Source: Alphaproteobacteria bacterium
GTDB taxonomy: Bacteria > Pseudomonadota > Alphaproteobacteria > RF32 > CAG-239
Assembly: GCA_045116295.1 (NCBI GenBank)
Contig: JBGULQ010000003.1
Location: 17,393-81,392, forward strand
Length of the DNA: 64,000 bases
Direction: 5' to 3'
The notes beneath the pieces are model-generated. The model searched no databases. It was not told where the DNA came from and saw only the letters and a list, made by a program, of their open reading frames with translations. This document shows positions 1 through 64,000 of the stretch, in pieces. Positions within the stretch are counted from its first letter, which is position 1; the number at the start of each line of letters is the position of its first letter. The position numbers and the translations under genes are program-made.

Positions 1-335
1 TCTCCCATGGTGGGCATTTGTAGTTTTTCATGCTCGCAAAGTTCTTTTGATGTCAGTAGCAGTTTGGCTAACAAATCATTATTTATTTTGACATTATCGG
101 CGGATTGTTCGGTTTTTAGTTCGAGGTTGACGCTGATTGTACCTCGCTCAAAATATTTTTGAGCAATACTCTTAAATTCTCCGGATACGTTTTCGAGTAT
201 TTGCGGAGTTCTAATCTTAAAATCAAAATTTTTGGCATTGACACTCTTGGCCTCAAACACCCAATCAAAAACGCTTTCGCTTATTTTACAATTTCCGCTC
301 GAGCGTCCGAAACCGGTCATACTGGATATGTTCAA
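1..335 (-). CDS. yicC: YicC/YloC family endoribonuclease, 5' part (runs off the left edge; not in the ORF track)
   Basis: Hand translation of the minus strand from TTG at 335 (SD AAGGAG upstream) gives (M)NISSMTGFGRSSGNC...DWVFEAKSVNAKNFDFKIR...FERGTISVNL, the classic YicC N-terminus SMTGFGR / E-x-KSVN / RG-x-I-x-V. Confidence 0.85.
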   Translation of the reverse strand, partial: MNISSMTGFGRSSGNCKISESVFDWVFEAKSVNAKNFDFKIRTPQILENVSGEFKSIAQKYFERGTISVNLELKTEQSADNVKINNDLLAKLLLTSKELCEHEKLQMPTMG

Positions 336-405
336 AAAATTTCTCCTTAAATTATTTTTTTTGCTATTATACGGATAAAAGGTTAACAATCAATGGATAA
401 AATTT

Positions 406-1167
406 ATGACAAAGTTTAAAAATATTTTGATAACCGGTGCTTCATCCGGAATTGGCGAGGCATTGGCGGTACACTATGCCTCAAATGGTGCGGAAAATGT
501 TTTTATTTGCGGTCGTAATGCCGAACGTCTGGAGCAGGTGGCACAAAAATGCCTGCAAAAGGGAACAGCAGTTCATACTAAAGTGCTAGATGTTACTGAT
601 GCCGATGCTCTTAAAACCTGGATTTATGAGGCGAACCAAATTTCTCCATTAAATTTGGTTGTAGCAAATGCCGGGGTGGCAACTTTGCAGGAAACAACTT
701 CGAATGTTTATAATACTTTTAATATAAATATTTTCGGCGTGCTGAATACTGTGCATCCGGCACTTGATATTTTTCAGAGTAGAAATGATACGTCGCCTAA
801 AGCAATTGCTATGCTTAGCTCAATAGCCGGCTATCATGGTTTGGCGGCTTGTCCATCGTATAGTGCCAGTAAGGCGTGTGTTAAAGCCTATGGAGAGGCT
901 TTGAGGGCGGCGTATTTGAAACAAAACATTCAAATAAGTGTAATATGTCCGGGGTTTGTGAAATCACGTATTACCGATAAAAATACTTGTCCGATGCCGT
1001 TTTTTATGTCAGCAGAAAAAGCTGCCGGCATTATAGCCACAAGACTGGAGAAAAACGTCGGGTTGATAGCTTTTCCGTGGCCGATGCGGTTGGCGACGTG
1101 GGGGCTTTCTATTTTACCCAATTGTATCAGTACTTATATATACTCCAAATTACCACACAAAGTGTAG
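406..1167 (+). CDS. Short-chain dehydrogenase/reductase (SDR)
   Basis: TGASSGIG Rossmann motif, NAG motif, catalytic YSASK (YxxxK). Confidence 0.92.
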   Translation: MTKFKNILITGASSGIGEALAVHYASNGAENVFICGRNAERLEQVAQKCLQKGTAVHTKVLDVTDADALKTWIYEANQISPLNLVVANAGVATLQETTSNVYNTFNINIFGVLNTVHPALDIFQSRNDTSPKAIAMLSSIAGYHGLAACPSYSASKACVKAYGEALRAAYLKQNIQISVICPGFVKSRITDKNTCPMPFFMSAEKAAGIIATRLEKNVGLIAFPWPMRLATWGLSILPNCISTYIYSKLPHKV

Positions 1168-1361
1168 AATGTGAAAATGGATAGAACTTGCGTTAAAAAA
1201 AGTCGGTAGAAAGGAATATTTTATTGAAAAAAGAGTTATTTGATATCTTGCACAAATACGAGCCGATGAGAAGAAAATATGTATTACAGAGTTTGTTGCA
1301 TAAGTCAGGTACATCCAATAAGGGATGTTTTTGATCTCTTGATTACGTGTTTTCTCTAATT

Positions 1362-1402
1362 AACACAAATTCCTCCGACAGTTGGTCGGAGGGATTTGTG
1401 TT
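1362..1402. terminator. Bidirectional intrinsic terminator
   Basis: aacacaaattcctccgac-agttg-gtcggagggatttgtgtt inverted repeat between convergent genes. Confidence 0.75.
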
Positions 1403-2070
1403 TATGTGTGTTTGTTGGTAATTGCTATATATGGTGAAACCTTTTGCAATATAGCAGATATAATTTTTTCGGCATTTATGGCTTGGGTTTTATCGGTTAT
1501 TTGGATGGTTAAATTAAATGGAATTGCAATTTCTGTCAGAGCAAGAATTTTATAAAGTGCAGCATAAACAAGTGCATCAAAGGTGTTGTTTGTTGTGACA
1601 GATGACGTGTTTTTAGGATTAAAAATGTAGCATATTGTGTTTTGCACATAATCTTCTTTAATTGAAAAATTTAGATAATTTAGACATTTAAGCTCTTTGT
1701 ATATGATGTCAGCCGGTTCTTCTATTAAGCGCAATACATATTTAATACCGATCGAAATCGCTATATAAGGTTTGTAGCTTTCAAACGCTTTGTCATAGTT
1801 TTTATTTTTAATTACAAGGCAGTCGACAGTATTTTGATTGTCTAAACAGGAGGCAATAAAAAATGCTAATGACAAGAGGTTGGTGTCAAAACGACTGTCG
1901 TCGGATATGGCAATTAAATATTTTTGAGATTGATACTGTTTAATTGCCTTTCGGGCATATGAAATGTATGCATCAAAGGTTTTGTTGTGCAAATTAGGTA
2001 CATCCAATAAGGGATGTTCTTGCTCCTTAAAGAAAGGATCTAAATGTTTGTCAAAAGCGATTTCAATCAT
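1402..2070 (-). CDS. Hypothetical protein, weak resemblance to the N-terminal/linker region of M17 leucyl aminopeptidase, with no catalytic domain
   Basis: 222-aa ORF. The segment GIKYVLRLIEEPADIIYKELKCLNYL recalls the PepA G-x-x-(F/Y)-ARDLVNEP-x-N...L-x-x-LG region. No metal-binding M17 motifs. Confidence 0.5.
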   Translation of the reverse strand: MIEIAFDKHLDPFFKEQEHPLLDVPNLHNKTFDAYISYARKAIKQYQSQKYLIAISDDSRFDTNLLSLAFFIASCLDNQNTVDCLVIKNKNYDKAFESYKPYIAISIGIKYVLRLIEEPADIIYKELKCLNYLNFSIKEDYVQNTICYIFNPKNTSSVTTNNTFDALVYAALYKILALTEIAIPFNLTIQITDKTQAINAEKIISAILQKVSPYIAITNKHT

Positions 2071-2191
2071 GAGTGAGATGATATTTTAATTATCTGAAAA
2101 GTCAAGCGCTGGCTTGTTTTTTAGAGATGATATTTGTTGATTATCACAAGTTTTTAGGCTAAAATAACAATATGCAAATAAATGTGAGGAA

Positions 2192-2905
2192 ATGATGACT
2201 ATTTATACCTATGACATGCTGGATAAAGAATTAAAAGACGGAAAGGCTAATGTGTGTATGTCTTCTGAAAGCGCGCGGATTATTATCCCGACAGCGTGTG
2301 ATGAGGTTGTGGGGTTTACAAACCCTGATGATTTGGATGTTGATTTGTTGGCTCGTTGGAAGCAGGGAGAGAGAGGAGAGGAATTTGAAAATCAAAAACT
2401 AAAACCGGGGGATTGTTTGGTTGTTTATGATAATGAAAATGATTTTAACCGTGTTTTGAAGAAATATCCTGATTGGTACAAGACTCCTGAGGGAATTAAG
2501 CAGGTTATTGAAGATTTGTATAACTGTGCCGATTTGGGGGCTAAAAACGTTGAGCCGGCAATATGGAACAGCGACCTGAGGTGGGCAAAAGGTGTCAGTC
2601 TGGTGACTCCTGATGGCAAAAAAGTTGATGAAAAAACTTGGCAGGATAATCTCGGAAAAGCACTAAGTGTTCAGAAATTTCCTTTGCCGGTAAAACAGTA
2701 TTTTATTTTACTTAATCCGGGAGATAAGATAATGTCGCCGGAGGGAAGAGTTCAAACAGCCGGAGTTGTATCGGCGATTGCAGTAAAACAGCCGCATGGC
2801 GGATGGAATATGGTGCAGTTGTGTCCCCGCGGATATAAGGTTGATGAGGCACATAGTGTAAGTCAAGTGCGGATAAAACCACATGAGCAGGAAAGTACCA
2901 GATAA
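2192..2905 (+). CDS. Hypothetical protein
   Basis: 237-aa ORF with SD (gagga) upstream; no recognisable family. Confidence 0.7.
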   Translation: MMTIYTYDMLDKELKDGKANVCMSSESARIIIPTACDEVVGFTNPDDLDVDLLARWKQGERGEEFENQKLKPGDCLVVYDNENDFNRVLKKYPDWYKTPEGIKQVIEDLYNCADLGAKNVEPAIWNSDLRWAKGVSLVTPDGKKVDEKTWQDNLGKALSVQKFPLPVKQYFILLNPGDKIMSPEGRVQTAGVVSAIAVKQPHGGWNMVQLCPRGYKVDEAHSVSQVRIKPHEQESTR

Positions 2906-2995
2906 TTAACAGATTGACAAAATTCTTGAAATATGATATTCCGCGCGGGTGTTTGAATTTATTATTTCTATTTTTAATGTCTAAATAATTATTGT

Positions 2996-3472
2996 ATGGA
3001 AGGCTATTATGTATCCAGATTCGTCTTGTTTCTGGTGTGTTTGGTTTGTGCTTTTGCGGTTTATGGTTCTCAGAGAATCAGATTCTGCATTAATAAGAAG
3101 GTATATAACCGATTTTTTGCCGTGATATTCGCGCTGTTGACCGCATATATTGTGTATGACAATGTTTGTTGCGGTTTGCCTGAAATGTGGGTGCCTGCAA
3201 TATTGGGGTATTTGTTCGTGTATTTTTGGGTGTTGGCTGTTTGGGACATGTATCTGCCATGCACTAAGCTTGAGGCTGATAAGGTATATAAAATGACAGT
3301 TATCGGAAGTACATGTATCGAATCGGGCGTGAATTATGTCGGCAATATTGAAACAGCTGATGGAAAAACAGTGCAGGTATATCTGAATGATGAACAAGCA
3401 GGGTGTTTTGAGGTGGATGTACAATTTTCTGAAATCTACTTTGGCAAAATTCAGGTATGTCGCGCCAAATAG
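2996..3472 (+). CDS. Hypothetical membrane protein (about 3 TM plus soluble C-terminus)
   Basis: Three hydrophobic segments; TTGACA-type promoter near 2914 and a terminator directly downstream. Confidence 0.7.
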   Translation: MEGYYVSRFVLFLVCLVCAFAVYGSQRIRFCINKKVYNRFFAVIFALLTAYIVYDNVCCGLPEMWVPAILGYLFVYFWVLAVWDMYLPCTKLEADKVYKMTVIGSTCIESGVNYVGNIETADGKTVQVYLNDEQAGCFEVDVQFSEIYFGKIQVCRAK

Positions 3473-3478
3473 CTTTTG

Positions 3479-3514
3479 ATTAAACCCGCTGAGTGAGGAC
3501 TTGGCGGGTTTAAT
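3479..3514 (+). terminator. Intrinsic terminator hairpin
   Basis: attaaacccgc...gcgggtttaat inverted repeat 7 nt after the stop. Confidence 0.65.
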
Positions 3515-3552
3515 GTATATAATGCTATAATATTTGGTAGAGAGTGAAAAGT

Positions 3553-3586
3553 AAAACGGCCTGCTCATAATTGAGCAGGCCGTTTT
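3553..3586 (-). terminator. Intrinsic terminator hairpin
   Basis: aaaacggcctgctca-taat-tgagcaggccgtttt perfect inverted repeat downstream of 3601..4077. Confidence 0.75.
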
Positions 3587-3600
3587 CGGTGCAGAATAGC

Positions 3601-4077
3601 TCACGCTATGTGTGATCTTACCCATTCAAAGCTTGCGACAGACCACGTGTTGCGGATATGCTCGCGTACGCGAGTATTCAGGGATAGAATAATCTTTCCA
3701 GCGAACAATTGAACTATCCAGAAAGCAAGCTTTTCAGGATAATTGAACAAAACCTTCTCAATCTGGTCAGGAGTTGGGTATAATTCTCTGTCCAGAAATT
3801 CACGGGCAAAAGCCATTGCCCAAATCTCAACTAGTAGGCTTTTTTCTTCATCGTTTGTCACTATTGTATCCTCATCAGTCAAAAGCTGTGTAAACAGCTG
3901 GGGCAGGTTAGCAAGATGTGATCGCATCTCGTCATTTCTCTCCATTTTTAGAAAAAGTCGAAAAGAGTAACCTTTTTTATAGATTACATCACCTCTGCAA
4001 CCACTAGGCATCTTTGTAACTTCTGCACTCGGAGGAATTTCGCATTCGCCAATGAAAAAAGTAGGATATCTTTCCAT
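3601..4077 (-). CDS. Hypothetical protein
   Basis: 158-aa ORF followed by a terminator; no recognisable family. Confidence 0.65.
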   Translation of the reverse strand: MERYPTFFIGECEIPPSAEVTKMPSGCRGDVIYKKGYSFRLFLKMERNDEMRSHLANLPQLFTQLLTDEDTIVTNDEEKSLLVEIWAMAFAREFLDRELYPTPDQIEKVLFNYPEKLAFWIVQLFAGKIILSLNTRVREHIRNTWSVASFEWVRSHIA

Positions 4078-4217
4078 AAAAACAGTTTTTAAAAATAATA
4101 GTGGATAAAAATAAATTTTGTAACATAGTAGAATAAATTGATTTGAAAGTCAAGTGTTTTGACAAAAAACGTTTTTTTGTTAATTTGTAAATTTTTTCCT
4201 TTTTAATGTATGGAAAT

Positions 4218-5108
4218 TTAATATTTTAAAATTTCTAAAGTTGTTTTGTCAGCATTGAGAGCAACTTTTGCTCCGAGAGGCAGAACACGACGAGAGGGGG
4301 TGTGTCCGAAATTAAAGTCATAAATCGCCGGAAGATTAGTGCCTTGCAAAAAGTCGTGCAGGCAATCCTCAAGCGTGCCATCTTCTTCATCGGCTTTTGA
4401 GCCGGTAAATTGTCCGAAAATAACACCTTTAAGCTTGTCAAAGTGTTTTTGTTGTTTGAGTTGTTGTAACATTAGGTCAATTTTATAAACCGGCTCATTA
4501 ACTTCTTCCAACAGCAGAATTTTGTCGGCAAAATCCGGAAAATAAGGAGTTCCTGCCATACGTGTGATTACAGTAAGGTTGGAGCATATCAAGGTTCCTT
4601 CGGCAGAGCCTTTTTGGAGGGTTTTGCCGGATTTTATTTTGAACAGGTTGTGGTTAATGAGATTTTCGAGGTCGGTTTTAATTTGTTGGTCGAGAGATCC
4701 GCTCTTAAAATCATAGGCCATAACAAATCCATCATAGGAGATGAGTTTGCTTTTTTGCCAAAGCGCTAATTGTATGGCAGTGTTGTCGCAAAAACCGATA
4801 AACGGCTTAGGATTGGCGTGTGCAAGTTCATAGTTTATATAGGGGAGAACTCTGGTGCCGCCGGCAGCTGCGCGGACACAGAATATGGCCCTTATTTCCG
4901 GATCGGCAAAGGCGGCATTGATATCAGAAGCGCGCTCGCGGTCGGTTCCGGCCATATAGCGTCTGACGTTTAGCAGGTTCTTGCCAAATACCGGTTTGAG
5001 ACCTAGGCTTTTGATATATTCTACAGCCGGAGTAATCTTGTCCATGTTGCCGATTTGTCCGCAGGGGGCAATGATTGCTACTTTGTCGCCTGAGTTGATT
5101 TTATGCAT
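4218..5108 (-). CDS. ldcA: LD-carboxypeptidase (peptidase S66, LdcA family)
   Basis: GD-x-VAIIAP, YMAGTDRERASDIN, IGFCDNTA, G-x-L-x-x-x-NL, LLLEEVNE, FGH motifs. Start reassigned to ATG 5108, a TAATG overlap with the upstream ligase. Confidence 0.9.
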   Translation of the reverse strand: MHKINSGDKVAIIAPCGQIGNMDKITPAVEYIKSLGLKPVFGKNLLNVRRYMAGTDRERASDINAAFADPEIRAIFCVRAAAGGTRVLPYINYELAHANPKPFIGFCDNTAIQLALWQKSKLISYDGFVMAYDFKSGSLDQQIKTDLENLINHNLFKIKSGKTLQKGSAEGTLICSNLTVITRMAGTPYFPDFADKILLLEEVNEPVYKIDLMLQQLKQQKHFDKLKGVIFGQFTGSKADEEDGTLEDCLHDFLQGTNLPAIYDFNFGHTPSRRVLPLGAKVALNADKTTLEILKY

Positions 5109-6472
5109 TAGAGTTTCTCCAATATTTGGTGGCATAAGTCAGTAAGTGAATTGTCACGCGCGCCCATGATAACAATACGGTCGCCGGAATGAGCTAATTC
5201 AAGAATTTTTTGCATGGCGGCGGGTTTGTCGGGAACAAAAAAAGCATTTTTTTTGCCGAGACTGGCGGCATGATTGATTAAGTCTTGTGATGAAATATCT
5301 TTGGCAACCGTGCCACCGACAAAGAATATTTCGGGCATTATTAATATGTCATCATCGTTTAAGTTGTGCGCAAATTCGGCCATAATATCTTTGCCCATTG
5401 TACGCATTGGGGCAAAACCGTGCGGTTGGAACATAATTATAAGCCTGCCGTCATAACTGCGCAATGCACTTACGGAAGCTTTAACTTTGTCGGGATTGTG
5501 GGCAAAGTCATCGATTACAGTGATGTTGTTTTTTTGCCCGATTACTTCAAGACGGCGTTTAGTACCGTGGAAATTTTGTAAAATTTCGGCGGCTGAATGC
5601 TTGTCCAGTCCCATAGCAGAGCAGGTGGCAATGGCGGCAAGAGCGTTAGCAACATTAAATTCTCCAATGAGTTTTAGGGTATATGTATGTCCGTCAAAGC
5701 TGTATTGTACACCACCGGCGAGAGGGGTTATGTCTGAGGCATAAAAGTCGGCGGCAGGGTTGTGGGTTGAAAAGCTGAGTACAGGTTTGCTGATTTTCAG
5801 CTTGTGGCAAAGTTCGTAGTCATCGTTAATGATAACGGCTTTTTCGGTGCGGTTGGCAAAGTTCTGGAACAAAACCGCAAGCTCATCCAAAGTTTTGTGA
5901 TCGACGGAAATGTTGGTTATTACCGAAATATAAGGATTATACAAGTCGATGCTGCCGTTACTTTCATCAGCTTCAACAACACAAATTTCGCCACGGTTAT
6001 AAATAATGTTAGGAATGGCACTGGTGCCTTCATAGTCGCGTAAAAGTCCGCCGTTAATCATGCAAGGTTTTTTGCCGGCTTTGTCAAGGATGTAGCCAAT
6101 CATCGCGGTGGTCGTGGTTTTGCCGCTGGTGCCACCAACAGCAATGCCATAACGGTAGGAGTGGAAAGTCTCTGCCAGTAACTGAGGACGGGTTTTGATG
6201 ATAACATTTTTTTCTTTGGCGGCTTTAACATCTGGAATACTGTCTTCTACAGCAGTTGAGGCACAAAGCCATTGAAGATCCTGTGAAATCCATGAGCCGT
6301 CTTGGGGGTATATGGAAATCCCCATTTTTTCCATTTTTTCTTTGGTAGTCAAATCTCGTCCCAAATCAAAATTGCGGTCAGAACCACATACGTCATAGCC
6401 GGAAAGTTTCAAAATTTGAGCAAGTGAGCTCATGCCACTGCCGGAAATTCCGCAAAAACCTACTTTTGTCAT
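5108..6472 (-). CDS. Mur ligase, MurC/Mpl-like (probable peptidoglycan-recycling murein peptide ligase)
   Basis: GISGSGMSSLA, GTSGKTTTT P-loop, VEADES, DDFAHNP, FQPHG motifs; translationally coupled to ldcA. Confidence 0.88.
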   Translation of the reverse strand: MTKVGFCGISGSGMSSLAQILKLSGYDVCGSDRNFDLGRDLTTKEKMEKMGISIYPQDGSWISQDLQWLCASTAVEDSIPDVKAAKEKNVIIKTRPQLLAETFHSYRYGIAVGGTSGKTTTTAMIGYILDKAGKKPCMINGGLLRDYEGTSAIPNIIYNRGEICVVEADESNGSIDLYNPYISVITNISVDHKTLDELAVLFQNFANRTEKAVIINDDYELCHKLKISKPVLSFSTHNPAADFYASDITPLAGGVQYSFDGHTYTLKLIGEFNVANALAAIATCSAMGLDKHSAAEILQNFHGTKRRLEVIGQKNNITVIDDFAHNPDKVKASVSALRSYDGRLIIMFQPHGFAPMRTMGKDIMAEFAHNLNDDDILIMPEIFFVGGTVAKDISSQDLINHAASLGKKNAFFVPDKPAAMQKILELAHSGDRIVIMGARDNSLTDLCHQILEKL

Positions 6473-6737
6473 TATGTTCTCCTATAAATTTATTGAAGTT
6501 TACGTTTTTTGAAGTGTGCTTGCAATATAAAAAAATCGTTAGTAACAAAACAAAACTCAGGATAGCAAAAAATAAGTGCTTGACATGTGGGTTTAAAAGT
6601 TATTTATTATGCTCAATTCCGAGAGTCTATGATTATCATCAGGGCTCTAGTTTGCTAGTGATGATTTTCGGGCTTGAGGGCGCCTCTGATTTGAGTTTGG
6701 GGCGTTGGGTCGAAAAGTTTTTATTTAGGTAAAGTCA

Positions 6738-6926
6738 ATGGCAAAAGTTAATCCTATTCTGTTCTTTAAACAGGTAAAACAAGAAGTTAAAAAAGTTACA
6801 TGGCCAACTAAAAAAGAAGTTACTCAGACTTCAGTTATGGTTTTGGTGTTGGTGGCTATTGCTGCAGCGTTCTTCTTTTGTGTAGATCAGCTGTTCGGCT
6901 TTATCGTTGAGTTAATCTTTGGTTAG
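6738..6926 (+). CDS. secE: Preprotein translocase subunit SecE
   Basis: FFKQVKQEVKKVTWPT motif plus one TM; precedes nusG. Confidence 0.97.
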   Translation: MAKVNPILFFKQVKQEVKKVTWPTKKEVTQTSVMVLVLVAIAAAFFFCVDQLFGFIVELIFG

Positions 6927-6938
6927 GAGTGAGAGTTT

Positions 6939-7469
6939 ATGGCTGCTCGTTGGTATGTCGTGCATGTATATTCGGGTTCGGAGAAAAAAGTTGCCGAATC
7001 GCTGAAAGAACAAGCCGTATTGAAAAATATGCAAGACAAAATTTTGGAAGTTATGGTACCAACCGAAAATATTGTCGAAGTTAAGAAAGGTGCAAAAGTC
7101 AATTCTGAGCGCAAATTCTTTCCGGGCTATGTTTTGGTCAAAATGGAAATGTCTGATGATGCCTGGATGGTAATCAGAAATACTCCTCGTGTTACAAATT
7201 TCTTAGGTCCTCGTAATAAACCGTTGCCGATTTCTGATGCGGAAGCAAATCGCATTATCAAGCAGATTGAGGAAGGTGTTGAGCGTCCGCAGACGATTGT
7301 TAAGTACGAAATTGGTGAACAAGTTCGTGTTTGCGACGGTCCGTTTGCATCGTTTATCGGTTTGGTTGAGGACGTTGATGTTGAGAAATCCCGCCTGAAA
7401 TTGTCGGTTTCTATTTTCGGGCGTTCTACGCCGGTTGAACTTGAATTTGGTCAAGTTGAAAAGGTCTAG
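6939..7469 (+). CDS. nusG: Transcription termination/antitermination factor NusG
   Basis: WYVVHVYSGSEKKV, FFPGYVLV, KOW motif, SIFGRSTPVELEF. Confidence 0.98.
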   Translation: MAARWYVVHVYSGSEKKVAESLKEQAVLKNMQDKILEVMVPTENIVEVKKGAKVNSERKFFPGYVLVKMEMSDDAWMVIRNTPRVTNFLGPRNKPLPISDAEANRIIKQIEEGVERPQTIVKYEIGEQVRVCDGPFASFIGLVEDVDVEKSRLKLSVSIFGRSTPVELEFGQVEKV

Positions 7470-7478
7470 AATTTTTGG

Positions 7479-7515
7479 AGGTTGGAAATTGCTATGGTGA
7501 TTTTCCAACCTTTTT
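7479..7515 (+). terminator. Intrinsic terminator after nusG
   Basis: aggttggaaa...tttccaacct followed by a T-run. Confidence 0.65.
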
Positions 7516-7547
7516 ATTTTTATTAATAACTAGCAAGGAAAAACAAA

Positions 7548-8018
7548 ATGTTGAAATCTTTTTTCTCTGAATTTAAACAATTCGCAATGCGCGGTAATGT
7601 TATTGACATGGCTGTCGGTATCATCATCGGTGCCGCTTTCGGTAAAATCGTAGACTCTATGGTTAAAGATGTTTTGATGCCGCCAATCGGGTTGCTGTTG
7701 GGTAAAGTTGATTTTTCTGATTTGAAGTTGGTCTTGTCGGCAGGGGAGAATCCTGTTGCTATCAACTACGGTTTGTTTATTAACGCTTTAATCAGCTTTT
7801 TGATTGTTGCTTTTTCAGTATTTATTTTGATTAAAGCTCTGAATAAAATCCAATCTGCAGTTGATAAAAAAGCTGCTGATGCCGAAGCTGCTGCTCCGAC
7901 AACAAAGCAATGCCCGTATTGCATGTCCACAATTGACATCAATGCAACACGTTGTCCGCATTGTACTTCAGAGCTTGAAGCTGCTAAAAAGCCGGCAAAA
8001 GCCAAAGCAACAAAGTAA
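7548..8018 (+). CDS. mscL: Large-conductance mechanosensitive channel with C-terminal zinc-ribbon (CPYC...CPHC)
   Basis: [28 protein letters not shown] and [18 protein letters not shown] MscL motifs. Confidence 0.95.
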
Positions 8019-8037
8019 TTTTTGCTTATGTTAAATT

Positions 8038-8063
8038 AAGCCCCGATTTTTCGGGGCTTTTTT
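8038..8063 (+). terminator. Intrinsic terminator after mscL
   Basis: aagccccga-tttt-tcggggctt plus T-run. Confidence 0.8.
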
Positions 8064-8228
8064 GTTGCAGGAAAAAATGTGAAGAAATTGCTTGCAAAAA
8101 TAAAATGTTGTGGTATATAAAGGCAACGTTTTAAAGGGATTTTTTGCCTTTTAAGACGCGAATCGTGTATTTATAACTTGTGGGGGATTAGCCATAATCT
8201 TACCACAAACCTAAAGTGAGGTATTAAA

Positions 8229-8669
8229 ATGGCTGTTAAATCTAAAAAGAAAATTTTAGGATTAATCAAGCTGCAAATCCCCGCTGGAAAGGCAAACCCT
8301 TCTCCTCCGGTTGGTCCGGCTTTGGGCCAAAAAGGCTTGAATATTATGGAATTTTGTAAGGCTTTCAATGCTGCTACACAAAAGATGGAACCGGGTGTTC
8401 CTGTTCCGGTTGTGATTACCGCTTATGAAGACAAGTCTTTCACTTTCGTTACAAAATTGCCGCCGGTTGCTTATTATATTAAGACCGCTGCTAAAGTTAA
8501 ATCCGCTTCTAAAGAACCGGGCAAATCTTTTGCCGGCCAAATTACAATGGCTCAAGTAAAAGAAATTGCTACCGCTAAATTGCCGGATTTGAATTGTTCA
8601 ACAGTTGAAGCCGCTATGAACATGGTTAAAGGTCAAGCTGTTTCAATGGGTATTAAGGTAGTGGAGTAG
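8229..8669 (+). CDS. rplK: 50S ribosomal protein L11
   Basis: [35 protein letters not shown]. Confidence 0.99.
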
Positions 8670-8673
8670 AGCA

Positions 8674-9357
8674 ATGGCAGGAAAAAGAATTACTAATCTT
8701 TATAAGAATATTGATAAGTCAAAATTGTATTCTTTGAAGGAAGCTGTTAAGCTCGTTAAAGAAAACGCCAATGCTAAATTTGATGAAACTGTCGATTTGG
8801 CTATCAATTTGGGCGTTGATCCGAAATATGCCGACCAAATGGTCAGAGGCGTTTGCTCTCTGCCTAATGGTACAGGTAAAACCGTTCGCGTAGCTGTTTT
8901 GGCTCAAGGCGAAAAAGCTGATGAAGCTAAAGCTGCCGGTGCAGATGTTGTCGGTGCAGAAAATTTGATTGACTCTATCCTTTCAGGTAAAGTTGATTTT
9001 GATCGCTGCATTGCAACTCCCGATATGATGGGTATGGCCGGTAAGGTTGCTCGTATCTTGGGTCCGAAAGGTTTGATGCCAAACCCGAAACTCGGTACAG
9101 TAACTATGGACGTTGCCGGTGCTGTTAAAAAGGCAAAAGCCGGTGAGGTTCAATATCGTGCTGAAAAAACCGGTATTGTTCATGCCGGAATCGGTAAAGT
9201 AAGCTTTAGCGAAGAAGCAATTTATGAAAATGCCAAAACTTTAATTGATGCTATCATTAAAGCTAAACCGGCAGGTGCCAAAGGAACTTATATGAAGAAA
9301 ATTTGCATAAGTTCGACTATGGGTGCCGGTGTGCATGTTGACCTTGCCAATCTTTAA
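8674..9357 (+). CDS. rplA: 50S ribosomal protein L1
   Basis: [33 protein letters not shown]. Confidence 0.99.
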
Positions 9358-9361
9358 TGAT

Positions 9362-9506
9362 TGGCGCCTTGCTTGACACTTTTTCGCTTATGTACTGTTT
9401 TTGGTACACTGCGCTCAAAAGTGTCGTCGCAATCCGCTCAATCCTTAAAGATTTCTGAGAGGTGGCGCCTTGCTTGATGTTTTTTGCTTATATCAATAAG
9501 CAAGGC
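9362..9506. repeat. Direct repeat (15 nt identical, about 29 nt imperfect, period 101) with nested hairpins
   Basis: tggcgccttgcttga at 9362-9376 and 9463-9477; the inverted partner aagcaaggc is at 9498-9506. Confidence 0.75.
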
Positions 9507-9567
9507 ATGAAGAGTTTGGGGCGGGCTATCGTCCGTCCCGCATTCTCGGAAAAATTTCCGAGAGACT

Positions 9568-9613
9568 GTCCAAGACTGTAGGTGGGTAACCTTAAATATC
9601 CTACATAGACGGG
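9568..9613 (+). promoter_or_regulatory. Ribosomal protein L10 leader (autogenous control element)
   Basis: gtccaagactgtaggt...ttaa...cctacatagacgg matches the known L10-leader pattern (AAGAC-x-GYAGG...CCTRC-x-TAGAC) upstream of rplJ. Confidence 0.8.
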
Positions 9614-9724
9614 AGTTGATAAATTTTATTTTTCTCCTGGACAGATTAACCCCACGGCCGTAAGGCGGTGGAAATATTAAATCAAACATTGCCTTCGGGT
9701 TATGTTTTATTTGGAGATAGAAAA

Positions 9725-10207
9725 GTGAATCGTGATGAAAAAGCACAGTTGCTCGAAGAATTGAAGCAGTTGTTTAATGATTCCGAATCGGTTGTTATTT
9801 CCCACTATAAGGGTCTGACAGTTGCCGAAGTTTCGGAATTACGCGACAATATCCGCAAAGCCGGTGCCGGTTTTAGAGTAACCAAAAATCGCATCACACG
9901 TCTGGCTCTGAAAGATACAAAGTTTGCAGATTTGGCTGATAAGTTCACTGGTCCGACCGCTATTGCGTTTGCCAAAGATCCTATCGCCGCTTGCAAGGCT
10001 TGTGTAGAATTTGCTAAAGGAAACGAAAAGTTGGTTATCCTTGGCGGTGCTATGGGAACCGGTATTTTGTCAGTTGATGAAATCAAAAGATTGGCAAGCA
10101 TTCCATCTATGGACGAGTTGCGCGCCAAAATTATCGGTTTGTTGCAGGCTCCTGCCGCTCAACTGGCTCGCGTTACCAAAGCTTATTCAGAGAAAGAAGC
10201 AGCTTAA
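9725..10207 (+). CDS. rplJ: 50S ribosomal protein L10
   Basis: YKGLTVAEVSELR, FRVTKNRITRLAL, FTGPTAIAF. GTG start at 9725 with SD ggag. Confidence 0.97.
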   Translation: MNRDEKAQLLEELKQLFNDSESVVISHYKGLTVAEVSELRDNIRKAGAGFRVTKNRITRLALKDTKFADLADKFTGPTAIAFAKDPIAACKACVEFAKGNEKLVILGGAMGTGILSVDEIKRLASIPSMDELRAKIIGLLQAPAAQLARVTKAYSEKEAA

Positions 10208-10265
10208 GTGCTGTGTGTGTTGTAATTTTTAACGAACAAATTTAATTTATTTATGGAGAAAAAAA

Positions 10266-10637
10266 ATGGCCGATTTAGCCAAGTTAGTAGATGAATTGTC
10301 AGCCTTGACCATTATGGAAGCTGCTGATCTTTCAAAAATGTTAGAAGAAAAATGGGGCGTTTCTGCCGCTGCTGCCGTAGCTGTTGCTGCCGGTGGTGCT
10401 GCAGGTGCTGCTGCCGCTGAAGAAAAAGACGAATTCGAAGTTGTTTTGGTTGCTGCCGGTGACAACAAGATTAACGTTATTAAAGAAATCCGTGCTATCA
10501 CTCAATTGGGCTTGAAAGAAGCTAAAGATTTGGTTGATGGTGCTCCGAAGACAATTAAAGAAAGTGCTCCTAAGGCTGAAGCTGAAGAAATCAAGAAGAA
10601 ACTTGAAGAAGCCGGTGCTAAGGTTGAATTGAAGTAA
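10266..10637 (+). CDS. rplL: 50S ribosomal protein L7/L12
   Basis: Ala-rich hinge, [23 protein letters not shown]. Confidence 0.99.
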
Positions 10638-10660
10638 TTTTTCTTTAATTTGATTTTTAT

Positions 10661-10689
10661 AAAAGCCCCTGTTAAAGCAGGGGCTTTTT
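10661..10689 (+). terminator. Intrinsic terminator after rplL
   Basis: aaaagcccctg-ttaaag-caggggctttt. Confidence 0.85.
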
Positions 10690-10724
10690 GTTTGTCGAAA
10701 AAAGCAAAGATTTAAAATTTTTTG

Positions 10725-10753
10725 TTGACAAATTTGGGCAATATGCGTACAAT
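10725..10753 (+). promoter_or_regulatory. Sigma70-type promoter
   Basis: TTGACA (10725-10730), 17-nt spacer, TACAAT (10748-10753). Confidence 0.75.
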
Positions 10754-10859
10754 CTGCTCAATATTTTATTATTTTGGAATTCTAGGAACACGTACGTGTG
10801 TGTTTATTAATATTATTTAACTTCAAAAAAATTTTTTCGACTATGAAAAAGATTATTTT

Positions 10860-11130
10860 GGGGAGGATGGGTGCGACTTCTGGATCTCCTCCCGGCTCTA
10901 TGAGCTTTGCACCTAACGCCATTCAGTCCATCGCCCGCCGCAAGGCTTGAACCTCGAGATGTGCAAACATGGAAAGGAGGATACGAATTCGGGCGGATCC
11001 CTCTGGACAGAGGGGAGCCCACAGGCTCTTTGGTAACGCCTTTTTGCATGAGCACAGGTAGTGTCGCAGACGCGTTGCCGGCGTGTTAATTATTTTGAAC
11101 CATAACAAACCCCGCTTCGGCGGGGTAAAA
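10860..11130 (+). ncRNA. Candidate structured ncRNA or cis-element of unknown family
   Basis: GC-rich block in AT-rich flanks with multiple hairpins, including two GCAA tetraloops and a C(UUCG)G loop (see findings). Confidence 0.5.
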
Positions 11131-11157
11131 ATTTTTAAAAAGATGTTTGTTTTTTGC

Positions 11158-11186
11158 TTGCAAGAATCAAAAATGTGAGTCATTAT
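11158..11186 (+). promoter_or_regulatory. Probable rpoB promoter
   Basis: TTGCAA-N17-CATTAT about 200 nt upstream of the rpoB start. Confidence 0.5.
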
Positions 11187-11382
11187 CCGCTCGAATTTAA
11201 AAGTGCGAATCGCACTGAATTGCATGCAATTATTTTATCTGCTCATCAAGAGGAACATTTTTCCGCGGGTTTGGTGGGTTTTTCCGTTTTTAAAAGAATA
11301 ATATTTTTCAACCTTCTGCGGTCGGGATTCAAAAAATTTTTGATAGTATTGTCGCAGAACATAACCATGAGGATTGTACAAG

Positions 11383-14300
11383 ATGAAAGAATCTTATACG
11401 AGCAAAAGACGTGTAAGAAGAAACTTTGGCAGAATCGATGCTGTATCGGAAATGCCGAGTTTGATTGAAGTCCAAACCGCCTCATATCGCAGTTTTATTG
11501 AAGGAAAAGACTGTGAGTTCGGCTTGGATCAAGTGTTCAAATCAATTTTCCCAATTAAAGATTTTTCAGGAACAGGCGAACTGGAGTTTGTAAAATATGA
11601 GCTCGAAACTCCAAAATATGACGTTGATGAATGTATCAAACGTGATATGACCTATGCTGCTCCGGTAAAAGCTACTTTGCGCTTGGTAGTATGGGATGTT
11701 GACGAATCAACCGGCGCAAAATCTATTCACGATATTAAAGAACAAGATGTTTATATGGGCGACATTCCATTGATGACGGACAAAGGTACTTTTATTGTTA
11801 ATGGTACCGAACGTGTCGTTGTATCACAAATGCATCGTTCTCCGGGGGTATTTTTTGACAGTGATAAGGGAAAAACAATTTCTTCCGGCAAATATTTGTT
11901 TGCTGCCCGCGTAATTCCTTATCGCGGTTCATGGCTCGATTTTGAGTTTGACTCAAAAGATTTGTTATATGCACGTATTGACCGTCGCCGTAAGTTGCCG
12001 ATTACATCTATTCTGTATTCTTTATATTCTAAAGAAACTGAAGAAAAGTTGAAGAAGTTGGCTAAGTCAGGCAAGAAGATTGACCGCAACGAAGTTAAAG
12101 GTATGGATAAAGAAGAAATTTTGAATTACTTCTATGATACCGAAGAATATGTTGCCGATAAAAAAGCGTGGAAAGTTAAATTTGTACCGGAGCGCATGAA
12201 AGGCGTGAAGTTGACCTTTGATTTGGTTAATGCTAAAACCGGTAAAGTTGTAGCCGAAACAGGCAAAAAGTTGCCGATGCGCATGGCTCAGAAGTTGGCT
12301 GATGAAGGTTTGGAATTTTATAAGGTTGCTGATGATCGTCTGATCGGTAAATTCTTGGCAACAGCTTTGGCTGATAAAAAGACCGGTGAAGTTTTGGCTG
12401 ACGCCGGTGCAGAAATTACCGCCGAATTGTTGGAAAAAATCCGTGATGCTAAGATTACCGAGATTAAGACATTATATATTGATTATACAAATGTCGGTCC
12501 GTATATCCGCAACACATTGGAAGTTGATAAAAACCACTGCCGTGAAGAGGCTTTGCTCGACGTATATCGTGTTATGCGTCCGGGTGAGCCTGCTACATAC
12601 GAGGCTGCTGACTTATTGTTCAAAGGTTTATTCTTTGACAATGAGCGTTATGATTTGTCTTCAGTTGGTCGTGTTAAATTGAATGCGGCGTTGGATATTC
12701 CTTTTGATGAGGCTCCGGATACATGCCATACTTTGCGTAAGGATGATATTTTGCGCATTGTTAAGCATTTGGTTGACTTACGTGACGGACATGGCGAAGT
12801 TGATGATATTGACCACTTGGGCAACCGTCGTGTTCGCTCAGTCGGTGAGTTGATGGAAAACCAATATCGCATGGGCTTGTTGCGTATGGAAAGAGCTATT
12901 CGTGAAAGAATGAGCGCTGAAGTCTTGAATAATGTTAAGCCGCAAGATTTGGTAAATGCAAAACCGATTGCTTCGGTTATCCGTGAGTTCTTCGGTTCTT
13001 CACAACTTTCACAATTTATGGACCAGAACAATCCATTGTCGGAAATTACACACAAACGTCGTCTGTCAGCTTTGGGACCGGGAGGTTTGTCTCGTGACCG
13101 TGCAGGTTTTGAAGTCCGCGACGTACACCCGACACACTATGGACGTATCTGCCCGATTGAAAGTCCTGAAGGTCCAAACATCGGTTTGATTAACTCTCTG
13201 TCAACCTATGCTCGTATCAACAAATACGGATTTATTGAATGCCCATATCGTAAAGTTGTAAACGGCAAGGTTACTGATGAAGTTGTTTATTTGTCAGCAG
13301 ATCAGGAAGGCAAATATATTATTGCTGAGGCTAATGCCGCAGTTAAGGAAGATGGTAGCTTTGTAAAAGATACAATTGCTTGCCGTAAGGCCGGTGAGTT
13401 TGAGTTTGCAACACCGAAAGAAATTAACTTTATTGACGTTGCGCCTCAACAGTTGGTGTCTGTTGCAGCAGCTTTGATTCCGTTCTTGGAAAACGATGAC
13501 GCTAACCGTGCTTTGATGGGTTCAAACATGCAGCGTCAAGGTGTGCCTTTGTTGCGCTCGGAAGCTCCGTTGGTCGGTACCGGTATGGAAGCAACCGTGG
13601 CCAAAGATTCCGGTGCGACAGTTGTATGTAAATATGACGGTGTTGTTGATGCAGTTGATGCTAATCGTATTGTGGTTCGCTCCGAGAGTAAGAACTCAAA
13701 CGATGTCGGTGTTGAAATTTATAAACTGCAAAAATTCCGTCGTTCAAATCAAAATACCTGCATTAACCAAGTTCCGTTGGTAAAAGTCGGTGATAAAGTA
13801 AAAGCCGGCGATATTATGGCTGATGGTCCTTGTACCGATATGGGTGAGTTGGCTTTGGGTAAAAATATGTTGGTTGCCTTTATGCCATGGAACGGTTTGA
13901 ACTACGAAGATGCTATTTTGCTGTCTGAGAGAGTTTCACGTGATGACGTTTTGACCTCACTTCATATTGAAGAATTTGAAGTTATGGCTCGTGATACCAA
14001 ACTCGGACAAGAAGAAATTACCCGTGATATTCCGAACGTTGGTGAAGAAGCTTTGAAGAACCTTGATGAGGCCGGTATTGTTTATATCGGTGCTGAAGTT
14101 AAGGCCGGCGATATTTTGGTCGGTAAAGTTACACCGAAAGGTGAATCTCCGGTAACTCCTGAAGAAAAATTGTTGCGTGCCATCTTTGGTGAAAAAGCAA
14201 GTGATGTCCGCGATACTTCGTTGCGTGTTCAACCGGGTATTGAGGGTATTGTAGTTGACGTTCAAGTCTTTTCACGTCGTGGCGTTGAAAAGGACGAGCG

Positions 14301-15546
14301 TGCTTTGGCTATTGAGCAACAAGAAATTTCGCAATTAGCTAAGGATCGTGATGATGAAATTGCGATTATTCGTAAGATTTTTGAAGAACGCTTGAAATCT
14401 ATGTTAATCGGTCAGACAGTTGTTGATGCCCCGAAGGGTATTGCAAAGAAAACTGTTTTGAAAGAAAAAGATTTTGAAGCTGTTCCGTCATCACAATGGC
14501 GTAAGATTGTGGTTAAAGATGACAAAGTTATGTCAAAAGTTGAGGAATTTGTTGCAGCTTATGACGTACGTGTTGAAGGTGTCCAAAAGCACTTTGATGA
14601 TAAGGTTGAAAAAGTACAACGCGGTGATGACTTGTTGCCGGGTGTATTGAAGACTGTTAAGGTATTTATTGCAACCAAACGTAAAATGCAAACCGGTGAT
14701 AAAATGGCCGGTCGTCACGGTAACAAAGGTACCGTTTCACGCGTTTTGCCGTTGCAGGATATGCCTTATATGGAAGATGGTACACCGGTTGATATCGTGT
14801 TGAACCCGTTGGGTGTGCCTTCACGTATGAATGTCGGACAAATTTTGGAAACTCACCTTGGTTGGGCCGCCAAAGAATTGGGTAAGCAACTCAATGAAAT
14901 GTGCGAGCAGTACAAACGCGGTGAAAAGACCATTAAACAACTGAATGACAAGTTGAAAGAAATCTACGGAGATAAGCAATATAAGAATGAGATTTCAAAA
15001 CTGACCGATGATGAAAAGGTTGAGATGATCTCGAATGTTAAGAACGGTATTCCGGTTGCTACTCCGGTATTTGACGGTGCGCACGAAGATGATATTAACC
15101 GTATGCTTGATATGGCAGGACTTCCAACTTCAGGCCAGATTGATTTGTATGATGGTCGTACCGGTGAAAAATTTGACCGTAAAGTTACCGTCGGTATCAT
15201 TTATATGATTAAACTGCACCACATTGTTGATGAAAAGATGCACGCTCGTTCAGTCGGTCCGTACTCTTTGGTTACTCAACAACCTTTGGGCGGTAAGGCT
15301 CAATTCGGCGGACAACGTTTCGGTGAAATGGAGGTTTGGGCATTACAGGCTTATGGTGCTGCTTATACCTTGCAAGAAATGTTGACGGTTAAGTCCGATG
15401 ATGTTGCCGGCAGAACAAAAGTTTATGAAGCTATTGTTCGCGGTGAAGAAGGATTTGAAGCCGGCGTTCCTGAGTCATTTAACGTTTTGGTTAAAGAAAT
15501 CAAATCGTTGTGCTTGAACGTAGAACTTTTGAACGAAGCCATTTAA
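11383..15546 (+). CDS. rpoB: DNA-directed RNA polymerase subunit beta
   Basis: [53 protein letters not shown] 11383 preferred (SD gagga). Confidence 0.99.
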
Positions 15547-15558
15547 GTTGGGAGATAA

Positions 15559-19752
<4,194 letters not shown>

Positions 19753-19771
19753 GCTTCTGTCGTTGAACAAT

Positions 19772-19800
19772 AAAAGCCACCCGATTTCGGGTGGCTTTTT
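19772..19800 (+). terminator. Intrinsic terminator after rpoC
   Basis: aaaagccacccga-tt-tcgggtggctttt. Confidence 0.85.
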
Positions 19801-19902
19801 GTCGTATTTTACAAAAATGACAAAAATGCTTGCATTAGGGGGAATTTTGTGATAGTATGTAAACATTAGCAAGAATTATTAATTATATACATATTGGTTA
19901 TT

Positions 19903-20367
19903 ATGAAGAATTTCTTAAAAAAGACCTGGTCTGGCGTGGTAAAGTTGTTTGGTATTCTTGGAAATGATGCCAAGAATGCGCTGAAAAGCTTTTGGGAGAA
20001 GCACAGTGCGCCCTTTGTTGGTTGCGCAATAGTTATGTTCGTTGTTATCCCTTGGCTGCTATCAGTGTGTGGGGTTCATATTACCTCTATTGCGGGCAAC
20101 ACGGTGCTGTTTGTGCTGATGTTGCTTGTAGCTTCTTTAATAGGCCTTTTTGAGGTTAATTGCGAAGATAGCTTCGTTGCAACAGGTACATGGTGGCTTT
20201 ATTTTTTTGAATTAGCCATACTATCAACATTTGTTTCCCTTAGCAGTATGTATATGCTGTGGAACATTGCTGTTTTGGTAATTGATGTAACGGTAATTTT
20301 ATATTATTTTTGGCGTGGTTTTTATAAAGCATATCGCTATTGCGTGAGTGTTTGGAAAAGATGTTGA
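19903..20367 (+). CDS. Hypothetical membrane protein (about 4 TM)
   Basis: Multiple hydrophobic segments; TTGCAT...TAGTAT promoter-like sequence upstream. Confidence 0.7.
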   Translation: MKNFLKKTWSGVVKLFGILGNDAKNALKSFWEKHSAPFVGCAIVMFVVIPWLLSVCGVHITSIAGNTVLFVLMLLVASLIGLFEVNCEDSFVATGTWWLYFFELAILSTFVSLSSMYMLWNIAVLVIDVTVILYYFWRGFYKAYRYCVSVWKRC

Positions 20368-20380
20368 CATTAACAAATAC

Positions 20381-20417
20381 AAAAAATCTGCCGGTGCTTG
20401 GGCATCGACAGATTTTT
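20381..20417. terminator. Bidirectional terminator
   Basis: aaaaatctg...cagattttt between convergent genes. Confidence 0.6.
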
Positions 20418-20437
20418 GGTTTTAAATGATTGTTTTT

Positions 20438-21184
20438 TTATTCATCTCCGGAAGCCAAGTTGCCTTGCATTAGCAAAAACTTTGGTGTGTGCCCATTAAA
20501 AGTATTGTATTTGGCGACAAGGGCTGCGGCCTCATTGTCAATTTGGGCTTCAGAGTTTTTGTGGTGAGGGGTTGGGGTTGCGCCTTCGGCTTCATCTTCT
20601 TTGGCTTTGTCGACTTTAATTTCCTGCGGAGATTTAAGAATCTTGTCTAAAATATCCTGTGTTTCACGAGAACGGCGGTTGGTATAAACAATGTTTTGTT
20701 TTTCAACAGGTAACATTTCAAGCACTTTTTCCATATTGGCGATTTGTTTGTTCTTTTTAATAAGATTTATGTCGTCAACTACTAAAATGTTTATTTTGGA
20801 AAGGTCAATGCGTTTTTCTTCAACCAATTCCAGCAACAAATCAGGAGAACCGATAATGACATCAGCCTCATGTTCATTGTTGTCGTCGCCGGTTTCTTCA
20901 TGAAAGCGGTTTAGTAGTGCCAATGTGTCAGAAATAAATACAGATTTTTTGGCATCTGAAGTCATGATTAAAATATTGGTGCCATCGTTACGGCTGATAA
21001 TGTCAATCAAAGGTAAAACATAGGAAATGGTTTTACCGCAGCCACCGGGGGCAATGGTGAAGATGTCTTTACCTTGTAAAATGGCGGGAATGACGTCAAT
21101 CTGAACGGTGGTTGGGGTAACTATTCCACTTTCCTTGATTGCTTGAACGGTTTTTTCACTTAATCCTAAATCTATAAAATCCAT
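20438..21184 (-). CDS. Degenerate single-domain DEAD-box helicase-like protein
   Basis: Q-motif region (F-x-x-LGL...PT-x-VQ-x-x-x-IP) and APGGCGKT Walker A are present. Motif II reads VVDDIN, and there is no second RecA domain. Confidence 0.8.
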   Translation of the reverse strand: MDFIDLGLSEKTVQAIKESGIVTPTTVQIDVIPAILQGKDIFTIAPGGCGKTISYVLPLIDIISRNDGTNILIMTSDAKKSVFISDTLALLNRFHEETGDDNNEHEADVIIGSPDLLLELVEEKRIDLSKINILVVDDINLIKKNKQIANMEKVLEMLPVEKQNIVYTNRRSRETQDILDKILKSPQEIKVDKAKEDEAEGATPTPHHKNSEAQIDNEAAALVAKYNTFNGHTPKFLLMQGNLASGDE

Positions 21185-21211
21185 TGTTTTTTCCTGTAGT
21201 GAGTTGTTATC

Positions 21212-21574
21212 TTATGCTCGTCCGTATATATCTTCAAGGCGGACAATGTCGTTTTCATCTAAATTGTCACCGGCTTGTACTTCAATGAATTCAACATCTT
21301 GATTTGTTTCGTTGGCAATGCGGTGTTTGGTTTCAACCGGAATGAAAATGTGATCATCAATGTGTTTGGTGAGAATCTCATCTCCAAGGGTAACTTGTGC
21401 GGTGCCTTTAACAATAATCCAATGTTCGGCGCGGTGGTGATGCAGTTGCAATGATAGTTTAGCTCCGGGAATCACCTTAATACGTTTAACACAAAAGTGT
21501 TCTCCGCAATCTAAGACTTCCCACGTGCCCCACGGACGAGTATCTTTATCGCCGCGGTGATAATTGTTAGCCAT
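21212..21574 (-). CDS. Cupin, mannose-6-phosphate isomerase type II C-terminal domain
   Basis: RPWG, VKRIKVIPGAKLSLQLHHHRAEHWIIV, EVQAG...EDDIVR-like motifs. Confidence 0.9.
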   Translation of the reverse strand: MANNYHRGDKDTRPWGTWEVLDCGEHFCVKRIKVIPGAKLSLQLHHHRAEHWIIVKGTAQVTLGDEILTKHIDDHIFIPVETKHRIANETNQDVEFIEVQAGDNLDENDIVRLEDIYGRA

Positions 21575-21660
21575 TTATTTACTCCTTGCGTTTTATAATA
21601 GCTTTTATAAAACTAGATAATAGATAATATAAATAAAATCACAACATAAATTTAGCAGAG

Positions 21661-23937
21661 TTGGACAATTTTATGCAATCACCGGCGATAAAACAGGCAT
21701 TAGGAATTTTGAAAAAACTGCGACAGATTACCGAGAGTTCGGCAGATGTGGCGCAGAAATTGACGGATATATTGAAAACAATTGCAGAAGTGATGCAGGC
21801 AGATGCGGCGGTTTGTTATGCAGTGGTTGATAAAAATTATTTGGATTTGTTTGCAACATATGGGTTGGATGAGGCAAAAAATAAACAAACACGTTTGCGC
21901 TTTGGAGAAGGAATCATCGGGCAGATTGCCGGAGATAAAAGGTCTTTGGCCTTAAATAACTTGTGGACGTATCCTAAATATGCGACAAGTTCGGAGCTGA
22001 TCGGAAAAGACTATAAGTCGTTTATGGGAGCTCCAATCTTGCAATGGAATCGTACAGTTGGTGTGTTGGCAATTTATCACTGCAATGCGACGGAATATAG
22101 TGATGTTGATGTCGATTTGCTGGAAACAATAGCAATGTTTTTGGCAGAAACCATGTCATCACCGGAAATGTCAGAATATAAAAAATCTCTCAGTAAATCA
22201 CGCGGTTTGGCAACCAGAGACAGAATGAAAGGCGTGAGCTTAAGTAAAGGGTATGGAATCGGTACGGCAGTGGTACACAGACGCCGCCAGTCGGTTACGA
22301 ATATTTTTGCTGAGGACAAGAGTAAAGAACTGTTGCGATTGCAAGTTGCACATCAGCAGATGAATGCAGATCTTGATACTAAATTTAATGCGACTAAACT
22401 TGGAATCGGTGAACATGTTGATATTTTGGATGCGTATCGAATGTTTGCTAAAGACAAAGGTTGGTATAATAAAATTGAGGCCAATATAAATAACGGATTG
22501 TCGGCAGAAGCTGCTGTTGAGCGTACATATGAGGATATGTGGAACAGGCTTTCGGGCAGTAAAGATATATATCTTAAGGAAAGATTGCATGATTTACGCG
22601 ATGTGTCGGATCGCTTATTGTCATATTTGTTGGGTGAAGATGAAAAAGCCAAAGATGTTGATGCGCAAGATATAATTGTTGTTGCGCAAACAATGGGACC
22701 GGCAGAGTTAATGGATTATGACTATCGACGTATTCGCGGGCTGATTTTAGAGGACGGAACTCCGACTATGCACGTTGCAATTGTTGCAAAAACACTAAAT
22801 ATTCCGGTGTTGTCAAAGATAAAAGGGGTGTTTACTGAAATCCATAGCGGACAAATTGTAGCGATTGACGGTAATGAGGGTTGGGTGTATGTAAACCCAT
22901 CTAAACAAGTTGCAGAAGGTTTTCGTAAAAAAGCTGCCGAGCAAGTCGAACTGGCAAAAAAATGGGCGGCTTTGCGTGAATTGCCAACAGTTACAAAAGA
23001 TAAGCAGAAAATCGGACTGTATATTAATGTCGGCTTACCGATGGATTTTGATTATATAAAAGCAACTAATTGTGACGGGGTGGGGTTGTATCGTACCGAG
23101 ATTCCGTTCATGGCGTCGGAAAAAATGCCTGATGTCGAAAAGCAAGTCTTTTATTATAAAGATTTGATTGATAAAAGCGGAGATAAAAAGGTTATATTCA
23201 GAAGTCTTGATGTGGGATCTGACAAGTTGCTCCCTTATTGGGCGTATGGCGGGGAGGCTAATCCGGCAATCGGTTGGCGGTCTATACGAATTACGTTGGA
23301 TCGGAGAGTTATTCTAAGACAGCAAATCAAAGCTTTTTTACAGGCAGCAGCGGGGCATGAGCTGAATGTTATGTTTCCGATGATTTCTGATTTAGAAGAG
23401 TTTGAAGATGCCAAAGAAACATTGTTGTTGGAACTGGAAAAAGAAAGAAAGCATGGGGCAAAATTGCCGACTAAGGTCAATGTCGGACTAATGATTGAAG
23501 TGCCGTCGGTTTTGTTTCAGCTGGATAAAATTTTACCTAAGGCTGATTTTATATCTGTCGGAACGAATGATTTGGCTCAGTTTGTCTTTGCGTGTGATCG
23601 AGGAAACCCAAAACTTTTGGAGCGCTATGATGTTTTGTCTGTGCCGTTTTTGTCGGTGATGAAAACAATTGTCGACAAGGCAAAACAATATGGTGTTTAT
23701 TGTTCTGTGTGTGGCGAAATGGCCTCGAATCCCCTTGAGGCACTGGCTCTGATAGGTTTGGGGTACAAAAATTTGTCGGCAAACGGGGCGGCTTTTGGTC
23801 GGGTTAAGAGTATGATACGTAGTATTAATGTCAAAGAAGTATCTGATTTTGTGGAAAATTTGTTGAAATTATCAAAAACGTCGGTACGTTCACAATTAAT
23901 TTCATATGCACATGATCATGGTATTGAAATTTATTAG
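21661..23937 (+). CDS. ptsP: PTS(Ntr) enzyme I (GAF plus PEP-protein phosphotransferase)
   Basis: N-terminal GAF domain, TMHVAIVAK phospho-His, GVGLYRTE, GLMIEVPS, SVGTNDL. The start may be ATG 21673. Confidence 0.95.
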   Translation: MDNFMQSPAIKQALGILKKLRQITESSADVAQKLTDILKTIAEVMQADAAVCYAVVDKNYLDLFATYGLDEAKNKQTRLRFGEGIIGQIAGDKRSLALNNLWTYPKYATSSELIGKDYKSFMGAPILQWNRTVGVLAIYHCNATEYSDVDVDLLETIAMFLAETMSSPEMSEYKKSLSKSRGLATRDRMKGVSLSKGYGIGTAVVHRRRQSVTNIFAEDKSKELLRLQVAHQQMNADLDTKFNATKLGIGEHVDILDAYRMFAKDKGWYNKIEANINNGLSAEAAVERTYEDMWNRLSGSKDIYLKERLHDLRDVSDRLLSYLLGEDEKAKDVDAQDIIVVAQTMGPAELMDYDYRRIRGLILEDGTPTMHVAIVAKTLNIPVLSKIKGVFTEIHSGQIVAIDGNEGWVYVNPSKQVAEGFRKKAAEQVELAKKWAALRELPTVTKDKQKIGLYINVGLPMDFDYIKATNCDGVGLYRTEIPFMASEKMPDVEKQVFYYKDLIDKSGDKKVIFRSLDVGSDKLLPYWAYGGEANPAIGWRSIRITLDRRVILRQQIKAFLQAAAGHELNVMFPMISDLEEFEDAKETLLLELEKERKHGAKLPTKVNVGLMIEVPSVLFQLDKILPKADFISVGTNDLAQFVFACDRGNPKLLERYDVLSVPFLSVMKTIVDKAKQYGVYCSVCGEMASNPLEALALIGLGYKNLSANGAAFGRVKSMIRSINVKEVSDFVENLLKLSKTSVRSQLISYAHDHGIEIY

Positions 23938-23981
23938 AATGTGTGTTAAAGGTGTATAATATTTAATATAGGGGAAAATCG

Positions 23982-24947
23982 GTGACAAAAGAAGCAGATA
24001 ATACCAAAAAAACTGTTAAAACAGCACGTAAAGTGTCAGAAACAAAGCCGGCAAACAATGTCAGAAAGGCGTTGCCGGAGCCAAATGATGATGACAGAGT
24101 GGGGATCATTTTGCGCAATGAACGCATAAAGCGGGGTTTTGAGCTGGACGAAGTGGCTAAAAAACTCTGTATCAGAAGCGGGTATTTGGAAGCAATTGAA
24201 AGCGGAAATTATACCGCTTTGCCGCAAATGCCTTATTCTGCCGGATTTGTCAGCTCATATGCAAAGTTTTTGGGGTTGAATCATACCAGAATTACACAGT
24301 TGTTTCGTGAAGAAATACATGTAAAGCCTAAGAATGTTCAGACATTTGTGGCAGAAGAAACGCCATCTGAGGCCAGCGTGCCAAGTAAACCATACGTTTT
24401 GATTGGCGTGGTTATGGTGGCCTTGTTGGCAGGATTATGGATGTTGTTTAGTCCATCATCAGAAAAAGCAAAGCCGGAAGAAATTGTTGTTGAACAGAAG
24501 GCTGAAGAGGTTGATTCAAAGGTCGGTACCGTTGAGTATTTTGAAAGTGAGATTGAACAACCGGCTCCTGAAAGTAGTGATACTGTTGCAACAAATTCAG
24601 GAGAGGTGCCCACAATAGTTGTGGCTGAAGGAGAAAATGCTGATTCTTCCCAAATAGTAGTAAGCGAGGATAATTATGTTGAAGATGAGCCCAAACAAAG
24701 CGGTGTAGAAGTTAAAATTACTTCAGGTGATGTGTGGGTTGAAGTTAAAGATGCCAACAAAATTTATCTAAGCAAGATTATGAAAGCAGGTAGCAGCTAT
24801 CATTTGCCTGATGTCAAGGGGTTGCTGTTGTCTGTTGGAAAACACGTGGGTGTTGAGGTTTATGTAAACGGCAAACTTACACCGGTGATAAAACGTGATC
24901 ATAAGCTTAGAATTAGTGTTGATGGTTTGTTGAGCGCCAACCATTAG
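23982..24947 (+). CDS. rodZ: RodZ-like protein (HTH, TM, DUF4115-type domain)
   Basis: G-x-x-LR-x-ER...VAKKLCIR-x-x-YL-x-AIE-x-G...Y-x-x-GFV-x-SYAKFLGL, then one TM and a periplasmic domain. Confidence 0.8.
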   Translation: MTKEADNTKKTVKTARKVSETKPANNVRKALPEPNDDDRVGIILRNERIKRGFELDEVAKKLCIRSGYLEAIESGNYTALPQMPYSAGFVSSYAKFLGLNHTRITQLFREEIHVKPKNVQTFVAEETPSEASVPSKPYVLIGVVMVALLAGLWMLFSPSSEKAKPEEIVVEQKAEEVDSKVGTVEYFESEIEQPAPESSDTVATNSGEVPTIVVAEGENADSSQIVVSEDNYVEDEPKQSGVEVKITSGDVWVEVKDANKIYLSKIMKAGSSYHLPDVKGLLLSVGKHVGVEVYVNGKLTPVIKRDHKLRISVDGLLSANH

Positions 24948-25019
24948 GTGTATTTTGAACAGGATGAAAATAGCCTGATGTGGGGCTATTTTCATCTTTT
25001 GTTTTAGTGAGGAAAAGAA

Positions 25020-26252
25020 ATGAAAACACAAAGTGTCAGAGGAACGTACGATTTATATGGCGAAGCTAAGAAAAAAACTAAGCTGGTTACCCGTATCGGG
25101 GAGAGTGTTGTAGAAAAATATGGTTTTGAAGAAATTGAAACACCGATTTTTGAGTTTACGGAAGTGTTTGCACGTAATCTTGGTGACACAAGTGATATTG
25201 TGACCAAAGAAATGTATTGCTTTGAGGATCGCGGTGGTGAGAGTCTGACTTTGCGTCCTGAGGGAACTGCAGGGGCAATAAGAGCCTTTGTTTCAAACGG
25301 AATGCAACAGAACCTACCTTTGAAAATGTATTATCAAGGACCAATGTTTCGATATGAGCGTCCGCAAAAAGGGCGTCAACGCCAGTTTACGCAGTTTGGC
25401 GTTGAGTTGTTGGGGGCAGAAGTTCCGCAGGCTGATGTTGAAGTTATTGCGATGGCATATGAGTTTTTGGAGAAACTCGGATTGCAAGGGCAGGTAGTAG
25501 TTGAAGTTAACTCTCTGGGGGATGAAGAAAGTCGTAATGCGTACAGAACAAAGTTGGTCGAGTATTTGCGCGGTCATTATGACGAGTTGTCAGATGACAG
25601 TAAGGCACGTTTGGAACGTAATCCATTACGAATTTTGGATTCAAAGGAAGAGTGTGATAAGGCAGTTGTCGAAAATGCACCATTGTATGCCGACAGCTTG
25701 AACGAAAAATCAAAGGAATTTTTCAAGCAGGTGCTTGAAGGATTGGATAAACTCGGTATTAAGTATCGTGTAAATAATCGGTTGGTGCGTGGTTTGGATT
25801 ATTATTCACATACGGTGTTTGAGTTGGTTACGGATAAACTTGGTGCACAAGGCACAGTTTTGGCCGGAGGAAGATATGATGGACTGGTTGCTCAGATGGG
25901 TGGCGGAGATGTTGCCGGTATCGGCTGGGCGTGCGGTGTCGAGAGATTGGCAATGCTGTTGGATAAACCTGTTGAAACAGAACGTCCGATAGCAGTGATA
26001 CCGGTTTGTGATGATGTTAATGTTAATGCGGTTGAGATTGCTCAAAAGCTGCGTTTATCAGGTTTGAAAGTTGAGCAAGGGTATAGCGGAAACATGAAAA
26101 AACGTATGGTCAGAGCCAACAAGATTAATGCTCGAGCTGCGGTTATCATTGGTCCTGATGAGTTGGCAAAGGGCGAGGTCGTTGTCAAAAATCTTGATAA
26201 CGGCGAGCAGAAAAACGTGTCTTTGAATGATTTGGCAAAGGAGCTTAAATAA
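25020..26252 (+). CDS. hisS: Histidine--tRNA ligase
   Basis: [40 protein letters not shown]. Confidence 0.98.
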
Positions 26253-27325
26253 TGAGTTTTGCAGAAAATCTGGCCAATGTTGTAAACCGTTATGATGAGA
26301 TTTCGGCTTTGTTGTCCGAGCCGGGGTTGTCAGCTGATGATATGGTTAAGATGAATAAAGAGCTGGCAGAGTTGTCGCCGGTGGTTGATGCCATAAAAGT
26401 TTATAAAAAAGCTGAAGATAATATGCATGATGCTGAAGCAATGATGCAAGATGACAGCCTTGATAAGGAAATGAAAGAAATGGCAGAAGCCGAGTTTTTT
26501 GAGTTGAAAGAAAAATTGCCTGAACTCGAAAAACAAATTAAGGTCTTGCTGTTGCCTAAAGATGCTGAAGATGAAAAAAATGCCATTTTGGAAGTGCGAG
26601 CCGGTACAGGTGGTGATGAAGCCGCGTTGTTTGCAGCAGTTTTGTTTGAGATGTATCGTCGCTATGCAACTTTGCAAGGATGGAAGTTTGAAGTACTCGA
26701 TGCCAATGAGAACGGATTGGGCGGATATAAAGAAGCTTCAGCAAGTATCACAGGCAAAGATGTGTTTTCAAAATTAAAGTTCGAATCGGGCGCACATCGT
26801 GTTCAACGTGTGCCGGTAACAGAATCGCAGGGACGTGTTCATACGTCGGCGGCAACGGTGGCGGTATTGCCGGAAATTGAGGAAGTTGATTTTGAAATTA
26901 ATCCGGCTGATTTAAGAATCGATGTTTATCGTGCATCAGGTGCTGGCGGACAACATATTAACAAGACAGAATCGGCAGTGCGTATTACGCATATTCCGAC
27001 CGGAACGGTGGTGCAGTGTCAGGATGGACGCTCGCAGTTCAAAAACAAAGAACAGGCAATGCGTCAGTTACGTGCTAAGTTATATGATCAACAGAAGTCA
27101 TCAATTGACAGTGCGTATTCGGAAAGAAGAAAATTGCAAGTTGGAAGTGGTGATCGTTCAGAGAGAATCCGTACCTATAACTATCCGCAAGGGCGCGTAA
27201 CCGATCATAGAATTAATTTGACGTTGTATAAACTTGATGAAGTGGTTTCGGGCGATGCGTTGGGTGAAATTATTGATGCTTTGCTGGCAGAAGATCAGGC
27301 TCAACGTTTGGCAGAGTTGGAATAA
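26252..27325 (+). CDS. prfA: Peptide chain release factor 1
   Basis: PVT motif (QRVPVTE), [16 protein letters not shown]. Confidence 0.98.
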
Positions 27326-27386
27326 AAACATAATAAAGTTTGATTTTATGGCAAAATGCGGGATATAGTATTGGAGAGGTGAAAAA

Positions 27387-28388
27387 ATGGCAAAAATTGC
27401 AGTTGTCGGAGCAGAAAGCAGTATCGGGCGCGAAGTTCTGAATTTTTTGGCAGACGGAGGATATCGTCTGGCAGATGTTGTAGCGTTGGAACCAAGAGCC
27501 GTCTTGGGGACTCAGGCATCTTTTGGTGAAGAAGAAGATATCGATGTGCTGAATCTTGATGGTTTTGATTTTTCCGATGTGGGTGTGGCAATTTTTGCAA
27601 CAACGGAAGAAATCTCAAAACGATATGTCAGTAAGGCTCTTGAAAAAGGAGTGAAAGTTGTTGACTGCAGCGGCTGCTTTTTTAGCGATGCAGATGTGCC
27701 GATGATTGTTGCCGGTGTGAATGAAGCGGAAATTAAAAACGCAAAGCGCAATCTGGTCAGTGTGCCATCAGCGACGGTTGCACAAATTTTGTTGCCGTTG
27801 GTTGAGGTTGATAAAAAGTGCAAAATTAAACGATTGGTTATTTCAACATATAATTCGACCTCAATTTATGGCAAAGAAGGGATGGACGAGCTGTTTTCAC
27901 AGACAAGAAAGATTTTTATGAATGAAAGCTTGGCAGATGATCAAAAGGTTTTCGATAAGCAGATTGCATTTAATGCTATTCCGCAAGTTGAAGAATTTAT
28001 CGGCGATGAAACAAAATATGAGTGGAGTATTAATGCCGAGGTTAAAAAAGTATTGAACAGCGATGTTAAAGTTCATGCGAACTGTGCTTTTATTCCAGCT
28101 TTTGTCGGGAGTGCTGCTTATGTTAATGTTGAGTGTGAAAATGACGTTGATGTTGATGAAGTAGCCTCAATGATGAAGCAGACAAAAGATGTAATTGTTT
28201 TTGATAAAAAAGTTGCCGGCGGGTATGTGACTTTGAATGATGTTCAGGGTGAAATAGAAGTTTATGTAAGCCGTCTGCGTCAAGATGTTTCTGTCGAAAA
28301 CGGATTTAGCTTTTGGTGTGTTGCAGATAATTTGCGTTTCGGGGTGGCCGGTAATGCATATAAAATCGCTAAGCTTTGGGCAAAATAA
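27387..28388 (+). CDS. Aspartate-semialdehyde dehydrogenase-like protein lacking catalytic Cys/His (Usg-like)
   Basis: Asd fold motifs (KQIAFNAIP, VSRLRQD, WCVADNLR), but NPNCST reads SVPSAT and GH(S/A) reads GSA. Confidence 0.85.
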   Translation: MAKIAVVGAESSIGREVLNFLADGGYRLADVVALEPRAVLGTQASFGEEEDIDVLNLDGFDFSDVGVAIFATTEEISKRYVSKALEKGVKVVDCSGCFFSDADVPMIVAGVNEAEIKNAKRNLVSVPSATVAQILLPLVEVDKKCKIKRLVISTYNSTSIYGKEGMDELFSQTRKIFMNESLADDQKVFDKQIAFNAIPQVEEFIGDETKYEWSINAEVKKVLNSDVKVHANCAFIPAFVGSAAYVNVECENDVDVDEVASMMKQTKDVIVFDKKVAGGYVTLNDVQGEIEVYVSRLRQDVSVENGFSFWCVADNLRFGVAGNAYKIAKLWAK

Positions 28389-28406
28389 TTAGTAGGAGAC
28401 CACAAA

Positions 28407-30908
28407 ATGAAAAAATGGGCTTGTTTGATTGTGACAATGTTGACATTGGTGACAATGTCGGCAAAAGCAGTTGATGTTGCAGAGCAAAGAACAAACGAAA
28501 CTATTCCATCAGAGGTTGATGCCCGTACATTTGTGGTCAATGCGGCTCCTCAGACGATTGATTATGTTAATATCGGCGTGGAACTTGGAAATATTGAAGA
28601 AGCCCTTAAAGGCGGAAATGTTGATGCTAAAACCATAAGCCAGTATGTGTCATATCTTGGTACTGCTTCCGGACAATTGCAAGAGGCACGCAAGCAAATA
28701 GATGCTGATTTGAAAAGTGTGAATAAGAGAATAGAATCACTGGGTGAAATGCCTAAAGAAGGTGAAGAAGAACTCCCTATGATTGCGGAAAAACGCAAAG
28801 AATATAATGAAGAACTTGTATATCAAAAGGGTAAAATTGCAGAAGTAGATTTGTTGGTAAACCGCGCGGAAGAATTGACTACGATGATTTCGAGTGCGCG
28901 TAAACAGGCATTGATTGGCAATTTGATGTTTTATCAGGAGCCGATGATTTATCCCAGCAATTTTTTGAGGGCAACGGCTGAATTTGTTAATTTAGGGTTT
29001 AATATTTTGAAATCTCCTCTGACTTGGTATGGCGATTTGACAGATGAAGAAAGAGGAAAAGTTAAGTCAAATGTTATACCGGTTGTGCTGATGATTGCGG
29101 TTGCTCTGTTTGTCGGTATCTTTTTGAGAGGGTTGATAATTCGCCATCTTGGTTATAAACGTCATAATATCACCGGTATTCCTCCATATTTTACCAAGGT
29201 GATTGCAGCGATGTTTGTTGCTTGTGCATATGGTGTAATTCCTGCGGTTTTGTTGGGTGGTTTCTTGGTTTGGGCTGTGCATACAAAGATTTTGACGATA
29301 GGATTCTTTGGAGTAGTTTTAATCAGTGCGTTATATTATTCGTTGTATATTTTCCTGTCTAATGCAGCAATAAGGGTAGTGTTTGCGCCATATAATCCAA
29401 AATGGCGTCTGGTAAATATGGAAACAGAAAAGGCCAAAAGACTGACTAAGGCTTTTTATTTTAGCTTTTTTGTGATTGGCATATGTGCAATGTTGAGACA
29501 TATTGCCAATGAAGCAAATTCTTCTTTGGAACTGGTATATTATATTTCGGTTATATCTACCACAGTAAAGGCCTTGTGTACCGTATGGGTTGTAAAAATG
29601 TTCTTTTGGGGAGATGTTATTGCCGAGGCGAAAGAAGGAGATGATGCGGATGCAATTGCGGCAATTGAGGCACGCAACAAAAGGGCTTTACGAGCAATAT
29701 TTATAACCGGTTTTGCGGCATTTGTCGTTATTTGCATTTCGTTATTTGGATATCCGCGTTTGTCGAGTTTTATTGTGAACCGTTTTTTGTTTACGGTTTT
29801 GGTTACGGTTATATTGTTAGTGCTGAGAAAGGCTGTATTGGAGCTGATCAGACGACTGTTACTGTTTAGTTTTGGAGGTAGTCGTTTCAGGGCTAAAAAG
29901 GCATTGCTGGAGAAAATAGATTTTTGGCTTCATGTTACAATTAATCCGATTTTTACAATTATCGGACTGCTGATGATTTTGACGCTGTGGGGTGTGTCAA
30001 CAGATATATTGTTACAGAGCGTTAAAAAACTGTTTTTCGGTTTTAAGGTTGGCGGTGTCGAGATTTCGCTGTTCCTTGTTATTTTAGGCATTATAGTCTT
30101 TTTCTGCTCAATAAAAGTATTTAAGGTTTTGCGCAGTAAATTACAGGATAATATTTTATCTCACGTTGATATGGATGATGGAATCAAACACTCGTTGTTA
30201 TCGGGGTTTGGTTTTGTTGGCGTTGTGATATCTGTGGTGCTGGCGATTACGGTGATGGGTGGTGACTTGAGTAATCTGGCTCTAGTTGCAGGTGCTTTGT
30301 CAGTCGGTATCGGTTTCGGGTTGCAGAATATTGTAAATAACTTTATGTCCGGTATTATCTTGTTGTTTGAGCGTCCGATTAAAGTTGGCGATTGGGTAAA
30401 GATTAATGGTGAAGAAGGAACAATTAAGCAAATAAACATTCGTTCAACAGAAATTGAAACATTTTCGCGTGCAAGTGTGATTATTCCTAATGCGACGTTG
30501 CTGTCAAATTCGGTGACAAACATGACGCATGGCAATAATTGGACACGTTTTAGTGTTGCAGTCGGCGTCGCATATGGTACGGATGTTAACAAAGTTAAAC
30601 AAATATTGCTTGAGTGTGCGGCTGCAAATCGTAAGGTTTTGAAAAAGCCTGAACCATATGTGTTATTCCAAAATTTTGGAGAAAGCAGCTTGGATTTTGA
30701 GTTGCGTGGTTATAGCAGTAATATTTGGGAGGGATGGATTATTCCGAGTGAACTGCGATTTGAGATTAATCGTCGATTCAATGAAGAAGGTATTGAGATT
30801 CCGTTTAATCAGTTGGTTTTGCATCAGGCAGAAGATGAGGCTGTCACAGATGATAACTTGGCTGAAAAACGCAAATCTGACAGCAAAAAAGAAGATAACA
30901 AAAAATGA
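28407..30908 (+). CDS. Large MscS-family mechanosensitive channel with periplasmic coiled-coil
   Basis: Signal peptide, coiled-coil, many TMs, GALSVGIGFGLQNIVNNFMSGIILLFERPIKVGDW. Confidence 0.92.
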   Translation: MKKWACLIVTMLTLVTMSAKAVDVAEQRTNETIPSEVDARTFVVNAAPQTIDYVNIGVELGNIEEALKGGNVDAKTISQYVSYLGTASGQLQEARKQIDADLKSVNKRIESLGEMPKEGEEELPMIAEKRKEYNEELVYQKGKIAEVDLLVNRAEELTTMISSARKQALIGNLMFYQEPMIYPSNFLRATAEFVNLGFNILKSPLTWYGDLTDEERGKVKSNVIPVVLMIAVALFVGIFLRGLIIRHLGYKRHNITGIPPYFTKVIAAMFVACAYGVIPAVLLGGFLVWAVHTKILTIGFFGVVLISALYYSLYIFLSNAAIRVVFAPYNPKWRLVNMETEKAKRLTKAFYFSFFVIGICAMLRHIANEANSSLELVYYISVISTTVKALCTVWVVKMFFWGDVIAEAKEGDDADAIAAIEARNKRALRAIFITGFAAFVVICISLFGYPRLSSFIVNRFLFTVLVTVILLVLRKAVLELIRRLLLFSFGGSRFRAKKALLEKIDFWLHVTINPIFTIIGLLMILTLWGVSTDILLQSVKKLFFGFKVGGVEISLFLVILGIIVFFCSIKVFKVLRSKLQDNILSHVDMDDGIKHSLLSGFGFVGVVISVVLAITVMGGDLSNLALVAGALSVGIGFGLQNIVNNFMSGIILLFERPIKVGDWVKINGEEGTIKQINIRSTEIETFSRASVIIPNATLLSNSVTNMTHGNNWTRFSVAVGVAYGTDVNKVKQILLECAAANRKVLKKPEPYVLFQNFGESSLDFELRGYSSNIWEGWIIPSELRFEINRRFNEEGIEIPFNQLVLHQAEDEAVTDDNLAEKRKSDSKKEDNKK

Positions 30909-32248
30909 AATTAGTTGATTTATGCAACAAAACCGTGGCGGTCTGGGGATTGGGGACTGAAGGTAGAGATGTGCTGAAATATCTTAAGTCTCATGGTGTT
31001 ACAAACAGCTTTGTGCTAATAAATGATACTGCCTGTGAAAAGCCCGATGGTTTCAATAATTGTGATTTGTATATCGGCGATGATGTTGCAAAGGGCTGCG
31101 AAAGAGCAGAGGTGATTGTTCGCTCCCCGGGAGTTAGTATATATAAACCGGAATTAGTAAAAAATCGAGCAAAGGTTACGACAGTGACCGATTTATGCCT
31201 TAATGAAATCCGCTATAATCATCCGGATTGTAAAATAGTTGCAATAAGCGGTTCAAAGGGCAAGAGCACAAGTGTCAGTGCCTTGGCGTTTATGTTGAGC
31301 AGGTTAGGTTTTAAGGTTGGGCTAGGAGGCAACATAGGACGCCCGTTGATTGAACTGATTGATGGTGATTATGATTTTTTGGTTGCTGAGATTTCAAGTT
31401 ATCAGGCGTCTGATTTGACAGTATCTCCTCATATTGCAATGTTTACAAATTTGTTTTATGTGCATAGCGAGTGGCATAGCGGGCATGAAAATTATTGCCG
31501 TGATAAAATCCATATGATTGCTAACCAAAAAGATGATGATTGCTTTTGGGTGAATGCTCAAAATAAGCAACTGATGGATTATACAGAAAAATTTGCTCAA
31601 AGGCGCAAATTGTATGATGTAGAAGACGGATTTTATGCAAAAGAACATAGCTTGTATTGTAAGGGCAAGAAGGTTCTGAGCTTGGAAGATTTGAAAATCA
31701 GCGGTACGCATAATCTGGATAATTTGGCCGGAGTGTTCAGTATTATTGATGAACTAGGGCTTAATGTTAAGGCGGCCGCAGAGGCTTTGAAAGATTTTGA
31801 GCCATTGCCTCACAGGTTACAAAAAGTAGCATTGAAAAATGGTGTGATGTTTATTAATGACAGTATATCAACGGCACCTGAGGCGGCAATCGGTGCTGTG
31901 AATAGCTTTGAGGGAAATTTGGTGCTTATTTCGGGTGGACAGGATAATCAGCAGGATTATTCGGAGTATGCACAATGTGTTGAAAAAAATCATAAAGTCA
32001 AAGCGGTGATAACATTGTATCAAACAGGCCCCAAAATTGCAAAATCTTTACATGAGTGGGTAAAACGTGAAGATGTTGCTTTGATAGAGGGGGATAGTTT
32101 GGAAAAAGCTGTTGCAATCGCTTATGAATTGTTGCAAAAAAATGGAGGCGGAACGGTTTTGTTTACGCCGACAAGTCCGAGTTTCGGGTTTTATAAAAAT
32201 TTTATGGAGCGTGGTAACCATTTTATCAAGGTGGTTGAGGCTTTGTGA
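30905..32248 (+). CDS. murD: UDP-N-acetylmuramoyl-L-alanine--D-glutamate ligase
   Basis: RSPGVS, GSKGKSTS, GGNIG, EISSYQ, LPHRLQ, FINDSIST, PTSPSF. Confidence 0.93.
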   Translation: MKLVDLCNKTVAVWGLGTEGRDVLKYLKSHGVTNSFVLINDTACEKPDGFNNCDLYIGDDVAKGCERAEVIVRSPGVSIYKPELVKNRAKVTTVTDLCLNEIRYNHPDCKIVAISGSKGKSTSVSALAFMLSRLGFKVGLGGNIGRPLIELIDGDYDFLVAEISSYQASDLTVSPHIAMFTNLFYVHSEWHSGHENYCRDKIHMIANQKDDDCFWVNAQNKQLMDYTEKFAQRRKLYDVEDGFYAKEHSLYCKGKKVLSLEDLKISGTHNLDNLAGVFSIIDELGLNVKAAAEALKDFEPLPHRLQKVALKNGVMFINDSISTAPEAAIGAVNSFEGNLVLISGGQDNQQDYSEYAQCVEKNHKVKAVITLYQTGPKIAKSLHEWVKREDVALIEGDSLEKAVAIAYELLQKNGGGTVLFTPTSPSFGFYKNFMERGNHFIKVVEAL

Positions 32249-32253
32249 ATATT

Positions 32254-32329
<76 letters not shown>

Positions 32330-32510
32330 TTAAAGGTTTCCTATTCTGAAAATCTCCGCCGATTAATATCGACGGAGATTTTGCGTTGCTAACTCTTGCT
32401 CCTAAGCATTAAAAATGCTAAGTCGCTTCGGTCACTCGTATTGTAACATTTGCTATGCACGCGGTTGCGGCAAAGCAAATTAACAATACTTCGCCCGTCG
32501 TTGACCAAAC

Positions 32511-32654
32511 AGACATTTAGTCAGGTTGGTCTTTCTCCGGCGCATTCGTAATGCGTGGGGGAAAAGTTCGAGTCACTTAACCGGCACCATTAAAGGTTTC
32601 CTATTCTGAAAATCTCCGTCGATAGAAATCGGCGGAGATTTTGCGTTGCTAACT
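32511..32654 (+). pseudogene. Degenerate tandem copy of tRNA-Thr(CGT) plus its terminator
   Basis: 32281-32394 repeats at 32541-32654 (period 260) with substitutions in the variable loop/T arm; the D-arm is degenerate (tttagtcaggttggt). Confidence 0.8.
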
Positions 32655-32731
32655 ATTTATTTTAAAATTCATCTTGCCAAAAATATCGAAAAAGTGTTAT
32701 AATGGTGTAGTATAAAAAGAGGACAACTCGG

Positions 32732-33082
32732 ATGAAAAAGAAGTTAAAAAATTTCGGGGTTTTTAGCTTGATGGTAGGTGTTTCGACATTTGCTATGATG
32801 TATACTGCTGCTAAACAGGGAGTGCCAGAGTTGACTAAAGCACATGTTGTTATTGATAACAAGAGTATGTCTTTGTGTGATTTTTGTGAAAAACTTGATT
32901 TTGTGGATAGTACTTGGGTCTATACTGGTGAAAATGGGAAAAAAATTAAGGTAGATATGGAAAAATTACATTTGTTCGATGATAAGGGAGGACAAAAACT
33001 TAAGGACAAACTGAATGAAAAAAATATTGAGAAGATGGTATTAGAGGCAAAATTTAGTAAAATTTTTCATATGGAGAGATAA
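32732..33082 (+). CDS. Hypothetical protein with N-terminal signal/anchor
   Basis: TTGCCA-N18-TATAAT promoter and SD gagga upstream; basic then hydrophobic N-terminus; TAATG coupling to the next gene. Confidence 0.7.
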   Translation: MKKKLKNFGVFSLMVGVSTFAMMYTAAKQGVPELTKAHVVIDNKSMSLCDFCEKLDFVDSTWVYTGENGKKIKVDMEKLHLFDDKGGQKLKDKLNEKNIEKMVLEAKFSKIFHMER

Positions 33083-34146
33083 TGAGTAAAACTACTAGAA
33101 AAATAGAAAATTTTGCAACTGTTTTACTGCTTGGGGTTTCCAGTTTTGCCCTGTTACGAAATTGTTCTGATTTTGAGACAAATAGTGTTCCTAAAGTGTC
33201 GCTTTCACTTGTCAAAGCTACGTATTTCCATACTGATAATAATGTTGGTACTGTAGATGAAATGGCAGACGTGATATCTTTTCCAACACAAATTGATACT
33301 GTACGTGCTTTTTATGGAGATGATGGAAAAGCAAGGTATGTTTTAGGTTGTGATACAGTGCATAATCTGCCATCTATGGGAGTACAACTGAATGATAAAA
33401 TCTTCATAAGGGAGTTTGTTTCAGAAAATCGCAAATTACAAGAGTGGCTTGATTTGTATAATGATGAATATCGATGCACTAGTCGACATGAGTATCAACA
33501 TCTTTTGAATATGTTCTCAGGAATGCACGGTTATAACAGTCCGGAAATAAAGTATGCTGAATGTTGTCTGGATGAAATGTCGGCAAGTATTGCGCAATGC
33601 CTTGCACAGTTGCGAAATTATAACACGCATGATAAAGATGAAAAATATCTTACAGATCGTTTTAAGTTTATGCGAGATGCAGTAAGAGATGGACGTATTC
33701 CTGCTGATAGAAGGTTAAATGCTAAAGAGCAAGAGTATGTTGCAAATTGTATTTTTGATGAATGGATGGATATTAAATATGATATATATGAAGAAAGGAC
33801 CGATAAAAGGGTGCAGCTGTATTTGAAGAATGCTGCGTATATGGATATTCAGCCTAATTGGATTACTCATGATATGCTAATGAGAAAGTGTTTTAAAATT
33901 GATGGTTATAATTTTTGGCCATATATTGTAAAGCGTGAAAAGGAGTTGTTTGATAGACTGTCTAAAGAGCGTAGAGAGGAATATAAAAAGTTACAAAACA
34001 AAAAAATGTATGAGAGCTCGAATTATATAAAAATTGATCATTTAAAAAGTATTAGGGCTAAGCATTACAGTAATGTAGGTAAGTATAAAACGGAAGTGGC
34101 GGAAATTCTTAAGTATAAAAAAACTAAGTCTGGAGATTATACATAA
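33082..34146 (+). CDS. Hypothetical exported protein with HExxH zinc-metallopeptidase-like motif
   Basis: RHEYQH followed about 24 residues later by DEMSA; hydrophobic N-terminus. Confidence 0.7.
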   Translation: MSKTTRKIENFATVLLLGVSSFALLRNCSDFETNSVPKVSLSLVKATYFHTDNNVGTVDEMADVISFPTQIDTVRAFYGDDGKARYVLGCDTVHNLPSMGVQLNDKIFIREFVSENRKLQEWLDLYNDEYRCTSRHEYQHLLNMFSGMHGYNSPEIKYAECCLDEMSASIAQCLAQLRNYNTHDKDEKYLTDRFKFMRDAVRDGRIPADRRLNAKEQEYVANCIFDEWMDIKYDIYEERTDKRVQLYLKNAAYMDIQPNWITHDMLMRKCFKIDGYNFWPYIVKREKELFDRLSKERREEYKKLQNKKMYESSNYIKIDHLKSIRAKHYSNVGKYKTEVAEILKYKKTKSGDYT

Positions 34147-34236
34147 GATTTGACATTGGTGCTTTTTGAAGATAATAATGGAATATCAAATAATTATTAA
34201 TTCAAATTCTGCTTAAGGAGGCAGTTATAATTTTGT

Positions 34237-34362
34237 ATGGATTCAGTAATAACATTGCTTACTGCCATTGGCGGTGGTGCGGTGTTGGTTTTTGTTTGCT
34301 ATTTGTTTTTTAGGCCGAAGAAAAACGATTCCAAGGTTGAAAGGCGTGGCAGAAAAGACTGA
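34237..34362 (+). CDS. Small single-TM protein (41 aa; not in the ORF track)
   Basis: MDSVITLLTAIGGGAVLVFVCYLFFRPKKNDSKVERRGRKD; AAGGAGG at 34215-34221 and a terminator at about 34426-34460. Confidence 0.55.
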   Translation: MDSVITLLTAIGGGAVLVFVCYLFFRPKKNDSKVERRGRKD

Positions 34363-34463
34363 CCTTTATGTATGTTTTGTCTGAGTGACAAATGTTATGA
34401 CATCAAATATGATGTGAAAATACCAAAAGAGCGTAGACCACAAGTGGCTGCGCTCTTTTTTAG

Positions 34464-35189
34464 TTAGTGTTTGTTGGTGCTGGGAAGGAGGGTTATGAAA
34501 ATAGCTAATGCCTGGTCATCAGATTCGGCGTAAGTTTCTTTGCCGGTTTCCATGTCAAAACAGCAGTAGTCTTTGTCTTCAGGCTTTTTAGCGCATAGAT
34601 AACGATCCTTTGCGCCAAGTTGAACTTCTCCCAATTCGTTGAGTACATAATTGATTTCGGGGAGAAGTTCGCGAACTACAGCCATATCTTGCGGTGATGG
34701 AAGTTTGTAGTCCGGAGGCAACTGTTTCATGATGCTGTATATATCTCCCGGGAATGTGTAAAGGGAAATGATAACTTCTCGCATGAGTACAAACTTGTCA
34801 TCAATAACAATTCCACAAATGTGATCATAAGGCTTTCCTCTTTTGGCCCGCGGTAACACGTTCATTGTCATATTTTTGCACCTGATGGGCGAATAATATG
34901 TCAGTTGGTACTTTTCCTGCTTTACAGATTGACCGGGTGAGGCAAAGGGCAAAAGCCTTAGACGAGGGGACATAGCTGTTATGGGGCCAATGCTACTTAG
35001 TAATGGCTCAGGACGAGAGCCGTCTGTCGGAGCATTCGCATCGCTAAAGGAAACTTTGAGGCCGGTCTTGTTGACAAGAAGTCGCATGACAATGTACAAC
35101 AAAATAACAACTCCAATAATAACAACACCTCCGCTAACAGATGCTTCTGTCGGAGCGGCTTGAATAGTAAGAATAATTAGTTTGCTCAT
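34464..35189 (-). CDS. Hypothetical membrane-anchored protein
   Basis: One N-terminal TM followed by a soluble domain. Confidence 0.65.
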   Translation of the reverse strand: MSKLIILTIQAAPTEASVSGGVVIIGVVILLYIVMRLLVNKTGLKVSFSDANAPTDGSRPEPLLSSIGPITAMSPRLRLLPFASPGQSVKQEKYQLTYYSPIRCKNMTMNVLPRAKRGKPYDHICGIVIDDKFVLMREVIISLYTFPGDIYSIMKQLPPDYKLPSPQDMAVVRELLPEINYVLNELGEVQLGAKDRYLCAKKPEDKDYCCFDMETGKETYAESDDQALAIFITLLPSTNKH

Positions 35190-35262
35190 AATGATTTTAA
35201 ATTAATAATTTTAGTTTGAATTTCTTTTAGCACAGTTATTTTAGAAGTAAAGGAGTAATTTA

Positions 35263-36354
35263 TTATTTATAAAAAAACTTGTCAGACAAGGCTTTTTCTA
35301 CCAGTTTTGCTTTAAGAGGAATTTCTTTTTTTGCAAGGTCGGTGTGAAAATTGTCATCAAAAAATTCAGCTGTTTTTTTGCGACCAGAGGCAAGTTTACT
35401 TTTTGATGCCCAACGTTTTCGATAGTCATCATAACGGTCACGGATTTCTTGGTCTTGGGCGCGACGTTCTTTGACATTATCAATCGGATGACGACGGTCA
35501 AATTCTGCCATTTCATCAGGACGAACGTGGACGCCGTGTTTGAAACACCACGCCTTTATGCCAAGATTGAAAGGATTGTTGCCAGGGTTGGTAAAAACAA
35601 GTCCGAGTTTATTAAAACCATAAAATTTAAAGTCGTTGATTCCTACCTGTCTAAAAATTTTGGCGACGTTACGGGCACAATTGTTTGAAAAGAAAAGGTA
35701 TTTATCTTGCCCGTGTTTAATGATGTGGCGGTCCATTGCTCGCAATAATTTTTGAGAATCAATACCGAGTTGACTGGGATATATGAAATAGTATTCGGCA
35801 TATTTGCCGTATTTAGGGTATAGGGGATCAGTGTGGATAGAAGTTACTAAGCGGTTAACTACACGATCTTTATATTGCATACAGGCATGTCCGACCAATC
35901 CAGGGCCTTCAATCGGAACAATGGCAACTACTATGGGATCTTCGGCAAAAAGGTCAAGTTCTCCTTTACTATTGCGAGGAATGCGAGAAGATACGTCGTC
36001 ATGTCCGCGAAAAACAGCTCCGTACTGTTGATATTCTTGCTGAGGGGTTAAATCGTGTGATTCAATGGTATAACGTGTACCGTTGTATGTAAAATGAACA
36101 TCGAATTTTTTGCCGTTCTTTTTGTTTTCAAGAGCTAAGGCATGAGCTTTCATTCGGGCTTCTTCCAGTGTTTCTGCCTTTATTTTAGGAATATTTCTGT
36201 GATATGGATTAAATCTTGAGTGCCGAAATTTTAAAAACAGAGATGAATTTTTAATTTTCATCCATGCTTTTTTTAGTCCTGTAAAAGCTTCTACTTCAAA
36301 ATTAAAAACTTGCGGCAATGGTTCTCTGGTCATAGCAAAACCCTCTAAAATCAT
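35263..36354 (-). CDS. Hypothetical protein with permuted papain-like (NlpC/P60-PPPDE-type) His/Cys dyad and shared basic C-terminal module
   Basis: GHA then YLFFSNNC, His before Cys; the C-terminal 44 aa align with 37212..38651. Confidence 0.7.
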   Translation of the reverse strand: MILEGFAMTREPLPQVFNFEVEAFTGLKKAWMKIKNSSLFLKFRHSRFNPYHRNIPKIKAETLEEARMKAHALALENKKNGKKFDVHFTYNGTRYTIESHDLTPQQEYQQYGAVFRGHDDVSSRIPRNSKGELDLFAEDPIVVAIVPIEGPGLVGHACMQYKDRVVNRLVTSIHTDPLYPKYGKYAEYYFIYPSQLGIDSQKLLRAMDRHIIKHGQDKYLFFSNNCARNVAKIFRQVGINDFKFYGFNKLGLVFTNPGNNPFNLGIKAWCFKHGVHVRPDEMAEFDRRHPIDNVKERRAQDQEIRDRYDDYRKRWASKSKLASGRKKTAEFFDDNFHTDLAKKEIPLKAKLVEKALSDKFFYK

Positions 36355-36474
36355 TATTACTAGAGTAGTGTATCATGAAATGCTGTTTTTGTCCAGTAAT
36401 TAAAGATATTGACAATCGTTTTTAGATGTATATCATCGGCTACAGAGATTATTCTTATTAAATTATTTTATATC

Positions 36475-36828
36475 ATGGAAATTAAGGATTTTACAGACGG
36501 AAAGTTCATGTTGAGCGGAGGAATGATTTACGATGCCGGCGTGAAATTATGCGAGTTGCCTGACAAACCGATCAAAGAGGCAGGTGGTGATGCTGTATAT
36601 TTGATTGAGAATGCCGGAATTTATCGGTGTTTGGTGGTTATTTATTCGGCATCGGGAAGGTATAAAAACCAGATTATCCCTGCACTGGAGTGTGAACATG
36701 ACTTATACAAGGTCAATGTTTTTTTGCCGGAAGGCAAGAGGTTGTTTATCACCAAGTTCGGACCGTATGAGTATCCGCACGAGGATTCCGATATGACCTT
36801 TTTGGTTATTACTCCGATTCAGGGATAA
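36475..36828 (+). CDS. Hypothetical protein
   Basis: ORF followed by hairpin agagccgttgt...acaacggctct; ATG 36475 preferred over TTG 36409. Confidence 0.6.
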   Translation: MEIKDFTDGKFMLSGGMIYDAGVKLCELPDKPIKEAGGDAVYLIENAGIYRCLVVIYSASGRYKNQIIPALECEHDLYKVNVFLPEGKRLFITKFGPYEYPHEDSDMTFLVITPIQG

Positions 36829-36970
36829 ATGTTTGATTATTGTTGAGAGAGCCGTTGTTTATGAAGACAACGGCTCTTTTGTTTGATGAAATTTTAAGGG
36901 GTTGGAATTTGAAATTTGCATATTATATCTAAATACACGGATGTGTTAATTTTTGGAAAGGAATATTGCA

Positions 36971-37153
36971 ATGTGGGAAAAAATCGCCTTGATTTTGACA
37001 ATCGTCGGAGGTCTTAACTGGGGATTGGTCGGAGCGTTTAATTTTAACTTGGTAGAGTTTATCTTTGGTTTTGCGCCGATTTTGGCTTCAATCGTATATG
37101 TGGTTGTCGGTTTGTCGGCAATATATGCGTTTTATGCATATTTGATAAAATAG
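36971..37153 (+). CDS. DUF378 family small membrane protein
   Basis: IALILTIVGGLNWGLVG...F-x-LV...IVY-x-VVGLSA signature. Confidence 0.9.
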   Translation: MWEKIALILTIVGGLNWGLVGAFNFNLVEFIFGFAPILASIVYVVVGLSAIYAFYAYLIK

Positions 37154-37211
37154 GGGAAAACATATCAGCCTCCTCAAGTAGAGGAGGCTGATGTTGGCAA
37201 AAAAAGTTTTT

Positions 37212-38651
37212 CTATTCTCTTGTTTTGCCTAATAGCTTATCGGATGCTGCTTTTTCAAGTTTTTTCAGTGGCTTAGCGATTTTCTTTTTTGCTAATTTTG
37301 TGCCAAGAACTTTATCAGCTTTATTTGCAATTCGGTAGCGTAGTGATGAAATTTTGTTATCTGTTAGACCGTCATAGCTAAAGTCACTGTATGCACATCC
37401 AGCTCGTATTTTATATTGAGTTAGTACATCATCACGTGGATTCCATACCCAGCGCAAGCTACCATCATCATTAGTACACATGATGTTGTGGTCTTTGTCT
37501 TGAGAGAGTTTGGCTTGGGACTTGTCATTAGGACTAAACTGATGATCTATCTCACGAAGGTGATCGATGACTTTTTGGCGTACTCTAGGAGAGTATACGT
37601 CATAATTCACTTGAAAGTGTTTTTCCCTAGTTTCTGCCATTATTCGTTGTCTTTCTTCCTCTTGTCGTTTAAATGCAAGATTATATGCAGAGCAAGCCTC
37701 GTCGGATGTCATTCCCGGTAGTACTTGGAAAGCTACTCCATTGAACGTTGTTTGAACGTTATATCCGGTTTTATTTGCAATCTCAACCATATTAGCAGTT
37801 GTTTCATTAATTGTGTTATCGGTTTCTCCGTGATTATTTTTATTTGGATCGTAGGTTATTAGTTTATTTTCATCATCAACCTTATAAAAGGTACCATTGC
37901 GCTTTTGTTCTTGTTCTATTCGTAGAGCTTCGTCTCTTCTTTTTTGTTCAGCTAAACGCAAAGCTTCTTGTCGCTCAATTTCTTCATGTCGAGTCTTTAT
38001 GTGTGACAATAAAGTTCTTAGTGCTTCAGCCTGTTGTGGAGATTTACTTATATCATAGCCACGTTTCAAAATTTCACGAACAGAATTTTCGATTCCTTCT
38101 GCAAGCACGTTATCTGTCAGGCATTCATAAACAGCGTCCATATCTCCTTTGTAGGGTCCTGTGATAACGTAATGTGTAAGAACTGTTTTTTTGCCAATAA
38201 CTTGACTATAAAGTTCATTCATTTTATCTACTGGATATTTTTGAATATCAGCTCCGCCCAATTCTACTAAGGTACTAATAGCCTGAGCAGAAAATGCAAA
38301 TTGAAATAGTTGTTCTGCATCTTTTTTATCTAAGCCATTTTCGCATGCAATTTTAAAAATTTCTTCAAAATGCGGATTTTTATAGTATTTGTACCTATTC
38401 GGTGCTTCAACATAATTACCTACAGATAGATCTACAGCTCCGCCACAACTGTTAAAAGTAGGTTTGTGTCCTTTCTGGATATATTCCATAAACTTTTGGG
38501 GGTTATTATAAAATTTACCGCTGTTAAAGGTACGTTCTTCTTCTTGAAATAATTGTTGTTTTTTCTTTTCTTCATTTTTTTGTTGTTCTTGTTTGTTCAT
38601 ATGTTCTACAATTTTTTCTGCATTGCGCAAAGCATCTTCAAGTTCATCCAT
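37212..38651 (-). CDS. Large orphan protein with coiled-coils and shared basic C-terminal module
   Basis: 479-aa ORF with SD ggagg; E/Q/K/R-rich helices; C-terminus aligns with 35263..36354. Confidence 0.75.
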   Translation of the reverse strand: MDELEDALRNAEKIVEHMNKQEQQKNEEKKKQQLFQEEERTFNSGKFYNNPQKFMEYIQKGHKPTFNSCGGAVDLSVGNYVEAPNRYKYYKNPHFEEIFKIACENGLDKKDAEQLFQFAFSAQAISTLVELGGADIQKYPVDKMNELYSQVIGKKTVLTHYVITGPYKGDMDAVYECLTDNVLAEGIENSVREILKRGYDISKSPQQAEALRTLLSHIKTRHEEIERQEALRLAEQKRRDEALRIEQEQKRNGTFYKVDDENKLITYDPNKNNHGETDNTINETTANMVEIANKTGYNVQTTFNGVAFQVLPGMTSDEACSAYNLAFKRQEEERQRIMAETREKHFQVNYDVYSPRVRQKVIDHLREIDHQFSPNDKSQAKLSQDKDHNIMCTNDDGSLRWVWNPRDDVLTQYKIRAGCAYSDFSYDGLTDNKISSLRYRIANKADKVLGTKLAKKKIAKPLKKLEKAASDKLLGKTRE

Positions 38652-38832
38652 TTTAACCTCCTATATTTAAGACATTGGTCTGATTATATGGCAATATTAC
38701 TAAATATATCTTAATATTATCACAATTTTTATGTTTTGTCTATATTTTTTACAAAAAATAAAAATCATCTTTATTTTGACATTAGAATTTGGGTGTGGCA
38801 GGATTATTGCAAATAAAACTCGGAGAATATTT

Positions 38833-40185
38833 ATGAATTTAATACTACTGACAATAGTGATTTATCTGGTCATTTTATTTAGCATAGTGCTTTATTTTTG
38901 TCGCAATCAGAATCTTGAAAGTTATTTTGTTAACAAACGCTCGACTTCTCTGTGGTTTATGGTGTGTTCAAATGTGGCAACCTTGGTTGGTGCCGGGGCG
39001 GTTGTTACGTCAATAGGCGAGACTTATAAAGGTTTTACGGCTTTGGCTTGGGTTAATGTTACAACATTTGTGTTGGCGGTGGTTTTGCTTGGTTATATGG
39101 CTCCGAAAATTAGGCAATTGGGCAGTAAATATAATATTTCGACGATAGTTGATTATTTTGAGATTAGGTTTGATAAGAAAAACAGAATTGTTATGGCGAT
39201 ATATCAATTGATGTTGCTTACAGTTTGGATTGGTCTGCAAGCAATGGCGGTTACGATTTTGTTGTCGCAGGTACTTGATATTCCGTACATTGAGGCTTTG
39301 TTTGTGGTTATGGCGGTTTGTCTTTTATATTCAATGGTTGGTGGAATTAAGGCTGATATTATTCTGGATTTTGTTCAGTTTTGGGTGATGCTTGCTGTTT
39401 ATTTGACAATGGCAATCATTGCTTATTTGAGCGTTGATGCTGTTCAAATGGTTAAAGATACTCCAGCGGAGGTATTGAATCCGTCCAGTTTTAAAGGGAC
39501 GGCATGGTTTGTTATTGCATCATTAATGCTTGGTTTTTCTTATGTTTCATCAGCTCCCCACTGGCAAAAGATTATGTCTGCTCAGTCATCAAGTGTGGCT
39601 CAAAAATCGTTTTTTTATTCTGCTCCGATTGTACTTGTACTGACGGCGGCGGTTATGTTTTTGGGGATATATGCTTACAATACACTTTCCGGGTTGGATA
39701 ATTCTGATAAAGCGGTATTTGTTTTGATGGAAAATATACTTCCTCGTTGGTTTGTCGGATTGGGGTTTGCGGCGATTATTGCAACGGTAACGTCGTCTTT
39801 GGATAGCATGTTTGTGGCGGGTTCTACAATAATATATAAGGAGTTTGTTTCAAATAAAAATAAGAGTGTTGCAAAGGCTCGTCTTATAACTCTGGCTTTT
39901 GGTTCGTTTGGAGTTTTAATTACGTTAATTTTTCCGCAAATGGTCGATTTGGGTATATTTTACATAGCTCTGGCGATTTTGCCGGTAACGGCAATTTTGC
40001 TCGGAATTACCAGCAAGAATTTTGGTTCTAATGCAAGTTTTTACTCAATTTTAGTATCTATTATCGCGCTTTTGGTGTTATATCCGTTTGTCGGGGCAAA
40101 AACGTTTTTGGTAACAACGCCGTTGAGCATAGTTCTGACTCTTGTTCTCTTTTTTATTGGGAAAATGGTGAGGAAGCACCGATAG
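38833..40185 (+). CDS. Sodium:solute symporter (SSS) family transporter
   Basis: YFVNKRS, VATLVGAG, YSMVGGIKADIILDFVQ, AIIATVTSSLDS; 12-13 TMs. Confidence 0.9.
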   Translation: MNLILLTIVIYLVILFSIVLYFCRNQNLESYFVNKRSTSLWFMVCSNVATLVGAGAVVTSIGETYKGFTALAWVNVTTFVLAVVLLGYMAPKIRQLGSKYNISTIVDYFEIRFDKKNRIVMAIYQLMLLTVWIGLQAMAVTILLSQVLDIPYIEALFVVMAVCLLYSMVGGIKADIILDFVQFWVMLAVYLTMAIIAYLSVDAVQMVKDTPAEVLNPSSFKGTAWFVIASLMLGFSYVSSAPHWQKIMSAQSSSVAQKSFFYSAPIVLVLTAAVMFLGIYAYNTLSGLDNSDKAVFVLMENILPRWFVGLGFAAIIATVTSSLDSMFVAGSTIIYKEFVSNKNKSVAKARLITLAFGSFGVLITLIFPQMVDLGIFYIALAILPVTAILLGITSKNFGSNASFYSILVSIIALLVLYPFVGAKTFLVTTPLSIVLTLVLFFIGKMVRKHR

Positions 40186-40268
40186 GTTGAGATGTATATT
40201 CAAACAACAAACCCTTGCTAACAGTTGAGTTAGCAAGAGTTTGTTGTCTTGTTTAGCGTACCTGAACC

Positions 40269-40727
40269 TTAAAGGTTATATCCACGTCCTCGTAGTATGT
40301 CAACAGCCTGACGACCAAAGAAACGGCATACCACGGCATACTTGGGAGTCAGATGACCACTCTTTGTGATATCCAGAGCACAATCACTACGAATATCCCA
40401 AAGAGTAAAAAAGTCCAGAGGCTTTGTTTCAGCGTCAGTCAACTCATCCAAATGATGTAACATACTGTCAATGTAGAGGTGCAGAGCCGCCTCCTCTGTT
40501 GATACAACCTCTTTATTGAGAGCTTTTTGACAAACATCTGTTTGAGTCAAAGCCTTTTGAAGCCCTTCAAAACACATATCTGCATGTTGTTTTCTTGCTA
40601 ATAGGCAAGTTTCTCTAACAGGACACTGGTCGCACTTGCTTCCATCTACGTTGTAATCGTTTGGTTTCAATTTTGGTTCGGTAGCAAGTTCAAAACCAAA
40701 ATCAAAGGGTGTTACAGGATTTCCCAT
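40269..40727 (-). CDS. Hypothetical Cys-rich protein (CxxCPVxxxC)
   Basis: 152-aa ORF followed by a terminator hairpin at about 40205-40250. Confidence 0.6.
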   Translation of the reverse strand: MGNPVTPFDFGFELATEPKLKPNDYNVDGSKCDQCPVRETCLLARKQHADMCFEGLQKALTQTDVCQKALNKEVVSTEEAALHLYIDSMLHHLDELTDAETKPLDFFTLWDIRSDCALDITKSGHLTPKYAVVCRFFGRQAVDILRGRGYNL

Positions 40728-40792
40728 AAGCTTTTAATTTTATGATTAGTATTGTTAATAATTGGTAGATAATTAAATTTGTTGGGGAAAGG

Positions 40793-41317
40793 CTATATTG
40801 TTTTATAAAATTTGTCAAGATTTTTTCGATTTTTGAAAATTTGCACCAGAGTCCAAAAGCATAAAACAATGTCAGCAATGACAGAAGGATAAGCTTGTAC
40901 GTATATGTTGTGAACAAACCACATTAGCAGATTTATTGCCAGTGCCCAACGCATTTGCTGTTCGGTTTTGGTAATGTAAATGCATATTGTGTAGCTTGCG
41001 GAAGCGATAATCGGTAGTAGTCCGATGAGTCCCAGATTATTTGCATATAGTCCGACAATAACACTGATAACTAACAAGATGATAGTTATGTTTTTAGTCA
41101 ATTTATTTTTGTATGACAGCAGGTTGCGAACAAAGCAGATGATGCTGATAACCAGTGCGGCGTATGCATAAAGAGCTACGTTGGCAAATGTACCGAACAA
41201 GGCATCACCTATCTGCCAGTACATAAAGTCTTTTTTGCTTTTTTTGATTACAGATATGGCAATACAAAGAGCAGAAAACAGCGAAAAAATGTTGCCCACG
41301 ATTAAGTATGTTTGCAT
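40793..41317 (-). CDS. YgjV-family inner membrane protein
   Basis: Six hydrophobic segments, RNLL motif, GLIGLLPIIAS, WFVHNIYVQAY pattern; SD ggagg. Confidence 0.75.
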   Translation of the reverse strand: MQTYLIVGNIFSLFSALCIAISVIKKSKKDFMYWQIGDALFGTFANVALYAYAALVISIICFVRNLLSYKNKLTKNITIILLVISVIVGLYANNLGLIGLLPIIASASYTICIYITKTEQQMRWALAINLLMWFVHNIYVQAYPSVIADIVLCFWTLVQIFKNRKNLDKFYKTI

Positions 41318-41496
41318 CTAGCAACCTCCTTTGCCGAAGGGTTTTAACATATTATGGTTAAAAATAGATGAAAATATTTTTTACAAGTTATGCCTCTACT
41401 GGCAATGATAAGAAGGCAAACTCTTTTTCAAATTTTTGCTATTTCAAAATCCTTTGATTGTTTTGCTGAAGGTAAAAAATATTGATGCCTTTATAC

Positions 41497-41556
41497 AAAA
41501 AAGCCTCCATGAAGGAGGCTTTTTTAATGGTGCGCGACTAAAGCGATTATCGGACT
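41497..41556 (-). repeat. Third, degenerate copy of the tRNA-Thr(GGT) 3' end plus terminator
   Basis: Minus strand agtccgat...gcgcaccattaaaaaaagcctcc...ggaggctttttt matches the tRNA 3' end and terminator at 42565-42631. Confidence 0.7.
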
Positions 41557-41614
41557 AACCACGCGCAAGAATGTAAAGCGTTGGAAGATAAGATACAAAC
41601 ACTTACTAGTTAAA

Positions 41615-42208
41615 TTACCACGATTTTTTAAAATCGCTGAAAAATTCATCAAGTTCATCCATGGTTACAAAAGAATCATTATTAAAGTCTAGACTGTGAA
41701 AGCTAGGGTAATCAATTGAGGTAAAATCAAAATTGACGTATTCATCAAAAGATATTTTTTGATTATGATCGGCATCCACCATCTCAGCATATAGTAAGCC
41801 AAATTTTGATATGTAATTACCTTGAAATGAGCTACGATATTCTTCCGTAGATATATATCCGTCACTGTTTTTATCCATATAAGCAAAATAATTTTTTAAA
41901 TCTGTCTGATATTTTGTAGGGTTAACCATTTCGATAAACCAATATTGTTGGAGTGAAATGTTGTCATTTTTTTCTAGATTTAAGCTTTTATATATATTTG
42001 ATAAATGGGCACGATAACCTGTATGTCCATCACAGACAGCATACTCTTTTTTCGAAATTTTTCCATCGTGATTAAAATCATATTGTTGCATTATTTGAAA
42101 GGTATCAGGCGGTGAATTATTTGAATTTACGTTAGCAGGAGCCATTTGAGCGCAAGCATCAGATGTAATGAAATAAATAAGTGATATATAGCTCAATATT
42201 CTTAACAT
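41615..42208 (-). CDS. Secreted EF-hand calcium-binding repeat protein
   Basis: Signal peptide (...SDACA); EF loops DFNHDGKISKKE, DKNSDGYISTEE, DADHNQKISFDE, DFNNDSFVTMDE, plus one degenerate loop. Confidence 0.85.
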   Translation of the reverse strand: MLRILSYISLIYFITSDACAQMAPANVNSNNSPPDTFQIMQQYDFNHDGKISKKEYAVCDGHTGYRAHLSNIYKSLNLEKNDNISLQQYWFIEMVNPTKYQTDLKNYFAYMDKNSDGYISTEEYRSSFQGNYISKFGLLYAEMVDADHNQKISFDEYVNFDFTSIDYPSFHSLDFNNDSFVTMDELDEFFSDFKKSW

Positions 42209-42364
42209 TATAACCCCTGTGTAGTTATTAACGTCGATTATTCTACTATATGTCTATTAAAATTTAATTAAGTCCGATAGATAAAGAGAAATTGCTTAGC
42301 ACCTACAAATGACGTGAAAAGCACTTATCGGATAATGACGGAGTTAGTCCGTTTATACAGAAGA

Positions 42365-42529
42365 ACCATTAAAAAAACCTCCATAAGGGGAGGCTTTTTT
42401 AATGGTGCCGCTAGACGAAGGTGCGCGCGTTTCACACAGCGCATCTTTCGCTTACGCTCAAGACCTCGGACGCTTTGCGCCTCGTCCAACTTCGCAACAC
42501 TATGGCGTTGCTTGTTAGTCGGACTTACG
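42365..42529 (-). pseudogene. Split 3'-half copy of tRNA-Thr(GGT) with a 104-nt insert, plus duplicated terminator
   Basis: T-arm piece cgtaagtccga (42519-42529) and ctagcggcacca plus terminator (42365-42414) are separated by 42415-42518. Confidence 0.75.
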
Positions 42530-42602
42530 TTGCCCCCGTAAGTTCGCTTCTAACTGCGATCGAAACCATTAAAAAAGCCTCCATAAGGGGAGGCGTTTTT
42601 AA

Positions 42603-42677
42603 TGGTGCCGCTAGTAAGAATCGGACTTACGACCCCGTCATTACCAATGACGTGCTCTACCACTGAGCTATAGCGGC
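42603..42677 (-). tRNA. tRNA-Thr(GGT)
   Basis: 75-nt cloverleaf GCCGCTA...TAGCGGCACCA; anticodon arm cgtca-ttGGTaa-tgacg. Confidence 0.95.
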
Positions 42678-42719
42678 ATAATAATATTTATCTTGTCTGC
42701 TTCTTGCCTTTTCCTCGCA

Positions 42720-42872
42720 CGTCATTACCAATGACGTTCTTCGGCATCTAAGCTCAATGCGGTTGTTGTCACTTCCCTGCTTCGCTAAGATGTTCCGAAG
42801 AACTTGCAGACAAAAATGACATTCAATGTCATTTTTACTTAGCGTTACCACTGAGCTATAGCGGCATAATAA
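42720..42872 (-). pseudogene. Split 5'-half copy of tRNA-Thr(GGT) with a 108-nt insert
   Basis: tRNA nt 1-20 plus 5' flank (42846-42872) and the anticodon arm (42720-42737) are separated by 42738-42845. Confidence 0.75.
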
Positions 42873-42984
42873 CTGGTAGTGAACATACAGATATAAAAAA
42901 TAAAAATCAAGTAGTTTTTTTATTTAAATACAAAAAACGTTGGAAATTGTGTTTCCAACGTTTTTTGTTTGTGGTTTGTTGTGC

Positions 42985-43437
42985 TTAGAAGTATAACCTC
43001 GGAGTTTCGGTGATGAATTGCAGGAGTTTTTTGATGTAATCACACGTACCGTAGTAGTGGTGGTATGCACCTGTTGCTTCTGTACCGGCTTCATCAACCA
43101 CAACTTCATTTTTGGCAGCAGCTTTTTCGTACTGTTCAAACATGCTTGTGCAGAAAGGAGTGTAAAATACAAAATCGTCTTGGCAAGTGTACATTACTCG
43201 CAAATATCCCCGTCCATGTGTGATGGGGACAACGAGGTTCGAGTGTAGGGTGTGTACACTATTAACGTGTTGTTTGAAAAGGTACCAATCCTCTTGTGGA
43301 AAGGTGATTACAACAAGCCAGATACCCCCAAAACGTGCTGTCTTGATAATCTGCACCTGATAATGGTCGCCAATGGCTTTCTGCAAGTCTAAACGAAGCT
43401 GTTCAATTTGTTGTTCTGTAGGCTTTTTCATATTCAA
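42985..43437 (-). CDS. Hypothetical protein, tandem paralogue 1
   Basis: Aligns with 43556..44032 (QLRxDLQK-x-x-GD-x-Y-x-x-QIIKT-x-R-x-G...LVVIT; LRVMYTC). Confidence 0.75.
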   Translation of the reverse strand: MNMKKPTEQQIEQLRLDLQKAIGDHYQVQIIKTARFGGIWLVVITFPQEDWYLFKQHVNSVHTLHSNLVVPITHGRGYLRVMYTCQDDFVFYTPFCTSMFEQYEKAAAKNEVVVDEAGTEATGAYHHYYGTCDYIKKLLQFITETPRLYF

Positions 43438-43555
43438 TAATAGTTTAATAATTAAAATTGTCTGTAAAATATCATGTTTTTGTCTAATGTCAAGAAAAAT
43501 ACAAAAAACGCTGGAAACTGTGTTTCCAACGTTTTTTGTGTGTTACCCGGTGTGC

Positions 43556-44032
43556 TCAAAACCATATTTTTTTACTTTCGGTGATGAGTGTTATGAATTC
43601 TCTGATGTCATCACATTCATAGAAAAAACAGGCCCAGGGATTGCAGTGACGTGTATATGCTTGAACGTTAAACATTCTATGCCAGTTAAAGATGTTTGTT
43701 ACATAATCAATGAAAAGCACAAAATGGTTCTTGCAAGTGTACATCACTCGTAGATTCTCTTTGAATTTTTCCACTATTGGTAAGATATTACCGTAATGCA
43801 GTTGTCCTACACTGCTCTCATACGGAAAGTAGTAGGGAGAGTTTGGTACCTCATCACGGTAATCAAGGAAGGTGTCTTCAGCGTCTTCCGAGTAGGTGAT
43901 TACCACAAGGTGAATGTCACCAATGCGTTGTGTCTTGATAATTTGCAACGAGTATTGGTCGCCACAAACCTTTTGCAAGTCTGAACGCAATTGCTGAAGT
44001 TCAGCTTCTGTAAGCGTTGTATCCTTTTTCAT
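43556..44032 (-). CDS. Hypothetical protein, tandem paralogue 2
   Basis: See paralogue 1; each copy is followed by a near-identical terminator (about 42929-42968 and 43500-43540). Confidence 0.75.
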   Translation of the reverse strand: MKKDTTLTEAELQQLRSDLQKVCGDQYSLQIIKTQRIGDIHLVVITYSEDAEDTFLDYRDEVPNSPYYFPYESSVGQLHYGNILPIVEKFKENLRVMYTCKNHFVLFIDYVTNIFNWHRMFNVQAYTRHCNPWACFFYECDDIREFITLITESKKIWF

Positions 44033-44157
44033 ATAATAATGTTTTTATAATTTATTTTGCCTGTTGTGTATCTTATTTTTTGCCCAATGTCAATAAATAT
44101 CATTGCTAACAAAGTATTTGGTTGCTATAATCAGAGCAATTTGGGGAGAATGTTTTT

Positions 44158-44313
44158 ATGGCAGAAAAAAAGAAATCTCGCGCCGAGGAGCGTTTTGAAC
44201 GTGAGGCAAAAATGTTGCAACGTAACCTCGAAAAGCGCAAAAAACAACAAAAAGAACTTGATGAACTAAAAGCTAAAAAGGAGCAGAGCCAAAATGGACA
44301 GGCTAAGAATTAA
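44158..44313 (+). CDS. Small charged protein upstream of murA (51 aa; not in the ORF track)
   Basis: MAEKKKSRAEERFEREAKMLQRNLEKRKKQQKELDELKAKKEQSQNGQAKN, SD ggag. Resembles the small 'LRxNLxRRK' protein I recall upstream of murA in Alphaproteobacteria. Confidence 0.7.
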   Translation: MAEKKKSRAEERFEREAKMLQRNLEKRKKQQKELDELKAKKEQSQNGQAKN

Positions 44314-45592
44314 GGGCGGAAACAAGCTTAAAGGAAAAATTTATATCAGTGGGGCAAAAAATGCGGCTTTGCCGTTGATTTGTGCTTCTCTCCTGACTGA
44401 TGAAGCGGTTACGCTGACAAATATGCCGGTGTTGTCGGATATTAAGTCAATGAATGCTCTGTTGGAACAGTTGGGTACAAAAATAGAGAGCCACGATGAA
44501 ATTGTCGATGGAAATGCCTGCAAAAGCTACACTTATCACACGCTGAAGTTCGAAAGTTTGGTTGCGCCATATGATTATGTGCGCAAAATGCGTGCTTCGT
44601 ACTATGTCTTGGGTCCGTTGTTGGCGCGGCAGGGTTATGTTGAGTTGTCTTTGCCAGGGGGGTGTGCTATCGGTGCACGTCCGATGGATATCCATTTGTC
44701 AGCTTTGGAGCAAATGGGAGCTAACATTGAAATTAAAAACGGTTATGTGATTGCTAAAGTTGACGGACGTTTGAAAGGGGCGCATTTGGTGTTTAAGATT
44801 GCCTCTGTCGGTGCTACATGCAATGTTTTGATGGCCGCAGTTTTAGCTGAAGGTGAGACCATTATTGAAAATGCAGCAAGAGAACCCGAAATCGGTGATT
44901 TGGCTAAAATGCTTAATTCTATGGGTGCCAAAATCAGCGGTATTGATACGTCGGTGCTTAAAGTTGAAGGTGTTGAACGTTTGCATGGTACAATTCATAA
45001 AATTATTGCCGACAGAATCGAGGCCGGATCTTATGCAGTGGCGGCGGCAATTACACGTGGCTGTATAGAGCTGGTAAATGCTCAGGCAGAAACGTTGCAA
45101 ACCCCGATAAAGCTGTTACGTCAAACCGGTGTTAATGTTGAAGAAAGAGAACACTCAATTGTGGTTGATGCCGAGGGCTGTGAGCTTGTCGGACAAGATT
45201 TAATGACCGATTATTATCCGGGTTTTCCGACAGATTTGCAGGCTCAATTTTTGACTTTGATGTTGACTGCACACGGAGCTTCAATGGTTACGGAGACAAT
45301 TTTTGAAAATCGATTTATGCACGTGCCGGAGCTGTTGCGTATGGGAGCAAACATTAATGTACACGGGCACGCTTCGGCAATTGTGCGCGGAGTTGACAAG
45401 CTGTATGGGGCGCCGGTGATGGCGACTGATTTGCGAGCCTCGTTTGCCTTAGTGTTGGCGGGGTTGGTCGCAGAGGGTGAAACGATTGTTAATCGTATCT
45501 ATCATCTGGATCGTGGTTATGAAAAGTTAGAAGAAAAATTGCGCAGTGTCGGTGCCGATATTGTTAGGGAAAGTGATAAAGAGGAAGAATAG
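44294..45592 (+). CDS. murA: UDP-N-acetylglucosamine 1-carboxyvinyltransferase
   Basis: SGAKNAALP, RASYYVLGPL, LPGGCAIGARP, GFPTDLQAQ, IFENRFMH, ATDLRAS. Confidence 0.98.
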   Translation: MDRLRIKGGNKLKGKIYISGAKNAALPLICASLLTDEAVTLTNMPVLSDIKSMNALLEQLGTKIESHDEIVDGNACKSYTYHTLKFESLVAPYDYVRKMRASYYVLGPLLARQGYVELSLPGGCAIGARPMDIHLSALEQMGANIEIKNGYVIAKVDGRLKGAHLVFKIASVGATCNVLMAAVLAEGETIIENAAREPEIGDLAKMLNSMGAKISGIDTSVLKVEGVERLHGTIHKIIADRIEAGSYAVAAAITRGCIELVNAQAETLQTPIKLLRQTGVNVEEREHSIVVDAEGCELVGQDLMTDYYPGFPTDLQAQFLTLMLTAHGASMVTETIFENRFMHVPELLRMGANINVHGHASAIVRGVDKLYGAPVMATDLRASFALVLAGLVAEGETIVNRIYHLDRGYEKLEEKLRSVGADIVRESDKEEE

Positions 45593-46852
45593 ATGTTGCC
45601 TGAAGTTACAAAACTTAAGAACGGTTTGAGAGTGGCCAGTTTTTATTATCCGCAGTATGAAACAGTATCGCTGGGAGTTTGGGTTAATACCGGCTCGGCT
45701 TATGAGCCGGCGGAGCTTAACGGAATTTCACATTTTGTAGAGCATACGGTTTTTAAGGGAACAAAAAGCCGTTCGGCAATCGAAATTTCGGAAGCAATCG
45801 AAAATGTCGGTGGGCAAAGTAACGCCTATACGTCGCGTGAGTTTACGGCTTTTTACGCCAAAATGCTCAAAAATGATGCCGAGTTGGCAATGGACGTGTT
45901 GGCTGAGATGATGACTTGTCCAACGTTTTCGGAAGAAGAATTAATCAAAGAGCGTGAAGTGGTCGTGCAAGAGATTAAGCAGACGGCTGATGACCCGAGC
46001 GATATTATTTTTGATTATATGCAGGCGCAGGCTTTTGCGGGGCAGGCGATGGGACGTCCGATTTTGGGAACGCCGGAGCTGGTCAGAAGCTTTGGTGCCA
46101 AAGAGCTGCGCGGATATATGAAAAGTAATTATGCCGCAAATAATATGATGGTTTGTGCGGTGGGCAATATTAAGCACAATGATTTTGTAAAAATGGTTGA
46201 AAAACGCCTCGGCGGTGTTGCGGAAAAAACATCTTTTAAGGCAGATAAGCAAAAATATTGTGGAGGATATTTCGCCGAAAAACGTGATAACGAGCAAGCA
46301 CAGATCATTTTGGGATTTGACGGCTTTAGCTATCACGATGATGAGTATTATCCTGCGGCTTTGATGACCTCTATCTTAGGCGGTGGAATGTCATCACGAT
46401 TGTTTAAGGAAATCAGAGAAAAACGCGGGTTGGTATATTCGGTTTATTGTTTCCCGAATTATTATACTCAATCAGGGTTTACGGGGATTTCGGCAGCTAC
46501 CGACAAAGAACAAATTAATCAGATGATGCCGGTCATGATTGATGAAATCAAAAAAATAACTAACGAAAAAGTAGGTGTTGAGGAACTTGACAGGGCAAAA
46601 TCTCAACTGAAAGCCGGTATGCTGATGGGGTTGGAAAATTCGTCGGCAGTTGCGGAAAAGTTGGCGCGTCAACATTTATTGTTCGGTCGTTATGTTCCGG
46701 TTGATGAACAAGTGGCAAAGATTGAGGCGGTTACGCTCAATGATATTTTGACAACAGCGCAAAAAGTATTTGCAACTAAACCGACTTATGCTCTGGTCGG
46801 CAATATTGACGGGCATATGGAGTATGATGCTGTGTGTGAAAAACTGAAATAA
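45593..46852 (+). CDS. M16 (pitrilysin/MPP-like) zinc peptidase
   Basis: GISHFVEH (HxxEH), NAYTSRE, LGGGMSSRLF-x-EIREKRGLVY. Confidence 0.93.
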   Translation: MLPEVTKLKNGLRVASFYYPQYETVSLGVWVNTGSAYEPAELNGISHFVEHTVFKGTKSRSAIEISEAIENVGGQSNAYTSREFTAFYAKMLKNDAELAMDVLAEMMTCPTFSEEELIKEREVVVQEIKQTADDPSDIIFDYMQAQAFAGQAMGRPILGTPELVRSFGAKELRGYMKSNYAANNMMVCAVGNIKHNDFVKMVEKRLGGVAEKTSFKADKQKYCGGYFAEKRDNEQAQIILGFDGFSYHDDEYYPAALMTSILGGGMSSRLFKEIREKRGLVYSVYCFPNYYTQSGFTGISAATDKEQINQMMPVMIDEIKKITNEKVGVEELDRAKSQLKAGMLMGLENSSAVAEKLARQHLLFGRYVPVDEQVAKIEAVTLNDILTTAQKVFATKPTYALVGNIDGHMEYDAVCEKLK

Positions 46853-46866
46853 ACGGGAGACAAATA

Positions 46867-47940
46867 ATGTCACGTGCAGAAGATATTTTTCAAAAGTTGA
46901 TATATTTTGGTGAAGAGGCGATTGATGAGTTTATTGTAAACTCACAGAGCGAAGAATTGTTTTTGGACTTTAAGCAGGCTGATTCATTGGGAAAAAACGG
47001 AAATTCTTTACACAAAGATGATCGCCGCAATTTGGCAAAATGTATTTCAGGTTTCGGCAACTCGGAAGGCGGGGTTGTTGTGTGGGGTGTGGAGTGCTCT
47101 CGCAATGTGGAAATAGGTGATGTGGCAAGAGCCAAAGTGAAAGTGCAGAATGTACATCGTTTTTTGAGCTGGCTGGAAAACGCAATTTCGGGTTGTACTA
47201 TCCCAAGCCATAATAAAGTGCGCAACCATATTATCAGTGTTGATGAAAACGGAGCAGGTTTTGTAGCAACATATATTCCCAAGAGTGAGTTGGCACCGCT
47301 GATGACAACGGTTGGAAATACTTTTTATATCAGATCAGGATCAAATAATGTGCCGGCTCCGTACTCGGTATTGGCAGGAATGTTCGGAAGACGTCCGCAG
47401 GCTGATATTGACTTGTTGATTACGGATAAAAAACTGGAGATTTTGGAAAACAGCGAAGCCGATATTTTGTATCCGTCAAGCATTGATTGCCCTCCTGATA
47501 AATACATGAAAATCAGCTTTGTTATTCGCGGTAATAATGAAAGTAATGTGATTGCACGTGAGCTGTATTTGTCTTGTAACACAACTTCGGACGGCGGGGA
47601 TTATAACAAAGTAAGATTTTTGAATTATAATCAGATGGATACAATTGCCGGAGTAGAAGGGCAGCTGAATATTATTACTCGTCCGGAATTGCGCGTGCCG
47701 CCACGGAGTTCAGTAAAGTTTGCAACTGTAGAAATTATCTTGAGTCCATATGTGGAAGATGACTTTTTAATGGATGGTGTAGTCGGAGCAGACGGAACCG
47801 CCCCGAAAAACTTTAGAATTTATGCGCCGAAAAATCGCTTGCGCTCGTTCGTAGCCAAAGCAATGAAGGAAGATGTGGAAATTGATACTCAGGTGTTGCT
47901 GGGTGAGTTTTTTGGCGAGTTTGTAGTCGGAGACTTGTAA
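46867..47940 (+). CDS. Schlafen/AlbA_2-domain protein with C-terminal beta-rich domain
   Basis: [36 protein letters not shown]: the AlbA_2 core pattern. Confidence 0.85.
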
Positions 47941-47941
47941 T

Positions 47942-48382
47942 ATGCAAAGAGTTGAAATATTTACGGATGGAGCTTGTTCGGGAAATCCGGGAGCCGGCGG
48001 TTGGGGGGTGATATTACGTTGCCGTGATGTCGAAAAAGAGCTGTCAGGTGCCGAAAAAGAAACGACCAATAACCGTATGGAAATGACAGCGGTTATCAAC
48101 GCCCTGAAGGCATTGAAATGTCCGTGTAATATTACACTTTATACCGATAGCAAGTATGTGATGGATGGGGTTAATGAGTGGTTGCCGAACTGGAAAAAAA
48201 ACGGTTGGAAGACCGCAAACAAAAAGACTGCAGTTAAGAATGTTGATTTGTGGCAAGTGCTTGATGAGTTGCTGGGGCAACACAAAATTCGCTGGGTGTG
48301 GGTGAAAGGGCACAACGGACATCCGGAAAACGAACGTGTCGATACGCTGGCTCGAGAGGCAATTAAGACTCTGGCTGATTGA
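47942..48382 (+). CDS. rnhA: Ribonuclease HI
   Basis: [46 protein letters not shown]. Confidence 0.98.
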
Positions 48383-51038
48383 AGGCAAAGTTTGAAAGAA
48401 GATTTTTTATATTATATTCGTCAAGAGTATCTGGCAATACAAGACCATCAGGTGCGAGTGGAGCAAACAGGATGTTAAGCGGTAAGTTACTGCGGTGGTA
48501 TTTTTTCATAAATTCAAGCGTTTTTTGATGATTATGAGCAAGATTGATATTAAGTAGTTCGGTGTTATATTTTTTCATATATTCTGCAAAAGATTCTGAA
48601 GTTAATATCGTGTTGTTGTATTTACACTTAAAACACCAGGGAGCGTTTATATTTACAAGTGTTGATTCTCCCTTTTGCAGGCGGCTGTTTATCTCGTTAA
48701 GATTGATTTCTGAAGTCGGAGTCTGGCTAATCTGACGATTAAAGGCATGAGATATGTCGAGTGCTGATATGATGTATACTACAAATGTTAAACCGATGAA
48801 AATTATGGTAAATACTCGGCGCATTAATATGCTTTCATCCGGTGTAAGGTCGTCGTAGACATTTTTTTGATTTATTGTATGTGTTGCCAGTAGAAAACTT
48901 GCTAAAACAAGGTAAATAACAAGGCGAATCAATGTCCAAGCACTGGTTTGGGTTTTTATGATAACCAATAACCATACAATGGCAATTAAAAGTACATAAT
49001 TTGTAAGTTTTTTCAGTGATTTCATCCATGTATCAGGTGCAGGAATGAAGAAAATAAGTGCAGGTATCAGATATAAAAACAGATATGGCAGTGACAAACC
49101 AAGTGCAATAGCTGTTAAGGTCAGGAAGATATCGCTTGCTGTGCCGGTGAGAGCGTAACCGATTGTTGAACCCAAATAGGGGGATGTGCTGATTGAAGCC
49201 ATTGCAACAATAAAGACACCGCTTAAAAAATATTTTATTTTTTTGAAAAGGGTTGAAGTAACCAATTTTTGCAAACGTTCTGAAAAGATAAAAACAATCC
49301 CGTTATTGATGGTAAATAACAGCAACAGCAGAATGAAAATTGCGGTTATATGCAAAGTGCCATTCTGAAATTGCATACCCCATCCGAAGAGGTAGCCAGA
49401 ACGACTCATAAAAATTATGATTCCGGCTAATAAAAATGTAGTAACAAAAATTCCGTTAAGGGTGAATTTGGCGTTGTCTTTCAAATTTTGTTTGGTACGA
49501 GCCCCGAATTTGGTCAATGACAGAATTTTTAGGGCAAGAAAAGGAAAAACAAAAGGCGTAAAATTGAGAAGAATGCCGCTTAGTATGGCGAGCAGTATAA
49601 ATTTTAGGGTTAACAATGGTGGATTAGCGTTTTCTGTGGCTTCATCAATTTGTAGTAATGAGGCGTTACGGATTGAATATTTGTTGTTGAGTTTGGCCGT
49701 AATTTCGATGATTTTATTTTGCAGGTCACTTTCGGCGTTTAAGGGCAGAAATCTTGCAATGATTCGGTTGTTATCAATATAGGTACGAGGAGCCTGAAAA
49801 GCAATGTTATCGGGAGAATCTATAAATATGGCAAATGATGAAATGTCTTTGTGCGCAATTAAACTGATTTCTACAAAATTGCCAACGTTGGGCAGATTGC
49901 GGATTTTTATGTTTTCAATTTGCAAATATGGATCAGTTTCTGTCGGAAGAGACAGGTGTCGCTGAGTTATAAATGTATCAACTGAGCTGCTACGAGAATA
50001 TTCCGGCTGTAATGTTAGCTGTGAAGAAAAGTTTTCGGTTTGGCAAAGTAAATCAGCATTACAAACATCAAGAACTATGCTGGCGTTTAAGTTTAGCGGT
50101 TTTTCCGGGTCTTCAACCTCAAATGTTACGGGGATTGGAAGCTCGCGTGCATAGACAGTCCAGTCATTGTGATGTTCATCATTTAATCTTAACGGAGTAG
50201 GAAGAGATAAGTTCCAATTTTTTAAGTTTTGGGAGCCGGCAAATGAAATTTGAGGTTTATGATAACGACCGTCGTTGCCGATTATTAGTATGTCATGCGG
50301 AAATTGAATATCAATAACACCTTGTATTTTTGGAGAATCTTTGACACCGGTTTGTGAGGTTATTATGCGGGAAGATATTTTGTCTTTTTTGAACCAAGGC
50401 CCAATTCCCTTTTTGCCGGTAAGAGGACTGGGATATAAGATGTCATAAAACAATATTTCACTAAATTTTACGCGGGCGGCAATGTATTTAAGCTCATCAA
50501 AATCTCCTTTGCTGTTGGCAGAGTATGCGTCACGTATAATTTTGGCATTGTAGGAATCAATGTCTTTTTTGTTGCCGCTGTATGGTACTATGGTTTTGAT
50601 ATCGGAAATGACGACAACATCATCATTGGGCACATAATCGGGCTGGTTGTCGTGTTCAAAATATTCGCTATCGTCGACAATCAGTGGCGGTTCTTTTGGG
50701 GTTAGAAGTTCTTCTTTATATTTATCTATGGCTTTTTTAGCGGTGCGGTAGATGACAAGGTAATCGCGAATCCTAGATTGAAAATTTATTACTTGTTGCG
50801 GAGACAAGTTAGGAAAAAGAGTTTCAATGTCTTCCGTCATGTCTTCGTTTATTTTATTTTCAGGGTACTTTTCATCGAAAAATTTGGCGGTTTTAATGAT
50901 TTGATCTATTGTGTGGCCAAAATCAGCATCGGGATCGCTGACGGTGTTGGCGCGCATAAAATCCTGCGCATCGGTGGCGTTGACCCCGTTGATACAACAA
51001 AAAATACACAGAAATAAAATTGCAATTTTTTTTATCAT
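48363..51038 (-). CDS. DsbD/ScsB-like protein-disulfide reductase with N-terminal extension, membrane-domain cysteines absent
   Basis: Signal peptide, DsbD-N-like C-x5-C pair, about 8 TMs, thioredoxin WCFKC. TM motifs read NFTPFVFP and SISTSPYLG. Confidence 0.8.
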
Positions 51039-51117
51039 CTTTTTTATAAATAGTTTAAAAACATCAAAATTTATGATATTATATAATATAGTGTTTAACA
51101 AATGGTATAGTGCGACA

Positions 51118-51684
51118 ATGGATAGTAATTATTTGATTGGAAAATGTCTGGTAGCAATGCCGGGGCTTGAAGATGAAAGATTTGAAAAATCTGTGGTCTA
51201 TCTGTGTGCTCATAGCCAAGATGGGGCGATGGGGTTTGTCGTGAATCGTCAAATTAGGGAATTTTATTTTTCTGATTTAGTAAGTCAGTTTAATATCGGT
51301 GGTAAGGGGTTGGCTCCGGTTGCACCGATTATATTACATAAAGGCGGTCCTTTGGAACAGATCAGAGGTTTTGTGTTGCATAGCTTGGATTATAAAAGTG
51401 AAGGAACAATTGCAATTGACGATAAATTTGCTGTATCTTCTTCAATATCCGTGCTTAATGATATTGCATTCGGTAATGGTCCGGTATTTAATTTGATTGC
51501 TCTGGGGTATAGCAGTTGGAGCCCTCAACAGTTGGAAAGTGAGATTATTGATAATCAATGGTTGATTGCTGAGGCTACACCGGAGCTTTTGTTCAAAACT
51601 CCTGATGATGACAAATGGCAACGGGCAATTGACGAGCTTGGTTTTGATGTAAATAATATTTGTCGCAGAACCGGTAGAGCTTAA
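51118..51684 (+). CDS. yqgE: YqgE/AlgH family protein
   Basis: LVAMPGLEDERFEKSVVYLCAHS-x-DGAMG, GGP, LGYSSWSPQQLE-x-EI-x-x-N-x-W. Confidence 0.92.
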   Translation: MDSNYLIGKCLVAMPGLEDERFEKSVVYLCAHSQDGAMGFVVNRQIREFYFSDLVSQFNIGGKGLAPVAPIILHKGGPLEQIRGFVLHSLDYKSEGTIAIDDKFAVSSSISVLNDIAFGNGPVFNLIALGYSSWSPQQLESEIIDNQWLIAEATPELLFKTPDDDKWQRAIDELGFDVNNICRRTGRA

Positions 51685-51726
51685 AAATGTGTTATAAAAA
51701 AAAGCAACCTTTCGGTTGCTTTTTTA

Positions 51727-52413
51727 TTATTTGTTTTCATCAGGATCTCGTAATACGTATCCGCGTCCCCAAACGGTTTCAATATAGTTTTTACCGCCGG
51801 AAGCTTTTTCGAGCTTTTTACGCAATTTGCAAATGAAGACATCAATGATTTTGAGTTCAGGTTCATCAATGCCACCATAAAGATGGTTTAAGAATTGATC
51901 TTTATTCAGAGTTGAGCCTTTGCGGAGGGATAACAGCTCCATAATGCCATATTCTTTACCGGTGAGGTGCATATTTTCACCTTTGATGCTGACGGTTTGA
52001 GTATCAAGGTTGACTTCAACGTCACCAGTGCGAATTATGGAATTGGAGTGTCCTTTTGAACGGCGAACAACAGCTTGAATACGGGCTAACAATTCGGCAC
52101 GGTCAAATGGTTTGGTCAGGTAGTCATCAGCACCATATCCGAGACCTTTGACTTTTTTGTCAGGACCGGTCAGACCTGAAAGAATAAGGACCGGTGTTTC
52201 AATCTTGGCTGAACGTAGGCGTTTAAGTACTTCATAGCCGTTGATATCAGGAAGCATTAAATCAAGAATAATAATGTCATAGTCATATAATTTTCCGATT
52301 TCAAGTCCATCCTCTCCGAGATCTGTAGTATCAATAATCATGCCTTCTTTTTTGAGCATGGTTTCAATGCTTTGAGAGACAGCGTAATCGTCTTCGACCA
52401 ATAAAACGCGCAT
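51727..52413 (-). CDS. ctrA: Cell-cycle response regulator CtrA
   Basis: MRVLLVEDD...[22 protein letters not shown]...[25 protein letters not shown]...ETVWGRGY. Confidence 0.97.
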
Positions 52414-52557
52414 TGTAAAAATCCTCCTCAACAAATATATTTATGTTGTTATCATACAAACGATTTTTATAATTGTTAACTTTTTTTAGAGGATGTTAAC
52501 AATTATTAACAACTTTTTTTTATAATGGGCAAAATGTTTGAAAAAACGGAGGTAAAA

Positions 52558-53127
52558 ATGGCTTTTGAAATGGTAAAACTTCCCTATGAAATGAAGGACT
52601 TGGAACCTTATGTGTCTGAGCAGACTTTCAATTATCATTACGGCAAGCACTATAAAACATATGTTGATAATTTGAACAAAGCTATCATCGGTACTATATT
52701 TGAAAATATGTCATTGGCTGATATAGTCGTAAAAACCGCCGGCAAACCGGAATATACCGCAATATTTAATAATGCAGCACAGACATGGAATCATGAGTTC
52801 TTTTGGAAATCAATGCGCAAAAACGGAGGCGGAGAGCCTAAGGCCGAGATGAAACAACGTCTGGAAAAAGATTTTGGCTCGGTTGAAAAGTTTAAGGAAG
52901 TCTTTAAGGCGGCGGCTGTCGGGCAATTTGGCAGCGGTTGGGCTTGGCTGGTCGACAATGGCGGAAAGCTTGAAGTTATGAAAACAGCAAATGCTGATAA
53001 TCCACTGGCTCATGGAATGAAGCCGTTGCTGACAATTGATGTTTGGGAGCACGCATATTATTTGGACTATCAAAACCGCCGTGCAGACTTTGTTGATACA
53101 TTTCTTGAACAGCTTGTAAACTGGTGA
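52558..53127 (+). CDS. sodB: Fe/Mn superoxide dismutase (probably Fe)
   Basis: HYGKHYKTYV, FNNAAQTWNHEFFW, GQFGSGWAWL, DVWEHAYYLDY. Confidence 0.93.
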   Translation: MAFEMVKLPYEMKDLEPYVSEQTFNYHYGKHYKTYVDNLNKAIIGTIFENMSLADIVVKTAGKPEYTAIFNNAAQTWNHEFFWKSMRKNGGGEPKAEMKQRLEKDFGSVEKFKEVFKAAAVGQFGSGWAWLVDNGGKLEVMKTANADNPLAHGMKPLLTIDVWEHAYYLDYQNRRADFVDTFLEQLVNW

Positions 53128-53190
53128 TTGACAGATATGAAACCAGGATATAATTTGAACTAATAAAACAATAATTATGGAGATGCTTAA

Positions 53191-53328
53191 ATGAAAAAAG
53201 TTTATCCTTGTGGAAGTCAGCCGAAAAATATGCAGCAATTGTTGGATGCTGTTAATAAATATAGTCCTAAAGGCACAAAGAAAAAGCCATTACCGCATAT
53301 TGTTCATAAGCCAAGTAATCAATATTAA
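53191..53328 (+). CDS. Small hypothetical protein (45 aa; not in the ORF track)
   Basis: MKKVYPCGSQPKNMQQLLDAVNKYSPKGTKKKPLPHIVHKPSNQY; SD ggag; TAATG overlap with the next ORF. Confidence 0.5.
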   Translation: MKKVYPCGSQPKNMQQLLDAVNKYSPKGTKKKPLPHIVHKPSNQY

Positions 53329-53690
53329 TGAGGCGGTTTATGAGCGAATATACGACTGAAAAAAAATTTGTTGTTGCTGAGGGTGATGACGGTGAGCTTT
53401 ATATCTTTATAAGCGCAAAGTCTGATGCTCCGGCATCTCCGCAGATAATCTATGACGGCAAAGATCATGCTATTTTTGTGCGCAATAGCGAGCAAAAGAT
53501 AATTTTGGATTATATACATCCGGAAGTACGTGAAAAGTTGCGCCATGCTCCGGAAGTAATTGTGGTTGAAACCTTGTTGGATAATATTAAAGACAGCTAT
53601 TATGTGGAACTTAAAGCTGTTGATAATATACCGGTGGATTGGAGCAAAATCGGTCTGTCAACTTGGGACGAAATTGCAAGTAAGAGCTAA
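53328..53690 (+). CDS. Hypothetical protein
   Basis: 120-aa ORF (possible start 53340) ending just before a terminator. Confidence 0.7.
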   Translation: MRRFMSEYTTEKKFVVAEGDDGELYIFISAKSDAPASPQIIYDGKDHAIFVRNSEQKIILDYIHPEVREKLRHAPEVIVVETLLDNIKDSYYVELKAVDNIPVDWSKIGLSTWDEIASKS

Positions 53691-53691
53691 T

Positions 53692-53905
53692 AAAAAAAGC
53701 GACATTAAGTCGCTTTTTTTAGGTATCTAGCTTCGTAAGGTTCGCGATAATATCGCAATTTCAATTCCGACTAATGCTTTTATTTTGCGTCGTTTACACT
53801 AGCTCATAAAAGCAAGTCTCATTGCGTCTCCTTATAAAAAGTGCGTTAAAGCACTTTTTATTGCGGCCGTACCATAAAAAAAAGCGACATTAAGTCGCTT
53901 TTTTT
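53692..53905. repeat. Duplicated terminator (29-nt direct repeat, period 185) flanking an about 155-nt hairpin-rich spacer behind tRNA-Glu
   Basis: aaaaaaagcgacattaagtcgcttttttt at 53692-53720 and 53877-53905. Confidence 0.8.
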
Positions 53906-53907
53906 AA

Positions 53908-53983
53908 TGGTGATCCCAGCGAGACTCGAACTCGCGTTACCGCCGTGAGAGGGCGATGTCCTAGGCCACTAGACGATGGGACC
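53908..53983 (-). tRNA. tRNA-Glu(CTC)
   Basis: 76-nt cloverleaf GGTCCCA...TGGGATCACCA; anticodon arm cgcc-ctCTCac-ggcg; GTTCGAGT T-loop. Confidence 0.95.
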
Positions 53984-54030
53984 GTAAATATGGCTATCCT
54001 TTTAATCTAAAAAATCCAATATGGCAAGAA

Positions 54031-54654
54031 TTATTTTTTATGAAAATTGATGTTGTATTCAATAGATGATAACAATATCAGAAAATAACCAATAAGTTCG
54101 CAACATTCTTCAAATAGTTGCTTTATGTTGGCAACATCGTGATTGCCCAAAACAGAAACAATCAGCGGTCGGTGTCCTATGCATTGAGCGATTGGCAAAA
54201 TGATAATAACGGCACAGCACATCATAAAAAAAGATTGGGAACTTAAAAATTGAAGCGATGATTTTATTGTGCTATGAAGCGTGAGAAAACCATAAATACC
54301 GGCCAGCAGTGGAAAAAAATAGCCAAATTTCCAGCTGATGACGGGAACCGACTTGTCAAAAAAACTGTCTAATTCACGACAAGTGGCAAAAAAGCAAAAT
54401 GATGCCAAGAGAAAGCTTATGCTACGCATATGCGGATAATGAAGCGTATTGACGAAAAAGACTATGCCGGCGGAGAGCAAAATATACAGCTGCATGTTTT
54501 CAATTATACCGTTTTCTTCAAATGTAGCTGCTTTATAATGCTTGGCTATGACGTTGACAAGCAGTACAAAAGCAAATGTGGCCATAAAATACATAAACTG
54601 CCTGATTGTACTGTAAATTATGTTGAGTTCGGATTTATTAAAGTTCATAGTCAA
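54031..54654 (-). CDS. Hypothetical polytopic membrane protein
   Basis: About 6 hydrophobic segments; ENG-x-IE-x-x-Q and EE-x-x-ELIGY motifs. Confidence 0.7.
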   Translation of the reverse strand: MTMNFNKSELNIIYSTIRQFMYFMATFAFVLLVNVIAKHYKAATFEENGIIENMQLYILLSAGIVFFVNTLHYPHMRSISFLLASFCFFATCRELDSFFDKSVPVISWKFGYFFPLLAGIYGFLTLHSTIKSSLQFLSSQSFFMMCCAVIIILPIAQCIGHRPLIVSVLGNHDVANIKQLFEECCELIGYFLILLSSIEYNINFHKK

Positions 54655-54716
54655 GTTCCTATTATATAATATTTTATGCAGATTACGTTAACATATACAA
54701 AATTCAAGAAAAATCT

Positions 54717-55355
54717 TTAGCGAGTGTTTTGTTTTGAGATCAATGGTGATATAATTTGTTGGAGATCAATCGGTGCTTTGTCGTGTCGGCATAAAATACC
54801 GACAATTCCGAGTTTTGAAGCAGCGGAGATGTTTTCAGCTTTATCATCAACCAGCATGATTTGAGAAAAATTACAGCTGAGTTTTGCTCGTGTGGCCTCA
54901 AATATCTCAGGTGAGGGTTTTAAATATCCAAGTTCATATGATGTGAAACGATGCTCCGCAGATATTAAGTCTTCAAGCGGTACAGTGTGACTAAGGATAG
55001 GAAGCGCGTTTGACAGTATACAATTGGTAATCTTTGCGCTTTTTAGTTGGTGCATAATGTCAACAGTGTCCTGATATATGGGGCCGATACCTCGATGAAG
55101 GGCTTTGTTTATTTGCGGTTTGATACTGGTATCATACTGAATATCATATTGCAAACATATGTCTTGACAGAATGTATCAAAGTTTATTTTACCCTGCATG
55201 TATGGTTTGTAGTCAAACATATGTATATTGTGAGTATCGTTATACTTTTCCGGTCGTAAAGTATGTGAACGTGCCCATCTGTCCAGAGGCTCAAGGCTGT
55301 ACGGGTAGATGGTTTGTCCAACGTCCCAAAGGCAATATTTTATGTCGTTTTTCAT
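54717..55355 (-). CDS. HAD-superfamily hydrolase (YihX-like)
   Basis: LWDVGQT motif I, ILSN motif II, KP motif III, LVDD motif IV. Confidence 0.8.
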   Translation of the reverse strand: MKNDIKYCLWDVGQTIYPYSLEPLDRWARSHTLRPEKYNDTHNIHMFDYKPYMQGKINFDTFCQDICLQYDIQYDTSIKPQINKALHRGIGPIYQDTVDIMHQLKSAKITNCILSNALPILSHTVPLEDLISAEHRFTSYELGYLKPSPEIFEATRAKLSCNFSQIMLVDDKAENISAASKLGIVGILCRHDKAPIDLQQIISPLISKQNTR

Positions 55356-55356
55356 C

Positions 55357-55944
55357 TTAAGAAATACTCATTATCAGTCCATCAGATGTATCAAGACTTA
55401 TATGAGCCCCCATGTTACGTAAACAGAAAACCGGTGCGTATTGTGACAGGTTGTCCGGTAGTTTATTATCCAAAATATCTTTGATGGCGTCGATTTTGCT
55501 TTGTGCAAGAGCTGACGGACTGGTTACTCTGGCGATAATTTGTTTTTGGTTTAGGCCAATATCAATAGTTCCTCCTTTGATTATCAAGTCAGCCACGGTC
55601 ATAACGGCGAGCATAAGGACGCGATTGAGTTCGTGTTGATTGTCTTGTGCTTTGATGTGCAACTCAATAGGGTAATTTGGATTGAGTGTTTTGATATAGT
55701 CAGTACAAGTTTTGGCGACGGTTTCCGCATTGTCGAGGTTCGAATTGCTCAAACCAAATACCATCCGGAAAAATTTTAGTCGTGATGTCAGTACTGTTGA
55801 ACTGAATTTTAGAGTTGATTTGATTTCGGTTAAAAATTCGTTGTCGTCGTCTTCCAACAATTCAACAGCGTTGGCAAAAGCACCAATGTTGCCAATTAAA
55901 TCATGGCTTATACGGGTGCAGATTATTTCAGTAAGGTTTATCAT
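55357..55944 (-). CDS. chpT: Histidine phosphotransferase ChpT
   Basis: ICTRISHDLIGNIGAFANAVELL, RLKFFRMVFG, IKGGTI. Confidence 0.9.
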   Translation of the reverse strand: MINLTEIICTRISHDLIGNIGAFANAVELLEDDDNEFLTEIKSTLKFSSTVLTSRLKFFRMVFGLSNSNLDNAETVAKTCTDYIKTLNPNYPIELHIKAQDNQHELNRVLMLAVMTVADLIIKGGTIDIGLNQKQIIARVTSPSALAQSKIDAIKDILDNKLPDNLSQYAPVFCLRNMGAHISLDTSDGLIMSIS

Positions 55945-55945
55945 C

Positions 55946-57073
55946 TTAAAAATTATACATGTTAGAGTTTATGATATTTGCATCTTCACGAACCATACGG
56001 TCGTAGTCTAATTGTTGTAGCATGGGGTCTTCAAGCAACAATTTGCCGGTAATGGCTCGAAGATATGGTTTGCCACTGCCCATTCCCCAGGATATTTCGG
56101 CTTTGTTATCGGGAGGACCATATTTTTGGTTAATACGACGCCAAAATTCGTAAGTTTTTATATCGTGTAAATATTTGATTTTTTGCCCGCTTCCGCGATT
56201 TATGTTGGTTATACCTGTAGAGTATGTAATGCGATAAACTTTGTTGTTGGTAAAGTTGCTGGTCAGCCAAATGTTGATTTCTTCACGGCTGTCATTTTTA
56301 ATAAACTTAGCACTTTCAACAAAATAATGGTTGGTATCTCTTGCAGCTTTTACTACGCAACTGTTGATGCGCTCATAACCGATAATACCGGAATTGCGAC
56401 ATTTTTCTTCATAACGCCATTTGATAAAATTAGGAATTTCAAATTTTTGTGATACCAGCTTGAAACCGCGGTTGGTGAGTATTGTCTGAGCCTGCAATAA
56501 CGGCATGCGTAACATGACACCGGAAATATCAAAAACAGCGGCATTAGATCGCGGTTTGCCGGTTGCGGGGTTTATGCTTCGATTTTCTCGTGTAAGTTGT
56601 TCTAAGGATACGGAATCATCGGATGAATGAGTGTCATTTTGGGTTTTCTTTGCTTGGTCAGTGATGGTATGGCTTAGATCTTCTACCCAGGTATCTTTTA
56701 TCCAAGAATTTGCTTTTTCTGTTGCTTTGTCTTCAATGTTTTCTTCTGCCTGCTTGATTTTTTCAGTGAGAGATTCATCGGTTTTGGGTTTTGTAGCTTT
56801 TGCAGTTTTGGTTTTTGGGGGCAAATTTGAGCTTGTATCTGTTGCAGGAGCAGAAGTCTTTGCTGTTTTGGGTGCAGTTGATTTAGGTTGGGTAGTATTT
56901 TTTTGTTTGTTATCTGTTGGGTATTTACTGATTTTGGGTATTAGGGGATTGCTCTTGGAAGAATCGGATGAACCAAAAAGGCTTTTTTCCATATCAGATG
57001 CGGCCATAGATAATTTGGTATCTATGGCAAAGACAATAATAAGCAGTACTATCAATCTAAAACATCTATTCAT
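55946..57073 (-). CDS. Secreted hypothetical protein with a low-complexity K/T/A/P linker
   Basis: Signal peptide (...LSMA), disordered linker, globular C-terminus. Confidence 0.75.
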   Translation of the reverse strand: MNRCFRLIVLLIIVFAIDTKLSMAASDMEKSLFGSSDSSKSNPLIPKISKYPTDNKQKNTTQPKSTAPKTAKTSAPATDTSSNLPPKTKTAKATKPKTDESLTEKIKQAEENIEDKATEKANSWIKDTWVEDLSHTITDQAKKTQNDTHSSDDSVSLEQLTRENRSINPATGKPRSNAAVFDISGVMLRMPLLQAQTILTNRGFKLVSQKFEIPNFIKWRYEEKCRNSGIIGYERINSCVVKAARDTNHYFVESAKFIKNDSREEINIWLTSNFTNNKVYRITYSTGITNINRGSGQKIKYLHDIKTYEFWRRINQKYGPPDNKAEISWGMGSGKPYLRAITGKLLLEDPMLQQLDYDRMVREDANIINSNMYNF

Positions 57074-57174
57074 TTCGGATTGATGATATATTTTTTTTTA
57101 TAAAATGACAAATGCTAATTTACTTTTGGTGGGTAAGTGTTTATAGATTAAATATTAACTTTGATGAGGAACAT

Positions 57175-58542
57175 ATGAAACAATCAGAAGTGCATATTAT
57201 AGGCGCAGGCTTGGCCGGCAGTGAGGCAGCATGGCAGTTGGCGTGCCGTGGGGTAAAAGTAATTATTCATGAAATGAAGCCGAAAAAGTTTTCGGGGGCT
57301 CATAAAAATGAAAATTGCGCAGAACTTGTGTGCTCAAATTCGTTAAGATCAGACGACATGGAGCATAATGCCGTGGGACTGATGCATCAGGAAATGCGTT
57401 TGGCCGGATCACTGATTATGGAAGCGGCAGATAAATGTAAGGTTCCGGCAGGCGGTGCTTTGGCAGTAGATAGAAATGAGTTTGCAAAATATGTAACTCA
57501 AAAACTGCGGGCAAATCCTAATGTTGAATTTTGTGTTGAAGAGTTAGAGAGTTTGCCAGATGAAAATTTTGGCAGAGTGATTATTGCAACAGGACCGCTG
57601 ACAAGTGAAAAGTTGGCGGCAGCAATTTTGGATGAGATCGGACATCAGTCGTTATCTTTTTATGATGCGATTGCGCCGGTGGTCTACAAAGACAGCATAA
57701 ATATGGATGTGGCGTGGTATCAGTCGCGTTACGATAAAGGAGACAGCAGAGATTATATTAACTGTCCGTTGTCAAAAGATCAGTATTATACATTTGTTGA
57801 AAAACTGATGAATGCGGAAAAAGTCGAATTTCATGATTTTGAAAAGCCAAATTATTTTGACGGTTGTTTGCCGATTGAGGTGATGGCAGAAAGAGGGCAA
57901 GATACTCTGCTATATGGTCCGATGAAACCGGTCGGATTGACTAATCCTCATACAGGTGAACACGCTTTTGCAGTGGTACAGCTGAGACAAGATAATTTTG
58001 AAGACACGTTGCGCAATATGGTGGGATTTCAGACTAAGATGAAACATGGTGCACAACAGGAGATTTTCAGAACTATCCCTGGGTTAGAAAATGCCGAGTT
58101 TGCAAGATTGGGCGGAATTCATAAAAACACGTTTATAAAAAGCCCGATTTTGCTTGATAAATATTTGCGTTTGAAAAGCAAACCATATATCAGTTTTGCA
58201 GGACAGATAACCGGTTGCGAAGGATATGTTGAAAGTGCGGCAGTCGGATTGCTGGCCGGTTATTTTGCAGCCGAAGAGGTACTTGGACGCCAGCCGATAT
58301 TGCCCCCTGAAACGACAGCTTTCGGGGCAATGTTAAAGCATTTGCAGGACGACACTAATATTGATGATTATCAACCGATGAATATAAATTTCGGAATTTT
58401 TCCGGATATAAGAGGAGAAGTTACCCCAAATGGTAAATATAGAAAGATCAAGGGAGCAGAGCGCAAGGAAAGATATTGCCAACGTGCATTGAGTGATGTA
58501 ATGCCATGGATTGAGGCTATGAAAAAAAATGTTGCCTTTTAG
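57175..58542 (+). CDS. trmFO: tRNA (uracil-5)-methyltransferase TrmFO (Gid)
   Basis: [57 protein letters not shown]. Confidence 0.97.
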
Positions 58543-58587
58543 CGCAAAAAGATGTACACTACTGCCCATGTCTAACGGGTTTTTACT

Positions 58588-59424
58588 ATGAATGATATTC
58601 GTAAAATAATAAGAAATAAAGCCGGATATGGAATGTTTTTAGGAGTGCGCATGTTGCCAAAGGCAAAGCGTGAGGCTCTCTATACTTTAATTGCTTGGGC
58701 AAAACATCTGGAAGATGTAGTCGAAAGTCCAATTGATGATAAAGAAAAGCAGGATATTATGGAAGGCTGGAAGCAGGAACTTGATAATATTTTTGAAAAG
58801 AAGGTTCCGGCTACAGATATAGGGCGGTGCATATATAAGAACTGCATGCGTTTCAAATTGCCTAAAAGTGAGTTTGTAAGTATGCTTTCGAGCATTTCTA
58901 AAAATGTTAGTAACCCTGTTCAGGCTCCTACAATGAAACAGTTGACCGGATATTGTCGCGGGGTTGGTGGAATGACAAGCAGTTTGTCTTTGCGAATATT
59001 CGGCTGCACTGATGAAGAAGTAATTAAAGAGCTTTCTACCAGTATGGGGACGGCTTTGCAGATAACTGATATTTTGCGTAATATTAAAGAAGATGCAAAC
59101 AATAATCGTTTGTATATTCCGCAAGAACTTTTGAATAAAGCAGAAATATCCTCTAAAGATCCCAAAACGGTTTTGGTAGATAAAAATTTGGCGATTGCTC
59201 GTGAGGAATTAGGACGAGTTGCCAGGGAAAACTATGCAAAGGCGTACAAAATAGTTGATGGTTTAGATAAACCGACGGGGCGTTCTTTGCGGTTGGTGTT
59301 GGATATTTATAAAAAATATTTTGATATAATGGCGGAAAGAGGCTGGGAAATAATTTCTCCCAAACCTGAAATGAGCAAGCTTGATAAACTCCATGTTTTT
59401 GTCAGAGGAATGTTAGCTTCCTAA
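58588..59424 (+). CDS. Squalene/phytoene synthase-family (HpnD-like) protein with degenerate Asp-rich motifs
   Basis: LP-x-x-KREALY, W-x-x-EL-x-x-IF, YC-x-x-V-x-G, G-x-ALQIT-x-ILR-x-IKED, RLYIP-x-ELL. Confidence 0.82.
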   Translation: MNDIRKIIRNKAGYGMFLGVRMLPKAKREALYTLIAWAKHLEDVVESPIDDKEKQDIMEGWKQELDNIFEKKVPATDIGRCIYKNCMRFKLPKSEFVSMLSSISKNVSNPVQAPTMKQLTGYCRGVGGMTSSLSLRIFGCTDEEVIKELSTSMGTALQITDILRNIKEDANNNRLYIPQELLNKAEISSKDPKTVLVDKNLAIAREELGRVARENYAKAYKIVDGLDKPTGRSLRLVLDIYKKYFDIMAERGWEIISPKPEMSKLDKLHVFVRGMLAS

Positions 59425-60048
59425 AGATGCTATTGCCTTGACAAGTTTGCTGATACCACTGTCTATTTCTTTGATACTTTTAGCTAACATATAGGCCGGA
59501 GTGCTGACAATCAGATTCTGTTTGTCAATAATAATGTCATCAGCAGAACAGTTCTTGTGGTGAGCACCCGTTTGTTCAATAGCTGTGGCCACCTTGGTAT
59601 CATTGCCAATGGTAAGTGTAATGCCATTGTGTCCGAGAACTTTGGCAATAAGCATTGGGGCAATGCAAATTGCGCCGATTGGCATTTTGCTTTCATAACA
59701 ATCGGTGATGATTTGGAAAATTTCAGGCAGGACTTGCCCGTTTTGTATAAGATTGGTTACTGCGCCACTCCCACCGGGGAAGATAACAGCATCAAAGTCT
59801 ATCGTATTAAACTCAGTTAAGTTTTTTATGTTGCCACGAGCAATGCGGGCGGCTTCTTCGAGAATGTTGCGGGAGGTTGAAACAGTTTCACGGGTTGCGT
59901 GGTTGACAACCTTTGATTGGTTAATATCGGGTGCAAAACACTGATATTCAATTTTTTGTTTATCAAGGTTGAGCAAGGTGCATACGGATTCGTGAATTTC
60001 ACTCCCGTCCATCATGCCGCAACCGGAAAGAATTACCGCTATTTTCAT
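59413..60048 (-). CDS. elbB: ElbB glyoxalase (DJ-1/PfpI family)
   Basis: AVILSGCG-x-x-DGSEIHE, EEAARIARG, PIGAICIAP, IVSTPAYM. Confidence 0.92.
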   Translation of the reverse strand: MKIAVILSGCGMMDGSEIHESVCTLLNLDKQKIEYQCFAPDINQSKVVNHATRETVSTSRNILEEAARIARGNIKNLTEFNTIDFDAVIFPGGSGAVTNLIQNGQVLPEIFQIITDCYESKMPIGAICIAPMLIAKVLGHNGITLTIGNDTKVATAIEQTGAHHKNCSADDIIIDKQNLIVSTPAYMLAKSIKEIDSGISKLVKAIASLGS

Positions 60049-60154
60049 GTTTGTTCTCCTATGTAATCAATATAAAACACGGGGTTATTTTTTTCAATTA
60101 AAATCATAAAAGAAATGTTTGGCAGTTTTTTTATTTTAGTATAAGACTAGATTT

Positions 60155-62062
60155 ATGAAAGATATGGAGAAAAGTGTGCAGCAAATTCTGAAAATATTGC
60201 ATGATGAACGCAGTCAATGGTTTTCGTGGTTGCCGGTTTTGTTCGGTATCGGAATCGGTATATATTTTATTTTGCCTCGTGAACCATCATTGTGGCTAAC
60301 ACTGCTATTGATTGAGGGGACATTGTTTGCTACGTATTGTTTCAGATATTATCCGGCTGTATTGAGGTTGTTGGCAGTGATGGCGGTAGTATTGGCGGGT
60401 TTTACCAATATTCAATTGAGGTCTGTTTATATATCACAACAACTTCCGGTTGTTACAGAGAGGAGTGTTTATCTTCGCGGTCAGATTTTGAAACGAGATG
60501 TCAACTATCGCGGAAGGCCGAGAATCGTTCTCGGAAATATGGAAAATTTAGCCGGCGATAAAATAAAAGGTCGGTACAGATTAACGATTTTATCGAACAA
60601 TAAGACGCTTGATGTAGGAAAATGTGTTGAATTAGTGGCAGAGGTTGCACCGGTGATGAAAGCTAATTTGGTGGGAGGATATCAGCCGGATCGTAACCTT
60701 TTCTTTGAAAAAATTAATGGTGGTGGTTATGTGGTCAGTGGCGTTTTTGAGATAGATTGCAGTAAAAAACTCGGATTTTTTACAACCAACATTAATAAGT
60801 GGCGGCGTGAGGTTACAGCAATGATTGCTGAAAAATTGCCTTTAGAGGAGGCATCTGTTGCATCAGCGATTATTACCGGTAACAGGGAGTTGATGACACA
60901 GGAGCAAATTGCGGCATACAGGGATTCCGGTTTAGCACATTTCTTGTCAATCTCGGGGCTGCATATGAGCATGCTTGCAGGTTTAATGTTCTTTTTTGTG
61001 CGTTTTGTAATGGCGTGTATTCCGGCACTGGCCTTGAGATATAATTCCAAAAAAGCAGCAGCAGTGCTGGCAATGTTTATCAGTACAATATATTTGTGTA
61101 TTTCAGGTGCGGCAGTACCGACGCAACGAGCTTATATTATGACTTTTGTGGTGCTGTTGGCTGTATTGTGTGAAAGACAAGCAATATCAATGCGGGTGTT
61201 GGCTATCGCCGCAATGATAATATTGATAATTTCTCCGCAGATGTTGATTAATATAAGTTTTCAGCTGTCGTTTGCCGCGGTTGTCGGGTTGGTGGCTTTT
61301 TATGAACGATGCGGAAGAAAAATGGAAAGATATTTGGCAGGTGAACGAATTGGTACAACAAGAAAATTGTTGCGTGGGGCAATGGTTTATTTTATCGGCA
61401 TTATTGTTGCAGATTTAGTGGCGAGTTTGGCGACATTGCCGCTGGTTATTTATCATTTTAACCGTGTTTCGCTATACACAAGTATTACCAATTGTGTAGC
61501 CGGACCGATAATCGGTTTTGTGATCATGCCGGCGATTTTGTTGGTGTTTATAACTATGCCGTTAGGGATTTCTTGGTTACCGTTGAAAGTTGCCGGTTGG
61601 GGAATCGGCTTGATTAATGGATTGACGGCTTGGGTGGCATCAAGACCACATGCAATTGCAGAGGTATATTCGTTCCCGCTCTGGGGATTGGTGTTAATCG
61701 TGTTCGGAGGGTTATGGCTGTGTTTGTGGCGTAGCAGATGGCGTTATTGGGGTATGGTTGCCATAATCTGCGGAGGGCTAAGTTTGTGTTTGGTGAAAGT
61801 GCCTGATGTTATAGCCGGTGATGGCGGCAAGGCGGTTGCAGTTAGGAATAGTACCGGAAAATTGCAGGTTTTTGAAGGCGGCAATAAGTGGATGAAGCAA
61901 AATTGGTTAGATAAATTTGCTTCATCGCATTCGATTGAGGAGGATATTGATATGCCGGACCTGTCAAATATTGACTTTGATAAACAAATCGGTGTCAGTA
62001 TCTATGGCAACAAAATCAAATCTGTGCGTGATTATGTAGGTTATCGCTTGTGGAACAGATAA
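60155..62062 (+). CDS. comEC: ComEC/Rec2 competence membrane channel (no C-terminal metallo-beta-lactamase domain)
   Basis: GLAHFLSISGLHM, PTQRAYIM, SFQLSFAAV, YHFN motifs. Confidence 0.93.
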   Translation: MKDMEKSVQQILKILHDERSQWFSWLPVLFGIGIGIYFILPREPSLWLTLLLIEGTLFATYCFRYYPAVLRLLAVMAVVLAGFTNIQLRSVYISQQLPVVTERSVYLRGQILKRDVNYRGRPRIVLGNMENLAGDKIKGRYRLTILSNNKTLDVGKCVELVAEVAPVMKANLVGGYQPDRNLFFEKINGGGYVVSGVFEIDCSKKLGFFTTNINKWRREVTAMIAEKLPLEEASVASAIITGNRELMTQEQIAAYRDSGLAHFLSISGLHMSMLAGLMFFFVRFVMACIPALALRYNSKKAAAVLAMFISTIYLCISGAAVPTQRAYIMTFVVLLAVLCERQAISMRVLAIAAMIILIISPQMLINISFQLSFAAVVGLVAFYERCGRKMERYLAGERIGTTRKLLRGAMVYFIGIIVADLVASLATLPLVIYHFNRVSLYTSITNCVAGPIIGFVIMPAILLVFITMPLGISWLPLKVAGWGIGLINGLTAWVASRPHAIAEVYSFPLWGLVLIVFGGLWLCLWRSRWRYWGMVAIICGGLSLCLVKVPDVIAGDGGKAVAVRNSTGKLQVFEGGNKWMKQNWLDKFASSHSIEEDIDMPDLSNIDFDKQIGVSIYGNKIKSVRDYVGYRLWNR

Positions 62063-63649
62063 TTAAAAAGTTTGTTCACGGGTTTTGCTCAAAACAAGTT
62101 TGGGAAAATCTTCTTTGATTTTGTTTAAATGCCATGCGTTGCGGGCCAAAAAGACATCTTGTCCGTTGTTATCGAGAGCCAAGTTCATCTGATTGGTGTC
62201 TGAGAATTTTTTCCAAACGGTTTTATCGTCGCAGCTTACCCAACGGGCGGTATAATATTGTGTGGGTTCAAACATTACCGGAAGCCCAAATTCGTTTTTA
62301 ATGCGGTCGGCCATAACCTCAAACTGTAATACGCCAACGACACCGACAATCCATTCGGCACCGATAACCGGTTTGAAAATACTGGCTCCGCCTTCTTCAG
62401 CGATTTGTTTTAAGGCATCGCCTAAGTGTTTGGATTTGAGCGGATCAAGGGAACGAACGGATTTTAATAGTTCGGGAGCAAAGCTCGGAATACCGGTAAA
62501 ATGCAGTTTTTCACCTTCGGTTAAACTGTCGCCGATACGCAGTTGTCCATGGTTGGGAATGCCAATAATGTCGCCGGCAAAGGCGTCTTCTGCCAGTTCA
62601 CGTTCTTGCGCCAAGAACATGACCGGAGTGGCAACTTTGAGCGGTTTGCCGTCACGAACCTGAGTTAAGGTCATGCCACGTTTGAAATGTCCGGAGCATA
62701 TGCGCATGAAGGCAATGCGGTCACGGTGTTTGGGGTCCATGTTGGCCTGAATCTTAAATACAAAGCCGGTAACTTTGTTTTCATCGGGGTTGACTGAACG
62801 TTCAACCGCAGGTCGGGGCAATGGCTGAGGAGCCAGTTCGTGCAAACCTTCAAGCACTTCTTTAACGCCAAAGTTGTTGATGGCAGAACCGAAAAATACC
62901 GGCGTTAATGCACCGTCAAGATAAGCCTGTTTGTCAAAGGCGGGACAGAGTTCACGCACCATCTCAACGTCTTCACGCAGTTTAGATACGGCGTATTGAG
63001 GCAACAGCTTATCCAGTTTTTCGTCGTCTAAGCCTTTACAGGTTTCAATAGTAGCATTGATTTGTGATTTATCGCCGGTTTTGTTCATCAAGATAAGTTG
63101 GTCGTTTATCAAGTCATAGCAACCGAGAAAATCTTTGCCCATACCGATTGGCCAGCTGGCAGGGGTAACGTCTAAAGCAAGTGTCTTTTCAATGTTGTCG
63201 AGCAGTTCAAACGGATCTCTGCCTTCGCGGTCGAGTTTGTTGATGAAGGTAATAATCGGAACATTACGCAAACGACAGACTTCAAAAAGCTTTTTGGTTT
63301 GGGTTTCAATACCTTTTGCAGAGTCAATAACCATAACGGCCGAATCGACAGCAGTGAGGACACGGTAGGTATCTTCGGAAAAGTCCTCGTGTCCGGGGGT
63401 ATCCAAAAGATTGAATGTAATATCTTTATATTCAAAGTTCATTACTGATGAGGCGACGGAAATACCGCGTTCCTGCTCAACTTTCATCCAGTCGGAGCGG
63501 GCATGTCGATTTTCGCCACGGGCTTTGACAGCACCGGCTTGTTGAATAGCACCGCCGAAAAGAAGGAGCTTTTCGGTCAAAGTGGTTTTACCGGCATCCG
63601 GGTGTGAAATAATCGCAAAAGTTTTGCGAGGATTGATTTTATTAGCCAT
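62063..63649 (-). CDS. prfC: Peptide chain release factor 3
   Basis: RKTFAIISHPDAGKTTLTEKLLL, DTPGHEDFSEDTYR, FINKLDR, GVLQFEV. Confidence 0.98.
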   Translation of the reverse strand: MANKINPRKTFAIISHPDAGKTTLTEKLLLFGGAIQQAGAVKARGENRHARSDWMKVEQERGISVASSVMNFEYKDITFNLLDTPGHEDFSEDTYRVLTAVDSAVMVIDSAKGIETQTKKLFEVCRLRNVPIITFINKLDREGRDPFELLDNIEKTLALDVTPASWPIGMGKDFLGCYDLINDQLILMNKTGDKSQINATIETCKGLDDEKLDKLLPQYAVSKLREDVEMVRELCPAFDKQAYLDGALTPVFFGSAINNFGVKEVLEGLHELAPQPLPRPAVERSVNPDENKVTGFVFKIQANMDPKHRDRIAFMRICSGHFKRGMTLTQVRDGKPLKVATPVMFLAQERELAEDAFAGDIIGIPNHGQLRIGDSLTEGEKLHFTGIPSFAPELLKSVRSLDPLKSKHLGDALKQIAEEGGASIFKPVIGAEWIVGVVGVLQFEVMADRIKNEFGLPVMFEPTQYYTARWVSCDDKTVWKKFSDTNQMNLALDNNGQDVFLARNAWHLNKIKEDFPKLVLSKTREQTF

Positions 63650-63781
63650 ATCTGAACCCAATTTGTATTTATTGCAAAATTTAAGCGGATAAAAACATAT
63701 TTATTGCAATTTGGCAAGCAAATTTATCTGTTGAAAAAACAGCAAAAAAAATGTAGCATTCAAAAGCAGGAGAATTGAATT

Positions 63782-64000
63782 ATGATTTTATTTTTGTTAG
63801 CAAGTGCAATGCTCATCGGCGGATATTTTATTTATGGCGTCGTAGTAGAAAAAATTTTGGATATAAACCCCGCAAACAAAACTCCTGCCGTTACAATGAC
63901 CGACGGAATTGATTTTGTTCCACTAAAGCCGACTAAAATCTTTTTGATACAATTTTTGAACATTGCCGGACTTGGTCCTGTTTTCGGGGCTATTTTGGGG
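63782..64000 (+). CDS. cstA: Carbon starvation protein A family transporter, 5' part (runs off the right edge)
   Basis: MILFLLASAMLIGGYFIYG...TPAVTMTDGIDFVP...QFLNIAGLGPVFGAILG. Confidence 0.85.
   Translation, partial: MILFLLASAMLIGGYFIYGVVVEKILDINPANKTPAVTMTDGIDFVPLKPTKIFLIQFLNIAGLGPVFGAILG

Follow-up and report, generated by a model that had tools for sequence, protein, structure and literature searches.

What is encoded in the long spacer between rplL and rpoB of a low-GC alphaproteobacterium from ruminant guts? In the window (the whole stretch of 64,000 nucleotides that was analyzed, to which all coordinates refer), rplL occupies 10266–10637 and the ATG of rpoB is at 11383, leaving the spacer of 745 nt given in the original prediction. 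The genome has 38% GC. From about 10850 to 11100, the spacer holds a block with 53%–56% GC between flanks with 24%–35% GC, the GC-rich block in AT-rich surroundings that had been pointed out. An unclassified small or ribozyme-like RNA with its own promoter, or else a long attenuator of rpoB, had been proposed for it. Our reading is that the block is a self-contained, accessory gene for a noncoding small RNA, with a stable and abundant product that does not control rpoB (probability of roughly 0.6).

Uncultured alphaproteobacteria of the RF32 type are frequent inhabitants of the guts of ruminants and humans; to our knowledge, nothing is known of their RNA biology. A literature search gave nothing relevant on a small RNA between rplL and rpoB. 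The nearest rplL proteins bear the names "Rhodospirillales/Alphaproteobacteria bacterium MAG" and "Azospirillum sp. CAG:260 / 47_25". The DNA runs with the locus are labeled bovine gut, sheep gut, rumen, or plain gut metagenome (a few are unlabeled). Upstream in the window, mscL (7548–8018) lies between nusG (6939–7469) and rplK (8229–8669) and splits the usually contiguous secE–nusG–rplKAJL cluster; its product carries a C-terminal CxxC...CxxC zinc-ribbon-like tail. In the relatives L106–L108, mscL is likewise found 3′ of nusG.

Promoters and terminators of the spacer

The features are given below in their order along the spacer. The identities refer to the sister lineage L115 (MAG Tb.RUG.69), the only carrier of the block found besides the organism's own contig (L114).

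10661..10688, + strand: intrinsic terminator of rplL, a 12-bp stem followed by a T-run (terminator scan)
10725..10753, + strand: promoter a, TTGACA-N17-TACAAT, 11 of 12 consensus positions, predicted start at about 10760
10760..10857, + strand: AU-rich 5′ segment with 24% GC, within which the RNA contigs start
10843..10950, + strand: 35-codon open reading frame without Shine–Dalgarno (SD) sequence, running through the 5′ part of the block
10860..10893, + strand: hairpin 1 of the predicted fold, GGGAGGA...UCCUCCC, with an irregular apical part
10894..10906, + strand: hairpin 2, GGCUC-UAU-GAGCU, invariant in all haplotypes seen
10907..10931, + strand: hypervariable linker, 56% identity to L115 and an insertion of 3 nt
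10932..11033, + strand: central module, 92% identical to L115
11069..11100, + strand: terminator T1 and 3′ end of the RNA, hairpin 11069–11087 plus AAUUAUUUUG (terminator scan)
11109..11126, strand not assigned: second hairpin, C(UUCG)G, CCCCGC-UUCG-GCGGGG (called on both strands by the terminator scan)
11158..11186, + strand: promoter b of rpoB, TTGCAA-N17-CATTAT, followed by a leader up to the ATG at 11383

The near-consensus promoter predicted after the rplL terminator is confirmed, and promoter a is 100% identical in L115. Sites of the same quality number seven in the 64-kb window, both strands counted, vs. 2.9 in shuffled sequences; only two of the seven have the optimal 17-nt spacing. 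About 30 nt 3′ of the predicted RNA start, at 10788–10799, is a 12-nt palindrome, ACACGTACGTGT, which occurs once in the window and is conserved in L115. This palindrome may be an operator or just a small hairpin.

With 8 of 12 consensus positions, promoter b is under the scanner cut-off. The match is weak, but the site is conserved at 96%–100% in relatives, with the block present or absent, and the RNA contigs of the rpoB leader start separately from those of the block; the idea that a second promoter serves rpoB is upheld. The similarity between promoters a and b (MAFFT alignment) is no better than in shuffled controls, and an origin of the block's promoter as a duplicate of the rpoB promoter and leader was rejected.

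A discrete and abundant RNA that ends after T1

The RNA evidence consists of assembled contigs of public metatranscriptome runs from rumen and gut, drawn from the many runs with the block in the Logan index; such contigs carry no strand. In all 12 runs examined, which come from several studies, the block is recovered as one isolated contig per run. The contigs start at 10778–10831 and end at 11090–11106 in 11 of the runs (at 11045 in the other), with word depths of 3.5–34. The L115 version is present as isolated contigs of 351–360 nt in two further RNA runs, for a total of 14. Among the 12 runs, no contig connects the block with rplL or with the rpoB leader, the stretch 11107–11209 is uncovered, and the rpoB leader appears in separate contigs starting at about 11210–11221. 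The neighboring ribosomal-protein genes and rpoB are, in the same runs, either unassembled or present as short fragments of lower depth, and part of this neighbor-gene signal stems from related strains. Since each block contig stands alone, unconnected to rplL and the rpoB leader, the RNA is discrete and abundant, with a length of about 300–340 nt, and its 3′ end lies after T1. In rumen metatranscriptomes, it seems to rank among the host's more abundant transcripts. A discrete transcript from about 10760 to about 11130 had been anticipated; the contigs end earlier.

That end falls 10–19 nt past hairpin 11069–11087, inside or just beyond AAUUAUUUUG. In run X33, an Illumina adapter is fused directly after 11100, which indicates a genuine molecule end at that position. 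The C(UUCG)G hairpin (11110–11125), with which the RNA had been expected to finish, is in none of the RNA contigs; it could be a back-up or bidirectional terminator. At the 5′ side, the contigs begin 20–70 nt inside the start predicted near 10760, in the stretch with 24% GC. Strain indels occur there at 10796 and 10816 and may break the assemblies, which would explain contig starts within the AU-rich segment. We infer the + strand as well as the start site. Promoter and terminator are both on the + strand, and the G·U pairs and the C>U changes that keep pairing are sensible on that strand only; the type of adapter joined at 11100 points weakly in the same direction.

With Rfam 15, no family reaches its gathering score on either strand of the spacer. 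Under permissive conditions (E ≤ 10), matches fall on the rplL terminator (10661..10688), the origin of weak "hits," or on the second terminator hairpin; those on the body of the RNA are noise (SCARNA8 and HgcE, at 10–15 bits). The L115 homolog is likewise without a match. The absence from the known families, for which an Rfam search had been advised, applies to both carriers.

Promoter a (11 of 12 positions), terminator T1, and the isolated contigs in 14 RNA runs are the marks of an independent small-RNA gene. We regard it as a real new small-RNA gene, the product of which belongs to no known family, and the proposal of an unclassified small RNA with its own promoter is to that extent substantiated. 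More generally, isolated contigs in public metatranscriptomes are a useful means to validate small RNAs predicted from sequence alone.

Predicted fold, strain variation and distribution

The hairpins listed in the original prediction are all present as written, and most of them are in the minimum free energy fold. That fold has a z-score of −2.6 over 376 nt and of −1.4 over the GC-rich core of 245 nt; the modeled fold would thus be not much more stable than chance, and is not exceptional.

In hairpin 1, all five haplotypes preserve the outer 7-bp helix GGGAGGA/UCCUCCC. In haplotype X54v, with A5>G and G7>A, the helix is retained by a register slip of one base. The change G16>A converts a G·U pair into A–U, and the remaining changes are in the loop or in an internal loop. 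Altogether, none of the eight substitutions across the five haplotypes is disruptive, for which a rough hand estimate of chance gives about p = 0.01. The linker at 10907–10931 exists in a third version in run X52. In a contig of run X63, the core is joined to unrelated GC-rich sequence upstream.

The central module contains hairpins at 10937–10946, 10959–10970 (AUGU-loop-ACAU), 10999–11014 (deletable), and 11015–11028 (GAGCC-CACA-GGCUC), together with an invariant ACAUGGAAAGGAGG, single-stranded in the predicted fold. Its identity to L115 (92%) compares with 72% at third codon positions of rpoB. Most substitutions in the module are in loops; overall, paired and unpaired positions of the predicted fold are about equally affected. 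In L115, ACCUC becomes GCUCC without loss of its pairing to GGAGG, and a U·G pair is replaced by C–G through U11034>C. With RNAalifold on seven close haplotypes, none of the 66 predicted pairs has a double-sided change (the covariation term is positive).

Several elements vary between strains. The GCAA tetraloops that had been noted are present as written, but residues 10940–10943 are GCCA, outside the GNRA consensus, in most strains and in L115, and residues 10963–10966 are GCAA, GUAA, AUAA, or a UAA triloop. Similarly, the cgccc/gggcg helix and the cctct-ggac-agagg hairpin exist in the window, but a 22-nt deletion in some strains removes the CCCUCU-GGAC-AGAGGG hairpin with one arm of the enclosing helix. 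Some strains have a 3-nt deletion in the junction. In L115 and some strains, the terminator module (T1) bears a tandem duplication of 15–63 nt. With seven close haplotypes of low diversity and free of double-sided covariation, weak z-scores, and hairpins that are gained and lost, these data do not establish the proposed ribozyme-like, highly structured RNA. The structure-preserving substitutions are confined to hairpin 1, and the evidence for conserved structure is modest.

Homologs were searched with nhmmer and blastn against 121 retrieved loci, where the block matched only in L114 and L115. Exact scans of species genomes gave L115 only with a 25-mer (185,579 genomes), and L115 plus a chance match within a Bacteroidales gene with a 19-mer. 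The exact-pattern scan of the JGI metagenomes returned only the same contig as L115. In IMG/VR viral contigs, there were three chance matches in GC-rich genes, and none with a second pattern; BLAST against phage and plasmid collections gave matches to the terminator hairpins only, or nothing. A fragment of a phage or plasmid was rejected on the grounds that the body of the RNA matches in none of these collections or viral contigs; a MITE or an IS remnant was also rejected, the block being single-copy in the window and lacking flanking inverted repeats.

In L081, L082, L084, and L097–L105, with rplL proteins 97%–99% identical, the spacer is 315 nt long and without trace of the block. The flanks of L081, for which the DNA was compared, are 94%–96.5% identical to the window, and the 224 nt that directly precede rpoB (promoter b and leader) are 98.7% identical in the block-less relatives. 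Between L115 and the window, rplJL is 99% identical and rpoB 89.7% (72% at third codon positions). Along 8600–15000, the identity goes from 99%–100% over rplA–rplJ–rplL to 85%–92% over rpoB, and the switch is at the spacer, which places a recombination breakpoint at or beside the RNA gene. The left flank is thus a recent recombination tract, and the conservation figures, being confounded by it, need careful reading.

Other relatives (L085–L088, L091–L092, L110–L113) have unrelated cargo genes in the rplL–rpoB spacer (at about 2400–4100 of the locus), for hypothetical proteins of 203–379 aa, a Mac/hexapeptide acetyltransferase, and an autotransporter. The hypothetical proteins are recognized by neither Pfam nor PADLOC, and a defense-island context was rejected on that account. 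In this clade, the rplL/rpoB junction is a hot spot of insertions that vary between strains, and the RNA gene is accessory and narrowly distributed, varying in presence between strains.

In more distant relatives (L089–L096), of the human-gut "Azospirillum sp. 47_25" type and of another group, GC-richer stretches that can form hairpins lie 60–200 nt 3′ of rplL, directly behind its terminator (e.g., GGCACTGCTATCCGAATCGCAGCAGGGGCTGAATACGAATCGCTGC in L094 and GGGGAGATGCAAACATACGGCCGTCAGGATTACGGAG in L089); nhmmer detects no similarity between them and the block RNA. Elsewhere in the window, at 41497–42684, 42846–42872, and 53692–53932, repeated terminator-like hairpins occur (AAAAAAGCCTCC...GGAGGCTTTTTT followed by TAATGGTG), together with exact copies, 27–51 nt long, of the ends of a tRNA-Thr gene. 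They adjoin tRNA-Thr (42603–42677) and tRNA-Glu (53908–53983) and look like residual attachment sites of integrated elements. A direct repeat of 117 nt with 90% identity (32281–32397 and 32541–32657) begins within tRNA-Thr(CGT) (32254–32329) and bears palindromic hairpins of 34 nt (32349–32382 and 32609–32642).

Alternative readings and known systems

As a small-RNA gene, the block would work as follows. The strong sigma-70-type promoter at 10725–10753 would start transcription near 10760, and transcription would stop at hairpin 11069–11087 and its U-rich tract, so that the RNA would not exceed about 340 nt; a portion of about 300 nt (roughly 10800–11100) accumulates strongly. The gene is an accessory cassette in the strain-variable hot spot between rplL and rpoB. 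The size and abundance of the RNA and the missing coding signal suggest, as a best guess, a stable RNA acting in trans. The GC-rich hairpins would shield it from nucleases, and the single-stranded ACAUGGAAAGGAGG with the linker 10907–10931 may contact a protein or target RNAs. A target prediction (duplexfold, on start regions within the window) yielded meaningless long duplexes and was discarded. If functional, the RNA would give access, in an uncultured group, to regulation or competition at the level of strains, and would also form a new Rfam family. Counted against a small-RNA gene are the lack of compensatory double changes, the weak z-scores, and the many strain indels; the pattern of indels, duplications, and a hypervariable linker also fits weak constraint.

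The main rival, and an unlikely one, is that the block is a relic which is still expressed. A decayed cassette would have lost its cargo gene and kept the promoter, 5′ end, and terminators; the strong promoter would still yield a functionless RNA, which would accumulate only through the stability of its GC-rich hairpins. The unrelated cargo genes at the same site in relatives would suit it, as would the presence or absence of the block among close strains, the indels with the duplicated terminator module and the hypervariable middle, the missing covariation, and a GC content foreign to the 38% GC genome. However, no frame resembles a protein; the promoter (100%) and the central module (92%) are conserved well above the roughly 72% at neutral sites; hairpin 1 survives its eight substitutions; and two lineages that differ by about 8% both keep and express the RNA. 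Were the block a stable relic, it would teach that GC-rich blocks of tetraloop hairpins in AT-rich genomes do not by themselves prove a ribozyme-like RNA.

The alternative of a messenger for a protein of 35–36 aa (10843–10950), with a long structured 3′ UTR, or of a dual-function RNA, is improbable. In its favor, the frame remains open in L115 thanks to an in-frame insertion of 3 nt, with the stop at the same location; the other indels seen are all outside the frame, and the 5′ leader is AU-rich and unstructured. Against it, the frame has no SD sequence, whereas rpoB has one. Under hairpin 1, the changes across the five haplotypes are 7 nonsynonymous vs. 1 synonymous (R>G, G>C, G>E, and T>I are among the former), and hairpin 1 stays whole despite the substitutions that alter the peptide. 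Hardly anything of the C-terminal third remains in L115, the conserved codons overlap the stems of hairpins 1 and 2, and no gene is called here in the Logan contig that carries the locus. Pfam recognizes nothing in the six frames of the block. A word-index search of two + strand frames in a collection of 5.8 billion proteins gave no match, and tblastn of the six frames against all fetched loci found no coding relic. With HMMER, a minus-strand frame of 90 aa had just two matches among 1.84 billion representatives, both spurious frames over tandem DNA repeats without DNA similarity to the block. The 35-codon frame is probably not translated; the doubt with which it was first listed was justified by the missing SD sequence and by changes that are almost all nonsynonymous.

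A bolder variant of the small-RNA gene is very improbable. The block would be the founding member of a novel class of functional RNAs, accessory and exchanged horizontally, in which a hairpin scaffold flanks a diversifying, programmable recognition segment. At least three versions of segment 10907–10931 exist among near-identical flanks. Such a segment would recognize, e.g., transcripts of phages or of rival strains, or would sequester a host protein as a decoy.

An element acting in cis on rpoB, as leader or attenuator, or else a housekeeping RNA that has diverged (tmRNA, RNase P, 6S, or SRP RNA), would suit the position upstream of rpoB and a size and abundance like those of housekeeping RNAs, but is extremely improbable, because the promoter and leader of rpoB are conserved regardless of the block (near relatives retain them without it), the block RNA terminates before promoter b, the stretch 11107–11209 is not bridged by any RNA contig in the 12 runs, with the leader in contigs of its own, Rfam and ARAGORN return nothing, and a housekeeping RNA should not differ in presence among strains. 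The long rpoB attenuator of the original prediction is therefore abandoned. Its remark that signatures of RNase P, SRP RNA, and two-piece tmRNA are absent was correct. For the two-piece tmRNA, ARAGORN gives none in the window, the alpha_tmRNA model is unmatched, and neither ...CCACCA nor a T-loop was found by eye. RNase P, 6S, and SRP RNAs were rejected with no Rfam match, a fold that is a string of hairpins, and the absence from close relatives.

We return to the small-RNA gene and compare it with known systems. In E. coli, the rplL–rpoB spacer contains an attenuator and an RNase III site. The block shares with it the spacer and the hairpins with a terminator; in contrast, the block RNA is transcribed from a promoter of its own and stops short of a separate one for rpoB, and close relatives lack it.

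The trans-encoded small RNAs (sponges of the CsrB/RsmZ type, 6S RNA, and mycobacterial Ms1) come closer. Like their genes, the block is an independent intergenic transcription unit. The RNA is also comparable in its length of about 300–340 nt, its high abundance, its several hairpins, and the lack of a conserved reading frame; it has about 10 GGA motifs and an exposed AAGGAGG. Unlike them, it is unmatched in Rfam and found only in some strains. With respect to the sponges, the GGA of the sole clean hairpin loop (11005–11007) is lost in L115; with respect to 6S RNA, the fold is not a rod with a central bubble.

Finally, the block resembles the accessory islands at rplL/rpoB of gut Alphaproteobacteria in its site, its strain-variable presence, and its foreign composition. 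It differs from those islands in its cargo, here an RNA gene of 430 bp instead of protein genes.

Follow-up and report, generated by a model that had tools for sequence, protein, structure and literature searches.

What are the two interrupted half-copies that flank an intact tRNA-Thr gene in this alphaproteobacterial genome, and do they represent debris of past insertions or units with a role of their own? An earlier note, written from the sequence of the window (the whole 64,000-nt stretch of DNA that was analysed), had described an intact tRNA-Thr(GGT) with split half-copies on both sides, each carrying an insert of about 105 nt. This description was confirmed to the base with ARAGORN, Rfam and a repeat search. 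The complete tRNA-Thr(GGT) lies at 42603-42677 on the minus strand (70.8 bits; ARAGORN and Rfam) and is the sole intact copy at the locus; it retains 96-100% identity across relatives, and its T stem is compensated in L100. Here, tRNA positions are numbered linearly on the minus strand in the direction of transcription. Read on this strand, the locus presents in order a promoter-like block, an upstream unit (module A), the intact tRNA, a first terminator (T1), a downstream unit (module C) and a second terminator (T2). The two modules are short (unit size of 150-190 nt), contain no genes and are each bounded by a repeat: 27 nt at 100% identity with a period of 188 for module A, and 51 nt at 96% identity with a period of 200 for module C, the latter repeat being composed of 12 nt of tRNA and 39 nt of terminator. 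The reading that we cautiously favour, and consider somewhat probable, is that these modules are structured RNAs comparable to the tRNA-linked repeats (TLRs) of E. coli; they would be carried along by the transcription unit of tRNA-Thr and reshuffled by recombination via tRNA-derived repeats.

Module A starts with a head made of the 7-nt 5' flank and nucleotides 1-20 of the tRNA (42846-42872, minus strand), which is copy 1 of the 27-nt direct repeat and is 100% identical to positions 42658-42684 at the intact tRNA. The head leads into insert 1 (42738-42845, minus strand), a sequence of 108 nt that replaces GAGC (tRNA nt 21-24). Its predicted fold (z-score of -3.8) consists of an A/U-flanked hairpin at 42812-42836 (hairpin 1) and a long irregular hairpin with an outer helix TTCTTCGG/CCGAAGAA and an inner helix CATCTTAGC/GCTTAGATG. 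Comparison with the sequence of the intact tRNA identified the next segment as a copy of the anticodon stem-loop (tRNA nt 25-42; 42720-42737, minus strand). The module is completed by a variable linker of 42 nt (42678-42719, minus strand), the final 10 nt of which, ATATTATTAT, are invariant and adjoin the intact tRNA.

On the other side of the tRNA, a repeat search combined with a terminator scan delimited T1 (42564-42602, minus strand) and T2 (42365-42402, minus strand). Module C is located on the tRNA strand and begins 22 nt past T1. Its left arm, recognized from the repeat search and the fold (42530-42563, minus strand), holds a degenerate acceptor 5' strand, GCAGTTAG (42557 to 42550), the loop GGGGCAA and the T-arm piece copied in antisense, CGAACTTACG (42546 to 42537). 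The T-arm piece itself is a forward copy of tRNA nt 47-57, CGTAAGTCCGA (42519-42529, minus strand), and is preceded by ACGGGGGCAA. Insert 2 (42415-42518, minus strand) then replaces TTCTTA with 104 nt that adopt a predicted six-helix fold, and the GTCCGA of the T-arm piece constitutes one strand of the first helix of this fold. The tail of the module corresponds to the last 12 nt of the tRNA, CTAGCGGCACCA (42403-42414, minus strand), as defined by sequence identity to the intact gene. We had also considered an acceptor-like closing stem of module C (GCAGUUAG with CUAGC-GC) as a feature of a tRNA scaffold, and we set it aside because it is absent from L085, L094 and the long-form variants described below, in which the left arm is likewise not conserved. 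Further downstream, a segment that we call the 'down' module (42291-42364, minus strand) carries degenerate copies of the anticodon arm, one antisense (42320-42344) and one forward (42304-42316); it leads into a longer downstream form in relatives and into an EF-hand gene in the window. The hairpins listed in the earlier note were recovered by the repeat search and the folds, and its observation that the two inserts differ in sequence holds: they are unrelated and no common model was obtained for them.

The locus is not an assembly chimera, a possibility that the earlier note had named as fatal to its interpretation, because the same pieces are present in independent assemblies and in other samples. 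The junctions of the window were found in Logan contigs that come from eight runs, spread over several studies (X1-X4, X5, X7, X8 and X9), as well as in independent ENA, JGI and NCBI assemblies (L089, L093, L094, L097 and, within a contig of 139 kb, L086), and the same pieces were present in about 10 further samples.

We analyzed the distribution of the modules among relatives at orthologous loci, which were reached via MurA, encoded 1.6 kb away, and via a 148-aa orphan neighbour; one metagenome pattern scan added more loci, and the MurA search of genome contigs yielded only relatives at ≤61% identity. Neither module was found at L087 and L088 (MurA identity of 95%), L110-L112 (89%), L100 (88%) and L102-L109 (84%). 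Module A is present alone at L082, L091, L097 and L113, module C is present alone at L085, L089, L093 and L094, and the two are found together in the window and at L086. A longer downstream form was observed at L083, L084, L086 and L095, where the 'down' module is followed by a diverged insert-1 homologue and then by GGGGTCGTAAGTCCGA, insert 2 and the tail. In this form, the homologue of insert 1 sits directly after the anticodon-loop TGGTA, and L095 carries two downstream units in tandem. In addition, one Logan contig of X5 joins position 42384 to position 42589, which corresponds to the form without module C. The modules are independent presence/absence units among relatives; each is an insertion/deletion polymorphism with direct repeats of tRNA segments at its borders. 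Because each can be present without the other, the two 'halves' do not belong to a single split gene.

This distribution bears on the idea that the half-copies cooperate as a two-piece tRNA-like RNA, or act as decoys for anticodon nucleases as the earlier note had proposed. Modules A and C together span nearly the whole tRNA, and they would expose an unpaired 5' acceptor strand (A) and an unpaired 3' acceptor strand with CCA (C), but they are apart in most strains and the partners of the D-arm and of the T-arm are missing. Moreover, the anticodon loop of module A is not conserved: it has drifted from GGT to GGC, GGTC or TGTC in the clade at 91% MurA identity, while the stem is retained. This drift speaks against decoys, and we regard either version of this idea as very improbable. 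A tRNA intron or a split tRNA was also rejected, since each interrupted copy comes without the other half of the tRNA, no group I match was found and A and C are independent.

The reading as structured RNAs draws on the conservation of the two inserts. Insert 1 presents an identity to the window of 0.97 in L082, 0.95 in L086 and 0.86-0.87 in the 91% clade (0.86 in L091), and insert 2 presents an identity of 0.82-0.99 (0.93 in L086 and 0.86 in L089). The corresponding values at fourfold sites of murA are 0.49 in L086, 0.51 in L089 and 0.35 in L091. Identity to the window is 0.42-0.65 for the linker of module A, 0.33-0.85 for the left arm of module C and 0.33-0.52 for the terminators. Both cores are thus much more strongly conserved than these murA sites and than their own linkers. 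Four further samples presented about 14 variable sites out of 42 in the linker versus 7 out of 108 in insert 1; among these seven, five are loop positions in the predicted fold, one is at the centre of the loop of hairpin 1 and one is at the pair that closes this loop. The T-arm piece of module C is 100% retained in every variant except one (CATAAG in L086). It could be that some of the conservation of the cores stems from transfer between lineages that is younger than the split of the species, which counts against the RNA reading. However, recent transfer alone is insufficient, because drifting and conserved segments share one module. For both inserts, copies differ in length by numbers of nucleotides that are not divisible by three, which indicates that they are non-coding, and coding potential was ruled out on this basis.

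Constraint was also observed on the folds. The consensus of insert 2 together with the T-loop piece (alignment A2) consists of six helices and 40 pairs, with 99.4% of the cells paired and five pairs changed on both sides. Its covariation score was reached by none of 500 shuffles, and slid controls dropped to 28-49% paired; the score is to be read with the facts that about five independent lineages contribute to it and that, in the trials of the tool, related sequences could beat shuffles without any structure. The fold is specific to the tRNA strand (z-score of -2.1 versus -0.4 on the opposite strand) because several of its pairs are invariant G-U pairs. In insert 1, two pairs of hairpin 1 are compensated among relatives (A-U to U-A and C-G to U-A). 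The layout of this insert is kept in its upstream version and in its long downstream version with different sequences in the outer helix, and the alignment between the two versions is weak.

A putative promoter of the tRNA was located at 42882-42910 (minus strand), where TTGATT (42910 to 42905) and TATGTT (42887 to 42882) are separated by 17 nt. This block scores 8/12, which is under the threshold of the scan. It is placed upstream of module A rather than upstream of the intact tRNA, its conservation extends to all relatives, whether they carry module A or not, and the scan returned no promoter-like site between module A and the tRNA. From its sequence and position, the TTGATT-17-TATGTT block probably acts as a promoter. 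At the other end of the locus, the sequences behind the tail of module C are non-homologous between strains, and five of them are clear terminators with a hairpin and a T run.

We propose that the locus forms a single transcription unit of tRNA-Thr(GGT) to which two optional and unrelated structured-RNA modules are joined, each capped by a copy of a tRNA end. Transcription from the single promoter would pass through module A into the tRNA, and the cut of RNase P at the 5' end of the tRNA would release the leader as an RNA of about 200 nt. Module C would be produced by polymerases that read past T1, and its tRNA-like end (tail and terminator) could use the same 3'-end formation. With a shared promoter, release by RNase P and read-through of T1, both RNAs would be made in step with tRNA-Thr. 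They might then serve as small regulatory or protein-binding RNAs, in an amount coupled to tRNA expression. At the DNA level, modules would be gained, lost, duplicated and swapped between strains via the tRNA-derived repeats and the terminators, at a tRNA-Thr locus that tyrosine and serine integrases use as well. The earlier note had listed structured RNAs released by tRNA-processing enzymes among its alternatives, and this comes close to our proposal. T1 looks like a good terminator, so that module C may seldom be produced. In insert 1, hairpin 1 is itself terminator-like (an A run, a stem and then TTTTT) and might halt transcription ahead of the tRNA, which counts against the proposal.

Low-depth Logan contigs of metatranscriptomes were available for both inserts. 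In favour of transcription together with the tRNA, a contig of 160 nt in the oligo-dT bovine-gut metatranscriptome X29 runs from insert 1 into the 5' end of the tRNA (42664-42822); it is the sole long piece of this organism over 14 kb, and the numbers for X30 are identical. In X22, the depth over insert 2 is low and equal to that of the neighbouring protein genes, so DNA carry-over and plain read-through are indistinguishable there.

The TLRs of E. coli constitute the closest known counterpart of module C in our reading. These elements immediately follow a tRNA or rRNA gene, whose 3' end is repeated identically in their final 18-19 nt, and 22 of them are known at ten loci (PMC8144298). They have been known since 1978 (Egan & Landy 1978 and Rudd 1999, as cited in PMC8144298), and RtT of the tyrT operon is one of them. 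The TLRs of rrnA, rrnB and rrnD are the sRNAs RrA/RrB/RrF, which are read-through products between two terminators (PMC8144298; Stenum et al. 2021). Binding by Hfq and CsrA has been shown only for these three rRNA-operon TLRs, and the 19 members found in tRNA operons have no assigned function (PMC8144298). Similarly, module C is non-coding, measures about 100-180 nt, lies behind a tRNA on the same strand between two terminators and closes with a copy of the tRNA's 3' end, and it is also found in tandem iteration (L095). It differs from the TLRs in that it presents no sequence or structure homology to them (RtT, RF00391, was not matched) and in that its tail is identical to the tRNA over 12 nt, with the repeat extending a further 39 nt into the terminator (96% over 51 nt), as opposed to 18-19 nt of gene sequence. 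Module C also contains additional internal tRNA pieces, which are copies of the T-arm and of the anticodon arm, partly in antisense. Module A is the 5'-side mirror image of this arrangement, starting with the first 20 nt of the tRNA; because it is upstream of the tRNA, it lacks the downstream position that characterizes TLRs. The 3'ETS-leuZ RNA is also comparable, as it originates from the flank of a tRNA precursor and is released by tRNA processing, but it is, as summarised in PMC8144298, a short unrepeated spacer without copies of tRNA ends.

This tRNA locus is also an integration hot spot, and we considered whether the modules could be integration scars. The partial tRNA copies would then be displaced fragments or att remnants of deleted islands, and the cores would be DNA recombination sites (an arm or a folded single strand) and not RNAs. 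In L091, a tyrosine integrase lies 250 nt downstream of the tRNA with TTTGGCACAA repeats between the two, and in L110 the 3' end (stop) of a large serine recombinase gene overlaps the tRNA's 3' end. The earlier note had stated that no enzyme gene is adjacent, which is true of the window, where the neighbours of the locus are an EF-hand protein and orphan genes, but not of these relatives. Strains with identical MurA differ in gene content behind the tRNA, and the T-loop motif AAGTCCGAT is found at islet borders in both orientations. Furthermore, a third and degenerate copy of the tRNA from the T-loop to CCA, followed by a terminator, closes the cassette of the EF-hand gene (41497-41556, minus strand), and an islet in L089 is closed in the same way against a conserved backbone. 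Such contiguous copies match the published pattern in which the target is regenerated and a fragment displaced (PMC4383910).

Modules A and C also resemble tRNA-gene islands and CIMEs, which are derivatives lacking an integrase (PMC4383910 for Islander; PMC5704250), in that direct repeats of tRNA segments bound DNA that varies among strains, several units can occur in tandem at one tRNA, and integrases are found at the same tRNA in relatives. However, A and C are geneless units of 150-190 nt with interrupted tRNA pieces, and their interiors are conserved folds instead of cargo. The uninterrupted displaced fragment that is typical of islands was found for the EF-hand cassette (41497-42414) and for L089, and not for A or C. 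The classical island architecture is therefore present at this locus, for gene cassettes and not for the two modules. The repeat that bounds module C consists of 12 nt of tRNA and 39 nt of terminator, thus extending mainly into the terminator, and is not a block running from a crossover to the end of the tRNA. In addition, module A lies on the 5' side of the gene, the G-U pairs of insert 2 are retained and its fold is good on a single strand, conservation of the cores extends to lineages without integrase at the locus and to both the module A and the long downstream contexts, and a terminator is nearly always found behind the tail, whatever its sequence. We therefore consider integration scars unlikely as an explanation of A and C.

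The explanation put forward in the earlier note was a small element that inserts into tRNA arms and duplicates its target. Such an element would be non-autonomous (MITE-like or REP-like, or mobilised in trans). The junctions do all fall in loops, after the D-loop TGGTA in module A, after the anticodon-loop TGGTA in the long form and after TCCGA of the T-loop. Within the clade at 91% MurA identity, ATATTATTAT stands before the intact tRNA, just as it does in the clade of the window, and the displaced head keeps the flank proper to the 91% clade, GTCATTAA, which indicates that a segment was imported. Against such an element, we found no further copy of either insert core in the 64-kb window and in about 280 kb of related DNA, so that each insert is known from the tRNA-Thr locus only. 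The inserts are mutually unrelated and, as seen above, the halves are independent. Terminal inverted repeats and a target-site duplication are missing from both inserts, which take the place of GAGC and TTCTTA, respectively. The surroundings of the locus contain no transposase, reverse transcriptase or HUH gene, and the integrases of relatives are not co-distributed with A or C. Searches of virus and phage sequences pointed in the same direction: the junction of insert 2 was not found in IMG/VR, the junction of insert 1 had one chance coding match there, and the phage collection returned tRNA matches only. We judge an element of this kind improbable, and the claim of the earlier note was not upheld.

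Returning to the interpretation of the modules as structured RNAs, we searched for known RNA families and for further members. Rfam (E ≤ 10; 42200-43000) returned the tRNA and noise only, with no RtT (RF00391) and no group I intron. YrlA, ROOL and GOLLD gave only noise-level Rfam matches, and the neighbours of the locus are an EF-hand protein and orphan genes, whereas YrlA would be accompanied by rsr. The covariance model of insert 2 matched only its own homologues at the locus; it did not match the spacers behind tRNA-Thr(CGT) and tRNA-Glu, nor the distinct insert present in L082. Insert 1 was not recovered with it either, so the common covariance model that the earlier note had envisaged for the two inserts was not borne out.

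If the RNA reading is correct, this locus would represent a counterpart of the TLRs outside enterobacteria with clear signs of selection on both sequence and fold, and module A would offer a 5'-side version of it. The strains with zero, one or both modules would provide built-in deletion controls in gut and rumen metagenomes, and the role of tRNA-linked RNAs would become testable by strain comparison and through the expression of a locus of about 500 nt. For annotators, it would mean that partial tRNA copies adjoining tRNA genes are not always integration scars. A broader hypothesis, which we offer tentatively and consider rather doubtful, is that A and C belong to a widespread and undescribed class of 'tRNA-end-capped' RNA cassettes. 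In such cassettes, unrelated structured cores would borrow the first or last nucleotides of a particular tRNA together with antisense copies, and the borrowed ends would have two roles, signalling processing and expression in the transcript and acting as homology arms through which the unit can be transferred among strains and duplicated at this tRNA. The TLRs of E. coli would be the same phenomenon, and in module A it would have its first mirror-image form, located 5' of the tRNA. The earlier note had expected its interpretation to fail if the inserts shared no structure and if no similar splits occurred at other tRNAs. The two inserts indeed have no model in common, but duplications of tRNA ends around structured spacers recur in the window: its two other tRNAs are each trailed by a strongly structured spacer (z-scores of -5.2 and -3.7) and then by a copy of the tRNA end and/or of the terminator.

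We observed that tRNA-Thr(GGT) is used by two different types of recombinases among the relatives. In the orthologous locus L110, a large serine recombinase (403-1947) ends with a stop codon that overlaps the tRNA's 3' end, and in L091 a tyrosine integrase (2719-3786) is preceded by direct repeats of TTTGGCACAA. In the window, the variable gene content beside this tRNA includes a gene on the minus strand (41615-42208) whose 197-aa product contains several EF-hand motifs. The gene is flanked on both sides by a copy of the tRNA tail and terminator. This EF-hand gene is a gene cassette of island style without an integrase. On the 5' side, two orphan genes (42926-44032; products of 148/150 aa and 158 aa) lie between the promoter of tRNA-Thr(GGT) and murA, and both end with near-identical terminators (42926-42972 and 43497-43539). 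Both are missing from those relatives in whose loci the tRNA and murA are not separated by any gene (e.g., L086-L088). This orphan gene pair is a second small islet, located 5' of the tRNA.

The T loop of tRNA-Thr(GGT) (window 42603-42677) presents the unusual sequence UCCGAUU, in which a C takes the place of U55, a nucleotide that is near-universal in tRNA T loops. This loop is retained in all relatives; the tRNA of L100 presents a compensated T stem (GCAAG/CUUGC) and the intact tRNA of L082 an acceptor-stem mismatch (A7-C). A motif derived from the T loop, AAAGTCCGAT(A/T), occurs repeatedly in the form of an inverted pair with a spacing of ~35-40 nt. Its sites were found in the window (42269-42278) and in the orthologous loci L089 (3860-3910), L094 (7668-7725), L095 (2310-2365), L100 (3470-3520) and L103 (1880-1925). 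The pair is positioned just 3' of the array's final terminator and ahead of the promoter that precedes the next gene of the islet, and it could represent an operator or a recombinase site.

In L082 (5380-5511), a relative with a MurA 98% identical to that of the window, the downstream unit differs: the anticodon arm is present as a perfect copy in antisense orientation, followed by tRNA nt 42-56 and then by an unrelated GC-rich sequence that reaches the contig end.

Trailing units were also identified behind two other tRNAs of the window. On the plus strand, tRNA-Thr(CGT) (32254-32654 with its trailing unit) is followed by its own terminator, a 146-nt spacer and a 114-nt partial copy that extends from the anticodon arm to the CCA and terminator (90% identical), with a destroyed T stem. 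Spacer and copy fold together with a z-score of -5.2, and a degenerate arm closes this fold by pairing with the tRNA tail of the copy. On the minus strand, tRNA-Glu(CTC) (53692-53983 with its trailing unit) has behind it a 30-nt terminator that is present in two identical copies located 185 nt apart, and the spacer between them is hairpin-rich (z-score of -3.7).
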